From: Neodothiora populina
Taxonomy: Eukaryota
Direction of reading: 5' to 3'
Length of the DNA stretch: 64,000 nt
Assembly: GCF_041146345.1 (NCBI RefSeq)
Contig: NW_027191404.1
Span: 2,480,001 to 2,544,000, forward strand
This document shows positions 1 through 64,000 of this stretch, one piece after another; position 1 is the stretch's first letter; each line of letters opens with the position of its first letter. A program made the position numbers and the translations under genes. Below the pieces are notes generated by a model, which saw only the letters and a list, made by a program, of their open reading frames with translations, had not been told where the DNA came from and did no database searches.

Positions 1-2007
1 GTGATACACAACAATGGTAGGCGCCTGGCCATCTCCACCGCATGTCGAGGCTACCGACTTGACCAAGTCATCACCTCCCTTTTGCGCGTAGAGGTTGTTT
101 CTGTCTCCTTTGATTCCATTCCAGGAAACATAACCTTCGCCGGCGTCCGAGCTCAGGAACACTATACACATGTCCTGGTCCGCAGCCTCCTCGAACTTGT
201 CGTTCGTGGGCACCTCTGTAAGCTCGACAGTGCTCTTGTTGAAGTTGTCGCGAAGAGCATCACCAGGTGCGACAAGATAAGGAAACTCGACGGCGCCAGA
301 ACCCCATCCCATGGCCAATGTGCCTTTGTTGCATGCACGATCGCCGCACTCGTTAGGCCCGTTCGGGTTGTTGTATGCGTCCTCTCCGAAGATGCCAATC
401 CTGATCTTTCGGTCACCGCCCGATTTCAGCGTGGCGTTGCGGGCAAGCGGTAGCACGGCATCGTCATTTTTAACAAGCACAATGCCTTGAGCAGCAACTT
501 CTCGAGCGACGATGCTGTGTGCATCATCTCCCTCGCCTTGTACATTGACGAATTTGTTGACAACACCAGTAGTCTTGTCGTCACTGCCGGGATGGAGTTT
601 GCCCACGCGCTCATCCGTCCACGAAGAAAAGTTAGGACCACCTCCGTCCTCAACATAAGGCCAGGCTGTCTTGTTGTCCTGACCCATCTGATACCAGGCG
701 GCGACAATGCGCATGGTCATGTCGTTTAATCTGTCTAGTGGCAGACTCTCGTTGAGGACAGACTTGGTCAATTCGCCACCCCAAAGAGACACTCCATCTT
801 CCCATTTCAGACCGTCGCCAGGCATAGACATGTCGAGTCCAGCAAGCGCACTGGCGACACCACTTCTCTGTGCCAGCCAATCACTCTGCATGAATCCCTG
901 GAAGCCGAGCTCGTCCTTGAGGATGCCGTTGATGAGCTTGCTGTTTTGACAGGCATAGCTGTTGTTGACCTGGTTGTAGGAGCACATTACACTGCCGACT
1001 CCCGCCCTGATACTTTCGGCGAATGGCCAGGCGTACATCTCATGCAGAGTTCTATCATCGACGTTGCTGCTGATGGCGTTCGGCGTGCCCCACTCCCAAC
1101 TCTGGCGGAAGTGTTCCTGTTCATTTGCAATGAAATGTTTTGCGGTGGCGATGACGCCCTGATCTTGAATGCCTTTGATGGTTTGGGCAGCAGCAATACC
1201 TTGTAGCACGGGATCAGGGCCGAAACCCTCCCAATTCCTGCCGCCGGCTGGCAGGCGTCCAAATGCACCCATGCTAGGACCCAGGATAACATTGACACCT
1301 TTGCCGCGAGCTTCCAAAGCATGTGCTCGGCCCCTTCTGTACATCAGGTCTTTGTTCCACGTGGCGCCGACAGTGATGCCAGCAGGAAAAGCAGATATGT
1401 TGTCGGCGAACCTGATCCCAAGAGGCCCGTCCTGCAGGCAGAGACTAGGAAAGCCCAGTCTGTCGACTGGACCGGTATTGCCAACACATGGACCCATGCT
1501 CCACCCCGTGCCTGTAGTGACATTGACCTTTTCCACCAGGGTCATCTTGCGGACCAGTTCTGCGGCCTTTTTGTATGACTCTTCCCATGGCCTGACAGTT
1601 CCTCCAAGAGGAGAAGGATACCACGGCTCGCTCTGGCCATCGGTAGGCACAGACTTCTTGTAGACCCAGATACCGCCGGCGCTCAGCAACAAGAGCAAAG
1701 CGACGACAAAGAGACCGACCATGGAACAACACATGCGACTCGGGATCAACCATCTTTGCCACCCAGCGCGTCGTTTCGAAGGTCGCGGCTCGGCATAGAA
1801 GACAGACTTGGAAGGTTGGCTAGCATCGTCAGTGTAGGCTCGATCGCTGGCTTTGAGAGGGTCGAGCTCGTTGGTCGAGTCGATCGAGGACGAACGAGAC
1901 GACCTGGACAGCATCGACGAGGTCTGGTCGGCAGAGTCCACCATGTTGTTCCTCGGTGATGGACTTTCTGACGAGGCTTTGGGATGGAGCTCGTAGCTGT
2001 CGGGCAT
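1..2007 (-). CDS. bglE: GH3 beta-glucosidase, type II membrane-anchored (BglE-like); 3' end runs off the window
   Basis: Minus-strand ORF from ATG 2007, absent from the ORF track because no stop is reached. It has a Ser-rich N-tail, a TM segment (MVGLFVVALLLLLSAGGIWVY), WYPSPLGG, MTLVEKVNVTTGTGW and the catalytic GH3 motif ELGFQGFMQSDW. Confidence 0.9.
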   Translation of the reverse strand, partial: MPDSYELHPKASSESPSPRNNMVDSADQTSSMLSRSSRSSSIDSTNELDPLKASDRAYTDDASQPSKSVFYAEPRPSKRRAGWQRWLIPSRMCCSMVGLFVVALLLLLSAGGIWVYKKSVPTDGQSEPWYPSPLGGTVRPWEESYKKAAELVRKMTLVEKVNVTTGTGWSMGPCVGNTGPVDRLGFPSLCLQDGPLGIRFADNISAFPAGITVGATWNKDLMYRRGRAHALEARGKGVNVILGPSMGAFGRLPAGGRNWEGFGPDPVLQGIAAAQTIKGIQDQGVIATAKHFIANEQEHFRQSWEWGTPNAISSNVDDRTLHEMYAWPFAESIRAGVGSVMCSYNQVNNSYACQNSKLINGILKDELGFQGFMQSDWLAQRSGVASALAGLDMSMPGDGLKWEDGVSLWGGELTKSVLNESLPLDRLNDMTMRIVAAWYQMGQDNKTAWPYVEDGGGPNFSSWTDERVGKLHPGSDDKTTGVVNKFVNVQGEGDDAHSIVAREVAAQGIVLVKNDDAVLPLARNATLKSGGDRKIRIGIFGEDAYNNPNGPNECGDRACNKGTLAMGWGSGAVEFPYLVAPGDALRDNFNKSTVELTEVPTNDKFEEAADQDMCIVFLSSDAGEGYVSWNGIKGDRNNLYAQKGGDDLVKSVASTCGGDGQAPTIVVYH

Positions 2008-2942
2008 GTTGAGCAGAGGCTGAGAAGCGCTTAAGGCCGCGTCCGTGTCATGCGGAATCCGGTGACTGCGCTGTCTGTCACGGCCAATGGGAGATCTCTA
2101 ATCTAATCCAAGAAATCTATGCAAGCATCATCTACAAGTACTGGCGTTGAGACATGTGTATTGTATGATCTGCGAGCGAAGATGCATTGAGGTGCCGAAA
2201 GGAGCACTGGACCCTTTACTGCATTGCATCTCAGCCTTCCCCTGCATCCCCGCTGGCGCTAGCCCAAACTATCCCAGATATAGACATACAAGTACTTGTA
2301 CTGTAGCATCCCCTTGGGCACTACCGCTTGGTCACATCCTGGACTGCTTCTTCAATGGCGCACTCGCGGAAATGGAAGACATCAAAGCAGGAGCAGATCC
2401 GGAGGATCGACGGAATAGTACGGAGAGTATCATTACGGTGCCTTGACTGGGATACCCTAATATAGCAGTGGCGACGCTCGGCGATGCTCATCTTATCTCC
2501 GTCTTGCTTCCATTGTCAAAGAGGTGCAGTAGTGTACACCGTATTGATCCTTCATCTCGCTGTATAGGGCAGAGCAGAAGCATGCTGGACACAGTCAACT
2601 CGTCTCTTGAAGTCAGAGTATCCCGCATGTGTCTCGGCAGAAGATCTGAGCCGAGCAGGAGTCCTCATCTTCAAAGTAGAAATGGAAACATGTTCGGCGT
2701 AGAGAGATCCCTAACTCCGTCGGCACAACTGAGGTGGGCCTTCCTTACGTAACGCGTCATACATGCGGCTCCACCTCACGCGTACTATACACTATCAGGA
2801 CATCCAAGTACAAGTACATTCTGGTAGCGCTGGTAAAATATAACGCAGGGACTTATAATAAGTTCATCGAGTCCCATTCATTCATAAAAGCCTAGCACTG
2901 TATAACTCACCTCTTCTATTGGCCTATCGAGACACAATAAAT

Positions 2943-4085
2943 ATGGGCTCTGTTTCCGTCAGATCCATACCGTCCCGCGTTATCTTGCCAGCGTCACCCC
3001 CGGCTCACTGGGTCGGTAATCCTCCCACACATTTCGTCAATCCCTGGCAGTCGGCCAAACATCATTCTTTACTCGATGTTCTACATACACGCTTCGGCAA
3101 CAACCGTAATTATGTTCCCATTCCGGAAACCAGAGACGAATTGGTCAAAGTCAGACAGCCTGACTGGGGCCGAACTCAACATGACTGGCAGGCAGGCCTC
3201 AAATGCACCTGGCTAGGACATGCGAGCTTCCTGGTAGAAATGCCATCTACAAGCAGAACCTCGAAAGAATCTCGCGGTCTGCGTATGCTGCTTGATCCCG
3301 TGTTCAGTGAGAGAACAAGTCCCTTTACCTTCCTTGGCCCGAAGCGTTACACTCCTACCCCATGCCAACTTTCAGACTTGCCAGAGATAGATCTCATTGT
3401 TATTTCACATGATCACTACGACCACCTTGACATACATACCGTCGACTATGTATGCAAGAAGCAAGCAGAGGCCGGTCGACATGTGCAGGTGTTCGCGGGC
3501 TTAAATAACAAGCACTGGTTCCTCCATGGTGGATTTGGCCTGCGCGATCAGGATGTGCATGAGTGCGATTGGTGGGACGAACGTCAGGTCGACATTGAGG
3601 GATTGGGCAGCATAAAAATCACTTGTACCCCGACCCAGCACAATTCCGGCCGGACGCCGTTCAATGCCGGGAGCACCCTATGGTGTTCCTGGGTGATTGA
3701 GGATGTCGATACTGGTAAGAAGCTTTACTTTGCCGGCGATACCGCCTATAAGGCTACCCACACGGAGACCCCTTGCCCGGAATTCGAGAGGATAGGTCAG
3801 AACTTTGGCCCCTTTGACCTCTCTCTGCTACCCATTGGACTGTATAGCCCACGTGATTTCATGAGCCACCTTCATACCGATCCGGAAGGAAGTCTAGAGA
3901 TTCACAAGGCCATCAGGAGTCGCAAGAGCATCGGTATGCACTACGGCACCGTCAGAGGAGGCCTATCCCAACATTACGAGGATGTCCGGGAGCCGCCCAG
4001 ACGATGGCAAGAATGCTGTGAGAAAGAAGGCAAGTGGGGTTCAGAGTGTGGGTTGTGCGACGTGGGAGAGACAGTGGTTGTGTGA
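2943..4085 (+). CDS. N-acyl-phosphatidylethanolamine-hydrolysing phospholipase D (metallo-beta-lactamase fold, NAPE-PLD/FMP30 family)
   Basis: Intronless ORF with motifs TWLGHAS, DPVFSERTSP, SHDHYDHLD, QHNSGR, YFAGDT, LLPIG and GMHYGT. The first ATG is at 2943. Confidence 0.9.
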   Translation: MGSVSVRSIPSRVILPASPPAHWVGNPPTHFVNPWQSAKHHSLLDVLHTRFGNNRNYVPIPETRDELVKVRQPDWGRTQHDWQAGLKCTWLGHASFLVEMPSTSRTSKESRGLRMLLDPVFSERTSPFTFLGPKRYTPTPCQLSDLPEIDLIVISHDHYDHLDIHTVDYVCKKQAEAGRHVQVFAGLNNKHWFLHGGFGLRDQDVHECDWWDERQVDIEGLGSIKITCTPTQHNSGRTPFNAGSTLWCSWVIEDVDTGKKLYFAGDTAYKATHTETPCPEFERIGQNFGPFDLSLLPIGLYSPRDFMSHLHTDPEGSLEIHKAIRSRKSIGMHYGTVRGGLSQHYEDVREPPRRWQECCEKEGKWGSECGLCDVGETVVV

Positions 4086-4885
4086 AGCAGAGTAGCGACA
4101 TGAAGCCCGTCGATTTCGAAAGACATGTCCGTGTCTCTTGTGTCGATGCCAGATTCGTCGAAATACAACATGACGACAATCTATGGGCTGCTGTCGCTAG
4201 TCTTGTCAAATGTGTCCCTTACACGCGTGCGACCAGGATAGCGACCTGGCACACAACAGCGTCGAATTGTGACAACAAGTTCCGGATCATCTACGAACGA
4301 GATCAACGTCATGCACACTCTGTGTCGACTGAGACGTCGTCCTCCCTCCGACGAGCCTAGAAGCATGTACACTGAGCGTTCATACATACATCTGTTCCTG
4401 ACACTGATTTGATCAGTTGAGGTGCTGATCATATGAGTTTAGCTAAAGGTGCACAGTGGCATCAATAGACGAGGGGTGGCAGCATGAGTCATGTAAATGG
4501 TCCCCATACAAACTTGAAGCCACCAGAATAACCATGTAATGACTCAAGCAAAGCCGCCACCAATCGATTTGCTTACAACTACCTTTACTCCCATATAAGG
4601 TATTCATAGAATTGTCCAACCATTTCTTGTAGGACCTTGGTATCTGTGAAGACAGCTGTTGCAACGTGCTCCGAGGGAGATGCCGCAAGATTGAACGAGA
4701 GAGTCTGATGCCTTTTAGAGAGCTCATTTAGCAAAATCTGGACGAAGTTTCCTCAGAAATTACCATCTGCCTTTCAACATTGTCAAAAGTCGATAGAATT
4801 AGAACCAGAATTCAGACACTCCTTGCGTGATCGTCCCATCACACAGAAGCCAAAGTAGCCTGAAAGACAAGATCAAAAGACAAAA

Positions 4886-6529
4886 ATGGATACCTCGTCC
4901 ACAGCTGCCGTGCTTCTCCTCAACCTTCCTCCCAAGGCTCTAGGCGGTATCGATCTTCTGTCTTTCACAACAACCCCCAAATTCCAGGGCATCAAGAACC
5001 TCCCCAAGGGTTTCCACTTCGTATTCACAGCCAGCACGTCCTCTCTCTCCGTGCGTCATGGAGCCTGGATCCACGTACAATCGACCGGGCCCCGCCACAC
5101 GAGCAACACACCTCCCGACCTCTTCGTCAAGAAATGGGACGCATCCTCGGAGTCTCTACTCCCCGAAACCGAGCACGCACAGCTCCTACACTGGCGCGCG
5201 AACCTCGGGAGTATCTGGCGCGAAGGCCTGACACCCTACCGCCAAAGCGCAGCAACAAGTCCATCAACAGACGAGTTCGAAAGCAACGACTGGGCGCAGC
5301 TGACCTCGCACATGACACGCGCGACGCTGAGCCGCATCCTGGACCCGAACCCAGATCACTGCACGTTGACGTCGGCGTCGAGCGCGAAAGTGGACGTCGA
5401 CGATATCCCCGGGTTGTCGGCGGCGGAAGTGCGCAACACGCAGGACGAGCGCGAGCTGCGGTTCTTGCCTGTTGATCTGAAGCAGACGTGGCGCGAGGGC
5501 GCGACGGGACGGGAGAGGACCGAGGCAGCGCAGGACCGGAGTTGGTATCTCGATGATCTCGTGTCTAGGCACTGCAGCAGTAGCAGCAGTCCCTCGAATG
5601 CCTACGACGAGATCCTCGCGGAGCTGGAATTCACATTTCTCATGATCCTGACGCTCAACAACTACTCGAGCCTGGAACAATACCGCCGGCTCATAACCCT
5701 GGTCCTGACCTGCAAAGCCCTCATCACGACGCACCCCTCATTCTACACCTCCTTCTTCTCCCTTCTGAAACTCCAGTTCCAACACTGCGACGACACGGAA
5801 AGTGCGAGCCTCTTGGACTTTTCCGAGGAAGACAGCACCTTTCTGAAGCCTCTGCTTTCGAAATTCAAACGCGTGCTAGAGATCGACCTGCCCTCGTCAA
5901 CACCAAACAAGCAAGACGTGATGGACGAATTCGACGCGCTGACGGACTACCTCGACGAGACGCACGGCTGGAGCTTTTCTTCCTTTTCCCTGTCTTCCTC
6001 CTCCTCCCATCACCAGCACCATAGCCATAACTCGACAATATCGCGCAACGGCATCCTGACCCTCGAAGACGGCGAGGAAATAGACCTGAACGCACCCGAT
6101 GATCACAACCACGCGCACACGGGCTTTTCGTCTTTCTCTTCTTCGCGCAAACGCCTCTCTGATACCAATAACGCTAACGCTAACAACGAGAATGAAGACG
6201 ACGACGACGAAGAAGACGAGTCCGGCGAGTACGCGCCTCAAATCGTTGATCTGACGCCTGAGCAGATGCGCGAGTTGGGGTTTTTGGCTGGGGCTGTTGG
6301 GGGAGCGGCGGAGTCAGAGGCGTTTTCTCCCGCGCTGCCGCTTAGGAGGGGCAAGTCGCTTAGGCAGACGATCAGGGATCAGGATGCTGAGGATGAGGAT
6401 GAGGAGGATGAGGATGGTGGAGTTGATAGGGGAGTTGGTTCGGCGTATGGACGGGAGGTTCAGGAGGGGTCGGATGATGAAGAAGAACAGGAAGAGATGG
6501 ATCTCGAGGACATGGATGCGAGGTATTGA
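4886..6529 (+). CDS. AAR2: AAR2 family U5 snRNP assembly/splicing factor with a long acidic C-tail
   Basis: The N-terminus LLNLPPKALGGIDLLSFTTTPKFQGIKNLPKGFHFVF, the AQDRSWYL motif and ILAELEFTFL...NYSSLEQY are typical of fungal AAR2. Confidence 0.85.
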   Translation: MDTSSTAAVLLLNLPPKALGGIDLLSFTTTPKFQGIKNLPKGFHFVFTASTSSLSVRHGAWIHVQSTGPRHTSNTPPDLFVKKWDASSESLLPETEHAQLLHWRANLGSIWREGLTPYRQSAATSPSTDEFESNDWAQLTSHMTRATLSRILDPNPDHCTLTSASSAKVDVDDIPGLSAAEVRNTQDERELRFLPVDLKQTWREGATGRERTEAAQDRSWYLDDLVSRHCSSSSSPSNAYDEILAELEFTFLMILTLNNYSSLEQYRRLITLVLTCKALITTHPSFYTSFFSLLKLQFQHCDDTESASLLDFSEEDSTFLKPLLSKFKRVLEIDLPSSTPNKQDVMDEFDALTDYLDETHGWSFSSFSLSSSSSHHQHHSHNSTISRNGILTLEDGEEIDLNAPDDHNHAHTGFSSFSSSRKRLSDTNNANANNENEDDDDEEDESGEYAPQIVDLTPEQMRELGFLAGAVGGAAESEAFSPALPLRRGKSLRQTIRDQDAEDEDEEDEDGGVDRGVGSAYGREVQEGSDDEEEQEEMDLEDMDARY

Positions 6530-6901
6530 TCTGCATTGGTTCTCTGGAGAAAAAAAAGTTCATTGAAATGATACGCAATGCTCGTGGAGCAAGCGACGCA
6601 AATGAATGCAGTCTACAGAAATGTCTAATACTCAGTCCCCCAAAACACCTGGACTCTTCTGAAGTGAGGGCGTTGTTACAATTCAAGGTGTCTTCCTTCC
6701 GTCTGTTTCCTGGAGGTGAGAGCGCCGATTCTCCTCCTTCCGCTTCCTTGACAGATACCCTCCCTTGATCTGGTGAAACCAATGACTGCGTCCCTGCAAC
6801 GATGAACCCGAGAAAAGTGGCAGCAATAGGAAAACCACATCATCTAGACCCCAAATTTTCGAACGACTGTCAAACAATACTTGAGCCCCTCTATACCCAG
6901 A

Positions 6902-9900
6902 TCAATGCGCAGGAGCTATAGGGCTAGCCTCGACCACACTAATCTTCCCTTCAGAGTCCCCCTTGGGACCATCTTCCTGCTTGGAGATATTAAACTTGTC
7001 GCTAAGATTAATAGCCAAGAAGCTCTTTGGCAACTTGACCGTGTGGAACTTGGCCCTCAGCGTCGCCAGGACTTCCTTGTAGTCACCGTGAGGGGTCAGA
7101 CTCCTGCGAGGCGTGCATCCGATGCAATGCTTCGAGTCTAGTTGCACATCGAGGGGATCAAAGGCGTGACAGCCTGGCGAAATGGTGATGCGGATGCTGT
7201 AGTTGAATGTGGCTTCCGAATCCGGATCGCTGTCGTTTGGTCTTTCGTTCTCAGACTCGTAGAGCTCGAAGCAGATGTGTGAGAGGTAGTCCAGCTCCGG
7301 TATGGCATTGCGGGCAATCTTGGTCTGTACGCCACCTTCCAGAATACAGTTCAGCAAGGTGTAGATGTGCGATTCCTTGGTGAAGTAGATGAATGACTTT
7401 GCGTCATCCGAGGCTTGCACTAAAATGTTTTTGTTAGCATTCAATGCAGCAAGACGACTGTAGTCAATACTTACATTCTTCCAAGTCCTTGACAATTTCC
7501 TTGAGCAGGGGCAGACTAGTCAATAGACCAATCTCGAGCTTCTCACTATCCAGCATACCGTATTCTTGAGGTCCAATGTAGTCAAAGAGGACCTTGGAGA
7601 ACCTGTACAGTTCTCTTAGCCTCTCCAGGCGAGCGTCAACCTTCACCTTGGACTCTGGAACGCCGGCATTGCCAGTGAACAGTGAGAAATAAGACTCGGG
7701 GTGCGATGTGCCCTTGTTGGACAAGCCAGCTTGCACCTGTCTCAGCGAAGCAGCAGCATTGTGAGATTTCCTTCGAGCGTTGAGCCTTTGCCCGAGCGAT
7801 CCCTTGTCTTTGGTCTCGGGCTTGTCTTCCACGGCATCGTTGCTGTTCTTGGATTCCTTGGAAGGTGCGAGTCCATCGTGAGTCTGGGTGAACTCTTCAC
7901 GGAGGTCAGATGATGCGGTCCTCTTGAGTGTGCTATCTGCATCGTTGCCATCCTCGACCATATCGCTACTCGGTGTAAAGACCCACTCGAGGAATTGTCG
8001 ATTGTGCAAAGCATCGAATTTCATCGTGTCGTAGAGTTCACTGATCTTGCTAGGGTCGACCTTTTCGGCATCGGTGAATTCGTCGAAAAGCTTTTCCCAT
8101 CGCTCCTTGAAGAGCGACGCATCCTCGCCAGCACACCACCTCGACTGGATAGTCTTGGGATCAACCTTGGCCATGCTGTCGTGACTCTTGGTTGTGTCAA
8201 GGCTAGTATCGGAGCCGTTTCTCGAAGGGCTCTTGAGTTTCTCAAGCGAGTTCTCGGCTTCCGATCCTAGCCTTGTAAAGTTGTGACGCATGACGCGGCG
8301 GTGGAACTTCATGAGTTCTACAACGTTCCGAACGACAACATAAGGCTCGGGCGTTCCGTCCTTGGGCCATGCGAATTGCTCGGGGGCTTGTTTTCCTTGA
8401 CGGAGGAGACCCTTGAGCTTCTTCTTGACCTTGTCCATCTCGTCTTTGGCTGCATTGGAGTCATCTAGCAGATCCTTCCTCACATGGATAAAGTCTGGAG
8501 CAAGCTCCTTTTGATCCAGGAATGACGAGGCAAAGATCTGGGCACTGGTGTTGACGCGACGCTCGGACGAGCTGAAGATTGAAACATCCTTGAGGGCATC
8601 GCGGTTCATCAGCAGCAAGTCGTTTCTCATCTGTTCGCCGAGATCGGTGGCCTGGTATCTTGCCGAATGGGTGGGCTCGCCTCCCCACTTCATGACGAGT
8701 TGTAGCTTGTCCAAGACGAGGTTGTTCTCTTCAGCAGATATCCTTGAGAGCGTCACATCCGACATTGACTCGCTACGTTGGTGCTCTGGAGCGCGCAGCT
8801 CCTTGTCTTGTTTGTCCTTTTTGTCTTTCTTTTCCTTCTTGTCCTTCTTCTGGCTTTCGCTTTCGGAACCCATGACAGCGTCTTCACGAAGTTCAGCGGG
8901 CAGCTCCTCCTTCTTAGGCTTGCGGAACATTGGCTTGATCTGAACCTTGGTGCCAGGCCATTTGCCCTTCTTTGTCAGTGCGTTCTGCAGCGTCAGCAAC
9001 TTGGTCTTGTCTTCTTCGCCTTCCTGCAAAGCAAGTTTGACAGCGTCTTGCACGCTTGCGAGTGCGGCTTCACCGACAAGCAAGACTTCCTCTCTGTGGC
9101 CCTTTAGGAGATCCACAAACGGTTTCGTGTGAAAGGTAAACTTGAACTTCTGCTTCGGTGTGCGATCGGCATGACGGATGACAGAGACCATGCCCTTGAG
9201 CTTCCACTGTGACTTGGACGCGGGCACCGGGGCAGGTTCGGTAGGTTCTTCGTGTTCAGACTCCTGAGACTCGAGTACTGCTTCGCTGTCGTCCAAGACG
9301 GGAGGCGGCAGTGGCTCAGTCTGCGAAGGTGGAACGGTCGGCGCCCTCGCCAGGGCGGGTTTCTCAAAGCTCGGTGGAGAGGTCAAGGGCGAAGTCGTAC
9401 CGGAGATGTCAGGCGAGCTGTTCGCCGGCTTGTGGTGGTGACGGTTGCCGAGATCTCGGAGCTTTGACACACTGGGCGAACGCAGGACAGACTTCAAAGC
9501 AGTGCGGTGGCTCGACATGGTGCCCTTGCGATGCAGAGGCGGCTCGCTCTGGCTGTCGGTGGGCTCTTCAGACTCTGACACCACATGCTTCTGCTCCCAT
9601 CGTATCTTTTCGCGAATGAACATGGACTTCAGGATGGTGGCGCATTTGTCGTAGTAGTCGTTGTTGTCTTTGACGAAACTCCAGCCATTGACATCGATGA
9701 CATAACTCTTGTCTCCGACACGCAGCAGATCGAACCCACAGATCCTTTGGCCGAACCCTTCGGCGATGCGAGCGGCCATGCCTGCCTCTTCTTTGCCTAG
9801 ACTGGTGACATAGCGGACTTCTTTGCCATTGGGGTTGCGCTTGACGACGCCATCGACGACAGGCGACTTGCGAGTCTCGGCGTGGCAATAATCGGTGCCG

Positions 9901-11586
9901 ACCGTGTAGGCCTTGACATCCTCGGCATTTTCCACTTTCAAAAACTGCTCGTAAATGTAGCTGCTACCAGGCTCGGTGATTGCGCGTGGCACGGTCAGTG
10001 TATCGTCCTTCTCGGAGCTTTTGTTGTTCACCTTGCGGAAGAGCCTGCGACCGCCACCACCCTGGTTCTTGGGGTAGTAGATGTGGATGTTGTGGTCCTC
10101 TCCGTCGGTGGGCTTCTCGACAAAGGGTTTGGTCAGCTTCTTGCCATTAACGGAGATTGTATCGCCATCGTCCAGCAGTTCGACGACAGGCTCTTGTATA
10201 GGCTCGGGCACCTCTTCATCCATGACATGGACTATCAAGCCCGTCTTCTCAAGCACTCTCTGCGCGATATCCGAGGTTTTGACCTTGGGGCCTCCGTCGC
10301 GGTTGACCTCGAGGCGTTCAGGCGTGGGCACATTGAGTTTGTCGAGTATCATAAGACAGATACGACGGTCCCAGAGAATGGTCTGCATGGGCAGGTCGTT
10401 GACGCAGAAAGGCTTCCTCAGTTTGGCGTAGGCAATGGCTTTGTCGAGTGGAAAGCCATCAGAAAAGAAAGAAATGAGAAAGTCGCAGATGGGCCAGTTC
10501 TCAACATCTTCGTCGAGGATGACCTTGTCACCGAAGACAATAACCTCGAATTCTCCGTTGGCGATCAATCTGTTGAGGATGTTCCTACTAGGTTTGCTCC
10601 TCGCCTTGCTATCGAGCGCACAAACTCCGATCTTGCCTATGGGAGCAGGCTTGTCCTCGCCGGGCCGCTCTGTGCTGGGGCTGGCGCTGTTGACTGTGCT
10701 TCCGCTGACTCGCCTTGAGACTGGGGTCCTCCCACGGACAGTAGCAGACTGGCGCGATGCACCACGTGGGGGCGGTGGCTGGCCTATGATGCTGTTTCGC
10801 GGCGAGGCAGCAGACGAGTGCGGCTCCGAGGGTGGCAGGAGTGCGGCTTCCCTGGAGCATTGAGGGATGGAAGGCGACAGCGGTACACTGGCAGCGGTGG
10901 GTGTGTGGGGCTGAGAGGTGGCAGAGACAGAGCTGTGGGGGTGGGAAATGTCTGGCTCAGAGCCCGCAACGGAGCTGGGCCCACTGCCGGCAGCACTTCC
11001 GCTGCCCATGGCGCCTCTAGCGCGATCGTACAAGGCAGAGCCTATCTGGTAGATGGAAGAGAAGGACACACGATTCGAGTCGGCGTCGGGGTCGGAGCGA
11101 GGGTGGTTCTGTGTAGACTCCAACAAGGAAGGAGTGGGCGAGATGTTGTCTCCTTGTCTCACGTCTGTGGTGGGAGTGGCATCGTGGTCGTCCTCAATGG
11201 CCGAGGAATCAGGCAGGGGGACATTGCCACCGCCAATGCCAATGCCAATTCCCGTCATTGCACTGTAGGGTGGGATAAGATGTGGGTGGGGAAGATGATG
11301 ATGATGATGATGATGATCAGAAAACCTGCGGTGAAGCGAGGTGGAAGAATATGAAGATCTGGAATAGGTAGAAGATGGGCGTCGTTGAGAGTCGGAAATG
11401 GTGTTATAGCGGGATTTTAATGCATGCGACGAAGATGAAGAGGACGACGAGGCCGTGGGCATAGAAATACTGGCCTTGTCGACTTCTCCAGCAGTGGTAC
11501 TCGCAGTGTCTAGATCAGAATATTTGCTGACACTGATGCTTCTTCTGCCAGCAGCAGCGACAGGAGGAAGGTGCTGCGATGGAGAT

Positions 11587-11627
<41 letters not shown>

Positions 11628-11744
11628 CTGGACAATGGATCTGGAGCTGTCGTTGCTCAATCTCCGCTGCAAAGACGACAGGGACGACGACGACGACGAC
11701 GATTTCGACTGCGTCTGTTGCTCCTCCATTTTGGGTTTCGGCAT
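6902..11744 (-). CDS. VIP1: Inositol hexakisphosphate/diphosphoinositol-pentakisphosphate kinase (Vip1/Asp1/PPIP5K)
   Basis: ATP-grasp kinase domain ([38 protein letters not shown]) followed by a His-phosphatase domain ([10 protein letters not shown]). A GT-AG intron at 7420-7474 joins ...[23 protein letters not shown]. The start is uncertain; the first in-frame ATG is 11744. Confidence 0.93.
11587..11628. repeat. (GCAGGA)n hexamer microsatellite encoding (Pro-Ala)n in the VIP1 N-terminus
   Basis: Direct reading. Nearby (GAC)n at ~11683-11700 and (GAT)n at ~11294-11317 encode poly-Ser and poly-His. Confidence 0.9.
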
Positions 11745-12295
11745 GTCGTCAAACCCGTTGATCAAAGCGAGAGCTTCAGAGCGTGCACTGGCCTGGATTC
11801 GGCGCTGCCCATTTCTCACTGTTGCGGTGGTAGACTAAGCTCTTACTACAGGTACGGAGACGCGAGATGGAACGCGATGCAGTCTTTGGGCACACATGGT
11901 CACTGAATATAAGGGTGAAGAGCCAAGCCAAGGACACGACATCGAACGATAGATACTGTAGATACACAGGAGGAGGAGAGTCCAGAGGTTTAACGTCGCA
12001 CTATCACCAGTCGAGCCAAGTCTGTCTCGTACCACAAGCAAGCAACGATCCCACCAACAAGCAGCGATAGAGATGAATCCATACCTAAAGGTATTAGTGC
12101 TTTTGGCGCCGCAAAGTGAACGCGGAGATGGATAAGATAAGATCTCTGCAGTAATCCACTGCACTGAGGCACAGACCTCTACTCGGGCAATCCTCAAAAA
12201 CGTGGAGCAGACGGGCTTGGCAAAGATTTCTCTGAAGTCGAGAATCAATATCGAATCAATAATAATTCCATCTCGACAGATACACACACGACACA

Positions 12296-15200
12296 ATGCC
12301 ATCAGCCGTGGACCCCAGCGGCGTCTCAGACGGCCGTGTCGCCAAACGACAAAGAGTCGGCACCAATGATGCTGTCTCCAAGGAAAACAGAAACAAGATC
12401 GGCACATCGAGACTCTTCGCGCCATACAGGGCAAGTCGTGGCAGCATCACTCCCTGAACTTTTCTCATGTATCTCATACTGACTCGTCATCTTCTGCGCA
12501 GACGGTAGGACTCGTGTCACCCACTCAGGTCCCCTTCACCAGCACCCCCCTCGGCAAAACGACCTTCCAGCTCACCACTTCGGTGGGGCGCAGCTTGCAG
12601 ACTTACGACCTGCGAAGGGGCCTCAACCTCAACTTCATCACCCGTCCACAGACTCCGGAATTCATCACAGCAAGCATGGCATGGAAGGACATGGTGTTCG
12701 CCGCCTGGGGAGCCGCGACCGCCGCCTCTCAGAGAGGTGTCTGGGCCTTCAAGCGTGGAAAGATGGTCGCCGAACTCGAGATGCCAAAGAATCTGCAAGA
12801 GGACGTCAAGACGCTGTGCATATTCGGGTCGTGGATCGTTGCATCTTGCCGCTCGCAGATTCTTGTCTGGAAATCCGACACTTTCGAACTCTACACCACC
12901 CTCCGAGGCAGCACCTCCAACCCCTTCACCGCATGCATTACCACCATGCCCACCATGCTGAACAAGATCCTTGCCGGCAAAGAGGATGGCACTGTCGAGC
13001 TATGGAACGTATCTAGCGGCAAACTCCTCTACTCCATTCTTGCTCCTGCTGCAGACTTTGGCGCCGTCACAGCCATCGAGCCGACGCCTGCTCTGTCTCT
13101 GGTCGCCATCGCCTATGAGGCCGGCCCGCTGATCATCCACAATGTCCACACCGACCAGACCATTCTACGCTTCAACCACAGCCGAGAGGGTCCTTCGGGC
13201 CCGGCAATCACCTCTATATCCTTCCGCACGGACGGGATGGGCGCAGGAGAAGATGGCAGAGACACGGGTGTCATGGCTACGGCATCACTCCAGAGCGGTG
13301 ATGTCACCCTCTGGGACCTCAACAACGGTGGTCGTAAGGCAGGTGTCCTACGTGGTGCACACGCCGCACCCTCTGCCGACTCACTCGGTGGCGTCAGCAG
13401 GATCCAATTTCTTCCTGGCCAGGCCATCCTTGTCTCATCCGGTCCTGACAATTCCCTCAAGACCTGGATCTTTGATCATACTCCTTTCTCGCCCGTCCCT
13501 CGTATCCTTCATCATCGCAGTGGACACGGTGCGCCCGTCACAACCCTCGCTTTCCTGCCTGCTGCCTCCGATGGATCAGATGCCAGCGGCAAGTGGCTAC
13601 TGAGCACCAGTAGAGACCGCAGCTTGTGGGGATGGAGTTTGCGTCGCGATGGACAGAGCTCCGAACTCTCCCAAGGCAATGTCACAAAGAAAGCACGAAA
13701 GATGGGCATACTCGCCTCCGAGGGCAGAGACAGCATCGAGGGCCTCAAGGCTCCCCCCATCACCGCTATCGCTTGCTCGCTGAATCGCGACGGCGGCATG
13801 GGCGCCATTCCTGGCAAGCAACCTATCTGGCAAAACTCAGGAAAAGCCAAGGGTGCCAGCAACACAGAAAGCAGCGGCATGACAGGCTGGGAGAGTGTCG
13901 TCACCGCCCATGAAGGCGACAACAAGGCCAGGACTTGGTTCTGGGGAAGGAAAAAGGCCGGTCGTTGGGCCTTTGAGACTTCTGATCAGGCTGCAGTTCA
14001 GAGCGTTGCCATCTCTCCTTGTGGAACCTTTGCCCTTGTCGGTTCCGCCAACGGTGGCATTGACATGTTCAACTTGCAGTCTGGCAACCACCGACAAAGA
14101 TATCCTGCACGACTCACACCCGCTCAGGCTCGCCAACTCAAAATTGACCTGCTAAAAGCCGACGAAGAGATTGCCCCCTCGGCCAATGTCACAAAAGCGA
14201 GATTCTATCGCGGTCAAGGCAAACACACTGCCGCCATCACTGGCTTGGCCGTTGACAACCTGAACAGGACGGTGATAAGCTGCGGTGCCGACGGGAAGAT
14301 CAAGTTCTGGGACTTCCACACCGGTCGGCTTTCGCACGAGATCGACTGGTCTGGGGCCGTGCAAATTACAGGCATGCGCTTGAACCGGGGCTCCGAGCTT
14401 GCTGCATTTGCCTGCCACGACGGTTGCATCCGAGTCATCGACATCACTACCTACAAGCTCATTCGTGAGCTGAAACTGACGAGGAAATCTACTCCTACTG
14501 CGGTGCAATTTCCCGACTTCACATTCTCGAGTGACGGAAGATGGATCCTTGCAGCGACATCTTCGCTTGTCTGCGCCTGGGATCTACCGACCGGTCATTT
14601 GATTGATGCCTTTAAGCTCCCCTCCGGCTGCAGCGCTATTTCCTTTTCGCCAACTGGAGAGTACTTTGCGACTGCGAGCACCGAACACGTGGGCGTCGAC
14701 ATTTGGTCGAACAAGACGCTGTTCACCCACGTCCCAACTCGACACATCACGGAGGCCGAACTATCGACCATCAACCAATCACAGGCTCAAGCCCCGACTG
14801 TTTCCGGCGAGGGTGGCGAATCACTTATCGGGACACTCGCCAACTCTGCGGAAGGGGAAGAAGAGGAAGACTTTGACCTCGACACCATTGACTCGCTTGA
14901 CGCTGACCTGGCGTCGTTGTCACAAGACCTTGTGTCTCTGTCATTGGTACCGCGCTCTCGTTGGCAGAACCTGCTCCACTTGGACGTCATCCGACAACGC
15001 AACAAGCCCATTGCACCCCCGAAGAAGCCAGAAAAGGCGCCTTTCTTCTTGCCGTCTCTGCAAGAGCGTCAGAACAACCCTGCTCTCCGCCAAGATGCTC
15101 ATTCACAAGACCTTGCAAGTCTCGAGCAGGAGAGAAGCAGAATCATGAGAATGGACCGCGGAGGCAAACTCGGTACTTTTACCAGTCACCTACGAAATGC

Positions 15201-15573
15201 TGCCGACACGGCGGATTACAGCGGCTTCGTGTCTCATCTCAAGACGCTGAATCCCGCAGCTGCCGATGTCGAGATCCGCTCGCTCTCTTCTGCAACGACT
15301 TCTCTGTCCGGTGATGATCATCAGGCCAACGAGCTCGTGGCTTTCGTAGAGGCATTGACAAGTCTAATGCGAAGCAAGAGAGACTTTGAGCTGGGTCAGG
15401 CTTGGATGGCTGTCTTCTTGAAGGTGCACGCGGACGTCATCGGAGAAGACGAGGATCTAAGGGACGCAGTGGAAGAGTGGCAGGGTGCCGCAAGGGCTGA
15501 GAAGGAAAGGGTCGAGACGCTCAGTGAATACTGTAATGGTATGATTGGTTATCTCAGGGCGGCGAGAGTCTGA
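12296..15573 (+). CDS. UTP21: U3 snoRNA-associated protein 21 (WD40, SSU processome UTP-B)
   Basis: Exons 12296-12430 and 12502-15573, joined by a GC-AG intron, give SRLFAPYR-TVGLVSPTQVPF. WD40 repeats are followed by the Utp21 C-domain (SRWQNLLHLDVIRQRNKP...KAPFFLPSL). Confidence 0.93.
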
Positions 15574-16610
15574 TATGGGTTTGTCAGAATACACATGTAG
15601 CATAGATACACAGTAGTTGTACATGTACTGTACATCCCTGCCGCGATTACATATGCGCGCCATGGGAGGATTCAGGCGTCTAGATTGATTGATCTTCGAG
15701 AGATCCGAAAGATGGTCACATTGGAACAAAAACTTTTTCTAGAAGTTGTCAACTGACCACGTCAACGTCACCGATTCCGACGAGGACCCAGATTTTCTGA
15801 TCTGAGTATATCCGTCAATCTGGGTCATTTGGTATAGTTGCATCAGTGGTTTTGTATTAGAACGGGCCGCAATAGGAACGTCAAAAGTCGGCAAAAATCG
15901 GTTTAGAGCGGACCCTTGTTTCCCCCAGATCTCGACGTTGGTTCCCGCCGCCATCCTTCCTTCTTTGACGCCATACATCATACTTCAATTTGTCCCCTTG
16001 CCTTACCCTTACCTTGCTGACCCTCTTCCGGGTTCACTAGCATCCTTCGACAAATCACAGGTATTGTAGAGGCAGACTAGATGAAGATCAGGCCCTTCTA
16101 GCGCGGTGGCAAGAAGACTTTCTGCTGTATAACTGCCCGTCTCGGTATCCCTGGTCTTCCGTCCTCCGCTGCCTCCTACCCTACTTTACCGCACGCACTC
16201 CAGCCATGTTGTAAACGAATGATGATGACTTGGTGTGGACCCTGTGTAGAAAAGTCGGGATCAATAGAGTCATCAGGCCTCCTGACTTCTATCTGATGAT
16301 GACCGATCTTGCCGCGGGACCGAAGACCGATAGCCAGCGGTAATGTAGGTCCTCTCTTGCTGGTCTGTCCGGCTACTGCGTAATGAGGGTCTCTGGATGA
16401 GCATTCGTATGCTTTTTGTCCCACATGTGAATTTGACAGGGTAGGGGATTGCGTAGATATATATCTGCTTCTGGTCTCCATGTAGGTCTTTGAGATTCAA
16501 AGAATAAGTCTGAACCCCTTTTTCTGCCGCATATTTCCTGTCGAATATCTCATCTATAACGTTTCCTATCTTGATACTATCGAACTGCCTTGAAAACCAA
16601 AATACGTGAT

Positions 16611-17684
16611 ATGGCTTCCCACGACTACGACTACGTGACGAGTCCTGTGCGACACACTTTTGCAAGCACACGGCTTCCGACGCCTCCGCCTACTCAGCAC
16701 CATCACCAGCATCAAGGCCATTCAAATCGACGAATGTCGGAGGACGTCAGCACTATGCCTACATCGTCTCGAGCCCTGTTAGAAGTCGCATCACATCCAT
16801 TGCCTCCAGTCGTGACGCGGCAACGGTCGGCTTCTGCGCCTTATCAAGATGTAGTCGTACGGGAGTTTCCACTGACGACCAGTCGACAACCCACCCAGGA
16901 AGGATATCAGCGAAAACATGAACAAAATCGACAAGAAGAGTCAACAGAGACAGACCCCCTCGACCAACACGACAAGCACCGCGCCGCCGCTCGCGACAGC
17001 TTCATGGAATGGGACCCATTCACAGCGGACTTCACGGGATCCGTCAACGAGACAGAATCACTCAGCTCGCCGTACACAGCCAGCTCCTTCGAACCAGCCT
17101 TCCCGGCGCCATTGCGAATCACCAAGATCGCCGTGCGCGACGTGCTGACAAACAACACGTTCATCAGCATAACGCGCAACGCAGTGCACCTGCCCTCGCC
17201 CTTCTCCACCAAGCCTCTGTTGACTCTGACGCGGACCACGACGGGCCAGCCGGTCGGCAGTATTCGGTTCCACATGGCGAAATCAGCCATCGATATCGAT
17301 CTGCACGGGGTCGGGCACACGCGCATGGAACACGACGGTCGGCTGCCCACGAACAAGAACAGGTGGAAGTTCGAGTCGATGCTCAAAGGCAACGGGATCA
17401 GTGGACCCGAACGCAGGTTTTATTACTGGTGCAAAGACAGGCACCAAGACGGGGGGTGGGAGCTGAGGGACAACGGCAGAAAGGGGCATGTGGTGGCTAG
17501 GATCGAGGTGTCGGACGCCGAGGAGTTGTTGCTCGAGTTTGAGAAGATGGGCATGGGCGAGAGAGAGGTCGAGGAGGTGCTCATTAGTGCTGTGGCGCTG
17601 GTCGAGGCGCTGAGGAGGAGTCATAAGGATGAGGAGTGGAGTGAGGTGCAGCCGCATTATATGGGTCCACATGCTGTGGTGTGA
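16611..17684 (+). CDS. Hypothetical protein with a low-complexity N-half and a predicted beta-rich C-terminal domain
   Basis: Long ORF with a GC-rich coding-like codon pattern and first ATG at 16611. The C-terminal YYWCK...WELRD...VVARI...EEVLISAVALVE pattern resembles fungal LURP/tubby-like small domains (inference). Confidence 0.6.
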   Translation: MASHDYDYVTSPVRHTFASTRLPTPPPTQHHHQHQGHSNRRMSEDVSTMPTSSRALLEVASHPLPPVVTRQRSASAPYQDVVVREFPLTTSRQPTQEGYQRKHEQNRQEESTETDPLDQHDKHRAAARDSFMEWDPFTADFTGSVNETESLSSPYTASSFEPAFPAPLRITKIAVRDVLTNNTFISITRNAVHLPSPFSTKPLLTLTRTTTGQPVGSIRFHMAKSAIDIDLHGVGHTRMEHDGRLPTNKNRWKFESMLKGNGISGPERRFYYWCKDRHQDGGWELRDNGRKGHVVARIEVSDAEELLLEFEKMGMGEREVEEVLISAVALVEALRRSHKDEEWSEVQPHYMGPHAVV

Positions 17685-18476
17685 GGCGTTCTGTTTCTGA
17701 TTGCTTACGATGTGTATGACCCAAAATATCGATCTTTCTGTTTCCTCGGTCCTTGATGCACTTGCACTGTGACTTGGTGCTTATAGGGGAAGTGAGACGC
17801 GCAAGGCAATCATGTGTCCCCCCCCCCCACTCCACAACATTGCATTCAGCATCCTACAGTGCCATACTGTTATGTTTATACATGGATCAAGATATATACA
17901 CATCAACACATCACAAACGACGCAATCACCACAAATATAGCCATGAAAACCATAAGAGAGTAATAGCAGTATCACGGACAGGGTCTGCCTCCAGCCCAGC
18001 TCCAGTTCACCAAAAAATCAAGTTTGTCCAAATCGCAAACAGTCAGACAGCAGATGAAGTACCTGTACCTTTCGCTACAAAATAATACCTTAGTTATATC
18101 TCCGGAGTTTACGAGACGGCCACCCCGGCCGCCAGCCTGTAAAGTATATATACTGTACAAGTTTCGGTCTAGCAATTAATTTCCTCTCTCGGCGTCGAGT
18201 CTAGGTTTGAGTCAACTCTGATTCTTTTGGCCGTCAGAGAGACAAAAAAGAGATCACGGTACCTCTGACGGAGGAAAACAAGAAGAGCGTTCTCCGTACG
18301 ATAAGGTGTCTCATCTTGTCCAATGTGGCAAGAGACAGACGAACGGGTATCACAATTCAGATCTGCCAAAACAGAGCAAGAAAGATTAACTATCTTCTTC
18401 GCATTGGTCGGAAAATCATAGAGAGCACGGAAAAGAGCAGAGGCAGCGAATATAAGAAGAGGAACAGAAAAAAGAG

Positions 18477-20475
18477 ATGAAAGCAGTAGGAGGCCTGGGC
18501 CATCTCCCTGCTCCGTCTCCTGCTGTCCTGAGATTCCTGCGCATTCAAGCAGATTCGCTGTCTTTTCTCGCCTCTCAGAAGAGGGTTGTCGCAGCAGCGC
18601 CGCCGACCAAGACGACGTGCTGGACTCGTACTCGAGCTGCTTCGACACTTTGTGGGACTGCGGGAGCGGGAGCGAGGAATGCGACGGATGGAGTGAAGAT
18701 AACCAGTCGCTTTGGAGCAGGTCATGAAGTACCGACAACGACAAGGCGCTCGAGAAACACCAGTGAATTGCAAAGTCAAGGTGCCGCGGGTATATTCAAG
18801 CGTGGACTCTCGTCTTGTGCAGACAACAGGAACAGCAGGAAAGGCTTCTCAGCCACGGCGAACAGTATCCGCACATTCACAACGTCCACAAAGGAAAACC
18901 GAACGTTCAGACCGTGGCAGCGCATGCGACAAAAGTCGGCCGGACCGCTGCAGCCGAATGATTTGCCTCCCGCTGGTCCCAGTCTGTTGGACGACAGTTC
19001 GTCCTTGAGCAGGATCACTCCGATCAATGAGTTGAGATTACGGTGTACGGAGTTTGACGAGAATGGAAATGTCACCTTGGTCAATGGAGCGTTCAAGAAG
19101 AGCGAGCTTATTGCAAAGGTATTGTCTATGTCTCTTACCCTTGGACACGGCCGTTGCCTTGACCCATGTTTTACGAGCCTGGGCTAATGATTGAGAAAAC
19201 AACAGTACGGTCTCCTGCCCCGAGATCTCCGCAAGATCGACTCCTCCACGCTTCCTCACATCCTCGTGCGCTCTTCGGCGATCCTGATAAACCTGCTCCA
19301 CATCCGCTGTCTCATCAAGCACAACCGCGTGCTCGTCTTCGACGCCTACGGAACCACAGACTCGCACACCCAGTCTCTGTTCATGTACGATCTAGAAGGC
19401 AAACTGCAGCTGCGCGAAGGACGAGCAGCGGGTTCTCTTCCCTACGAGTTCCGCGCTCTCGAAGCCGTGCTGATCAGCGTCACCGCCGGCCTGGAAGGCG
19501 AATTTGAAGGCGTCAGAGTGCCCGTCGTCAAAGTCCTGAGGGAGCTAGAGGAAGATATCGACAGGGACAAGCTGCGTCATCTGCTGATCTACTCCAAGAA
19601 ACTGGGCACCTTCGAACAGAAAGCGCGACTCGTGAGAGACGCCATTGATGATCTGCTAGAGGCAGACGACGATCTCGCGTCAATGTATCTCAGCGAGAAA
19701 GCGGCAGGCATCAAGCGCGGCGAGGACGACCATCAGGAAGTCGAGATGCTCCTCGAGTCGTACCACAAAGTGTGCGACGAAATCGTCCAGGTCAGTGGCA
19801 ATTTGGTCAGCAACATCCGCAACACGGAAGAAATGTAAGTTGTTTTTGTCCCTTTCCAATATCACAACACATATAACGACTTGAAACTAATTTTGCAACC
19901 CACAACCCAGCGTCAAAGCAATACTCGACGCCAACCGTAACTCCCTAATGCTTCTCGACCTGAAATTCACAATCCTAACCCTGGGCATCGGAGTCGGCAC
20001 TTTCTTCGCCGGCCTCTACGGCATGAACCTCAAGAACTTCATCGAAGAAACCGACTTCGGCTTCCCCCTGGTATCCGTGTCGTGCGGCGTCTTCGCCGTC
20101 GCAGCAATCGTCTACGGACTGCGCAAACTCCGCAAAGTGCAGAGACTGAGCATGTGGGGCGAAGGCGGCAGTCTGGACCAGGGAGGCGTGGGAAAAGGCA
20201 GGGGTGGACGGGGTAGTTGGAGGGAGGTCGATCCGCAGGGTCAATTGGCTGGCGAGAGGAAGGTGTCGTCGTCGCCAAAGTGGAAGCCCGCTTCTGCTTC
20301 TGCTTCTGCTGCTGCTGCTAATGCTCATCACCACTCGCATCTTCATGCTCAGCATCAGAGACGTATGGGCGGCATGCACGACGAGGCAGACGCCGCCGCC
20401 GCCGCCGCCACTTCTACTCCTGCTGGCGCCTCTGGAGCCGGCCTCGGCACTTCGTCGACGGTGGACAGGCTCTGA
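18477..20475 (+). CDS. MRS2: Mitochondrial inner-membrane Mg2+ transporter (MRS2/LPE10, CorA family)
   Basis: Exons 18477-19118, 19206-19834 and 19911-20475. Motifs YGLLPRDLRKID, LPYEFRALE, LDANRNSLM and the GMN motif (GLYGMNL) between two TM helices, plus a basic presequence. Confidence 0.92.
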
Positions 20476-21365
20476 TTTCTTGTTTGTACTTCTTTCCACG
20501 ACGAGGAAAAGGGACGATGAGGAATCAACAGCGAGAAAAAGAACACATGACCGGAAATCTCAACAAAAGGAAAGCAAGACTGTTCCTTACTCTCGGCTGG
20601 TCCCATCTGCGCGGTTCCGCCCAAGTCAAAGTTTCCACTTGTCAAGATCCGACTGCAGAAATTCATCAGAAGAAGAAGAACCCGTGACGCAAGCCTTGTA
20701 ACACGACTAAACTACGCTACGCACGGCCTCTCAGCTGTGGATCATGTATGTGTATATGTACGATAAAACCCTGAAATATGTCGTGTACGATAGATAAACC
20801 AAAAGATAGAGAGAAAGAGAAGAAAAAGAAGCTCAAAACAAATAATGTAAATCTCATCTCCAACCTAGGGAAGGGAGCAAAAGGGGCAGAGGCAGGGAAA
20901 AAGGGAAAAATCAAAGCCATAAGGAGAGAGAGAAAAAGATAATGTACCGGTATTAGTTCCAATGATGAGATAGATGAGATGGCCTACCTGGCTCAGTAGT
21001 TGATGTTTAGGTTTTCATACCCTTTTTTTTCCCCCACTTTTTCACCTTTCACTTTTTTGGGGGACCGCTCGTTTATGGCTCGTCTGTGTATGGTACATCG
21101 ACTGCCTGCGCAAGAGTCTTGTCAGCCTGCTTTGAGTGTACCATTATTCACGTCACTTAATTGTCTATACCTTACGCAAGCTGCTTATAATGTACTGTAT
21201 ACATAGATCAGCTACGGTACTTGTTCATATATGTTGTTGGCTGCTGCTTGGACGTTGTACAGCAGGTACTTGAGCCAGCACATGTAACAGTTGAGTGTCA
21301 TGTACCGACTAGGTACTCGAGTGTTGTGATTGGGGCTACTCATGGACTCATACCCGAGAAATCTA

Positions 21366-24057
21366 TCATAACCATGCGTCATTGTCCTTGACAATAGCAC
21401 CGCTCCCTGCATTCAAGACTGATGGTATTGCCGTTGTCGTCGTCGTCGTCGTCGTCGTCGTAGTTAGTGGCTGAGCAGAAGAAAGCTCTACCGTCAAATC
21501 ATCAGTGCTGAATCCCCCGTCTCCCATCAAATCATCTATTCTCCAATTCAGAATGTCTTCTTGGTTTTGCGCGCCTAGTTGTTGCTCCCATGTTGTCTGT
21601 TATCGCGTAAGCGAAAACGTGTTAGCGAAAAAGGAAACCGAAAATCAAAACAGAAAGGGGCTGGAACAAGAGTATGGATTGGTTCCGGAAGGGGAAAAAA
21701 GAGGTGCTTACCCAGTCGATGTTTTGAATGTCGGACATCATACTGTCGAACGTCGGGTTGAGGTCCTGCAGTCCTGTCGTTTTCGCATAGCCGCCACCGC
21801 CGCCATATTGCCAGTCTTGATCTATAGTGTGCATATTCGGTACCATTGTGCTGTTCGTGACGCTGGAAGGAGTCGACGCGGGCCAAGTGGAGACTGGTAA
21901 GTCGTTAGTGTGAAAAGCACCGAGGAAATAAGGAAAGAATCGCGGACCTGATGTAGATAAAGTCGAAGGGCCCGTCTGTAGAAAAGCTGCGTTGGGCTTG
22001 TTCTGTCTGTTCTTGACAATATGCAACATCCTCTCCATAGCCTTGCACGCCTTCATGGTATCTTGCATGATCGCGTTGTCATTGAGTGCATATCGTTTCA
22101 TCGCGTCGCCTTGACCCAACAATTGTGTTGTTTCGCGAATCGACTCTTCCCAGATGGCTTTTGTCTTTTCTAATGCCTTCATCATCTCCTCTCGCGTTGC
22201 AACCACGGATTCCGTTGATGCAGAGCCAGAGCACCCCTCCTGTCCAGATTGGTTGAGTTCAAGGCAGACAATCATCGCAGCCATCAAGAAGTCCGCTTTC
22301 GCGTAGGACTCGATGTACCAGGAAACACTTTCGAGTCGGCCTCCAGCCCTGCTTGCTTCGCTCGTGGTGTGATGATGTCGAAGCATTTGCATTGAGGACT
22401 CGACGCATGCCCTGCGTGAGTACGCCATGGCCGGCTCCGTTGCAGAATTGACCATGAATCGTCTGTGAAGCACGCATTTGGTTTTCAACAGCAAGATATC
22501 TAGGTTGATGCAGCAAAGTATGACTTCTGGGGATTCCGTTACTCGCATCTCGAAGGCCTTCTTTCGTAGCGAGGGAGGTATATTTGCACTTGCATGTTCT
22601 AATTCGGCATCGACAGCCATGACCGCATCGTATGATGGCGGACTGGTCAAATGCGACAATTCCGCAGCGTTTGAAAATACCCGACATATCCTGACTTTTG
22701 CATTGCCGTAAGCCGACGGAGTGAACTCTTCTACCGGGCGTTCAGGAGGAAGTGCAATCGAGTCAACACCAAAGTCCTGGTCTAGGATATTGTGAGGAGG
22801 CTGAGTGTCACTTTGAATAGTACGCAACATCCCCGGCAGACCTAGATGAAACGAGATGAGAACATCAGACATGTACAAAATTGCATAAGTCCGTCGCCGC
22901 ATCTCGCACGCATATGGAGAGAGTTTGCCATAATGACTGGCGTCTCGGTGATACCCCATGCGGAGAGCAAGTCTGACAACGACTCCGAGAAGGAGCCACA
23001 CTTCGAGGTCAGCGGCTTTGGCCCGCCACAAGCCAAGATAGAGGAGAAGAGCTTCTATCGTAAAGGGTTTTGGTGTCATGTACTCTCCTAAGACAAGGGC
23101 CGACGCCGACAGCTTGTGGTACTCGTCGGCCTCTGAACAAATAGCATGGGCTTGTGGCGTCGCAAATTCCTTTGATCTCTGCAGGCGGAAGAAGCATCCG
23201 AGACTCATAATCGCGTACAAGAGCGCAATCCATATCGTCGGCGCTGCTTGCGGGTCATTCCAGAACTGCTGGTACTCTATTTCAAATTGTATTTTATGAA
23301 TCACGGCCTTGAATGGATCAGATGAACTGAACCAAGTAGCTAGCAGCTGATCAACCTTGTGTCTTGGAGGCAGTCTCTGTAGCAATTCAGACTTTGTAAG
23401 TACCTTCGGCGATTGTAGCAGCGACCCAGTGACCCCGGTGGAACCTGTCACGTTCGATGCTTCATTCTGACCTGGCAGCACATCATCGATTGTGGCATCA
23501 TTGTCATCATCGCTGTCGAGCTCCCGTTTCAGATCGGCTATACCGTCCAGGATAGTCGCCCAGTGTGCTGAACCAACATAGCTCGTCCCGCCACCATTGA
23601 TTTTTAGCTGTCCAATAGCTGCAGAACCGGTGTCATCGGGAACTTTCGGCTCAGGGACGCCTAGACGTGTCACAAAGTCTTGCTCACTATCAGGCGGCGT
23701 CAGTTGAATTTCTTTCTGATTCGTCTTTGCTATGTGGCTTGGTTGTTCAGCCTGGCCGACGTGAGCCACAGAGTTACTGCTATGTTCACTGTACGCATTG
23801 GCGACGGTGCTGTCCACAGCGGACTTGGAGTTCATGAGATCCACGACCAACTGCTCCAGATGGCGGATGCGACCCTTGACATTGTTGTCTCGACGAGGTT
23901 TTGAAACAGGAGCTGGATATGTACAGGAGGCTGCCTTGTTTCTCTTCTCACACTGATCACAGGGCTTTTTCCTGGAGCACTTGAGCTTGCCAATCCTACA
24001 TGGATCGCAACTCAGCTGCGATCTCACGCGCTTTTGCTTCTGGGTTGATTGGTCCAT
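21366..24057 (-). CDS. Zn(II)2Cys6 transcription factor with fungal MHR domain
   Basis: Zinc cluster CDPCRIGKLKCSRKKPCDQCEKRNKAASC and MHR motif ALRMGYHRD...EMRRR. Last intron 21597-21711; terminal exon 21596-21366 contains a poly-Thr from a (GTC)n repeat. The start ATG 24057 is tentative. Confidence 0.88.
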
Positions 24058-24578
24058 TTGCTCGTATTCCCAGTCCTTGGCCGAGGGCCGACATGTCACA
24101 GTAGACGGAGCGGTCACACGAAATAAAGACAGAACGACGTTACCGATGCGCCGGAGATGCCAAGACGAGATAGCTGCTTCACAAGCTTTCGGAACGCTGT
24201 ACCTTATTCTGCGGCATGGGGCACGAATCTGTGCAGGGTCATGGAGGGGTTGGAGGGGTTAACAAAGTGATCGACAATCTTTCACAATCTGGCATGCGAT
24301 CGATTTGCAAAGGGTATTTGTTCGCTAAAAACGGGAACTTGATTGGCTATCTGTCTTATCCAGTTTTAAGATAGCTACAAGGCAAAAGATACGCTCGTAA
24401 TATCTTGTTCATTTTCCAAATGTCATGAGACAGCTGCAAGGGCTTTTTGATTTCCCCTCCGCTGTCTAGGTGTCCGTGCAACGGCAGTTGTATTTCTCAA
24501 TTGTCCTGCCCCGCCCCGGCCCTTGGGGGTATGCTTCTTGTCAAACTTCAGGGCGATGTCGGTCCAGCCATTGATCGC

Positions 24579-25009
24579 TTAAGCACCGTCACGCTTGCGC
24601 TGGCCAGTGTAGCAGGCCAGGCCGTAGGTCTTGGTGGTGAAGGTGATGGTGGCGCCCTTGGGGAAGTAGAGGACGTCTCCAGGAACAGCGTGCACAGTTT
24701 GGCCGGTCTCGTCGGTGATGTCCATGTGGCCCTCGAGCATGATCTTCATCTCGTCGTAGGTGTACTTGTAGACGAGGGGAGTGCCTAAAAACCATTGTCA
24801 GCCCGATTGCCTACACGATCATTACTTTCAAGAAGTGACCTACCAGCCATGAGTCTGTAGAATCCCATGGAGATAGGAGTCTCAGGAGCGTGCTTCTCGC
24901 TGCTGAGGACGTCTCCGAGGAAAGCGTTCTCGTTGGCGATAAGTGGAGGCTCATACTCCTGCTGGGCCTTGGCGATGTAGCCCATCTTGAGGGGAGCGGC
25001 GGAAGACAT
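24579..25009 (-). CDS. EutQ-like (ethanolamine utilisation/DUF861) cupin
   Basis: Exons 25009-24844 and 24784-24579 give ...PISMGFYRLMAG-TPLVYKYTYDEMKIMLEG...PGDVLYFPKGATITF, the cupin signature. Confidence 0.8.
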
Positions 25010-25708
25010 GTTTGGCTGGTTGGGTTGTTGTTGTGAGGGATGGGAGTGTAGTTGATGATCGAGGATAGTGATGAGAGAAACGGATTGGGAAGCCAGGCGC
25101 TGCTGCTATTATATGGTTCACAGAAATGCCGCCACGAATGTATTATCTACAGTATTACATACTTCCTGTGGAGCGTCCGACATGCTCGAGTGTGTCACAG
25201 TCAATGTTCAGCCAAATAGTCCGGCTCTATCGCACTTGCATCCCTAAAGGAGCCATATCTACTTGCGGGGTACCTACGTATCAGCGTCGCCGACACTTGG
25301 ATGGACCTGAATGGATCGTTGAGGATTAGATATGCGGAAGGGTGTTGAGAGGAAGTTTTGCCCGGATTGGGAAACAGGTCCATGGTCACGTGCCATAGAG
25401 CCCTACGGCGGCGCCCAGTACGCTTAGTCTTGGGACATCCGACGGATCTGCCTTCGATCAGGCGGCATGATATGATTGTTCGTAGGACATCACTTGCGCA
25501 GAGACGTTGACAGGAATCACGATGTGGATATGATTGAAGAGATGGTAGAAATCCAAGGCTCCTTCGAGGCATAATATCATTCTCGTTTGCATCGCATTAT
25601 TCAACTGTTCCCAAATCCTCACCTGACTCCATTCCCAAAATTGTCCCTATGAAAAAGATAGCTACTTAATATACCAAACCATTTCCCCCAATGCTATGCT
25701 ATGCGTTA

Positions 25709-28496
25709 CTATCCAAGAAGTACTGTAATGTGCATGTCAGTAATTGGTTATCGTGTCTTTTTGGACTGCCAGACTTACCTTCCCAACCCCAATCCATCAT
25801 CACACCAACCCAATGAAGGCTCCCCTTCACAGTGTACATTGGATCCATCCCACCTCTGGACATTCCACGTGAACGAGTAAAGCCCATGGATGGCTCACCT
25901 TGGCCAAAGTCACTCAGGCTTGTTCGACTGTGTTGCCTGCCCTTTGGCCAAGCAAAGTTGCCATCGCCCCTCTCAGCAGCACTGTCGTACGATTCTGCGC
26001 GACTCCCTCCTTGAGGTCTCATCATCGCAGAGCCTCGAAGATCTGCTGTCGAAACCAAAGCCCTCGCTCGAGTTGGTTGAGACTCGTAAGCGTCTCGTCT
26101 ACGCCAAACTTCTCGCGTCACATCCATGCATTTATCAATAGGCCCAATGCGCATTCTTTGCGAAAGAGCAGACCATCTGTCCTTCACCCATTTGCGATCT
26201 TCCTGAGACGTCACTTCGCACCCAGCCATCATGAGAGGATAGATATGTACAATGACAGTACGACTCGCCAGTGGAACAGTCGCAAGAAACACCAAGACCT
26301 TCTTCGCAAGTTCGGATGAAGATGGGCCTGGAATTTCTGGGAGTGCTTGATGCAAGTACAACAACTGCAAATCAGGTCAGTAGATGAGTCAAATAACATC
26401 ACAGATTGCAAACTCACGGTAGCCCAACGATAAGCCTCTGCAGTCTGGATGCTGTGCTGCACATTGCTTGTAGGATCCTCCGGTGGTTCTATAAGCTCCG
26501 GTGGATCCCATGTTTCCAGCAATAGCTTCAACTCCATGCCTTGGCTGATCATTGGTGGCGAGTTGGATCCTGATCGACATACTCTTCGGACCAAGTTCGC
26601 AACACGCCCGATCAGAGGGAACAAAGTGCTCGCACACCCCATCAACGGATCCAAACGTGCATCAATGGGCATACCGAAGTCAATGCCAAAGCCTTGATCT
26701 CCAGATACATTGTTGATCGAGTTCCGAGGATTGCTGTATAGACAGTACAGCCTGTCGTAATCATCAGATTCGTCATCGTCAACGGTCGTTATTCGGGCAA
26801 GAACATCCAAATATACCCAAGCATTGCAAAGAAACTTGAGCCGAGCGAGCTTCTCACCCGTTAATGGCATGGCTTTGTGTCGGTCTAAAGCAATGTTCAT
26901 CATCACGCGTGCACCCTTGATGTGATCATTGCCACTAGAAATGTGCTGATCCCAGCATTCTGCAAATGCCAATGCTAAAGTGGTCGCAATTGCCGTGTCG
27001 TGGTTCATGGTCCCCTCATTGATGCCGGTGGCGAGGATTTGAAGACTGGCACTCTTGTGTTCGTGGCCAACCAAACGTAATGCAGGTACATCACGCGATG
27101 AATGAAAAGCAGTCATGGCGTTGACGGCATGATAAAGTGCTGGGGATTGCTTTGCCATCGGCCATATTAATGTGCGCCATGGGTTCTCGTTCGGACCATC
27201 CTTGACCTGTACAGCGGTTAAAAAATGTGGTGGGGAGCTGCACAGCTTTGAAGTGCACATACCGATAATATACCGCAAGTCAGTCTATCGAAGCGCATGC
27301 ATAGCATCTCTTCACTGCCAGGGTGGAGCAGAGGTTGCTCATAGAGATACGTGAAAGGTCCGGGCATGGAACTAGGTGGGCTATTTGATATAGCTCCCTC
27401 CATTGATAATGGGCGAGATGCTAATCTTGATGCCCAGGCGTCGTAGTCGGGCGTGGTCGTTGGAAGGCGAGAGACGACTTCCACATCACCCGCAAAGTCC
27501 GCGTCGCCCATGTCATCCGAGAACATAGATAAAGGAAAAGAAAGGTCGGGCAGCAGGTCAAGGTCTCCCATGTCAAAGTCAAGACAGTCTGGAAGAGGCA
27601 GGTTGAGATCCGGAGTCTCTGTGGAATCACTTCCGACTCCCCCATCTACAGACTCTTCTGCCACGTTCGGTGAGTCGTCTTCCGAAGCTAAAGTTTGAGG
27701 CACTGATTCCGGGATAGATTCTAGATTCGTGTCCCGTGTGGCTTGAGGCGGAACACGAGGTTCAGGGGACGTCTGAAGACTGGGACCGTTGTCCTCCGGA
27801 GGCGTGAAGAGCTGTTGGGAGAACGAGGAAGATATATCATCATTAGGAGATGCTGAACTGGTTTTCCTTTCACGCCGGAGTAGGTTTCCGGTCGGAGGTG
27901 TTGTTTCTCGAGCATGCTCATGATCATTACCTCCAGTAGTCGGCGGCGGCGGGGATGCTGAACACACAAGGTCAATACAAACTCGAGCAAGTAGACATAC
28001 ACTATGATTATCCTCAAAGGATTTAAGAACCAAGGTCAAGACAAGACGTACCTTTCTTTCGCTTTGCTATATTGGTTGCGACATTGGTCTCTTCGAAAGG
28101 TCTCCACTTAAAATCTTTTTTGTAACCACCGCACTCTACGCTCCTTCGTTTACATTGCTGGCAAGAGGGTTTCGTTTCGTCGCACTTCAACCGCTTGGCC
28201 TTGCAAGTAATACAACCTGCGATGCATCTGATTTAGTATACCTGGATGGCATATGGAAAAACAAAAGCTTGTATATGACAGCCAGGTTTTGCATCAAGCG
28301 TACCATTACGGCTTTTTGATTGTTTGGGTTTGGATACAGCTGCGTTTTCTACGACTTTATTCGTCGCAGGCGTAGACTTCTTCTTTTTGCTCGCAGGTCG
28401 TCTCGGCTGTGATGACAAGTCCTGGGATTTGATTGGGGGCTCAGGGGAGGCACGTAAGAATACAGAAGGTGATGGTATGGTGATAGTTTCCGCCAT
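25709..28496 (-). CDS. Zn(II)2Cys6 transcription factor with Fungal_trans_2 (DUF3468-type) domain
   Basis: Exons 28496-28304, 28216-28052, 27957-27263, 27206-26418, 26364-25779 and 25722-25709. Motifs SRNG-CITCKAKRLKCDETKPSCQQC and GILS-VKDGPNENPWRTLIWP; the protein ends WEVLLG*. Confidence 0.88.
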
Positions 28497-31400
28497 AGGT
28501 GCAGCAATCTGGTGAGAGACAATGGACTTGCAGAATAGGGTTATGTTTGGAGGAATTCAGTATGGACATCACTATACCTCGATAAGATAGGGGACCTCAG
28601 GATGTAGTGACTGTCCGCCTATCTATCAATGCGGGGCATGCTATACTCTAGCGCCGGGTGTACGTAGTCTGATTGGTCACACATGGGGTTGCTATCTGAC
28701 GGTAAGCCTGACCAATGATTGTCTAACGATTGGGATTCTCGTGCGGTGTCAGCTTGCAATAAAACGTGTATGTGGGTGTTCTTAGTCTTCTGCAAGATCG
28801 CTTCCGTCTCATTATCTTTGATGTTCGCTGTCGGAACGCCCGGCTCGTCGGTGGGCGCTGTCGTACTGCGATCTCCTCTCAGCCAACATGATTGAATCGT
28901 CTTGACATTAAAATTCGCAGAACGCCCATTACAAGATGATAATCCATTACCAACTTCGCCACGTTGGCACCGATTAGCCATATTGAGCGGGAGGATGATC
29001 GATTGATAATGTGGTGTGCAATATGCTTTTCCAACGATTTCTCATGATCGGCTCCCGAGATGAATGCAAGGATACCTGATCAGGCGACATGCAAATGTTG
29101 TTCTGCGAGTCTTCAGCTGTGTTGCAATGTGAGAGGTTTCATATACTACAGTCGAAGGATGCAATGCAGGTGTGGAAGGCCTATGGAAGCGAAGGAGGGC
29201 ACATTAGTGCCAATATGAAAGGCTCGATAGATTAGTAAGAAAATCGACATTTATGCAGTCATCACCGCGATGTGACATGAAGACACAGGCCCACGTTGAG
29301 CGGTGATTTGGAAATTGTGTAACGCTCAAACAACTGATATCGCACGCCAGAGTTTTTTTATGAAGCCAAGATTCAGAGAGCATTCTGGAACGATAGTTGT
29401 GGTAAAGCCTTAAGGTAAGAACACCATGACATGAGGTAGGTGTTGCCCACCGGGCCTTCTCTCGGAGATCTGCGCCAAATCCGTACACCAAGAAGCCCAA
29501 AATTGACCCCGCACATAATGGATATACGCGTTGTCTGTCCATCATTCTCCACGCGGTGGTGCGCACTTTGGTCGGAGATCTACGTATCTAAGCGGGCGCT
29601 AGATTTCAGAGGAGATACATATTTACACTCTGGTGTGAAGGCATCTCGACTTTAGGTTTACCCAAATTGTGTCCGTAGAAAACCTCGATTGCAGACTGCA
29701 GCCATGTCGAATTCTGCCACGCGAGATGAAAACTCTAAGAGCTTCATGGGATCTCCAAAGCATATTAATTAGCATGGAGATTAATGTGATGGTCCAGGAT
29801 AACAAGAACGGAGGGAATTCGGCGAGAGCTCGTAGTATGACCAAGAGCGATAACAAGTGTGACGACCTACTGCGTGCGATATCGAGCCAATGATAATTGT
29901 GGTTAAGTCCATTTTTACGAATACGGAAGCGCCGTTTGCGGCAGCTTCGAATCCACGATGCAGAATCCGAGTCAGTGACATGACTCGACGATGCTTCATA
30001 ACACAACGTGATGGCGCAGTACGCATTGTTAGTAGATGGGAGGCGCACATGCAGTGCCTTAATAAGGTCCATAGATGTTGTGTAACGGTGGAAGAAGTAG
30101 TACTGTACATGACATACTCTAACGCTAGTAGAGAAATACACTTCGAACTGTTAATCCAATGGACTTATTTGCCTCTGGTCTTCCGGTAGCTTCCCTGTCT
30201 CTGTTACGCCCATCCGGTTATAATGTGATGTCGGGCTCCCATTCCCAGCGCGAAATTGAAATGCTGTACGGGTGGGAGCTGAATGCAGGCCAATCTAACC
30301 ATACACCAATATTCACATTAGAGTTGGAGGAGTACTGTAAATACTGTTGTGCGGAAACAGAGTGAACCAGGAGTTGCCGACATTGGATTATTACCTCAGC
30401 CTTTGCTGGTACTGCAACTCGTTTGACATATGGATGAGGCCATCCGTGATTTTTGGAATTATCACTTCACATCGCTGCGTTCAAAAGGCAGCCATATATC
30501 CAATTGTACCACGTTGCACTACAATGCTGCGTCGCTCTCACGATACTGGCATACAGTGTACTGTACAACAAGATACCTTACAGTGGGTGTTCAGTAAAGC
30601 GCTGCATGATAAATCGCAGTGCTACAGGTATTGGAAGTCCTACTACAAGATGCAGTACTGTACCTTCCCCCCACGTATACAATACGCGTGATGACGTGAA
30701 GTCACTGCACTAGGACGGTGTCAATCTCGCGAAACGGGGACTACCGTTGCTAGCCTCTCTAGCCCTGGGTGCTTGCTGGAAGAAACCTACATCATTGGCA
30801 GCAGTATTATTTTATTGTATTGTTGTATACCTTGTCGCGATCAGAACCGTGCCAAGATAGCACTGACAACCCACATGATTTGCTCCGAAGGATTGGGTGG
30901 AAACGTCGAATGGACATCAATGTGGCGTCGTTCGTCAGTGCTATGATCTCCATTTGTTGCAAATGCGACGAATAATCTCTCGATTACTTTATTGGTTCCC
31001 CTAGTCCACAGGCAGTAAGGGTCGCGCTTGTACAGAAAACGACATTGATTCGGCAGTTGCGAAGTCCTTGAATCCTTGGTTCGACATGTGCAGCTCCAAA
31101 GATGAAGTGCTATTAACATTTAGGCTTTTGCGAGACTCCATGTGCCGACCACGATACGTTTGGTGGATGATGAGAATCCGGGAAGTTACCTCGGCCAGTC
31201 AAGTCCAGTCTCTGGTCTGAAGAGCCTAAAACGCTGTGTTCATCGTTGGTCCGGGCACTCATTAGTGTCTTCTTCCATCGTGGTGATGCCATTTGTCTTG
31301 CGCTAAACATCGGCCCCATGCAAGGATGTTGCGCCGCACAGCATGGTCGACAGCGCCTCTTGTACTTTGCCACCCAGTAATCAATTTGAACCAACTTTTC

Positions 31401-31913
31401 AACGTGGTAATGGAGTGGATCATTTTCTGCATCTGGTAGGAGACAGTGATGACCTTGCCAACAAGGTAACCCCGGGTTTATGCTCGTAGGCGAAGGGGTT
31501 CATGACTAGAGGCTCTGCATTTCTGTACCTTTCTCTCTTTTCTTGGACATACTATTATCGTCCACTTCCTCTCTTGCATTCAAATCTATTCTCCTTTGGT
31601 GCGACATTGGCACTTACTCTCGTTTCTTATTTCTTATATCTTGCAAGAAGTCACTTGTTCACGTCGCCTCTTTTGGACTTGCAGAGGTGTCTAGACATCC
31701 ACTTCATTGGTCCTGCATTGTCTAGCGCATTCGCCTATCAACCTCATTTCTTGCGATTGCGGCTCTCCGACTTGATCTGTCATTCATACTTGCTCCGAGA
31801 GATCCTATATGATAATGCCATGCTTGTGAAGAGTCCACTTATCGTGAAACCATTGCAATTCGCGCCCACTTGAGGGACTTCACTCAATCTACCTGGGCCT
31901 ACGTCCCATCGAG

Positions 31914-33338
31914 ATGTCAGGTTTTGCGCTACATCACATGCCACCAGCCTCTGGACTACCGAGTTTTTCTTCGTCATTGAATTCATCGGGGCAAGGAGGA
32001 CGCATGACCCCGATATTGCCTCACGAAAGTGGGATAACCGGGAAGAGGAGGAAAATATCAAAGGCCAAAGTCAGCCCCATTCTCAAGCGCGCAGTATCTA
32101 CGCCCCACATGAGCGGCCTTAGTGACCAAGATACTCCTGGACTGTCACCGTCAGCGCTCGACAAGAGACGAAACAAGCTCGGCTATCAGAGGATATCGAT
32201 CGCATGTGGTAAGTGAATGCCTATCGAGCTGTCGCACTGGCTACGCAAGGATACAGTGATTGATATGACACAGGTCATTGTCGGCGAAGGAAGATCCGAT
32301 GTGTCCTCGCAGAACAAGATGACATGGGACGATGTCAGAACTGCATAAGGCTCAAAAAGGAATGCGTGTTCTACCCCGTCGATTCAACTGGAGGCACGGA
32401 AAGCCGTGCGCAACACAAAGCAGGATCGGGCTCCAAGGCCTCCTCTATTATGTCTGATTCACCTTCAGAACGCAAATTTGGCGCATTGATAGACGGCGAG
32501 CGAGATATCGGACGCTCGTTTCCACCTTTAGCGTCTAACGCACCTCGGGACCTCTCATCGACAAGCTCAGGAAGTGGTCTAGGAATATCGACCGGTTTGA
32601 GCATCGCAATGTTGCACAACGTGATCACTTTGCTAATACCTTGCAGCGTCTATGAATTCACAGGAATATGCATATGAGCACAGCGATGGCGCACGCGACG
32701 GCATATATTCAGGCATTTCCTCGCACGCCGATTCAGCAAATTCAGATGCCTCCACCACTGCTTCATGGAGATTGCAAGACTCACCACGCGTTCATGAATT
32801 TCCGGCGTTTTCCCCATCAGAGGCACATTCCAGCGGTTTCCCGAATTACTCATATGCTGCAACCAGAGGAGAGTACGCCATGCAGCCACCGATGCGGTCA
32901 ATATCATATGGAAATATCGAGCCGGCTCTCAATCACTTCCAACAGCCGTCGACATCAGCATCGATGGGATACAGTCGACACGAACCGACACCACAATACC
33001 CTTTGACACCAACAAATCTCCACCATGCACAGGCGACGAACTCCGCGCTCGATCCAGTCATTGCGCCCATGGCTCCAGATGGTATGCCACAGTACGGAAT
33101 ATACCCACAACAGCAACCATGGCAGTATGTGCCTCAAGTTTCGCAGCCGGGAGGTCTGGATTACGCCAGACACGACTCTGTCAACATGCAGTGGTACCCC
33201 CATCAATTACCTCAAGGAATAGAGCAGCAAGGGCGGCCAGTACAGTTTCAGCAACACCCGCAACAATGGCAACAACATAGAAATGGCTTGATGCCACCCC
33301 CAGACCCTGGCTACAGCAAGGGACACAGCCCAGTTTAA
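31914..33338 (+). CDS. Zn(II)2Cys6 transcription factor with a Q/P-rich C-terminus
   Basis: Exons 31914-32208, 32274-32594 and 32647-33338. The spliced zinc cluster reads KRRNKLGYQRISIACG-HCRRRKIRC...RCQNCIRLKKEC. Confidence 0.87.
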
Positions 33339-35499
33339 GACCCCACCGTAATACCCGCAAGGAGCTGGTCACACGACCGGCTGCTGCTATCAGAATGCAA
33401 TTTCTTTTTCATCACGAACACACCGAGGCAAAAGCGTGCAGGCGTTCGGGGGAGGGTATGTGAGGGCATGCATGTGTGAGATATTACAGGCAGCGAACCA
33501 GGGATTCGGCTGCTACCAGGAGTTTTGGTGCATATAGATGAGATCTAGGGTATACATTAAGAAGGTCTCTATCTTGTTTTTGGCTATATGCTTGCTTTGC
33601 AATGAACACGGTATTCACGGAAGCCGTATCTACAACAACTACTCCATCATTCTCACTGTGCGAATCTCAGCCTGTTGACTAGCAATACGGCTATCTTGGA
33701 ATGCGCAAGTGCATTCATATGCGTTCTCTCGCTTGCTGCGCACAAAATCATCCAGTGCGAAGCCTTTTTTTGTGGTTATCAGACGATCATTGACCGTGTG
33801 CGGATTATCGTTTCACAAGCTGGCGTCGTCCATGACGGACATGGCTAGACGGGGCCCACAAGACGTCGCCTCCAAGCACTGACGATCTGGGGATTGAAAC
33901 GAACGCCACAGTGTAACTCCAGATCCACAAACGCGCGTAAACAGCCATGCCCTGTGGGTCACTGACACAGCGTGCGCCGTTGGGCACCTCCCATGGTTCT
34001 GTGTAGGCCCAGTCCAGAGTCATGTCGAGGCCGTGATTGGCTCGGAGCGTGAGTCGTCACAGATATGTAAACGAAAGGGGAGGGGGCGTCTGAATCGCTT
34101 GTCAATTGCCCTGCCCAGCGAGCTGGGTGGAGTATTTTACTCTCTTCCTTCTCGTTATCACCGAAGAAGTACGTGCATTTCGCGTTCTTGAGTCGAAGAA
34201 GATCCGGAACATGCGACTACCGGATATGGCTAGCTGACATCTCGTTCCTACTGCGAAAAGCACGTATCGTGCTTCAGGGACTCCGTCGGGCTCTGTCATC
34301 GGCACTTACTGCTCGTGGTAGCGCGTGTACCTGCTCGTTTGTCGGTTACAACGATCCCCCCCCCCAAAAAAATCCACCCCAAGCGATGGTCGCGACACTC
34401 TTCGCAGCTGTCATTGGCTGGATTTCGCATTTCGTAGCTCCAGAATCAACCACGAGAGCCTCAAAAGTGGGGCGTGGGGCCTTTTTTTTTTCGCCTCTAG
34501 TCGTCGAGCAGCAGCCAAGAAAAGACAGAAACCAAGTCGGTGATTCCGGTCACGACGTGATCGCTATTAACAGCACACGAGTATCACTGGGACCGACGGA
34601 CGATTGACCACCATCTGGAACCTGCCCCTTAGGTGGTGAGGGACCCCTAAGCTGCTCGACACCGCCGCTTCGGCTGCTGACGATCCGCCGTTAAAAATCA
34701 AGGCTATCCTGCTAAGCAAGGTCAATATACTGGACCTCACACATGCTGTCGGAAAACATCACCCTCGAATCCCATGCCCATCTCGCCCTGTGACGAACAT
34801 GCAATTAAAAACAGTCAACGTCAAATGGAGGCTTACGCATGATGTGCGCCTGATGCGCCCCCGAACATCCCATCATGATTGTCAACTAGCAATCTAATAT
34901 TGACGGTCATACCACCGACTCGACCAGTAACCGACGAAGCGACCAGAATGACTTAATAATAATAACAATAATAATACGACATGCAGTAGTGAAGTATTGC
35001 TTGTTAGCTGTTATCTGCAGCGCGATAGAATATCACGGACACGAGCCACACGCATTCTTTACATAGAAAAGCTCGCAGTAATCGCATGTCTGTATTTTAC
35101 ACTAATATGGTCTAATGATACACAGATTTGCTTTCCTTACAGGAGGATTTCTGGAACAGAGGAGCCTCATCCGAAGCTTGTTGTCTGTTATAAGTGCCGG
35201 ATCCGACATGTCCAGTACTGTGCAACCTCGACGACGACGACATTGTCTAGCGAGATAAGGTCTTCAGAGCGACTCCACTTCCATCGGTGGCTTGCCCAAG
35301 GTAAGGTAGCTTGCTTGAGGTACAAGTATCGGTTGTTGCAGTGCTACTGCACTTGAGCCTCGCGGCTCCGCCATGCTGCATCGCACCTTGTTATATCCGA
35401 GTTACATCTGCGTCTTGTGATGACCGCAGACATAGGAACACAAGCGCTGCTTTGAGCCCTTATATTGCATATACTTTGCCACGAAAAGCTTCTCTCTAC

Positions 35500-36000
35500 A
35501 ATGACTTATTCACAAACAAGACTTCTAGTCCCTGTGGATGCGGGTACTTGTCCAATAGCTAGCCTCTAGTGACCATTCACAGACGACAGATCAGGTTCTT
35601 GTGGATGCGGGTAAAGTAAGGTAGGTTTCCAACAGCATAAGGTGGTACGTCAGCGATAGCTATGTGCCTGACCTTGCCCACCAAAGCTCGCTAGAGCAGC
35701 TAAGGAGGTATCCCAGTAGTACTGTATGTGCCCTGTAATCACAAAGCTAAGTAAGGTGAGGTAGGGAATAGGTAGGGATGAACCATCACATGGGTCATCT
35801 AGCCCAGCAGTAATCCATGGTCATGGTGACGTTCTGGCCCATGTGATGGCCACCTGGTACCATTCAGGATCAAGTAGACTTGGTCACACATGACGTTGCG
35901 ATAAATGGGTACAATGAGTAAACTTGGCGTAACAGCTTCCCCTCTATTCTGTATTTATATGCTAAGCTGCTCCTTGATGTTATTGATCATTCACAATCCA
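35500..36000 (+). promoter_or_regulatory. HSP12 promoter with CRE-like (TGACGT/ACGTCA) sites and a TATA-like element
   Basis: ACGTCA at ~35647, TGACGT at ~35828 and ~35891, and TATTTATA at ~35952, about 110 nt upstream of the ATG. ATF/CRE control of small stress genes is established in fungi; binding here is inferred. Confidence 0.5.
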
Positions 36001-36061
36001 TCCTTGAAGCAAAAACACCACTACACTTCGAAAACTTTACCAAATCACTCAAACTATCAAT

Positions 36062-36432
36062 ATGTCTGATCTCGGGTATGTTTGCCACTAGCAGTACATG
36101 GACATCCTCAAGTTTAATGTAGTCTACAGCCGCAAAGGATTTGGTGACAAGGTCTCCGACTCCATCACCCCCGACTCCCAGAAGTCCACCTTGGACCAGG
36201 CCAAGGACACCGCCACGGGCGCCTACGACAAGGCTGCCGGTGCCGTGCAGCCCGAGGAGTCCAAGTCGACCACCCAGAAGGCCGGCGACTCGCTCTCATC
36301 CGGCAAGGACGACGCCAAGGGCGAGAGCAAGAGCTTCATGGACTCTGCCAAGGACACTCTTGGAATGAGTATGTCTTTCTTTCGCAACCATTAGAAAAGG
36401 AAATGTACTGACCCCGTGGTGTTGCAGAGTAA
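36062..36432 (+). CDS. HSP12: Heat-shock protein 9/12 (LEA-like)
   Basis: Exons 36062-36075, 36130-36368 and 36428-36432 give MSDLG-RKGFGDKVSDSITPDSQKSTLDQAKD...LGMK*. Confidence 0.92.
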
Positions 36433-37254
36433 ACTGCATGAAACAAAGCGAAACTTGCGCCCTTGAGAGATCTTGCTTGATGATACCACTTCCTGCATTT
36501 TCGAGAAACATAATTGATTCAGGCGACTTCTACCAATCCCATTGGCTGAAATTTGGAAACAACGATCATTGACAGACTCGATCTTCTCTTACGATGTTTA
36601 CGAAACGAACTTCTGAGTATACCTACGTGGTTACTCTAAATGAAATAAACATACCAATTTCCATCTCTACCCATCTCTACCAGTCGAGTTCACATGCTGT
36701 TGTTTTGCTGAAATGATTATACGACGTGACGAATAGTTGGCACTCATGACATAGTCGATATTAACGACCATGATCAAAAGTTGTTGAAAGCTGTTGCCTG
36801 GTCAGGTACGGTGACCAAGTCTAGAGGTATCAAACCTGATGTTCTGAAGTTAGACCATTTGTATCTCCACAAGCGAGCTGTGACGTCAGAATATGTTTAG
36901 ACGATTATCGTGATGCAAACCAGTGCAAACTTCCTTACGAGTGCCTCCCCCGTGAAGTACAGCAAGGGCGACTTCCACCAGATATAGATTCATACCAATG
37001 CTAGAACGTTGTATCGCGATCACGAAGAACAGAGAATTGTCCATCAGAAACGCAAACCTATATTACCTTAATTAACCGACCATGCCAACCTAACGGCTGT
37101 TCACCGAACCTGCTACAACAAACACTCCTCTGCCATCCATCGAGATAAAGCAATCATCCTAATTTAGCATCTCTGTCCCACCCATGCAGGCGCAAAAGTA
37201 ACCGCAACCGATCCTCCAACCAGCAAGAACAACGTAGCACCAATTAGTAAAAAA

Positions 37255-38163
37255 ATGCCCAAAGAACGCAGCATAAACCCCGCGCAAGCGCAACGCAAGC
37301 TCGAAAAGACAAAAGCGTTAAAAAAATCCAAAGCCGAGCAGCGCACACGCAACAACGAGAAACTCGCCCGACGCAACCCAGAGCGGCTCCAGAAACAAAT
37401 CGACGAGCTCAGAGAGCTAGAAAAAGCGACTGGCTCGCTGCGGCCAAAGGATAAACAGACGCTTGAGCAGCTGGAAAAGGATGTCAAGGCTGTGCGGAGG
37501 GCGCGGGAGGCGATGGGGGACGAGGCGCCCGTGTTCAAGCGGCGGTGGAACGAGGATGGGGATAGGAATGAGAATGGGGGGAGTTTAGGGAAGAGGAGGA
37601 GGGACCACAGAGATGCGTACAAGCAGGAAGACAGCGATGTGACGGATGAAGATGTCAGGAATATCCCCATGCCGAGGGATACGCCGCCGCCGATCCCCCG
37701 ACGAGAGAGAGCGCGGAATAATTTCAACCCCAACGGACCCGACATCTCGCGCCGACAACATGACGCCAACTCCCCTGCGGCGGCAGCTGCACCACTCGCA
37801 CGGTCCAAAACAGTCTACAGCTCGGCGCCCGTCCTGCGCGATCTGGCGCAAGAATCCAAACGCTTCGTGCCGTCAGCGGTGGCGCAGAAGCTGGCGCGGA
37901 CAAAAGGAGGCGAGGTGGGGAGTGGTAGACTTCTGGAGCCGGAGGAGTTGGATAACTTGGAGAAGGCGGGATATGGGGATGCTGAGAAAGCGGTGGACGA
38001 GGCGGAGAAGGAGGCCGGATTTAAGATGATGAATGCCCAGGTTCTTGCTCAAGAGGCCCAGGGGGAGGATGCCGATGATTTTGATATTGATGCTGAAGCG
38101 AGGCGGTTCGAAAAAGAGCTGAAGAATGTGGAGATGGAGGAGGTGGCGGATGAAGATCTATGA
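37255..38163 (+). CDS. WBP11: WW-domain-binding protein 11 (Wbp11/Saf1-like splicing factor)
   Basis: The N-terminal Wbp11 domain reads MPKERSINPAQAQRKLEKTKALKKSK...RNPERLQKQIDEL, followed by IPMPRDTPPP and TVYSSAPVLRDL. Confidence 0.8.
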   Translation: MPKERSINPAQAQRKLEKTKALKKSKAEQRTRNNEKLARRNPERLQKQIDELRELEKATGSLRPKDKQTLEQLEKDVKAVRRAREAMGDEAPVFKRRWNEDGDRNENGGSLGKRRRDHRDAYKQEDSDVTDEDVRNIPMPRDTPPPIPRRERARNNFNPNGPDISRRQHDANSPAAAAAPLARSKTVYSSAPVLRDLAQESKRFVPSAVAQKLARTKGGEVGSGRLLEPEELDNLEKAGYGDAEKAVDEAEKEAGFKMMNAQVLAQEAQGEDADDFDIDAEARRFEKELKNVEMEEVADEDL

Positions 38164-38423
38164 GAGTGGGACGGACTCTTGCAACACACACAGGTATAAT
38201 GAGGCACGACAGCAATAATTCGAAAAGGGATCTTCGTGATCCATTTCTCAATGTATGCGAGCTTCTAATGCACACTGTCGCTCAAAGAGCTGATTACCTC
38301 GACATTGCACAAGACGACTGTGACCGGACTATGTCCATTGGAAGCCACGTGCTGCCGCATGCGAGACGAGACGAATCTCAAGCATTTGGGTCTAGCAGCA
38401 ATGACTGAACAAGCAAGAGAGCT

Positions 38424-39445
38424 TTACATGTTCTCGTGGAAGAAGTCGAGGAGGATGCCGTAGGCCTTCTCATACTGCTTCTTCACATGCTCGTCCGAGA
38501 GATCGCCACGAGCAGCCATGAATCCATGGACCTGGTCGTCGAACCATGTGACAGTGTTCTTGGTCTGCGACATGCACTCGTCAGTAAAGCGTTATGTCAA
38601 AGCACTCGAAAATACAATCAATCCTCACCTTGATGCCCTCCTGCCATTTCTTCACAGCGTCCTTGTCCTCATCCTTGGAAGGAATCATGCAGTAGGGGAT
38701 AGTCACTCCAGGCGCATCGCTGGGGTCGACCATGGCAGGATGACAAGCAGCGGCAGCCTTGAACTTAGTGCCAGACTGAGAGGACAAGTTGACGACCTTG
38801 CCTCCCCAGCAGAAGCCGACGACGCCCCACTCCTTGATGCTGGAGTACTTGGTGGCGATCTCATCGACGACCTTGGGAACGCGAGCGACGGTCTTTGGGG
38901 GAGCGCCGGTGGTGCTGAAGAACTCGCCGAGCTTCTCGCCCTTCTCCTTGGTGTCTGGGGGGTACCAGTCGATTGGGACAGGCTTGCCCTCGAAGAAGTC
39001 TGCGAGCGAGAATCAGAATCTGCCACTTTCTCACGCCACTGGTGAGAGTCCTTAGCTGAATAAGGTACTACATACCCGGCATGTATACCTGGTATTGATG
39101 CTCCTTGTCGGAATGAGCGAGGATATCGGCTCCCTGCAGAGTCTGAGGGAAGAAACCAAAGATGTCATAGATGACCAACAAGGCACTCTTGGCATCGGAC
39201 GGGCCAGTTCTGTATGTCTTCATACCATCAATAGTGATCCATTCGCCCTTCTCCTTGTATCCCTTGGACACAACCGGAGGCACGGTGCAGCAGGCGTGGG
39301 ATTGAGCCATGTTGGATCTAATGCGGATCTGACGGGTTGGCACTGAGAGTCTGAATGGGAACCTTTGATGGGCTGCACTACGTGCTGTCTTGGATGCGGG
39401 AGATAGAGATCTGAAGCACACCGAAGACGGTATGGGAAGATGCAT
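38424..39445 (-). CDS. Dienelactone hydrolase family protein (AIM2-like) with an optional N-terminal presequence
   Basis: Exons 39445 (or 39310)-39076, 38999-38629 and 38564-38424. Motifs ACC..PP, YDIFG, MPDFF, nucleophile GFCWG and QVHGF. Confidence 0.9.
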
Positions 39446-39908
39446 TGTTTGATGTAGAGGAGGAGCTTTGGGCTGATGGAGGGGTAGATTCTAAAAGTGT
39501 GGGGGAAAGGGAACACTGACGTCAGCAACACTAATCTCTGTCTTGCTTCACCACGGCATGCATGCCTTACTTTAGCTGCAGAGTGCCTCAGGTGTCTATG
39601 TGAGTTTCTTGTGTTGTACCTTCGGCCGCTGCTTAGCTCCGATGTCTGTATACAGGATGCTACACATGTGTACCTTACCCTTGCTCATCCGCCAAACTAT
39701 CGTGTTTGCATACAGCACAGTACCCTATGATTCCAGCTGTACAGTAGATGAAATCCTCCTGCATGCTTCGCCGAACCTCGGATTGATCGTCAGACTGCTT
39801 GCCAAAGGAAGTAGACATAATCCTCTGATATCCCGAGCTATCCGAACTCGTAGCATGTGAAGATCTGGGTTATTCGTCTCGGCCTGCATATTTCTCTCAA
39901 ACCATCGC

Positions 39909-41602
39909 TTATACAGTTTCGATATATCGTTGAAATTCCCTGGCAGATTGTTAGCTCGTCCTGAACCTCAGGTGAGCATGGGCACCTACCAGTCGGTCAC
40001 CGCCTCGTCGAAAAGACGGATTTCGTGCTCGCGAGTGCCAGCATAGTGATCTACAAAGTCATCACCGAAGACCTCTCTTGCAATGCTGTCCTTGCTCTTG
40101 AATCGATCGTTGGCCTCCTTTAAGCTCTTGGCCAGGCGCGCGCCCGTGTCGTTTGCACTGCCGACATCCTCACCCTTGCCGAGAGGAGGTATCGGAATCT
40201 CCAGCTTCTTCTCGACACCTCGCCAACCAAGTGCGAGGATTGTCGCGAGAACAAGGTAAGCGTTGGTGTCTGCGCCAGGTACTCGAATCTCGAAACGTGT
40301 GGCCTTTGGCGGTGCTGACGGTGGCGCGATCAATCTGATACTTGCTGCGCGGTGCTCCAGACCCCAACTGACAGTAACGGGGGCCCAGAAGTTCTCGACC
40401 AAGCGCTTGTAGCTGTTGATCGTCGGGGCGAGAATAGGCATGACATCGGGCAGGCCCTCGAGGAGACCAGCGAGGAAATGTCTGCCAAGGTCGGATACAT
40501 GACGAAGGTCTTCGTACGGCGGTGACGGGTCGGCTTCCTTTCTGTAGAACAGGTTCTCTCTCGTCTTGGGATCGCATATCGAGACGTGCATGTGCCCACT
40601 GTTGCCCGGAAGGTTTGCACGAGGCTTTGCCATGAAGCACGGCGTGATGCCGTATTTGCCGGCGACAGACTTTACTACCATCCTGGGGAATGTGTTAGCC
40701 AGAGAGCTTTGGGAGACATGTAGAGCAAGCCATACTTGAAGAGAGCGGCCTTGTCCGCCATGGCCTTGATCTCACCGTACTCGAGAGCCTATTCGCACGG
40801 TCAGCAATGGATCAGTATCGATGAAATGTCGCAATCGGGCTTACAGCTTCGAAAACACCGGGTCCGCTCTCGGTATGCCAGCCTTCGATGTTACATCCGA
40901 ACTTCTCGCAAGCGTCGTAGACACCGTAGTAGTAATCTTGGTTGTGGAGAGGGCGGGTGATGCTGTATCCGAACATGCCCTCTGTCAGAGAAGGCAGCTT
41001 GTGCGGAGGGTTCTCTTTGAGGAATCTGGCTGTATTCGAAGAGTTTCTCTCGGAGAGAGGACCTGTGTGTTCGCCGGGCACCTTGAATTGGTAGAACTCG
41101 TACTCGGCTGCAAGCAACGTGATCAGCTGTTCGGTCTCCAAGCATGTCTTGACTCTTGTAGCAACCAACCTCCTGCCAATGCGCCCATGCCTTGCTCCTC
41201 GAGCTTCTTCGAGGCCCTCTCCAACAGACTTCTCGGACAGGCAGACAGACTCTCGCCGCTGGGTTCTCTGAAGCTGACGAGGAAGAAAGGCACGTCTTTC
41301 TCCCACGGTATCCTCCTGAAACTGCTCAGGTCGATCTGTGCAAGGAGATCTCTGTAGCCATTCTCTTTGTTGGAAATCTTGAGCTCTCTGAAGTATGTCT
41401 GGTCATGCATGTCCCAGCCGAAGATGACGGAGCAGAAACCAAAGCCATCGGCAGCGACGGACAGGAACTTCTTCTTGGACATCAGCTTGCCGCGCATGAC
41501 ACCGTCGATGTCGCATCCTGCGACTTTGACGCTGTTGTCATTCTTGAGCAGCTCGGGCAGGTCCTCGATGGACAGGGTCGTGGGGTCTTCGGTGATGGTC
41601 AT
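39909..41602 (-). CDS. Glutamine-synthetase-like gamma-glutamyl-amine ligase (GlnA4/PuuA-type), not canonical GLN1
   Basis: Exons 41602-41170, 41107-40845, 40788-40736, 40682-39990 and 39939-39909. Motifs DIDGVMRGK, EYEFY, HTESGPGVFE, FMAKP..GNSGHMHVS, NSYKRL.NFWAP and RFEIRVPGAD. Confidence 0.9.
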
Positions 41603-42734
41603 CTTTCCGTGGTTTGGAGTGTTTGCGTTTGCGAGGAGAAGGGGAACGTCGAGCTGTCTGGATCAGGTCACCGGGTGCTACAACAAGCGCTGGAGCTTAG
41701 AGCTTAGGCACTGAAGCACGACGACGAAGACGACGACGACGACAACAACAGCAAGAGTCTCGCGCGAGAGGAGATCGTAGACGGACGGATGTTATTGCGA
41801 AACGATGATGACGGAGCGCGCGGTGGAAGTGTGGTAGTGTGGTGGATCAGCTTGGCTGCTCTGCTGTATCTGTATCTGTATCTGTATCTGTATCTGTAGA
41901 TAGACGACGACAGAGATACGGATACAAGTACAAGGATACAACGACTACACAGACTCGGGTTCTATATCCTTTCTAGACTGACGCCGGTCCAAGTGCAAGC
42001 TAATGCGGGCAGGTAAAGATAGAAAGATAACCCTTATCTTATCCGTCATCGCCGTCCAAATCCGTGAAAGGCCGATGCCTGACTAATTGCGAGAGCCCCT
42101 CCGACCAAGAGAGAACATGTCACGAATGAACAATATCTTTTAGTTGAGAAATGTAAATGGCAATCTAGTCCAGCCATGGCATGGGGGAAGCTGCTTTTGG
42201 TTGCGTAATGTTTGAAACAATTCCCGAGGATTGCGCTAGAAGCTGCAGCTGCTGCTTCGAACGACATCGGATAAGGTGACCCTTCTCACGACTTTGAGGG
42301 TAACCTTACGATAACCTTACCGTACCTAGTTTTTATTAGTGACATGTACCTGACCTCAGGTAGTCGGACGGTGGTTTCTGTGACTGTCTGTGACGCGTGA
42401 TACACACTATTCGGAGTAACACGACTTCCCCGTACCGTATCTGGGGGCCCGGGTCAATTTCGTCGATACAACTGTCTCCAAGGGTCTGCAGTCGGTGTGA
42501 GTGATACAAAAATTACATCTGCAGCTGGCTCCCTCTTTTTCTTGTTTGTCATATCCTTCTTCTACTGCCATACATTCAGTGTTGTGCTATTCCTTCACAC
42601 ATCTCTCAATCCCACCTTAGCCTACCAAAGGACCCCTCCATCACACTTGTAGCGGAACTTCTTATCGGAGTCATCCAAAAACTCTTATCGCCTCCCTGTC
42701 CACCAACACAACACACTCACAAACAACATTCACA
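41603..42734. promoter_or_regulatory. Bidirectional promoter rich in GATA sites (putative AreA/NIT2 nitrogen control)
   Basis: GATA-core sites at 41898, 42017, 42025, 42034, 42039, 42269, 42309, 42662 and 42685, plus a (TATCTG)5 array at 41867-41896. Confidence 0.65.
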
Positions 42735-43755
42735 ATGGGTCGTCTGTCGGGAAAGAACGCTATCGTCACCGGCGCTGCTGGGTATGTCTGATGTCTCTTT
42801 TGTTTCTTCTCGCGACTTTCTCAGAATAAAAAGAATACCAGCATGCTGACTGTCGCAGTGGCATTGGTCTCGAGACCACCATTCTATTCGCCCGTGAGGG
42901 TGCCTCGGTCCTGATGGCCGATATCTCAGGGCCTGCTCTCGAGAAGGGACTGGCCAAGGTCAAGGAGCTCGTCCCCCAGGCCGAGGGCAAGCTCACGATC
43001 AAGACCTGCGATGTGAGCAAGGAGTCGGACATCAAAGACATGGTCGAGTCCCTGGACGCGTGGGGCGGTGTCGACATTCTCTTCAACAACGCCGGAATAA
43101 TGCACGCCGATGACGCTGGTGAGTTTGCTTTCGAGTCAATCGCAAGGACAAGAAGTTGCTGACGTGCTCTCGCCAGACGCTGTGGAGACTCCCGAGAAGA
43201 TCTGGGACCTCACCATGAACATCAACGTCAAGGGTGTCTGGTTTGGCAGCAAGCACGCTGTCTTGTCCATGCGCAAGCACAAGAAGACCAAGGGCTCCAT
43301 CATCAACACCGCATCTGTTGTCGCACTCGTGGGATCTGCCACTCCCCAACTCGCTTACACCGCCAGTAAAGGTGCTGTGCTCGCCATGACCCGTGAGTTG
43401 GCCATTGTCCACGCCCGCGAGGGTTTCAGATTCAATGCGCTCTGCCCCGCTCCTCTCAACACTCCTCTTCTCCAGGACTGGCTCGGTGACGACCAGGCCA
43501 AGCGTCACCGCCGTGAGGTTCACTTCCCCTCCGGCCGTTTCGGAGAGGCCATTGAGCAGGCTCAAGCAGTCGTGTTCCTCGCTAGTGACGAGAGCAGCTT
43601 CGTCAACGGCACCGACTTTGTCGTCGACGGTGGCATGACCAGGGTACGTTTTCTCTGTGAGTCACAATCGCATGACCCTTTTCACTGACACAGGACAGGC
43701 CTACGTTACCCCCGAGGGCCCCGCGACCGAGGCACCCGCCAACAACGCCCGCTGA
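42735..43755 (+). CDS. Classical short-chain dehydrogenase/reductase
   Basis: Exons 42735-42781, 42859-43118, 43177-43643 and 43699-43755. Motifs TGAAGGIG, NNAG, YTASK and VDGG..AYVTP. Confidence 0.92.
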
Positions 43756-44340
43756 GCGTCGTCAGAACTATGAACGATTGCTTTGTTCTTGCCGGCGTTG
43801 CTATTTCCACGATGGCGCATCAACATATACATACCTCAATAGACGGATTCTGGGAGCCTCGTTTTCTTTTATTTTTCTTTTCTTCTTTTGCGAGTCCGAG
43901 AGACCGTTTTTGATGGAAACGACATGTGCGGGAGGAGGACCTGATATACCCCCCCCCCCCCCCTGGACACAGGCATGAAAGAGAGATGCTGTTTTTGACC
44001 GAGGGAATTGAGATTTAGCGGGAGCAGGCGCTTCTTATCTTTGCAGAGATCGAGAGACACGAGATATGTTGTTATCGAACGAGTCAGACACTCTGCCCTC
44101 TTCTCGTTCTTCGTGTTTTGCCATTTTGCATCAGTCCCAAAGTGCTAGTTGCTTAGACAGACCATGTATTGCATTTGTATATTTCAGTCGCGACTCGCAA
44201 ACTCGGACGACAATACTTCACACAGCCAACCTCCCCTCTCCACTCTTCTACTGTCCTGCCACATTGCGCCCAAACAGCAAACAGCAACGGCAACAAAAGC
44301 TCCCCTCCTCAAGCGAACCGCCTTATCCCAACCATGCCAC

Positions 44341-45054
44341 TCAAACCTTCTCAGCCCTCTCAACAGCGCCCTTGGGATCCTTGACAATCTGCTGGACGCG
44401 CTGGCCCTCGGCCTTGGCGGCGCTCTCGATCTCCCGGCCCACAGACTCGTTCTTCAAGCTGGATCTGTAGAGCAGGACGCGAGCGGTCTGCGTCATGCCC
44501 ACGAGGAACAGACAGAAGTTCACCGAGGCCAGGCTATTTGACAGGCGCATTAGTTTTTCTCGTCGGGTGATGACTACATGATAGATGGGAAAACAAGGGA
44601 AGTGGGGGAGAGGGAGAGGGAGGGAAGGGACTCGACGTACAAGACGTTTCGCGGCTTGATGATGAAGCACCATCGCGTCCAGATCAGACCCGTGGCCATG
44701 AGGGCGGCGTTTTGTGACAGAGACAGGGCCTCGGCGGGACGTGCGAAGTCGGCTGCTCCGGCGATGACTAGGCCCCACTGTGTGTTGTTTTGCTCGTCAG
44801 TTTTCTTTGTTCTGTTTTCATACTTGGGTTTCTCTGGTGTTGAATTGTTGTATGTGTGAAGGTAAGAGTTTAGTCCTCTGTAGAGGTTGCGCATTGATAG
44901 GCGCATGCAATGCAGCGGGGAGCCGGGTGAGGTCTTGCATGAGAAGAGACTCGACGATCGAGAGTGTGTCATACCTTCATGATGGGAGCCCTGTAGCAAT
45001 CGTAACAATAAGAGTCAGCGAATCGAAACAACAATTGCAGCGAGCCAGCCAGCG

Positions 45055-45086
<32 letters not shown>

Positions 45087-45331
45087 GACCAGTGCCGGAC
45101 CAGCGGCGGGGTACTGCAAGGAAAGAAGAAGAAAGATGCTCACCAGAAATGGACAGTCTTGGGTCCGACCTTGGAGTTCCAGAAAGCGTTCATCTTGCTC
45201 TGGGCCGGAGCCGGAGGCGCGACGGTCTCTGCGGCCTCTGCATATGTGCGCTTCTGGGTCTGCGAGAAGGTCTTGCCGAAGGCGGATTGGCGCAGAGTGT
45301 TGAAGAAACGGAGACCGGCTCGTTGCGACAT
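44341..45331 (-). CDS. MPC2: Mitochondrial pyruvate carrier subunit 2/3
   Basis: Exons 45331-45144, 44990-44975 (16 nt), 44777-44641 and 44533-44341 give GPKTVHFWAPIMKWGLVIAG...ATGLIWTRWCFIIKPRN. Confidence 0.92.
45044..45084. repeat. (CCAG)n-type tetranucleotide microsatellite in MPC2 intron 1
   Basis: Direct reading of the sequence. Confidence 0.85.
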
Positions 45332-45818
45332 TTTGATTTTGGTTTGTTCTGTTTTTCTTTTTCTTTTTTCTTTGTGTCTGAAATTCGGATTGGGATTTGA
45401 TATAAGACTGTGTGATGACCAAAGTGACAGACTTGGTGAATCAGGTCTAGGTGTAAGCTTGAACGAGCTGAACAAGCCGAACAAAGAGGGAGGCCGACAG
45501 TCAGTAGTTCTTACAGTGTATCCAGCTTTAGTCAATACTAGTCTGCAATTAGTTCTAGCGGGCGGCCTTCGGATGGCATATCCAGGTAAAGTCCGATTCC
45601 GTTAGTCGCCAGCCTGCGTCAGAAATGAGGCAGGGATCTGTGAGTAACCAAGTGGATGCCTGACTTCAGTGCAAACAAGCTGCTAAGCAATGCAAACTGG
45701 TCAGCAACGCAGCAATCCAGACTTCCGATTGACTGCGACAAGACAACTCTAGCTGCGTCTCTTCTGTAATTGAAGGTCACCTCAACTCATCTCACACTCC
45801 GACTCGCCAATCCTGATC

Positions 45819-46370
45819 ATGTCCGGCAAATACGCTTTCACCAAGGCCCTCAAGGAGGTGCGATTCCACCACTGCCAGACTTCAGACCACAGCGCCGCCG
45901 TGAGGTCAGTCAAAACAACCTCAGACTCCCTTGCGACACACGCGCTCCATGTCCTACTGCGACCAGACCGACTCTATCGTTGGAGCATCGAGGGCAAAAG
46001 AGCATGGAAGCGTCGAGGGACTACGTCTTGGATCCATACTGACTCGAGCTTCTCTCGCCCTAGATCCTTCCTCACGCGAGCCTACCCTACCATGAAGTCC
46101 AAGAACCCTCACACTCCCATCATGATCCGGGAAGCTCTCGGCATTGAGCCCAGGGTGTTTGCCAGATACGGTATGTCTCGCACAGCAGAATAGCTGTCGC
46201 AAAACTGACATGCATCACAGAGTTCGGACAGGAGAAGATGGCTAGTCTAAAGGGTACGACACTCCAAACCCTTCTCTGCTGACAACATGCTGATTCTTCT
46301 CTTCTCACCAGGTCTGGACGACAAGGCTATCGAGAGCAAGCTTACCGAGCTCCTTGTACAAGGCCAATAG
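45819..46370 (+). CDS. NDUFA2: NADH:ubiquinone oxidoreductase 10.5 kDa subunit (CI-B8)
   Basis: Exons 45819-45904, 46064-46170, 46221-46253 and 46312-46370 give LKEVRFHHCQTS..SAAVRSFLTRAYPTMK..NPHTPIMIREA..PRVFARYEFG. Confidence 0.92.
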
Positions 46371-46673
46371 TTGCCTTCAATTCTGGCGCATTCAAGGAAA
46401 AAAAAAAGACTTGAATTATTATTGCTTTGTATATACCACCGCTGTTTCATGGCCATGCTTCTCAGCTGCTTCTACGCATGACCAATCTCTTTCAAATCAC
46501 TTCTGCTCTTGTTTACGACTCTGTGCAATGGTGTCATGGGACGATGTAAAGAATGAAGTTTTGAAAGCATTAAAACTAAAAATTATCCCAATTACACCAT
46601 GACTCCAAACCCATGCTACGAATGTTCATGCCGCTGTAATGATGCAAATGCAATGCGATGAAACCAAAGACCC

Positions 46674-47813
46674 TTAGGAAACAGGGGCGACCTCGCCGAA
46701 GCGGTACTGTGCCCAACTCATGCTGCCCTCCTCGAAGGTGAACAGCCTCTTGCCCATGTCGCCCTCTGCTGCACCTGCGCCAATGTGGATGGGCAGCAAA
46801 TGCTCGAAAGTCGGGTGCGCTTGACGAGCATCCTTTCTCTTGAGCAACTCAGCCATTGCGCCTTGTCTCGACTCGGGCTATTTGACCGTTAGTGCTTGTT
46901 TTTGATTTGGGTTCGAGGAAGGAGTTCTTGAACTTACAGATTGCTCGACCGCATCCTTCAGTGCTTGATCGAAGCTTGTCGTGTAAGGCATCGCTCCGGG
47001 GCGGCTCATCGACATCCACAGATCACGGAGATTGTGAACAGCCATACCACTGACAATGATCTGGATGCCCTCGTCCCTCAGCGAAGCAACGGCTTTGCCG
47101 AGCTTGTAATGCATATTGGGATCATCGTTGTTGAAGAGACTGACTTGCACGACTGGCACCTTGAGAGGGTTCTTCTCAGGGTTGAAGGCGACTCGGAAAG
47201 GCGCAAAGACGCCGTGGTCGAGTCCTCGCTTGACGCCTTCGGCCTGGAGACCTGCAGAGTTGATTCTGGCAATCACGCTCTCCGCCAAGGCTCTGTTGCC
47301 AACATTGGGATACTTGATCTCATAGTAATGAGGGGGGAAGCCATAGTAACTAGAAATATGTTGGCATTAAATGAATTTGTACGCTTATTCATGGCGCAAA
47401 ACTTACTCGTAGATAAGATCTGTGATCTCGGCAGTGTTCACTTGCACAGTTCTAGGCTCGGCTTGCCAATGTGCACTGAAGACGACGACTCCCTTAGGCT
47501 TGACTTTCTGCGTGATCTCTCTTCCGATCTCCTGCAGCTTTTTGTGCGCAGGGTGCTGGAAATCCTCCATGATGTTCGGGCCGCCATGGGAAAAGAAATA
47601 TACCGGAGTTCTGGTCATGTTGCGTGATAGGTTGCTAGATGTGCTGAAACTCGACAACTCTTTTTGTGGTATAACGGGGGCGGGTCGACCGGCTATTGCA
47701 CTTTTGCTAGCGAAACCTCTTGCCCAGCGATATATGGATGCGTATTGAGACACGGTGATCGCGGCAACAAGTATAAGCAGAGACGTAAAAATCATACGTC
47801 GAGGATGATACAT
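46674..47813 (-). CDS. LigB-family extradiol ring-cleavage dioxygenase (DODA-like)
   Basis: Exons 47813 (or 47618)-47407, 47349-46938 and 46877-46674. Motifs FSHGGP, SAHW, YDYYGFP, RGLDHG, SGMAVHNL and AHPTFEHLLP. Confidence 0.9.
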
Positions 47814-48229
47814 ATGCGTTGTCCGTTATATAGACGATGGAACTTTTCAGATAAGAACAGACTAGTTGCTTCCGAAGAATATATATTCCAATCTCTACTT
47901 TTCTTTGTGTTTATAAACCCGTGTATGAGGTGCTTGCAAATCAGCATAGCCTTTGTCATGGGCGGAAGCGGAATTGCAGCCGCAGCATGACTCGGATGAC
48001 TGTGTGCTGACTATTCCTTGCCTACAGGAGATAAGGTAAGGTACAACACAGTACAGTACTGTGCGCAAACGGTCGCGCCACAGCCAGCTCTCTGTACACA
48101 TAAGCGCAAAGATACCCTTTTGAGTATTTTGTCTTACCCTGACGTTACCCTTATAAAGGTCCATTGAATTCATCTTCCGAAACGTGATTGATCAATTTAT
48201 CAAAACATATACCCTCACAGACATCAATC

Positions 48230-49257
48230 ATGGCATCGGCAGGTCGCGCTCTTGTGGTTCCTGCTCTGAAGCAGCATACTTCTACTATCATTGTCGCACA
48301 CGGTCTAGGAGACAGGTACGGACATATACCTTTGTCTTAAAAGCACTAGGGCTCAATGCTAACATTTGTACAGTGGCGCCGGATGGTAAGCTATACTACT
48401 ACAAGATCGCCTCAATATTTCTTTTGTATTGACTCATTCGCAAAAGGACATGGCTGGCAGAGAACTGGCGCCGCAGGGGCAAGTTCGAGGAGACCGCTTT
48501 CGTCTTTCCCAGCGCTGCTAGCATCCCAATCACTGTTGTACGTATAGGACAGATGGCTCGCTTTTCCAGCCATTCGCTAATATCTCTATAGAGCGGCGGC
48601 CACAATATGCCTGGCTGGTTCGACATAGTAAGACCACGGTCTATACCATCTGTTCGCGCCCTTTCACCTTTATGAAAAATGAATGTATGCTAATCGTTCC
48701 CTAATCATATAGAACTCTCTTGAGGAGATAGACTTCAAGGAGGATGAGACCGGTCTCCTACGAAGCCGCGAATACTTCCACTCGCTCATCGCAGCTGAGA
48801 TCGAGAAGGGTATCCCCTCAGAGAGGATTGTCATCGGAGGATTCTCCCAAGGTGGTGCCATGAGCTTGCTCTCCGGCACAACTTGTCCCACTCGTCTCGG
48901 TGGCATCTTCGGTCTTAGCTGCTTCCTGCCTCTGGAATACAAGCTGAAGGACCTGGTCCCCAAAGATAACCCCAACAAGGTACGTGTACTCGTCGAATCA
49001 CGAAAAAGTTGTAAACACACTCTAATTATATCATGCAGGATACCAAGATTTTCATGGGTCACGGCGACGCCGACCAAGTCATCAGGCTAGAATGGGGCCA
49101 AAGGTCTGCCAACAAGCTGACCGAGATGGGCTGGACCGTCGACCTCAAGACATACCACGGGCTCCCGCACTCGGCGGATCCGGAGGAGATCGACCATCTA
49201 GAATTATATCTCAAGGAGAGGATTCCTGATCTGGGCGATAAGGCATCAAAGGCTTGA
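48230..49257 (+). CDS. Acyl-protein thioesterase 1 / lysophospholipase (phospholipase/carboxylesterase family)
   Basis: Exons 48230-48315, 48374-48385, 48447-48537, 48592-48627, 48713-48979 and 49039-49257. Motifs HGLGDSGAGW, MPGWFDI, GFSQGG, HGDAD and GLPHS form the Ser-Asp-His triad. The stop is TGA in a TGACTAG context. Confidence 0.93.
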
Positions 49258-50711
49258 CTAGCTGGGCCTGCGCCTACTCGAGTCAATGTACTTGGAGTGG
49301 GATTGGCGTTCCTTTTGTTCGTCTTATCGTTAGCATTGATGTTCGGGTATAAACGCAAAACAAAGTCCGACCGCTAAATACCATAGAAAATAGCATAAAG
49401 TACCTCCGTATCTAATTGCTTTTATGACGTTCTACAATGTGCACAACCTCCGAAGCTCAATAGCATTCGTCACTGACACATGATGTTCGCAAACACTGCC
49501 CATCTTCTTACGTACATACATTACATTGCGACAAGACGTACCCCGACAATGTCTAGATCGTATACTATCTTGTGTAGTCGATAAACAAAAAGGTTGCTAA
49601 ATGGCAGATTGCAGGGCTCCGGGATCATGCATTACCTAGCAAGGTAGTGTACCACATCGCGACCGATCGCTTACTTGAGAAAAGCTTTACCAAATCTGCA
49701 TGAAACTCGAAATGAAGATAATCCCCCCTCGACACATGAGCTACCTGGAAACAACAGCCGCAAGGTCTCCTGCTTTGCCAATGATTACCCTAATTGTATA
49801 GCAAAGCTTGACCATAAGGCGCAATAGAGTCCAAGTGGGCGTCGTATATGAATTGAATCTACATGGCGCTTCGATTGGTTTCAGATTGCGAATTCGCAGC
49901 CAACAGCGGCGGGTCCCGCAGACGATGCATTAGAATTGTGAGTCTATTTGGTCTCCGCATTTCGCAAGGGCCGCCAGTGAATTGAACGAATTTCAGCAAA
50001 TGCAGCAGAACAAGCCACTGGAACCCCATCTCGTGATTCTGTTCGATCTAGAGCAGCGCCATCCAAAGCAGTATTGCGGGCTGAAGGCTCTCGCCTAATA
50101 CGCTCCTTCTCTATGTTTTTACCTCGGGAGGACCCATGCTTTTGTGCCTGTCGAATCCTTAAGGAAATTACCTCCCACTTGTTCGGCGGCGCAACGATCC
50201 AGAATGGTCGTCTTACTCGTGTACCATTACCCTTACTGCAATGTTTTATGAGCCGGATCCCGCATATTGCACGATCGCGATGTGGCCCTTGTAACCAGTG
50301 CGTGATTCGTTCGCACTGTGACTTTCGAACATGTCGCGTGTGATGCATGTACGTGCGTGAGTGGTGCGCTCGACCCTACCTCCTTCCTCTTTACTCTCAA
50401 TCCCCATCTTTTTTTTTTATGTCCATGTGCCCGCTTATTGTTTCTAGGTTGTGAGGCGGGTACCTTAATCTAGGTCTAGTAGTTTTTGGCTGGCTGGCCA
50501 TCCCTCAGGTTAGTAGCCGTGGCGCCCGAGAATGAAACCTTGCGATCTTAAGACAGAAAAAGGTAGGTGTGAAAATGGCAAGTCCAGACTGTGCTTTCTT
50601 TTCACTTTCTGTTTGTTGTTCCCGTCTGTGTTACCATTGCCTACTTCTTCCGTCTCCACCTTTTTTCATAATTCACATCCTCTGAGAAAAAACGGATATG
50701 CTATTGTTGTC

Positions 50712-53700
50712 ATGGGGAAAGGATTCGATATAAAGTCTGCTTTCAAGCAAGCCAAGCAGTCTGCGAAAGTAGCCATTCACGATGACGACGACGATGGCTC
50801 GAGGCAGCAAAGACGCAGCAATGCGTTCAGTGACTTCATCAAGTCGAATGCGCAGAAACTGCCAGGACATGGCAGACGGCGCGAGAAGCGCAAGACCCAT
50901 GTAAATATCACGATATCAATACACAATATCATACTTGACAGTCAGCTAATGGCGCATTTAGATTATACACATAGATCCACCATCCCGAATCTCCTACACG
51001 GGTCAGAGACCACTACCGCTCAACTTGCGTCCGACAAGCAGAGTGATCATGCCTCCACCACAGACCAAAGAACCGGCGATTCTAGCTACCTGGGGTGTCA
51101 AGTCCCCCTCCATCAGACCGGGGAGCCACTTCTCCTCAGGGGCAGACAGCCATCATTCCCAGGGCCTGAATGATTCCGTAACCTCGCGACACCAAGCATC
51201 TAAGAGTCCGCTTTACAGCAGGTCTTACTCTGATCTGAAGCCCAAGCATCTGAGCAGTGACGAAGTGCAATTGATGTTCAGCGGCGCTCCTGTGTTCGAT
51301 GTGGTTGGTTCCACTGTGCATCCTCGCCCTCGCGTCACGATCAAGGCCGATCGCAGTGGTCTCCTCGAGTATGCCAGAGATACAGATGATTTGACGCACT
51401 CTACCTTTGCAGCTGGTACCCTAGGTGGCACAGTGAGCGATGACACCATCAATGCCGCAGACTTGAACATGCTCTTGGAAGTGCCGGATATGCGCCGCTT
51501 GTCAGGCCGAGACCCAGGAACTGTCGGCTTTGAGTACTTTCTCCAGATGCCAATTTCCGACAGCCATCGTGTATTGCCTATCGCCTCGACTTTGGAGAAG
51601 CGGAAAGCTCTTCTGGCCGAACCGGAGAGAATGGGACTTCGAAATATGGGATTTGAAAGCTTGATCGACCACTTGTCAGCGGTAGCGGAAGCGCAACAGG
51701 CCAAGCAGGATAACATGACTTTCGAAGCCACTGCGAAGCCTGATATGGCGGAAATGTACACCAAACTCTTCTCCGAGCTGCTGGCGTCTCCGGAGTCTGG
51801 TGACATGGCTACGAACGAAGAGACCGCGACAAGTTTGGAAACTCAGATCGCTGCAATAGTCCGGATCCTCGATTCTCCTGATATCTGGTTTGACTTCAGC
51901 TATGTTGAGTGGCGCATCCGCCTGGGACAATTGTTGTGGTCTACAGCGCCAGAAGAGAAAGCAGAGCTCGAAGCCTCCAACGGCGACAAGGCAGTGAATG
52001 AGCGTGATGTACTCATTCTGCAAATTGTGTTGGCATCCGAATTGCAGCTCAGGCTAGAGATGGATGATATTCCCGCTAAACCACGCGCTTTTTCGCGGAA
52101 AGTTCACTGGGACCTGGTACTGGCCAGACGGTTTATTAACAACGTGCGCGTAGCAAAGGCCTCCATGGAGGACGACGATAAGGCGCCTCGCAGTAGCGTT
52201 TTCTCGGCACTGACATTTGTGACAGCACAGGAGGACTTGGACGTGGTTGCAGATGTTAAGCCGATATTCTACCCAAGAGATGAAGAGCAACAGATCGGCG
52301 GACTATTACACTTTGCGGAATCCTTGTCATGGCCGGACTTGCAAGACATAAGGACGAATCTGAAAATGTCACAACATGGGCAACAAAATCTCCAGGTTCC
52401 CGGGGCTTCGCCTGTAGTGTCGCCTGCCTTCAGCGCCTACGCAACCCCTGTAGCCTCTCCCAGTGCGCTTTCATCGGATGGCTCAGCAAATTACTTTTCC
52501 GTTACAAGACCGCAATTAGAAAGACGGACCACGACCTCTCAGTCCGTCCAGCTCTCTCGAACATCGACCACTAGCACTTCAGCTTCCAACAACGCAAGCG
52601 CAGGTGGCTGGCTCAGTCGGTCATGGCTGACAGGCCTTCTGTTGCCTGGCGAGGCTATTAGCCATTTCCTCATGTCAACGTTGCTCGAAAATTCGCCGGC
52701 TGCCATCTCGACATTAGGAGACTCGGCAAATCTCTGTGGCGGCTTTACGTATCACGGGCGCAGCTACTGGAGCAAGTCATCTGTTGTCGGAAGAGTTCTT
52801 GCAACGCAGGCCGGAGCGGCCGAATGCATGGGCTGGATCTCTTTTCCCAGTGCGGCGGTCGACAATGACGACAGGGCCAAGGACGGATGGTTCGATGTCG
52901 AGAGCAAGCGTATTCAGCAGGCAGAGCAAGAAAAGCCCCGTATCTCGATGGACGGTGCGGTGGCCAAAGACTCTGCTTTTGTCCGTGATGCAGACGACAG
53001 CAAAGCTACAATTGACGAAGCCGACTTCACTTGGCCAGTCGATAGTCCTCCAGTGTTGGGCAATGAATGTCGATTCGAAGGTCTCAGTCTGCCCACGGAG
53101 TCTGCGTCTTCAGACCAAGAAGCCGTGGCTGAGGATAGTGGAGTACCTTGCTTTCCCCTATCAGCACCCGCCTTGAAATTCGCCTCGAACACTTCGCATC
53201 CGGTACGAGTCACAATTCCCTTGACCTATGATGTCTACTTCATTTCATCCTTCCCCTGCATCGCGGAACCTCGACCCACTGTTCCGCAACCAGAGCTGCA
53301 GATGCTACAACTTCCATCGTCACCACTCGCATCTCCCAGAGTCGGTAGCACCAACCAATCTTTACGGCCCGGTTCGCCTCAGATGATGATGATGATGGAC
53401 GACACGGAAGAAAAGGCACTTCCCGAGCCTCCGTGCCACCCCTTGCACACTGCAAGCTACACGATGGAAATTGTACCAGCAGCGACTCTTCTGTCCTTGC
53501 CGATTGAAGATTCGTTCCAGCGCCCCGAAGATGGAAGAGTGCTGGTGCTCGACTGCAGAGGGGCGTTCTGCGAGCAGCTGCAGCTACTCGCGAGAGCTTG
53601 GTGTGCCAAAGTCGGACAGCACGCTGTTGTCGGCAAGGTCGGAAGGACATGCCTATCTTGCTGCATCAGAGAGGCTAGAGCGCTTGACGTGTGTGTTGTC

Positions 53701-53712
53701 ATCAGGATATGA
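50712..53712 (+). CDS. Large fungal hypothetical protein with a Cys-rich C-terminal motif
   Basis: Exons 50712-50900 and 50962-53712 splice in frame (~980 aa). The C-terminus reads ARAWCAKVG..VVGKVGRTCLSCCIREA. Confidence 0.8.
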
Positions 53713-53965
53713 GAGACGAGAGAGAAATTGGTTATTGCTGCCATAGCGTGTTTCCTTGACCGTTCTTGGATATTCTTGTCCCGTCTTGTTTGTCGATTAT
53801 TCCTACGCATATGATACCCCAGGAGCAAGTTTTCTTTTCGATTTTCTTCACTTCATAATCACCCGTTTGTTTAGTCTACTTCTCTCTGTCGATATGGTAT
53901 AACCAATACAAATACAACATTTCCACCGACTAGACCTCATCAAATCTATTTCCTTGCCAGATCAA

Positions 53966-55285
53966 TCACTGCTCCTCTTCCTCCTCCTCTCCATCGAGCA
54001 ACAGCGGCACCTCAGTCCCACTACCCCTGATCTCAACAAGTCCCCTTCCGCCACAAGCCCTAACGAAATCGTCATGCAGCGCGCGATCATAAACCGTGTT
54101 CCTGGACGCCGCATCATTGCAAAAACCAAGACAATCAACCAACCACTCGCCCTTTTTATTCCCCGCCCTCTTTAGCCTCCCCGCCCAGCTCCACACAGAC
54201 GGATCCTTGAAGTTGAACGTATCCGCGTTTGCCGCGCCATGCCCTGCCCCACCACCACCACCACCACCACCACTTCCCTGCGACGACGCTCCCCGAGACC
54301 GAATACTCGCCCTCAACACGGCGCCCAGCAGCAAAACCACGACGTCAGGCACGCACCCGTGCTCCGTGACGGCGCCTCGCACGTCCCTCGTGCTCGGCAC
54401 GACGCCCACCTGTGGCGCGACAAGACACGCGACGGCGAGGGCGTTGCGCTCGGCGATGGCGGAGGGCAGGCCTTGCGATGATGCGACTTCGCCGCGCGAT
54501 GAGGACGTCCAGGAGATTCTTAGCGTGCTGTGCAGGAGGTAGGAAAGGAAGGAGAGCTTCTGGTTGGCCCAGGGGCCGCGGAGGAGGGAGTGCGGGATTT
54601 GGATGCTGGGGTGGAGGTGTAGGTAGGGGAGGGGAGGTTGGTGGTTGGGAGAGGTGAAGTTCGGGGAGGGTGGGATGGGAGGAGTGGATCGAGGATCGAG
54701 GGATGGGTCGTCGTTTAAGGGAGTGGTGGCTAGCTTCCAGGCGAGGTCATGGCACCCTTGCACGGCGAGCTGGAAGACCTTCCATGTCATCCAGCGGCAT
54801 TGCAGGAGACGGGAAATGTCCGTTGCTAGCGGGCATGGTGGTTCGCATCTTTCGTGCGCGTAGAGCGTGTGCGTGGTGAAGCGGACGTATATGGACTGTG
54901 CTGACACTGCACTTGCGATTACTGGTGATGACAACGGCAGGTTGATGTTGTTGCTGTACTCGAATATGACCTGGATGATCTCGGTGGGAAGCAGCTCGAA
55001 CTTGGAAAGTCTTTGGATTGGAGCAGTCGGTCTGGATGGATAATGTTATTGGATTACATTTACTAGGCTAACTATATACAGCAGATGACTTTGCAATGAT
55101 CATGTCTCATCGAAGAACTCGTCCATCGACAACATCGACGATACTTACTTTTGCAACGCTCTCAGGCCGGCATGGCTGAAGCGCGCGACCTTGCGCAATC
55201 TAGAAGTAGCCAAAGGAGTACCGACATCGTCAAGCGGACGATCTCGTTTCCTGCGACCACGTACACGTATAGGCGTGAGCTCCAT
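53966..55285 (-). CDS. Hypothetical protein with an F-box-like N-terminal motif
   Basis: Exons 55285-55149 and 55031-53966. A basic NLS-like start is followed by LSKFELLPTEIIQVIFEYS, an F-box-like LP.EI..IF pattern. Confidence 0.65.
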
Positions 55286-56234
55286 GTTGGATGAAGTGAC
55301 AGAGTCAAGTAGACAGAAGCAGCAAGACTGCCCTGTTGGAATGCAATAGACCTGGAAGCACATTGGGGTCAGCAGAGTCTCAGAGGAGAATGTATACAGA
55401 GCTGATGTGCTTGGGTTTGTCTCAGTGATCTTGGTGTATAGGGTGTAATCAAGGGTGATCATTTACTATCTAGGCGTGATAAGGTTTCTAATCATCGACG
55501 TTCGCGGATGCGAATGCACTGCACGAGGGTGCTTACCTGAGAAGAAGAAGACAATTGCTTGGTTTGAGCAATTACCGTTGGGAGATTTATATCATAAGTT
55601 CATCTATTGCATCAATTAGCCACAACCCCAACCAGACGTATGATGCGGACCAAATAGTAATGATAGGTGCAAAGTTCAGAATATGTAAGAATTGAATTTC
55701 ATGTTCTCCCGCGCCGTATGAGAAACAGGCGTGGATCTCCGGTCACGGGAGTCAATCGCAAATTATAACATCATTTGATGTAGGGGGAGGATATCGAAAA
55801 CAGGCGGGTGTGTAACTTACGATATCATGCAGAAAGCTGGCGAAGACTGACAAGCCATCAACAGACCTCGCAACCAGCATCAGCGCCAGCAGTCATTATT
55901 CTATGACTTGGGAGCAGTCAAATGCTTGGTGTGAGATGAAGACGCAGAGAACAAAAGTCTCAGTGACAAGCAAAAGTAGTTGAAAGTTGCAGCGAAAGTC
56001 TTGGCAGCGCACGACGCACGGCCCGCACATTAACCGATCCACCACTCTCGAAAATCGTCAATTGGGGGTTTGCACAACCGGATCGACTGGCCACTCACTT
56101 TACGACGACACCACCACCCAACCTTTACTGTCAGTAATCCCCGAACGGAAGCGTCGTGAGCGCATCAGAATCTACGGATTGAAATTTTAGTTCTGACAAA
56201 GTTCGCAGAACGACCACCGACACCAGCAGCCAAA

Positions 56235-56862
56235 ATGTCGGCATCCGTCACTACCAGCGCCTGGAGGAACGTCGAGGTCGGCCGTGTCGTCCTCTTCAGC
56301 ACCGGTCCTTTCACCGGCAGGCTCGCAGCCATCGTCGAGATCATCGACCACAAGCGCGTACGTGGCAGACCCCCATCAAGATTGCTTTGGAGAGGATGTG
56401 GTAGAAGCAGCGGCAGCCGCAGCGACAGGGAAATGAAAAGCAGAAGAATGAACACACGAGGACTTACACGTTTGCGAAACAGGTCCTGATTGAGGGTCCC
56501 TCCTCCAAGCCTGAGGCCGTCGTTCCTCGTCACGCCATCTCCCTTTCTCACGTCTCCCTTACTCCCGTTGTCATCGAGAAGCTCCCCCGTGCTTCCGGCC
56601 ACGGTGCCCTCAAGGCTGCTTGGGAGAAGGCTGGCGTCGAGAAGTCCTGGGAGAACAGCGCCTGGGCACAGAACCGTGAGCGCAGCTCCAAGAGGAAGCA
56701 GCTCTCCGACTTCGAGCGCTTCAAGGTTATGAGACTCAGGAAGCAGGTGCGTAACGACGGACGAACCCAGTCGCGCAACTGATGGGAGACTAACCATGAA
56801 CATGACAGGCCCGCTTCGAGGTCCGCAAGACTGTCGCCGCCGCCCGTACCGCCAAGGCATAG
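56235..56862 (+). CDS. RPL14: 60S ribosomal protein L14 (eL14)
   Basis: Exons 56235-56357, 56483-56746 and 56809-56862 give VEVGRVV...[18 protein letters not shown]...[18 protein letters not shown]. Confidence 0.95.
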
Positions 56863-57496
56863 ATGGAAAATACAAACCTGTGTTCAATGGTGGTGAAAAG
56901 GTCGTGGGGGTGTTTGCATTCAGGAAGGGAGTGAACTTTCGCAAATGCAAATCGAGGGAGTCTTTCAAGTTTGCCTATCGGCCACACGCTCTACTCGGCA
57001 CGAGACTCATAGCAGCAATGTGTGAGAAATCGAGACACTAAAGGCAAAAGAAACGGGGCGTCCTGGTGTGCTGCAGCTAACAACCATTGCGGTTCGGCCT
57101 TTTTGCTGTCGTATATTTGAAAATCAAAACTTCGAAATTTACGCCAAAAGCAGGGCAGCCTGACAAGTGTCGCTGCGAAAGTGGAAAACAAAACCAGCAG
57201 CAGCAGCAGCTCTTCTTTTCTCACATGCGCGTCGCACAAAGTAATTGACATGACCAAAAAAAGAGACGATGGAATCTTCTTTTTCGCAAGTGATTTACTG
57301 ATGAAGATGATGATATTGAATTCGAAGTCCTGACGACGGCCACGATAACGCCATGTCCATCGTCGTCGTCAATAGAGGTATCCATATGTTTACATGCAAT
57401 GTTTTGACCACCGTATACATTTATTCACCACGAGTGCTTATGCTTGTGCATAAACCAAGGCCAATTGAGATAGAGGCTGTACAAGTAGTGCTGGGC

Positions 57497-57554
57497 AGAG
57501 AGAGAGACAGAGAGAGACAGAGAGAGACAGAGAGAGACAGTGAGTGACAGTGAC
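57497..57554. repeat. (AGAGAGACAG)4 decamer tandem repeat with a degenerate tail
   Basis: Four perfect 10-bp units at 57501-57540, in the RPL14-EGD2 spacer. Confidence 0.9.
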
Positions 57555-57948
57555 GTCTGTGCATGGACCCAAAATTTGCTTCGCGGAATTGTGTGGGCGG
57601 CACTCAAGCTTGGCCTCGCTAAGTCGGACGACGACCTCGTTGTATCTCGACCACCAAGGACATTATCAAAAGTGAGAGCCACACAGAGTCGTTGAATCGG
57701 TATGTCACACCTTGTGTTGTTATGCGCGTAATGAATACATCCTCGTCATTTTTGCCGCCGAGGAAAGAGCTGGAAAAATGTGAGGCAGAGCGGGTGATTT
57801 GGTGGGATGAAGAGACGAACGGGCGCATATTCGTCCCATTCGTGCAGCAGCAACAGCAGCAGCAGCGGACAAAAATGGCGTGGAATCGGGCGAGAGATGG
57901 ACAAGCAAGCTAATTCGTCAATTGCGGAATCGAACAGAATCTGAGTAG

Positions 57949-58724
<776 letters not shown>

Positions 58725-59339
58725 CTTTGCCCTGCTGGCAATGTAGTTTGAGAGAGAAGGCAGAAAATCAAAAACGGGGTGTTTCTAGCACTTGTACATC
58801 AGATGCTAGGCTGAGCTACTCTTTTTCTTTCTTCGTTTCCATGCATAAGACATGAGGGTGAATTATGGCTGGTAATTCAAAAGCACTTCGTCTGTCATTT
58901 GTCCTTGCTGCATGTCTCGTACAGCTGTAAATGGTAGGTTTATCAGTGTGAACATTGACATGACTTAGACGGGGTATGTGATTTGTGAAAAGCACAGTAT
59001 GACACACGAGAGACGACATGTGACCAGACAACGAAGCCATGTGTCTGTACATGTAGCATATCTATATATCTTACCGAATGCAAAGAAACGAACCTGGAAT
59101 GCACTGTATGGAGATACAAGCAAACGGTCGGCGTACATGGTATACCGGGTCTGGACGGTACAAGGACGAGGGTCTTCCGCAATCCGGCGACGCCAAGAGA
59201 TTTGAACAAGTTGAGCAGTGCAGTTCAGTTCCGTCGTCGAAGGTCGAGTGTCGAATGCTTCCACCAAGTAGCGGCAGCAGCAACACTTCCCTCTCCACCC
59301 CTCATCTCTCTCTCTCATCCCCCCATTTCAACCTTCAAA

Positions 59340-60085
59340 ATGGCCGTCGGAGTACGTCAATCCCTCTCCTACCGTGTCTCTGTGACGCATTGCGCGCCGA
59401 TTCGCAACAGTTCCTGGCTAACCCGCACCGCGTGCACCGAAAACAGCGCTCCGCAGCTTTGAAAATCGACTGGACCAAGATTGGCACCCAGCTTGGTCTC
59501 AAGGGATCCACCGCCAACTCGCTGGTGGCCTTCAAGAAGCGCAACGATGACGCGCGTCGCAAGATCCAGCAATTGAGCGAGCACCCCCAGACCGTCGACT
59601 TCTCGCACTACCGCAGCATCCTCAAGAACACCGCAGTCATCGACGACATCGAGAAGCAGTTCAACGCCTTCCAGCCCAAGAAGTACGATGTCAACAGGCA
59701 GCTCAAGGCCATTGAGGCTTTCGAGGCCCAGGCCGTCAAGGGAGCCGAGGAGACCAAGGTCAAGGTCGATACCGAGCTCAAGGATTTGGAGAAGACCCTG
59801 AAGAACATCGAGGAGGCCAGACCCTTCGAGGACCTCACCGTCGTATGTTTTGCCGGACGATTGTTTAACAAACCAAGGGAGATTGCTAAGATTCGGTTGA
59901 ACAGGACGAAGTCGCTGCCGCCCGTCCCGAGATCGACGAGCGCACCTCCCAGCTCGTTGTCAAGGGCAGATGGATGCCTCCTGGTTACAAGGCAAGAAAC
60001 AACCCTATACTTGTAATGAAGCAGAAACAAATACTGACTCAATTGGCTGCTACAGGAGAAGTTCGGCGACCTTTCTATCATCTAA
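59340..60085 (+). CDS. ATP7: Mitochondrial ATP synthase subunit d
   Basis: Exons 59340-59351, 59447-59842, 59905-59991 and 60056-60085 (last intron GC-AG) give RSAALKIDW...[10 protein letters not shown]...[16 protein letters not shown]...WMPPGYKEKFGDL. Confidence 0.94.
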
Positions 60086-61006
60086 GCGGAATAGCTCTGT
60101 ACATTTGCCTTTCGCCCGACATTGTAGAATAGTCAAATCTCGTTTGCCGAAACCCTTGCGGCCTCTTTCTCTTTTCCTTTTCTTTTTTTGGTTCTTACGC
60201 GACAGATGTGAACTCGCTTGTTTCGTGATGGGTATCCTCCAGCAGCAGCAGCAGTAATTGGCCCATGGATCGATCATGCCTTCAATGGTAAGTTTCGGCC
60301 ATTGTGCAGCGAAAACCGCGACCGGCTCATCTGTCTCGGCCCCTCGGAAGGAAAGTAGCGCTGGTCGCAACATGTGTGCTTTCCGTTTCGACGAACTGCA
60401 GCAAAAGGAGAAGGAACGAAGTCCTCCAAAACCGACCCACCACGCGAAGCCTCATAGCATTTTGTACCGTTTGTGTGCAACTCCCTGGACCAGCAATCTG
60501 GTCATTGTGGGCACCCACAATCTCTCTACCGCAGGAAAATAACCTCAGAATAGATGTGACGTGCAGCATCAAAAGTGCCTTAGAAATCAAACGCCTAAGC
60601 TAAGGCGAGAGCGTGACTTTCTGGTTCTGGTTTTCGTGTTATTGCGACCGCCTTCCCTTGTTCTCTGTCATATATGTCCGGTGATATCATGTCCGAAGGT
60701 GGTACCGAGTAATGTCGACGGCGGTCCTCTCGTGCTTCCCTGTCTTCTTTCCCCTCCTGTTCGTAAGAAGTCTTGAATTTCCGTTGCTGTATCACTGGGG
60801 CTACACCTCATTGTTCTGGTGATCACTCCGTCGAGTTGTGGTCGCCTCATTGGGTTGCGAGAGACGAAATAACCGTACATTGCTTTCTTTCTCTATTACT
60901 GCTGGTGATTTAAGGACAGTGACACCATCACATCAGGTCTATTCGTACATCGCTTTCTTCCCTATTCTCAACAACGATCAGAAGACAGAACCACAGTACA
61001 ACAACG

Positions 61007-63284
61007 TCAAATCCCCACCATCCGTCTCAACCCCATAATCTTCCTGCCCACCGTCTCACCATACCCCAACTCCACAATTCCTTTACCCATCTCCCACCCG
61101 CCAGCATTCATGGGATAATCAAGCTTCGCAGGAATAGCAGTCTTGATCAAGCGCGGAAACCTATCGCGACAGACGCTCTTGGCATTACATACGCCTCTGA
61201 GGCCTTCCTCGCCCGCGAAACGGCCGTATCCACTGCCTCGGACGCCTCCAAAAGGCAACTGCACAGCGTAGTAAGCCGCGAAGTCGTTGACTGCCACCAT
61301 GCCGGCGACGACCTCTCGCGTCACTCGCTCGAGCGCGGCGTTATCTTCTGCCGTCGCGCAGGGCCCGAACACGCTGCTGCCTAGGGCGAAGGAGGTCGAG
61401 TTTGCAAGCGAGATGGCGGAGTCAAGAGATGGCGCGCGCATCAGTAGGCAAATTGGCGCGAATGTCTCTTCTTGCGCGATACGCATTTCGGGCGTCACGT
61501 CTGTCAGGAGCGTCGGCGTGAAGTAATGTCCGTTCGGGTAGGCTGGATGGGAGTGTCGTGAGCCGCCACACACGAGGTTTGCACCTTTGGACACGGCGTC
61601 TTGGATCAGAGATTCGAGTCTGGCGAAGTTCACGGCAGAAATCATGGCGCCGACGTCGACGTCGGGGGTTTTGGGATCGAGCGCGTTGCCGAGTCGTAAG
61701 GAGGAGATACGGGGCGCGAGAGCGTCGCAAAGATAAGTGTAGGCCTTGGGCATGGCGATTACGCGTTCTATTCCTATGCAGTTTTGTCCTGCAGATTGGA
61801 AGACGCCGCGCATGATTATGGATTCTATCCGTTTCAGCTCAGACGCTGACAGCGATGCAGATGTAGAAGAGGGGTCGAGGATTATGGCTGCGTCTTTCCC
61901 GCCGAGCTCGACAACTACGGGGGTAAGCGACTTGGCTGCTGATGTGCACACGGCGTGAGCGACTGGTCGGGAGCCGATGAAGGTCAGATGAGAGATGCCT
62001 AGGTGGGAGGTTAAATAGTCTGCGCTTTCCGGCCAGCAAGTCACCGAGTGGACGAGTTCAGGAGAGTGGTTGTTCGCAATCAGTGCACCCCGGACTATGT
62101 CGATGAAGTATCTCGAGGACCAGGCCGTTTGCTCGCTGTTTTTAACCAGGATTGCGTTTCCGGAGAACAAAGCTGTGATTACCGGGCCCATCAGGTTATG
62201 GAACTAAATCACATATTGTCAGTATCAATGCTGACCGATTCGTCCTTTTATAGAAGGATCTTACGGGGTAGCTAAAGTCATACATCAGCATAATGACACA
62301 AGTGATCCATACAGGAGATAAAAGGAGTAGGCTCACTTCCAGCTAACGCAGGCACCAACAACACCAAGAGGCTCATATCTGACCTCGTTCTTCTTATACA
62401 TCATCAAGAAATTAGTAGGTCGAGAATCAGGGCTCAGCGCCTTCTCTCCGTGATCAATAGTCCACTTCAGGCGTTCGGCCGTGACCAGAATCTCTCCGAA
62501 AAGAGCATCTACGCGCGTTTTGCCAGAGTCTAGACAAGCCACTGTGGCGATGTCATCTTGATAAGTCAGGATCCATCTGAAGTTTCTAGTCAGTCCTGGA
62601 TCACACTCCGTTCCTAGCAGCGACAAAAACAAGAAAAATGTTTACTACAGAAGAGGGAAAAAGGACATACTTGAGCAGAGTTTGAAGCACCTTTCTTCTG
62701 TCGGCAAAAGTAGTCGTAGCCCATGTCTTCTGCGCATCCCGTGCACGAATCCATGTTCTATCAATGTCGCCTGGCGTGGCAGGTGTGATGACACCCAGAG
62801 ATTCACCCGTCGCGGGACAGTAGCATTGTACGTCATTTGATCCAGAGACCTGAGCGTGTGAATTAGTGAAATGTTGCCACGAGACGCATACGAACCAGCA
62901 GTATAACAAGACAGGGTAAAGCGGGAGGGAGAAACGAAGAGAGCATCAATTAGTCCGACTCAACCCAACATCGACAATTCCTCCTCTGCACTCAATTCAC
63001 CTTCTAAACATTACACCCAGCACCAACAACCAAGTCCAATCCGATCCAAAAGAACGAAAATCAAAAAGCGAAAAGAAACCAACCTTCAACCCAGCCTCCA
63101 CCAGAACCTCTCCCCTCCATCCCTCCTTGCATTGCTCAGGCAAGACCACCTCATACTCAACAGCCGCCTTGAAACCATTGACTTTAAGCAGAAAGAACCA
63201 CACCCCTGACGCGAGCAATACTAGCGAGGTGGTGAGTACTACTGTCGAGAGCCCTGGTAGGGGTGACGTATTAGATGCGTCCAT
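61007..63284 (-). CDS. MSC7: Membrane-anchored aldehyde dehydrogenase (MSC7/ALDH22-like)
   Basis: Exons 63284-63084, 62849-62671, 62576-62337, 62271-62265 (7 nt) and 62203-61007. N-terminal TM segment, then QCYCPATG, WNYPFHN, FIGS, VELGGKD, GQNCIG, EETFAP and LPFGG. Confidence 0.88.
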
Positions 63285-64000
63285 GTCTTCTACGTTTATT
63301 TTATCTGGGATAGAGAGGTGTGGACATTCGGCAATGGGTATCAATTCTTCTGGGGAGGAAACGACCGTGATATGATTTGTAGTGCTATTTCGGAGGACAG
63401 ATCAGACAAACGCGAGTTTGAAGTTGCCGCGTTTGGTCGCGTAAAGCAGTGTGGAGAGTGGACTGATTTGGGGTTTTTCTTTATATAATGGTTTTTCCTT
63501 TCCCTTTCTATTTACCTGTTATTTAGAAGCTTAGCCGCTAATCTCCTTATTGATATAAATATATATGATAGTAAAGAAGCAAGAGAGAATAGTTTATTCA
63601 TGTTATGAATTAAGTTATATAATGAACTGCAGTATGATATAGACTTTATAATGATAAATTATTATCGTAAGGTAGACAACGAACATTCGGGGTTAAGATG
63701 GCTTGGCAGCTGTTTACCGGGACAATCTCGGCAGTCGGAGGTCGGCCAGTGACGACGTCGTGCCTTCCCAGTGCAGCTGGAGGGTAGATGAGGGACGAGG
63801 GACCATCCACGAGTCTCCGCATGTCATGTTGCACCGCCTGGTCGCTTTATACAACGTATTGTAATCCTTGAATTGATCTGAAGCTGGTTGGAGGAGTAGC
63901 AGTAGTAGTAGCAGCAGCAGCAGTAGCAGCAGTCAATTGTCTACGTTATTGATCACCTTGAATTGAGCCCCGATCAGGAGCCCACGAGCCAGCAGCAGAA

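Follow-up and report, generated by a model that had tools for sequence, protein, structure and literature searches.

Animal APT1 and APT2 reach membranes through palmitoylation of an N-terminal Cys. Classical tail-anchored proteins such as Fis1 and Pex15/Pex26 are found in the mitochondrial outer membrane, the peroxisome and the ER, and are associated with the GET pathway. A definition of the tail anchor is also given in 10.1101/2022.07.20.500724, the membrane association of ABHD17 is ascribed to an N-terminal palmitoylated cluster (PMC4755737), and mitochondrial APT1 activity has been described in animals (PMC5780395). Regarding stop codon readthrough, in Ustilago maydis the UGA-CU(A) context exposes a cryptic PTS1 in Pgk1, Art1, Rpe1 and other proteins (Freitag et al. 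2012; Stiebler et al. 2014, PMC4207609; PMC9549241), the core motif being UGA followed by CU, with A at +6 and G at +7 as stimulating positions (Stiebler et al. 2014, PMC4207609). MDH1x and LDHBx have been described as mammalian readthrough isoforms (PMC4359377, PMC5133446, PMC4207609). Predicted TM helices were reported in 8 readthrough extensions of Drosophila (Dunn et al. 2013, PMC3840789) and in 8 of Arabidopsis (Sahoo et al. 2022, PMC9293766); these are TMHMM predictions on footprint-defined extensions, described as mostly without deep conservation (PMC3840789, PMC9293766), and PhyloCSF was negative for 5 of the 8 fly extensions (PMC3840789). Readthrough scores from Ribo-seq of Neurospora are presented in PMC12790415.

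Here we analyse a candidate readthrough extension behind the stop codon of an APT1-like gene of Neodothiora populina. The window, that is, the whole stretch of DNA analysed, is 64 kb long. With the fungal PTS1 cases this locus has in common the UGA-CU signal, a patchy distribution among species and, as proposed, a major cytosolic and a minor relocalised product; its payload, however, would be a helix of about 20 residues with a basic tail destined for a membrane and not a matrix-import tripeptide, and APT1 acts on lipids and lipidated proteins, whereas the PTS1 cases belong to central metabolism. The UGA-CUA(G) context and a conserved extension that would change localisation are shared with MDH1x and LDHBx, but in those animal proteins the extension is a PTS1. 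As in the fly and Arabidopsis cases, readthrough could add a TM helix and shift the protein to a membrane; those cases, among which the two papers point to no APT1 homologue, have footprints, while the present one has deep conservation and is predicted from sequence. The enzyme family is that of animal APT1 and the task is the one that animal depalmitoylases have, to bring a soluble thioesterase to membrane substrates, but in contrast to APT1 and APT2 the fungal tether would be an encoded, readthrough-dependent C-terminal helix and not a reversible N-terminal lipid. The predicted product has, like classical tail-anchored proteins, a single TM segment at the C-terminus, a luminal end that is short and basic, and neither a signal peptide nor another TM segment; unlike in those proteins, the anchor lies behind the annotated stop, so that only the readthrough fraction would carry it.

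In the literature searched, which leaves most subscription journals outside, we found no link of acyl-protein thioesterase, APT1 or lysophospholipase to readthrough and no readthrough-made tail anchor in fungi. A selenoprotein review was the only text there that mentions readthrough, acyl-protein thioesterase and fungi together. Fungal UGA-CU readthrough towards the peroxisomal matrix is established; here the same signal appears to carry another cargo address, a TM tail anchor.

The APT1-like gene and its product

The ORF upstream of the TGA at 49255-49257 is the last exon of a six-exon APT1-like (Abhydrolase_2) gene, the CDS of which occupies 48230-49257 of the forward strand, stop included (Table 1). 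Its spliced product is identical to the 236-aa protein P0002, named hypothetical protein of Neodothiora populina in NCBI and acyl-protein thioesterase 1 in UniRef, and four exon joints as well as the micro-exon were confirmed in spliced contigs of run X2.

The PF02230 profile (Pfam Abhydrolase_2) covers residues 7-223 of P0002 with 188.4 bits against a cut-off of 23. The best solved relative is human APT1 (6qgq, 1fj2; E 4e-40), with which the GFSQGG sequence, the HGD block and the H-S motif can be aligned, and the three are invariant or nearly so among 36 aligned sequences. We take the Ser of GFSQGG, the Asp of HGD and the His of H-S to be catalytic, following the residue roles of human APT1; P0002 has the complete triad, with Ser in G-x-S-x-G together with Asp and His. 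The gene product is a putative soluble acyl-protein thioesterase or lysophospholipase of the APT1 type. The lack of an N-terminal Cys, on which the original prediction had based its contrast with mammalian APT1, was found again: there is none in the first 12 residues of this protein or of any other among the 37 homologues inspected (P0002-P0038).

Table 1. Coordinates of the APT1-like gene and of its candidate readthrough extension, as positions in the window.
Feature	Positions	Strand	Basis or remark
CDS exon 1	48230-48315	+	spliced translation = P0002
CDS exon 2, 12-nt micro-exon	48374-48385	+	seen in spliced run X2 contigs
CDS exon 3	48447-48537	+	spliced translation = P0002
CDS exon 4	48592-48627	+	spliced translation = P0002
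CDS exon 5	48713-48979	+	spliced translation = P0002
CDS exon 6, including stop	49039-49257	+	spliced translation = P0002
Candidate leaky stop context TGA-CTAG	49255-49261	+	sequence; UGA CU(A)(G) is the published readthrough motif (PMC4207609)
Extension: linker, 8 codons, the first being the Leu codon CTA	49258-49281	+	linkers of variable length here in orthologues
Extension: predicted hydrophobic helix, 23 codons, with a 21-residue uncharged run	49282-49350	+	Kyte-Doolittle hydropathy
Extension: basic C-terminal tail, 8 codons, 5 Lys/Arg and 1 Asp	49351-49374	+	translation
Second in-frame stop TAA, end of the predicted readthrough product	49375-49377	+	sequence
Further 3' UTR within the RNA-like contig	49378-49410	+	lower bound for the mRNA 3' end

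The stop codon and the extension behind it

Between the TGA and the TAA the frame stays open for 39 sense codons. On re-reading, the original prediction proved exact in the positions of both stops, in the CTAG that follows the first, in the number of codons and in the peptide, and its description as a linker, a hydrophobic helix of about 23 residues and a basic tip agreed with segments of 8, 23 and 8 codons in which the best 19-residue Kyte-Doolittle window (KD19) is 2.71. Within the 236-aa mature protein KD19 does not exceed a maximum of 0.98, so no other TM-like segment is present there. Judged by hydropathy only, the extended protein would therefore have a single TM segment close to the C-terminus, with 8 residues left to the end, and neither a signal peptide nor a second TM segment. 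When the 39-residue extension was searched against Pfam, its matches were to TM-segment families and all stayed below threshold (E of about 0.09), and no PTS1-like tripeptide was seen at the ends of the orthologue extensions when these were judged by eye, without a predictor. GC3 in the window is 0.51 for the extension versus 0.65 for the CDS.

The heptamer TGACTAG occurs 6 times in the window versus 6.16 expected, which is the chance level. The five other sites end no long ORF, their upstream open frames measuring 7-46 codons; the claim that none of the other stops checked in the window has a TGA-CTA context holds to this extent, TGACTAG being the only form examined. After 50,000 shuffles of the extension nucleotides (25 sequences) 12.4% remained open, and 0.57% were open and had in addition a 19-residue window of at least 1.59. 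With TGACTAG at chance level and 12.4% of the shuffles open, the window alone is unusual and not conclusive. It is the comparative data that, at the level of sequence, lift TGA-CTAG and its extension beyond chance.

Conservation of the extension among related fungi

Orthologue DNA was taken from metagenome contigs; 592 pattern hits included 163 relatives, of which the best 80 were used. Two of these loci, L019 and L041, extend past the ends of their contigs, which left 78 for evaluation. An extension was counted when it was in frame, at least 32 codons long and contained a 19-residue Kyte-Doolittle window of at least 1.59. TGA followed by CT was present in 26 of the 78 loci, and 23 of those 26 carry such an extension, with a frame of 32-53 codons and a Lys/Arg-rich end, versus 2 of the 52 loci without TGA-CT. 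The difference is significant (Fisher p = 2e-14; 1.6e-13 without the duplicates L003 and L025), in a count that ignores kinship among metagenome loci that are not phylogenetically independent. The two loci in the second group are L048, with TGA-CGA and a TM segment homologous to that of its clade, and L067, with a long bacterial-like run. Among the TGA-CT loci the exceptions are L043, a distant relative whose extension has 12 codons, L027, which is a decayed homologue of L058, and L037, in which the helix and basic tail lie in frame +1 through a frameshift or a contig error. The open frame and TM helix that the original prediction expected in orthologues are thus present in most loci that share the stop context.

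TGA and CT are found in each of the 23 loci whose extension follows that stop in frame, and the next codon is always CTN and never TTR, which fits selection on C and U at +4 and +5 and not on Leu. Of the 23 distinct sequences, only 6 have the complete CTA, and 3 have CTAG (the window, L023 and L040). Of the conserved TGACTA that had been foreseen, then, TGA-CT stands and the A does not, and with the stronger CTA in only 6 of 23, readthrough may be low in many lineages.

For a frame control we used 25 sequences (the window, 23 distinct TGA-CT loci and L048), omitting the duplicates L003 and L025 as well as L043 with its short extension. Frame 0 was open for 32-53 codons in 25/25, while frames +1 and +2 reached 32 codons in 3/25 and 8/25 (11/50 together). 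An antisense gene was rejected, as no reverse frame stays open throughout, the best one lacking stops in 12 of 23 sequences. In all 23 distinct sequences a run of 15-27 uncharged residues is followed by 2-6 Lys/Arg in up to 8 residues, the C-terminus lying 5-22 residues beyond the run; KD19 in the orthologue extensions is between 1.6 and 2.9.

In blastx comparisons with named proteins, the loci proved similar to Mycosphaerellales, Pleosporales, other Dothideomycetes, Eurotiales, an Exophiala-like group and Helotiales, and the contigs with the extension resemble Dothideomycetes, Eurotiomycetes and Leotiomycetes. In lineages without TGA-CT the extension frame is lost. The distribution is patchy: there is no such extension in L004, L006 and L010 (TGA-GCT), in the Lecanoromycetes-like L011-L014 (TAG; a clade named from L012 alone), in L017, L018, L028, L029, L035 and L068 (all TAA), in L072 (TGA-GGG) and in the Exophiala-like L056 (TAA-CTT).

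The extension is covered by none of 289 annotated or predicted homologues (word-based searches, 37 + 57 + 195, with 120 of the 195 listed). In the protein library, P0209 and P0210/P0361 have a W in precisely the place of the orthologous stop, and after it come L, a TM helix and a basic tail; other gene callers stop the same ORF there, giving the 89-aa P0359 and P0363. P0213 also passes from the thioesterase domain to a TM helix and basic tail, and its junction lacks the W.

Coding constraint on the extension

The extension peptides are homologous within three clades (groups A-C), with z from 8.6 to 23; in all 17 pairs none of 500 shuffles reaches the score. The window compared with the extension of L002 gives z 7.7. 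Differences at codon positions 1, 2 and 3 are 0.45, 0.35 and 0.63 in group A and 0.38, 0.30 and 0.59 in group B. In groups A-C pN/pS is 0.38-0.89 (0.4-0.7 in most pairs) with pS of 0.47-0.88, and outside them pS rises to 0.96. A dN/dS below 1 had been proposed as a check, and the pN/pS values and the third-position bias answer to it; a proper Nei-Gojobori dN/dS is barred in many pairs by saturation, a pS above 0.74 giving no Jukes-Cantor value. The control made of the last 50 codons entered introns at several loci (pN of about 0.7) and is unusable there.

In group E, 5 of the 6 extension pairs have z between -1.0 and 0.9, and most extension pairs of the Leotiomycetes-like and Eurotiomycetes-like groups have no similarity beyond composition; in these two groups it is the build that is conserved and not the sequence. 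Nucleotide identity over the last 90 nt of the CDS, the extension and the 120 nt past the second stop was 0.72-0.78 in all pairs and likewise in shuffled sequences, a range which is due to the gap settings and from which nothing is concluded.

Interpretation and alternative explanations

On these data, a conserved programmed UGA-CU readthrough that yields a minor tail-anchored isoform of a soluble depalmitoylase is the reading we consider likely. We infer translation of the extension from evolution only, and actual readthrough, membrane insertion, topology, target membrane and substrates are inferred as well.

The tail could also be a device against leakiness, in which a leaky stop is tolerated for reasons of another kind and the hydrophobic tail encoded by the 3' UTR serves as a degron that directs the product to BAG6/GET-linked quality control and the proteasome. 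Hydrophobic C-terminal tails from 3' UTR translation are reported to be captured by BAG6 and degraded, and to resemble defective tail anchors (10.1101/2022.07.20.500724), with the same fate described for metazoans (PMC10364623); the extension is strongly hydrophobic, and its loss together with the leaky stop would be expected under this mitigation too. Nevertheless, we judge it improbable. One substitution, at +4 or within the stop, would be enough to end the leakiness, yet TGA-CT has been kept by all sequences with the extension across three classes; the tails, with their TM length (15-27), basic cluster and end within 5-22 residues, have the build of authentic tail anchors; the peptide homology and the third-position bias exceed the needs of a degron driven by composition; and the BAG6 pathway was demonstrated in animal cells, not in fungi.

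Little credence is likewise given to a functional readthrough with no classical tail anchor, where the extension would form an amphipathic or hairpin segment, an oligomerisation helix or a polybasic ribosome stall that tunes mRNA stability. The TM segment was predicted from hydropathy, and some loci have dense basic clusters with 5-6 Lys/Arg in 8 residues, as this explanation would have it. The uncharged runs and KD19 values given above are, on the other hand, of the TM type, and the helix is found within 5-22 residues of the C-terminus of a protein with no other hydrophobic segment.

The extension might also be joined to the enzyme in another manner, by alternative splicing or selenocysteine, or the TGA might be a sequencing error or a strain-specific nonsense mutation in a protein that was ancestrally tail-anchored. 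The evidence on this point comes from runs X1, X2 and X3, which are available as contigs only and belong to two studies, X2, with contigs of the same organism, being from the same sample as X1; X2 is labelled 'DNA?' and its RNA origin was deduced from its intron-less contigs. Record 3 of X2 comprises 48728-48977 and 49037-49410 with no other letters and with the TGA unchanged. As this spliced contig is unbroken from 49037 to 49410, the extension is part of the mRNA, and in that contig no splicing leads to it, so that two outcomes that would have spoken against the original prediction, an mRNA end before 49377 and a splice joint leading to the extension, were not observed; position 49410 is simply where the contig stops. 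In the window the stretch from the catalytic His codon to the stop contains no GT donor. Going upstream from the stop, the first GT is met at 49138, which precedes the His codon, and a stop-removing intron would hence delete the catalytic His. Splicing around the stop was rejected for the window on both grounds. Orthologues carry CTG, CTT or CTC after the TGA and thus have no conserved AG acceptor.

Selenocysteine decoding of the UGA was rejected as well, since no SECIS was found downstream of the stop (Rfam scan of 48900-49900, E up to 10, with 33 nt of 3' UTR covered past the TAA); the only match in that interval, a bacterial-type SECIS_4 (14.7 bits, E 5.9), falls within intron 5 and so precedes the stop. 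Fungi are stated to have no selenocysteine machinery (PMC4207609). The absence of W at the junction of P0213 means that constitutive forms may exist, and contigs of one sample drop rare splice variants; but the TGA is present in three runs from two studies, in the spliced contig and in all 23 extension-bearing loci, and a joining of this kind is very unlikely.

That an ordinary U-rich 3' UTR is open in frame by chance and functionless is hardly credible: a 39-codon run is not rare in the window alone, as the open shuffles show, TGACTAG is at chance frequency and GC3 of the extension is below that of the CDS, but against this stand the contrast between loci with and without TGA-CT, the preference for frame 0, the 0.57% obtained by shuffling, the within-clade peptide z, and pS values which exclude near-identical strains.

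Proposed mechanism and significance

In the readthrough mechanism that we favour, the UGA in its leaky UGA-CU(A G) context would be decoded by a near-cognate tRNA in a minority of translation events, and the ribosome would add 39 residues, made up of a short linker, a single hydrophobic helix and an end rich in Lys/Arg. The resulting tail-anchored isoform would be tethered to an organelle membrane with its catalytic domain facing the cytosol, one gene thus giving a major soluble and a minor membrane-bound enzyme. Relatives belonging to three classes retain the hidden anchor, and a minor part of the enzyme is therefore probably produced in membrane-bound form. The arrangement would be old, kept in relatives that resemble three classes of Pezizomycotina and repeatedly lost. 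With its strongly basic end the isoform might be bound for the peroxisome or the mitochondrial outer membrane, the two targets inferred in the original prediction.

A more extensive proposal, towards which we lean only slightly, is that this readthrough-dependent tail anchor is ancient, dating at least from the common ancestor of Dothideomycetes, Eurotiomycetes and Leotiomycetes; that it turns a fixed small fraction of APT1 into an integral enzyme of a specific organelle; that it would be the first deeply conserved TM anchor made by readthrough; and that it may represent a general, unannotated class of 'cryptic tail anchors' behind UGA-CU stops in fungi.

The substrates of the enzyme, S-acylated proteins and lysophospholipids, sit in membranes. 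If the proposed readthrough is true, fungi would possess a hard-wired split of a depalmitoylase between cytosol and membrane, and it would be explained how fungal APT1, without the N-terminal Cys of the animal type, gets to its substrates. Aspergillus- and Penicillium-like relatives appear to carry the extension, which makes it testable in standard model fungi, and a genome-wide screen is suggested for TGA-CT stops behind which the frame stays open and encodes a helix and a basic end. It would also expose an annotation gap and widen the functional repertoire of eukaryotic readthrough.

The thioesterase gene and the frame behind its stop codon

The 236-residue protein P0002, named a hypothetical protein of Neodothiora populina by NCBI and acyl-protein thioesterase 1 by UniRef, is identical to the spliced translation of six exons. 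It matched Pfam Abhydrolase_2 with 188 bits, its closest solved structures were human APT1 and APT2 (E ~4e-40), and its GFSQGG serine motif, HGD block and H-S motif all align with these structures; by sequence it is clearly a member of the APT1 family. The absence of an N-terminal Cys noted in the original prediction was borne out, and all 37 homologues P0002-P0038 lack Cys within their first 12 residues. No segment of the mature protein is TM-like, the maximum being 0.98 in the best 19-residue Kyte-Doolittle window (KD19; values of at least 1.59 were taken as TM-like).

The TGA-CTAG stop and the 39 open codons behind it read exactly as predicted. The extension is formed by a linker of 8 residues, a hydrophobic stretch of 23 (uncharged run of 21, KD19 2.71) and a tail of 8 with five Lys/Arg, so that hydropathy and Lys/Arg count agree with the linker, helix and short basic end proposed for it. 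The window contains TGACTAG 6 times, with 6.16 expected by chance, and none of the five further sites terminates a gene. When the extension nucleotides were shuffled, 12.4% of the sequences stayed open and 0.57% were open and contained a KD window of at least 1.59; GC3 was lower in the extension (0.51) than in the CDS of the window (0.65). By itself the window goes beyond chance only weakly, and for this reason the decision had to rest on relatives.

Features of the thioesterase locus (window coordinates)
Feature	Position	Strand	Remark
APT1-like gene, six exons	48230-48315, 48374-48385, 48447-48537, 48592-48627, 48713-48979, 49039-49257	+	spliced translation is P0002
Predicted leaky stop TGA, then CTAG	49255-49257 (TGA)	+	read from sequence
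Second in-frame stop TAA	49375-49377	+	closes 39 sense codons after TGA
Antisense ORF, 104 codons	49059-49373	-	overlaps last exon and extension

Stop context and reading frame in orthologous loci

Metagenome contigs were scanned with the family alignment, and the best 80 of 163 confirmed relatives, from 592 pattern matches, were taken as loci. At each locus the C-terminal HSP was located and the frame was walked to the stop and then to the next stop; 78 of the best 80 were evaluable, L019 and L041 running off their contigs. As predicted, an open downstream frame and a TM-like helix are retained: an extension that reaches 32 codons or more and has a KD19 of 1.59 or higher was found at 23 of the 26 loci having TGA followed by CT versus 2 of the 52 with any other stop context (Fisher's exact test, p = 2e-14, or 1.6e-13 minus the duplicates L003 (= L002) and L025 (= L024); these values rest on loci, whose counts are not independent evolutionary events). 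Among the TGA-CT loci it is lacking from L027, L037 and the distantly related L043, whose extension has 12 codons; the two exceptions in other contexts are L048 (TGA-CGA), whose helix shows homology to its clade, and L067, where the run is long, GC-rich and bacterial-like. Conservation of TGA-CTA held for the core TGA-CT but not for the next base, since the codon behind TGA varies among CTA, CTG, CTT and CTC, with TTA and TTG absent throughout.

A common build was seen in all 23 distinct sequences (window and L048 counted), with a variable linker, an uncharged run of 15-27 residues and a basic end carrying 2-6 Lys/Arg in up to 8 residues past the run; the end lies 5-22 residues past it. The frame control covered the window, L048 and 23 distinct TGA-CT loci, 25 sequences in all; the duplicates L003 and L025 and the 12-codon L043 were set aside. 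Frame 0 past the stop was open for 32-53 codons in every one, while at least 32 codons were open in frame +1 in 3/25 and in frame +2 in 8/25; at the level of six sequence groups this control alone gives ~1e-4. At the other-context loci frame-0 extensions had 2-18 codons, apart from a single one that ran to 51 codons and lacked a helix. L004, L006 and L010 (TGA-GCT) showed no helix in any frame, though closely related to L002, L008 and L009, which carry the extension; leaky context and extension were thus lost together.

Both of these contig forms, TGA-CTG with the extension and TGA-GCT with no helix, have ~85% identity to Elasticomyces proteins. Two distinct Elasticomyces proteins occur in the library (P0160, P0165), so the two forms may be a paralogue that carries the anchor and one that lacks it.

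Constraint on the extension peptide

Homology of the extension peptides is plain inside three clades, with BLOSUM62 local scores of 63-135 against 20-25 in composition-preserving shuffles (z 8.6-23), and 0 of 500 shuffles reached the observed score in any of the 17 within-clade pairs. The window extension gave z of 7.7, 5.6 and 4.8 with L002, L009 and L008, respectively. Third codon positions take most differences in the codon alignments, the values for positions 1/2/3 being 0.45/0.35/0.63 in sequence group A (381 codon pairs), 0.38/0.30/0.59 in group B (262) and 0.39/0.17/0.39 in group C (41). A dN/dS below 1 had been anticipated; pN/pS in groups A-C was indeed 0.38-0.89 (most pairs 0.4-0.7, pS 0.47-0.88), but formal dN/dS was often undefined because synonymous sites are near saturation. 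Given such saturation, a frame free of constraint would have been lost. Most pairs within the Leotiomycetes-like and Eurotiomycetes-like groups are alike in build only, not in sequence. Retention of build without sequence similarity is usual for membrane anchors, but this likeness is a weaker support for constraint.

Annotated relatives

Of the homologues given by three word-based protein searches (37, 57 and 195, with lengths of 80-279 residues), none covers the extension; query cover ends at the stop codon, with maxima of 66%, 69% and 75%. This is expected under either hypothesis, because gene models end at the stop. Many annotated homologues finish with a conserved small residue and Leu, and Leu also precedes the leaky stop in most extension-bearing relatives (L002-L058); with CTN behind it, the stop usually has Leu on both sides, which may reflect either an influence of upstream nucleotides or peptide on termination or a demand of the linker. 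The last residues of annotated Aspergillus and Penicillium proteins are the same as those before TGA in L032, L057 and L058, which suggests that these genera may also carry the extension.

A profile of eleven readthrough translations was run against 1.84 billion representatives (E <=1e-3) and gave 2581 matches; among the best 150, three reach into the extension. The record P0209 aligned to the very end of the C-terminus of the Tothia fuscella protein, followed by W, L, the helix and the basic tail. P0210 and P0361 share their ORF with the 89-residue P0359 and P0363 but go on with W, L, helix and basic tail, so TGA was evidently read as Trp by some gene callers. In P0213 the thioesterase C-terminus continues directly into helix and basic tail, the junction lacking a W; this protein may represent a lineage whose stop turned into a sense codon, that is, a constitutive tail-anchored APT1.

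Proposed mechanism and alternatives

A UGA with CU directly behind it has been defined, for Ustilago and for human cells, as the core element of readthrough; stimulation is stronger when A comes next, and possibly when a G follows this A, and the read-through UGA can be decoded as Trp, Arg, Cys or Ser (Stiebler et al. 2014, PMC4207609). All of UGA-CUA-G is present in the window, and it is just the UGA-CU core that the orthologues retain, from which we conclude that minority readthrough probably gives a tail-anchored thioesterase isoform. A minority of ribosomes would read past UGA, and the C-terminally extended protein would have the tail anchor as its sole new feature, inserted in an organelle membrane with the catalytic domain in the cytosol. 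Among tail-anchored proteins, a short end of strongly basic character biases sorting to peroxisomes or the mitochondrial outer membrane, and a very hydrophobic helix biases it to the ER. We name no single organelle, and speak of an organelle membrane, because the extension helices are quite hydrophobic (KD19 up to 2.9) yet their ends are very basic.

The serious rival, to which we give a low probability, is readthrough mitigation, where the hydrophobic tail would mark the readthrough product for degradation, as in animal cells BAG6 catches hydrophobic 3'UTR-encoded tails and directs them to degradation (10.1101/2022.07.20.500724; PMC10364623). The leaky context, however, is conserved, though one base change would end the leak; the tails are of TM length and then bear a basic cluster near the end, and within clades the peptides are conserved at sequence level.

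A readthrough-made anchor was also compared with other routes. The run X2, from the same sample as X1 (a run from which the window itself may stem), is labelled 'DNA?'; we infer that it is RNA-derived, since four introns with GT..AG ends are missing from its contigs and the 12-nt micro-exon (four codons) is present. This exon is confirmed by its letters sitting between both sides of the X2 joint 48315->48446. One X2 contig joins 48728-48977 to 49037-49410 with zero differing letters and is unbroken over the stop region, so TGA is in the transcript and no joint crosses it. The mRNA holds the whole extension and at least 33 nt beyond, 49410 being a lower bound (contig ends are not RNA ends), and its end does not lie before 49377, as the prediction required. 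The nearest GT upstream of the stop, at 49138, is ahead of the catalytic His codon, so a stop-skipping intron would destroy the enzyme. Splicing around the stop is contradicted by this GT and by the unbroken contig, from one sample, in line with what had been proposed. Sequencing error at TGA is contradicted by the X2 transcript and by X3, a run from another study identical over 49138-49331. Antisense coding is contradicted, no antisense frame being consistently open among the orthologue extensions, and on the same grounds the antisense ORF of the window is treated as a by-product of sense coding. Selenocysteine is contradicted by the Rfam scan, which found no SECIS downstream of the stop, and chance by the orthologue counts, the frame control and the shuffles.

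Two further differences were observed in these runs. Over 48592-48712 a spliced X2 contig uses the donor 48651/48652 (GT..AG, 61 nt skipped) versus the annotated 48627/48628, which adds 8 in-frame codons in a conserved region right behind the G-W-F/Y-D-I motif; this form may be a splice variant beside the main one, or may itself predominate in the sample of X2, and homologues agree with the annotated junction. Outside the gene, at 50409, an X1 contig is one base short, probably a homopolymer or assembly effect.

Taxonomic distribution

Loci were assigned by blastx against the named proteins of the three homologue searches, metagenome contigs being placed by similarity. L002, L008 and L009 fell with Elasticomyces and Baudoinia (Mycosphaerellales, 74-88% identity), L015, L016, L048, L049 and L051 with Pleosporales (66-83%), L001 with a Dothideomycete (83%), L020-L023, L026 and L040 with Helotiales (Leotiomycetes), L031, L032 and L057 with Eurotiales (54-79%; Thermoascus 77%, Penicillium 79%) and L058, distantly, with Exophiala (62%). 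The extension is absent from the Lecanoromycetes-like L011-L014 (TAG; class assigned from L012 alone), L017 and L018 (TAA), the Exophiala-like L056 (TAA-CTT), and L028, L029, L035 and L068 (TAA). L027 (TGA-CT) is a shortened homologue of L058, and L037:2299-2420 has a TGA-CTT stop but helix and basic tail in frame +1 relative to it, which points either to decay by a recent frameshift or to a contig indel error; both lineages look decayed. The picture is that of an old feature which would have been lost repeatedly, and readthrough-PTS1 cases are equally patchy among species (PMC9549241).

Relation to known readthrough

Readthrough extensions with predicted TM helices are known from flies (PMC3840789) and Arabidopsis (PMC9293766). 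In the literature searched, with most subscription journals outside its coverage, we found no link of APT1-type thioesterases to readthrough and no conserved readthrough-made tail anchor in fungi, which is consistent with the initial view that such an anchor is undescribed for this family. Signal and logic are the same as in known fungal UGA-CU readthrough; what would be new here is the cargo address, and the enzyme that bears it is one whose work depends centrally on access to membranes.
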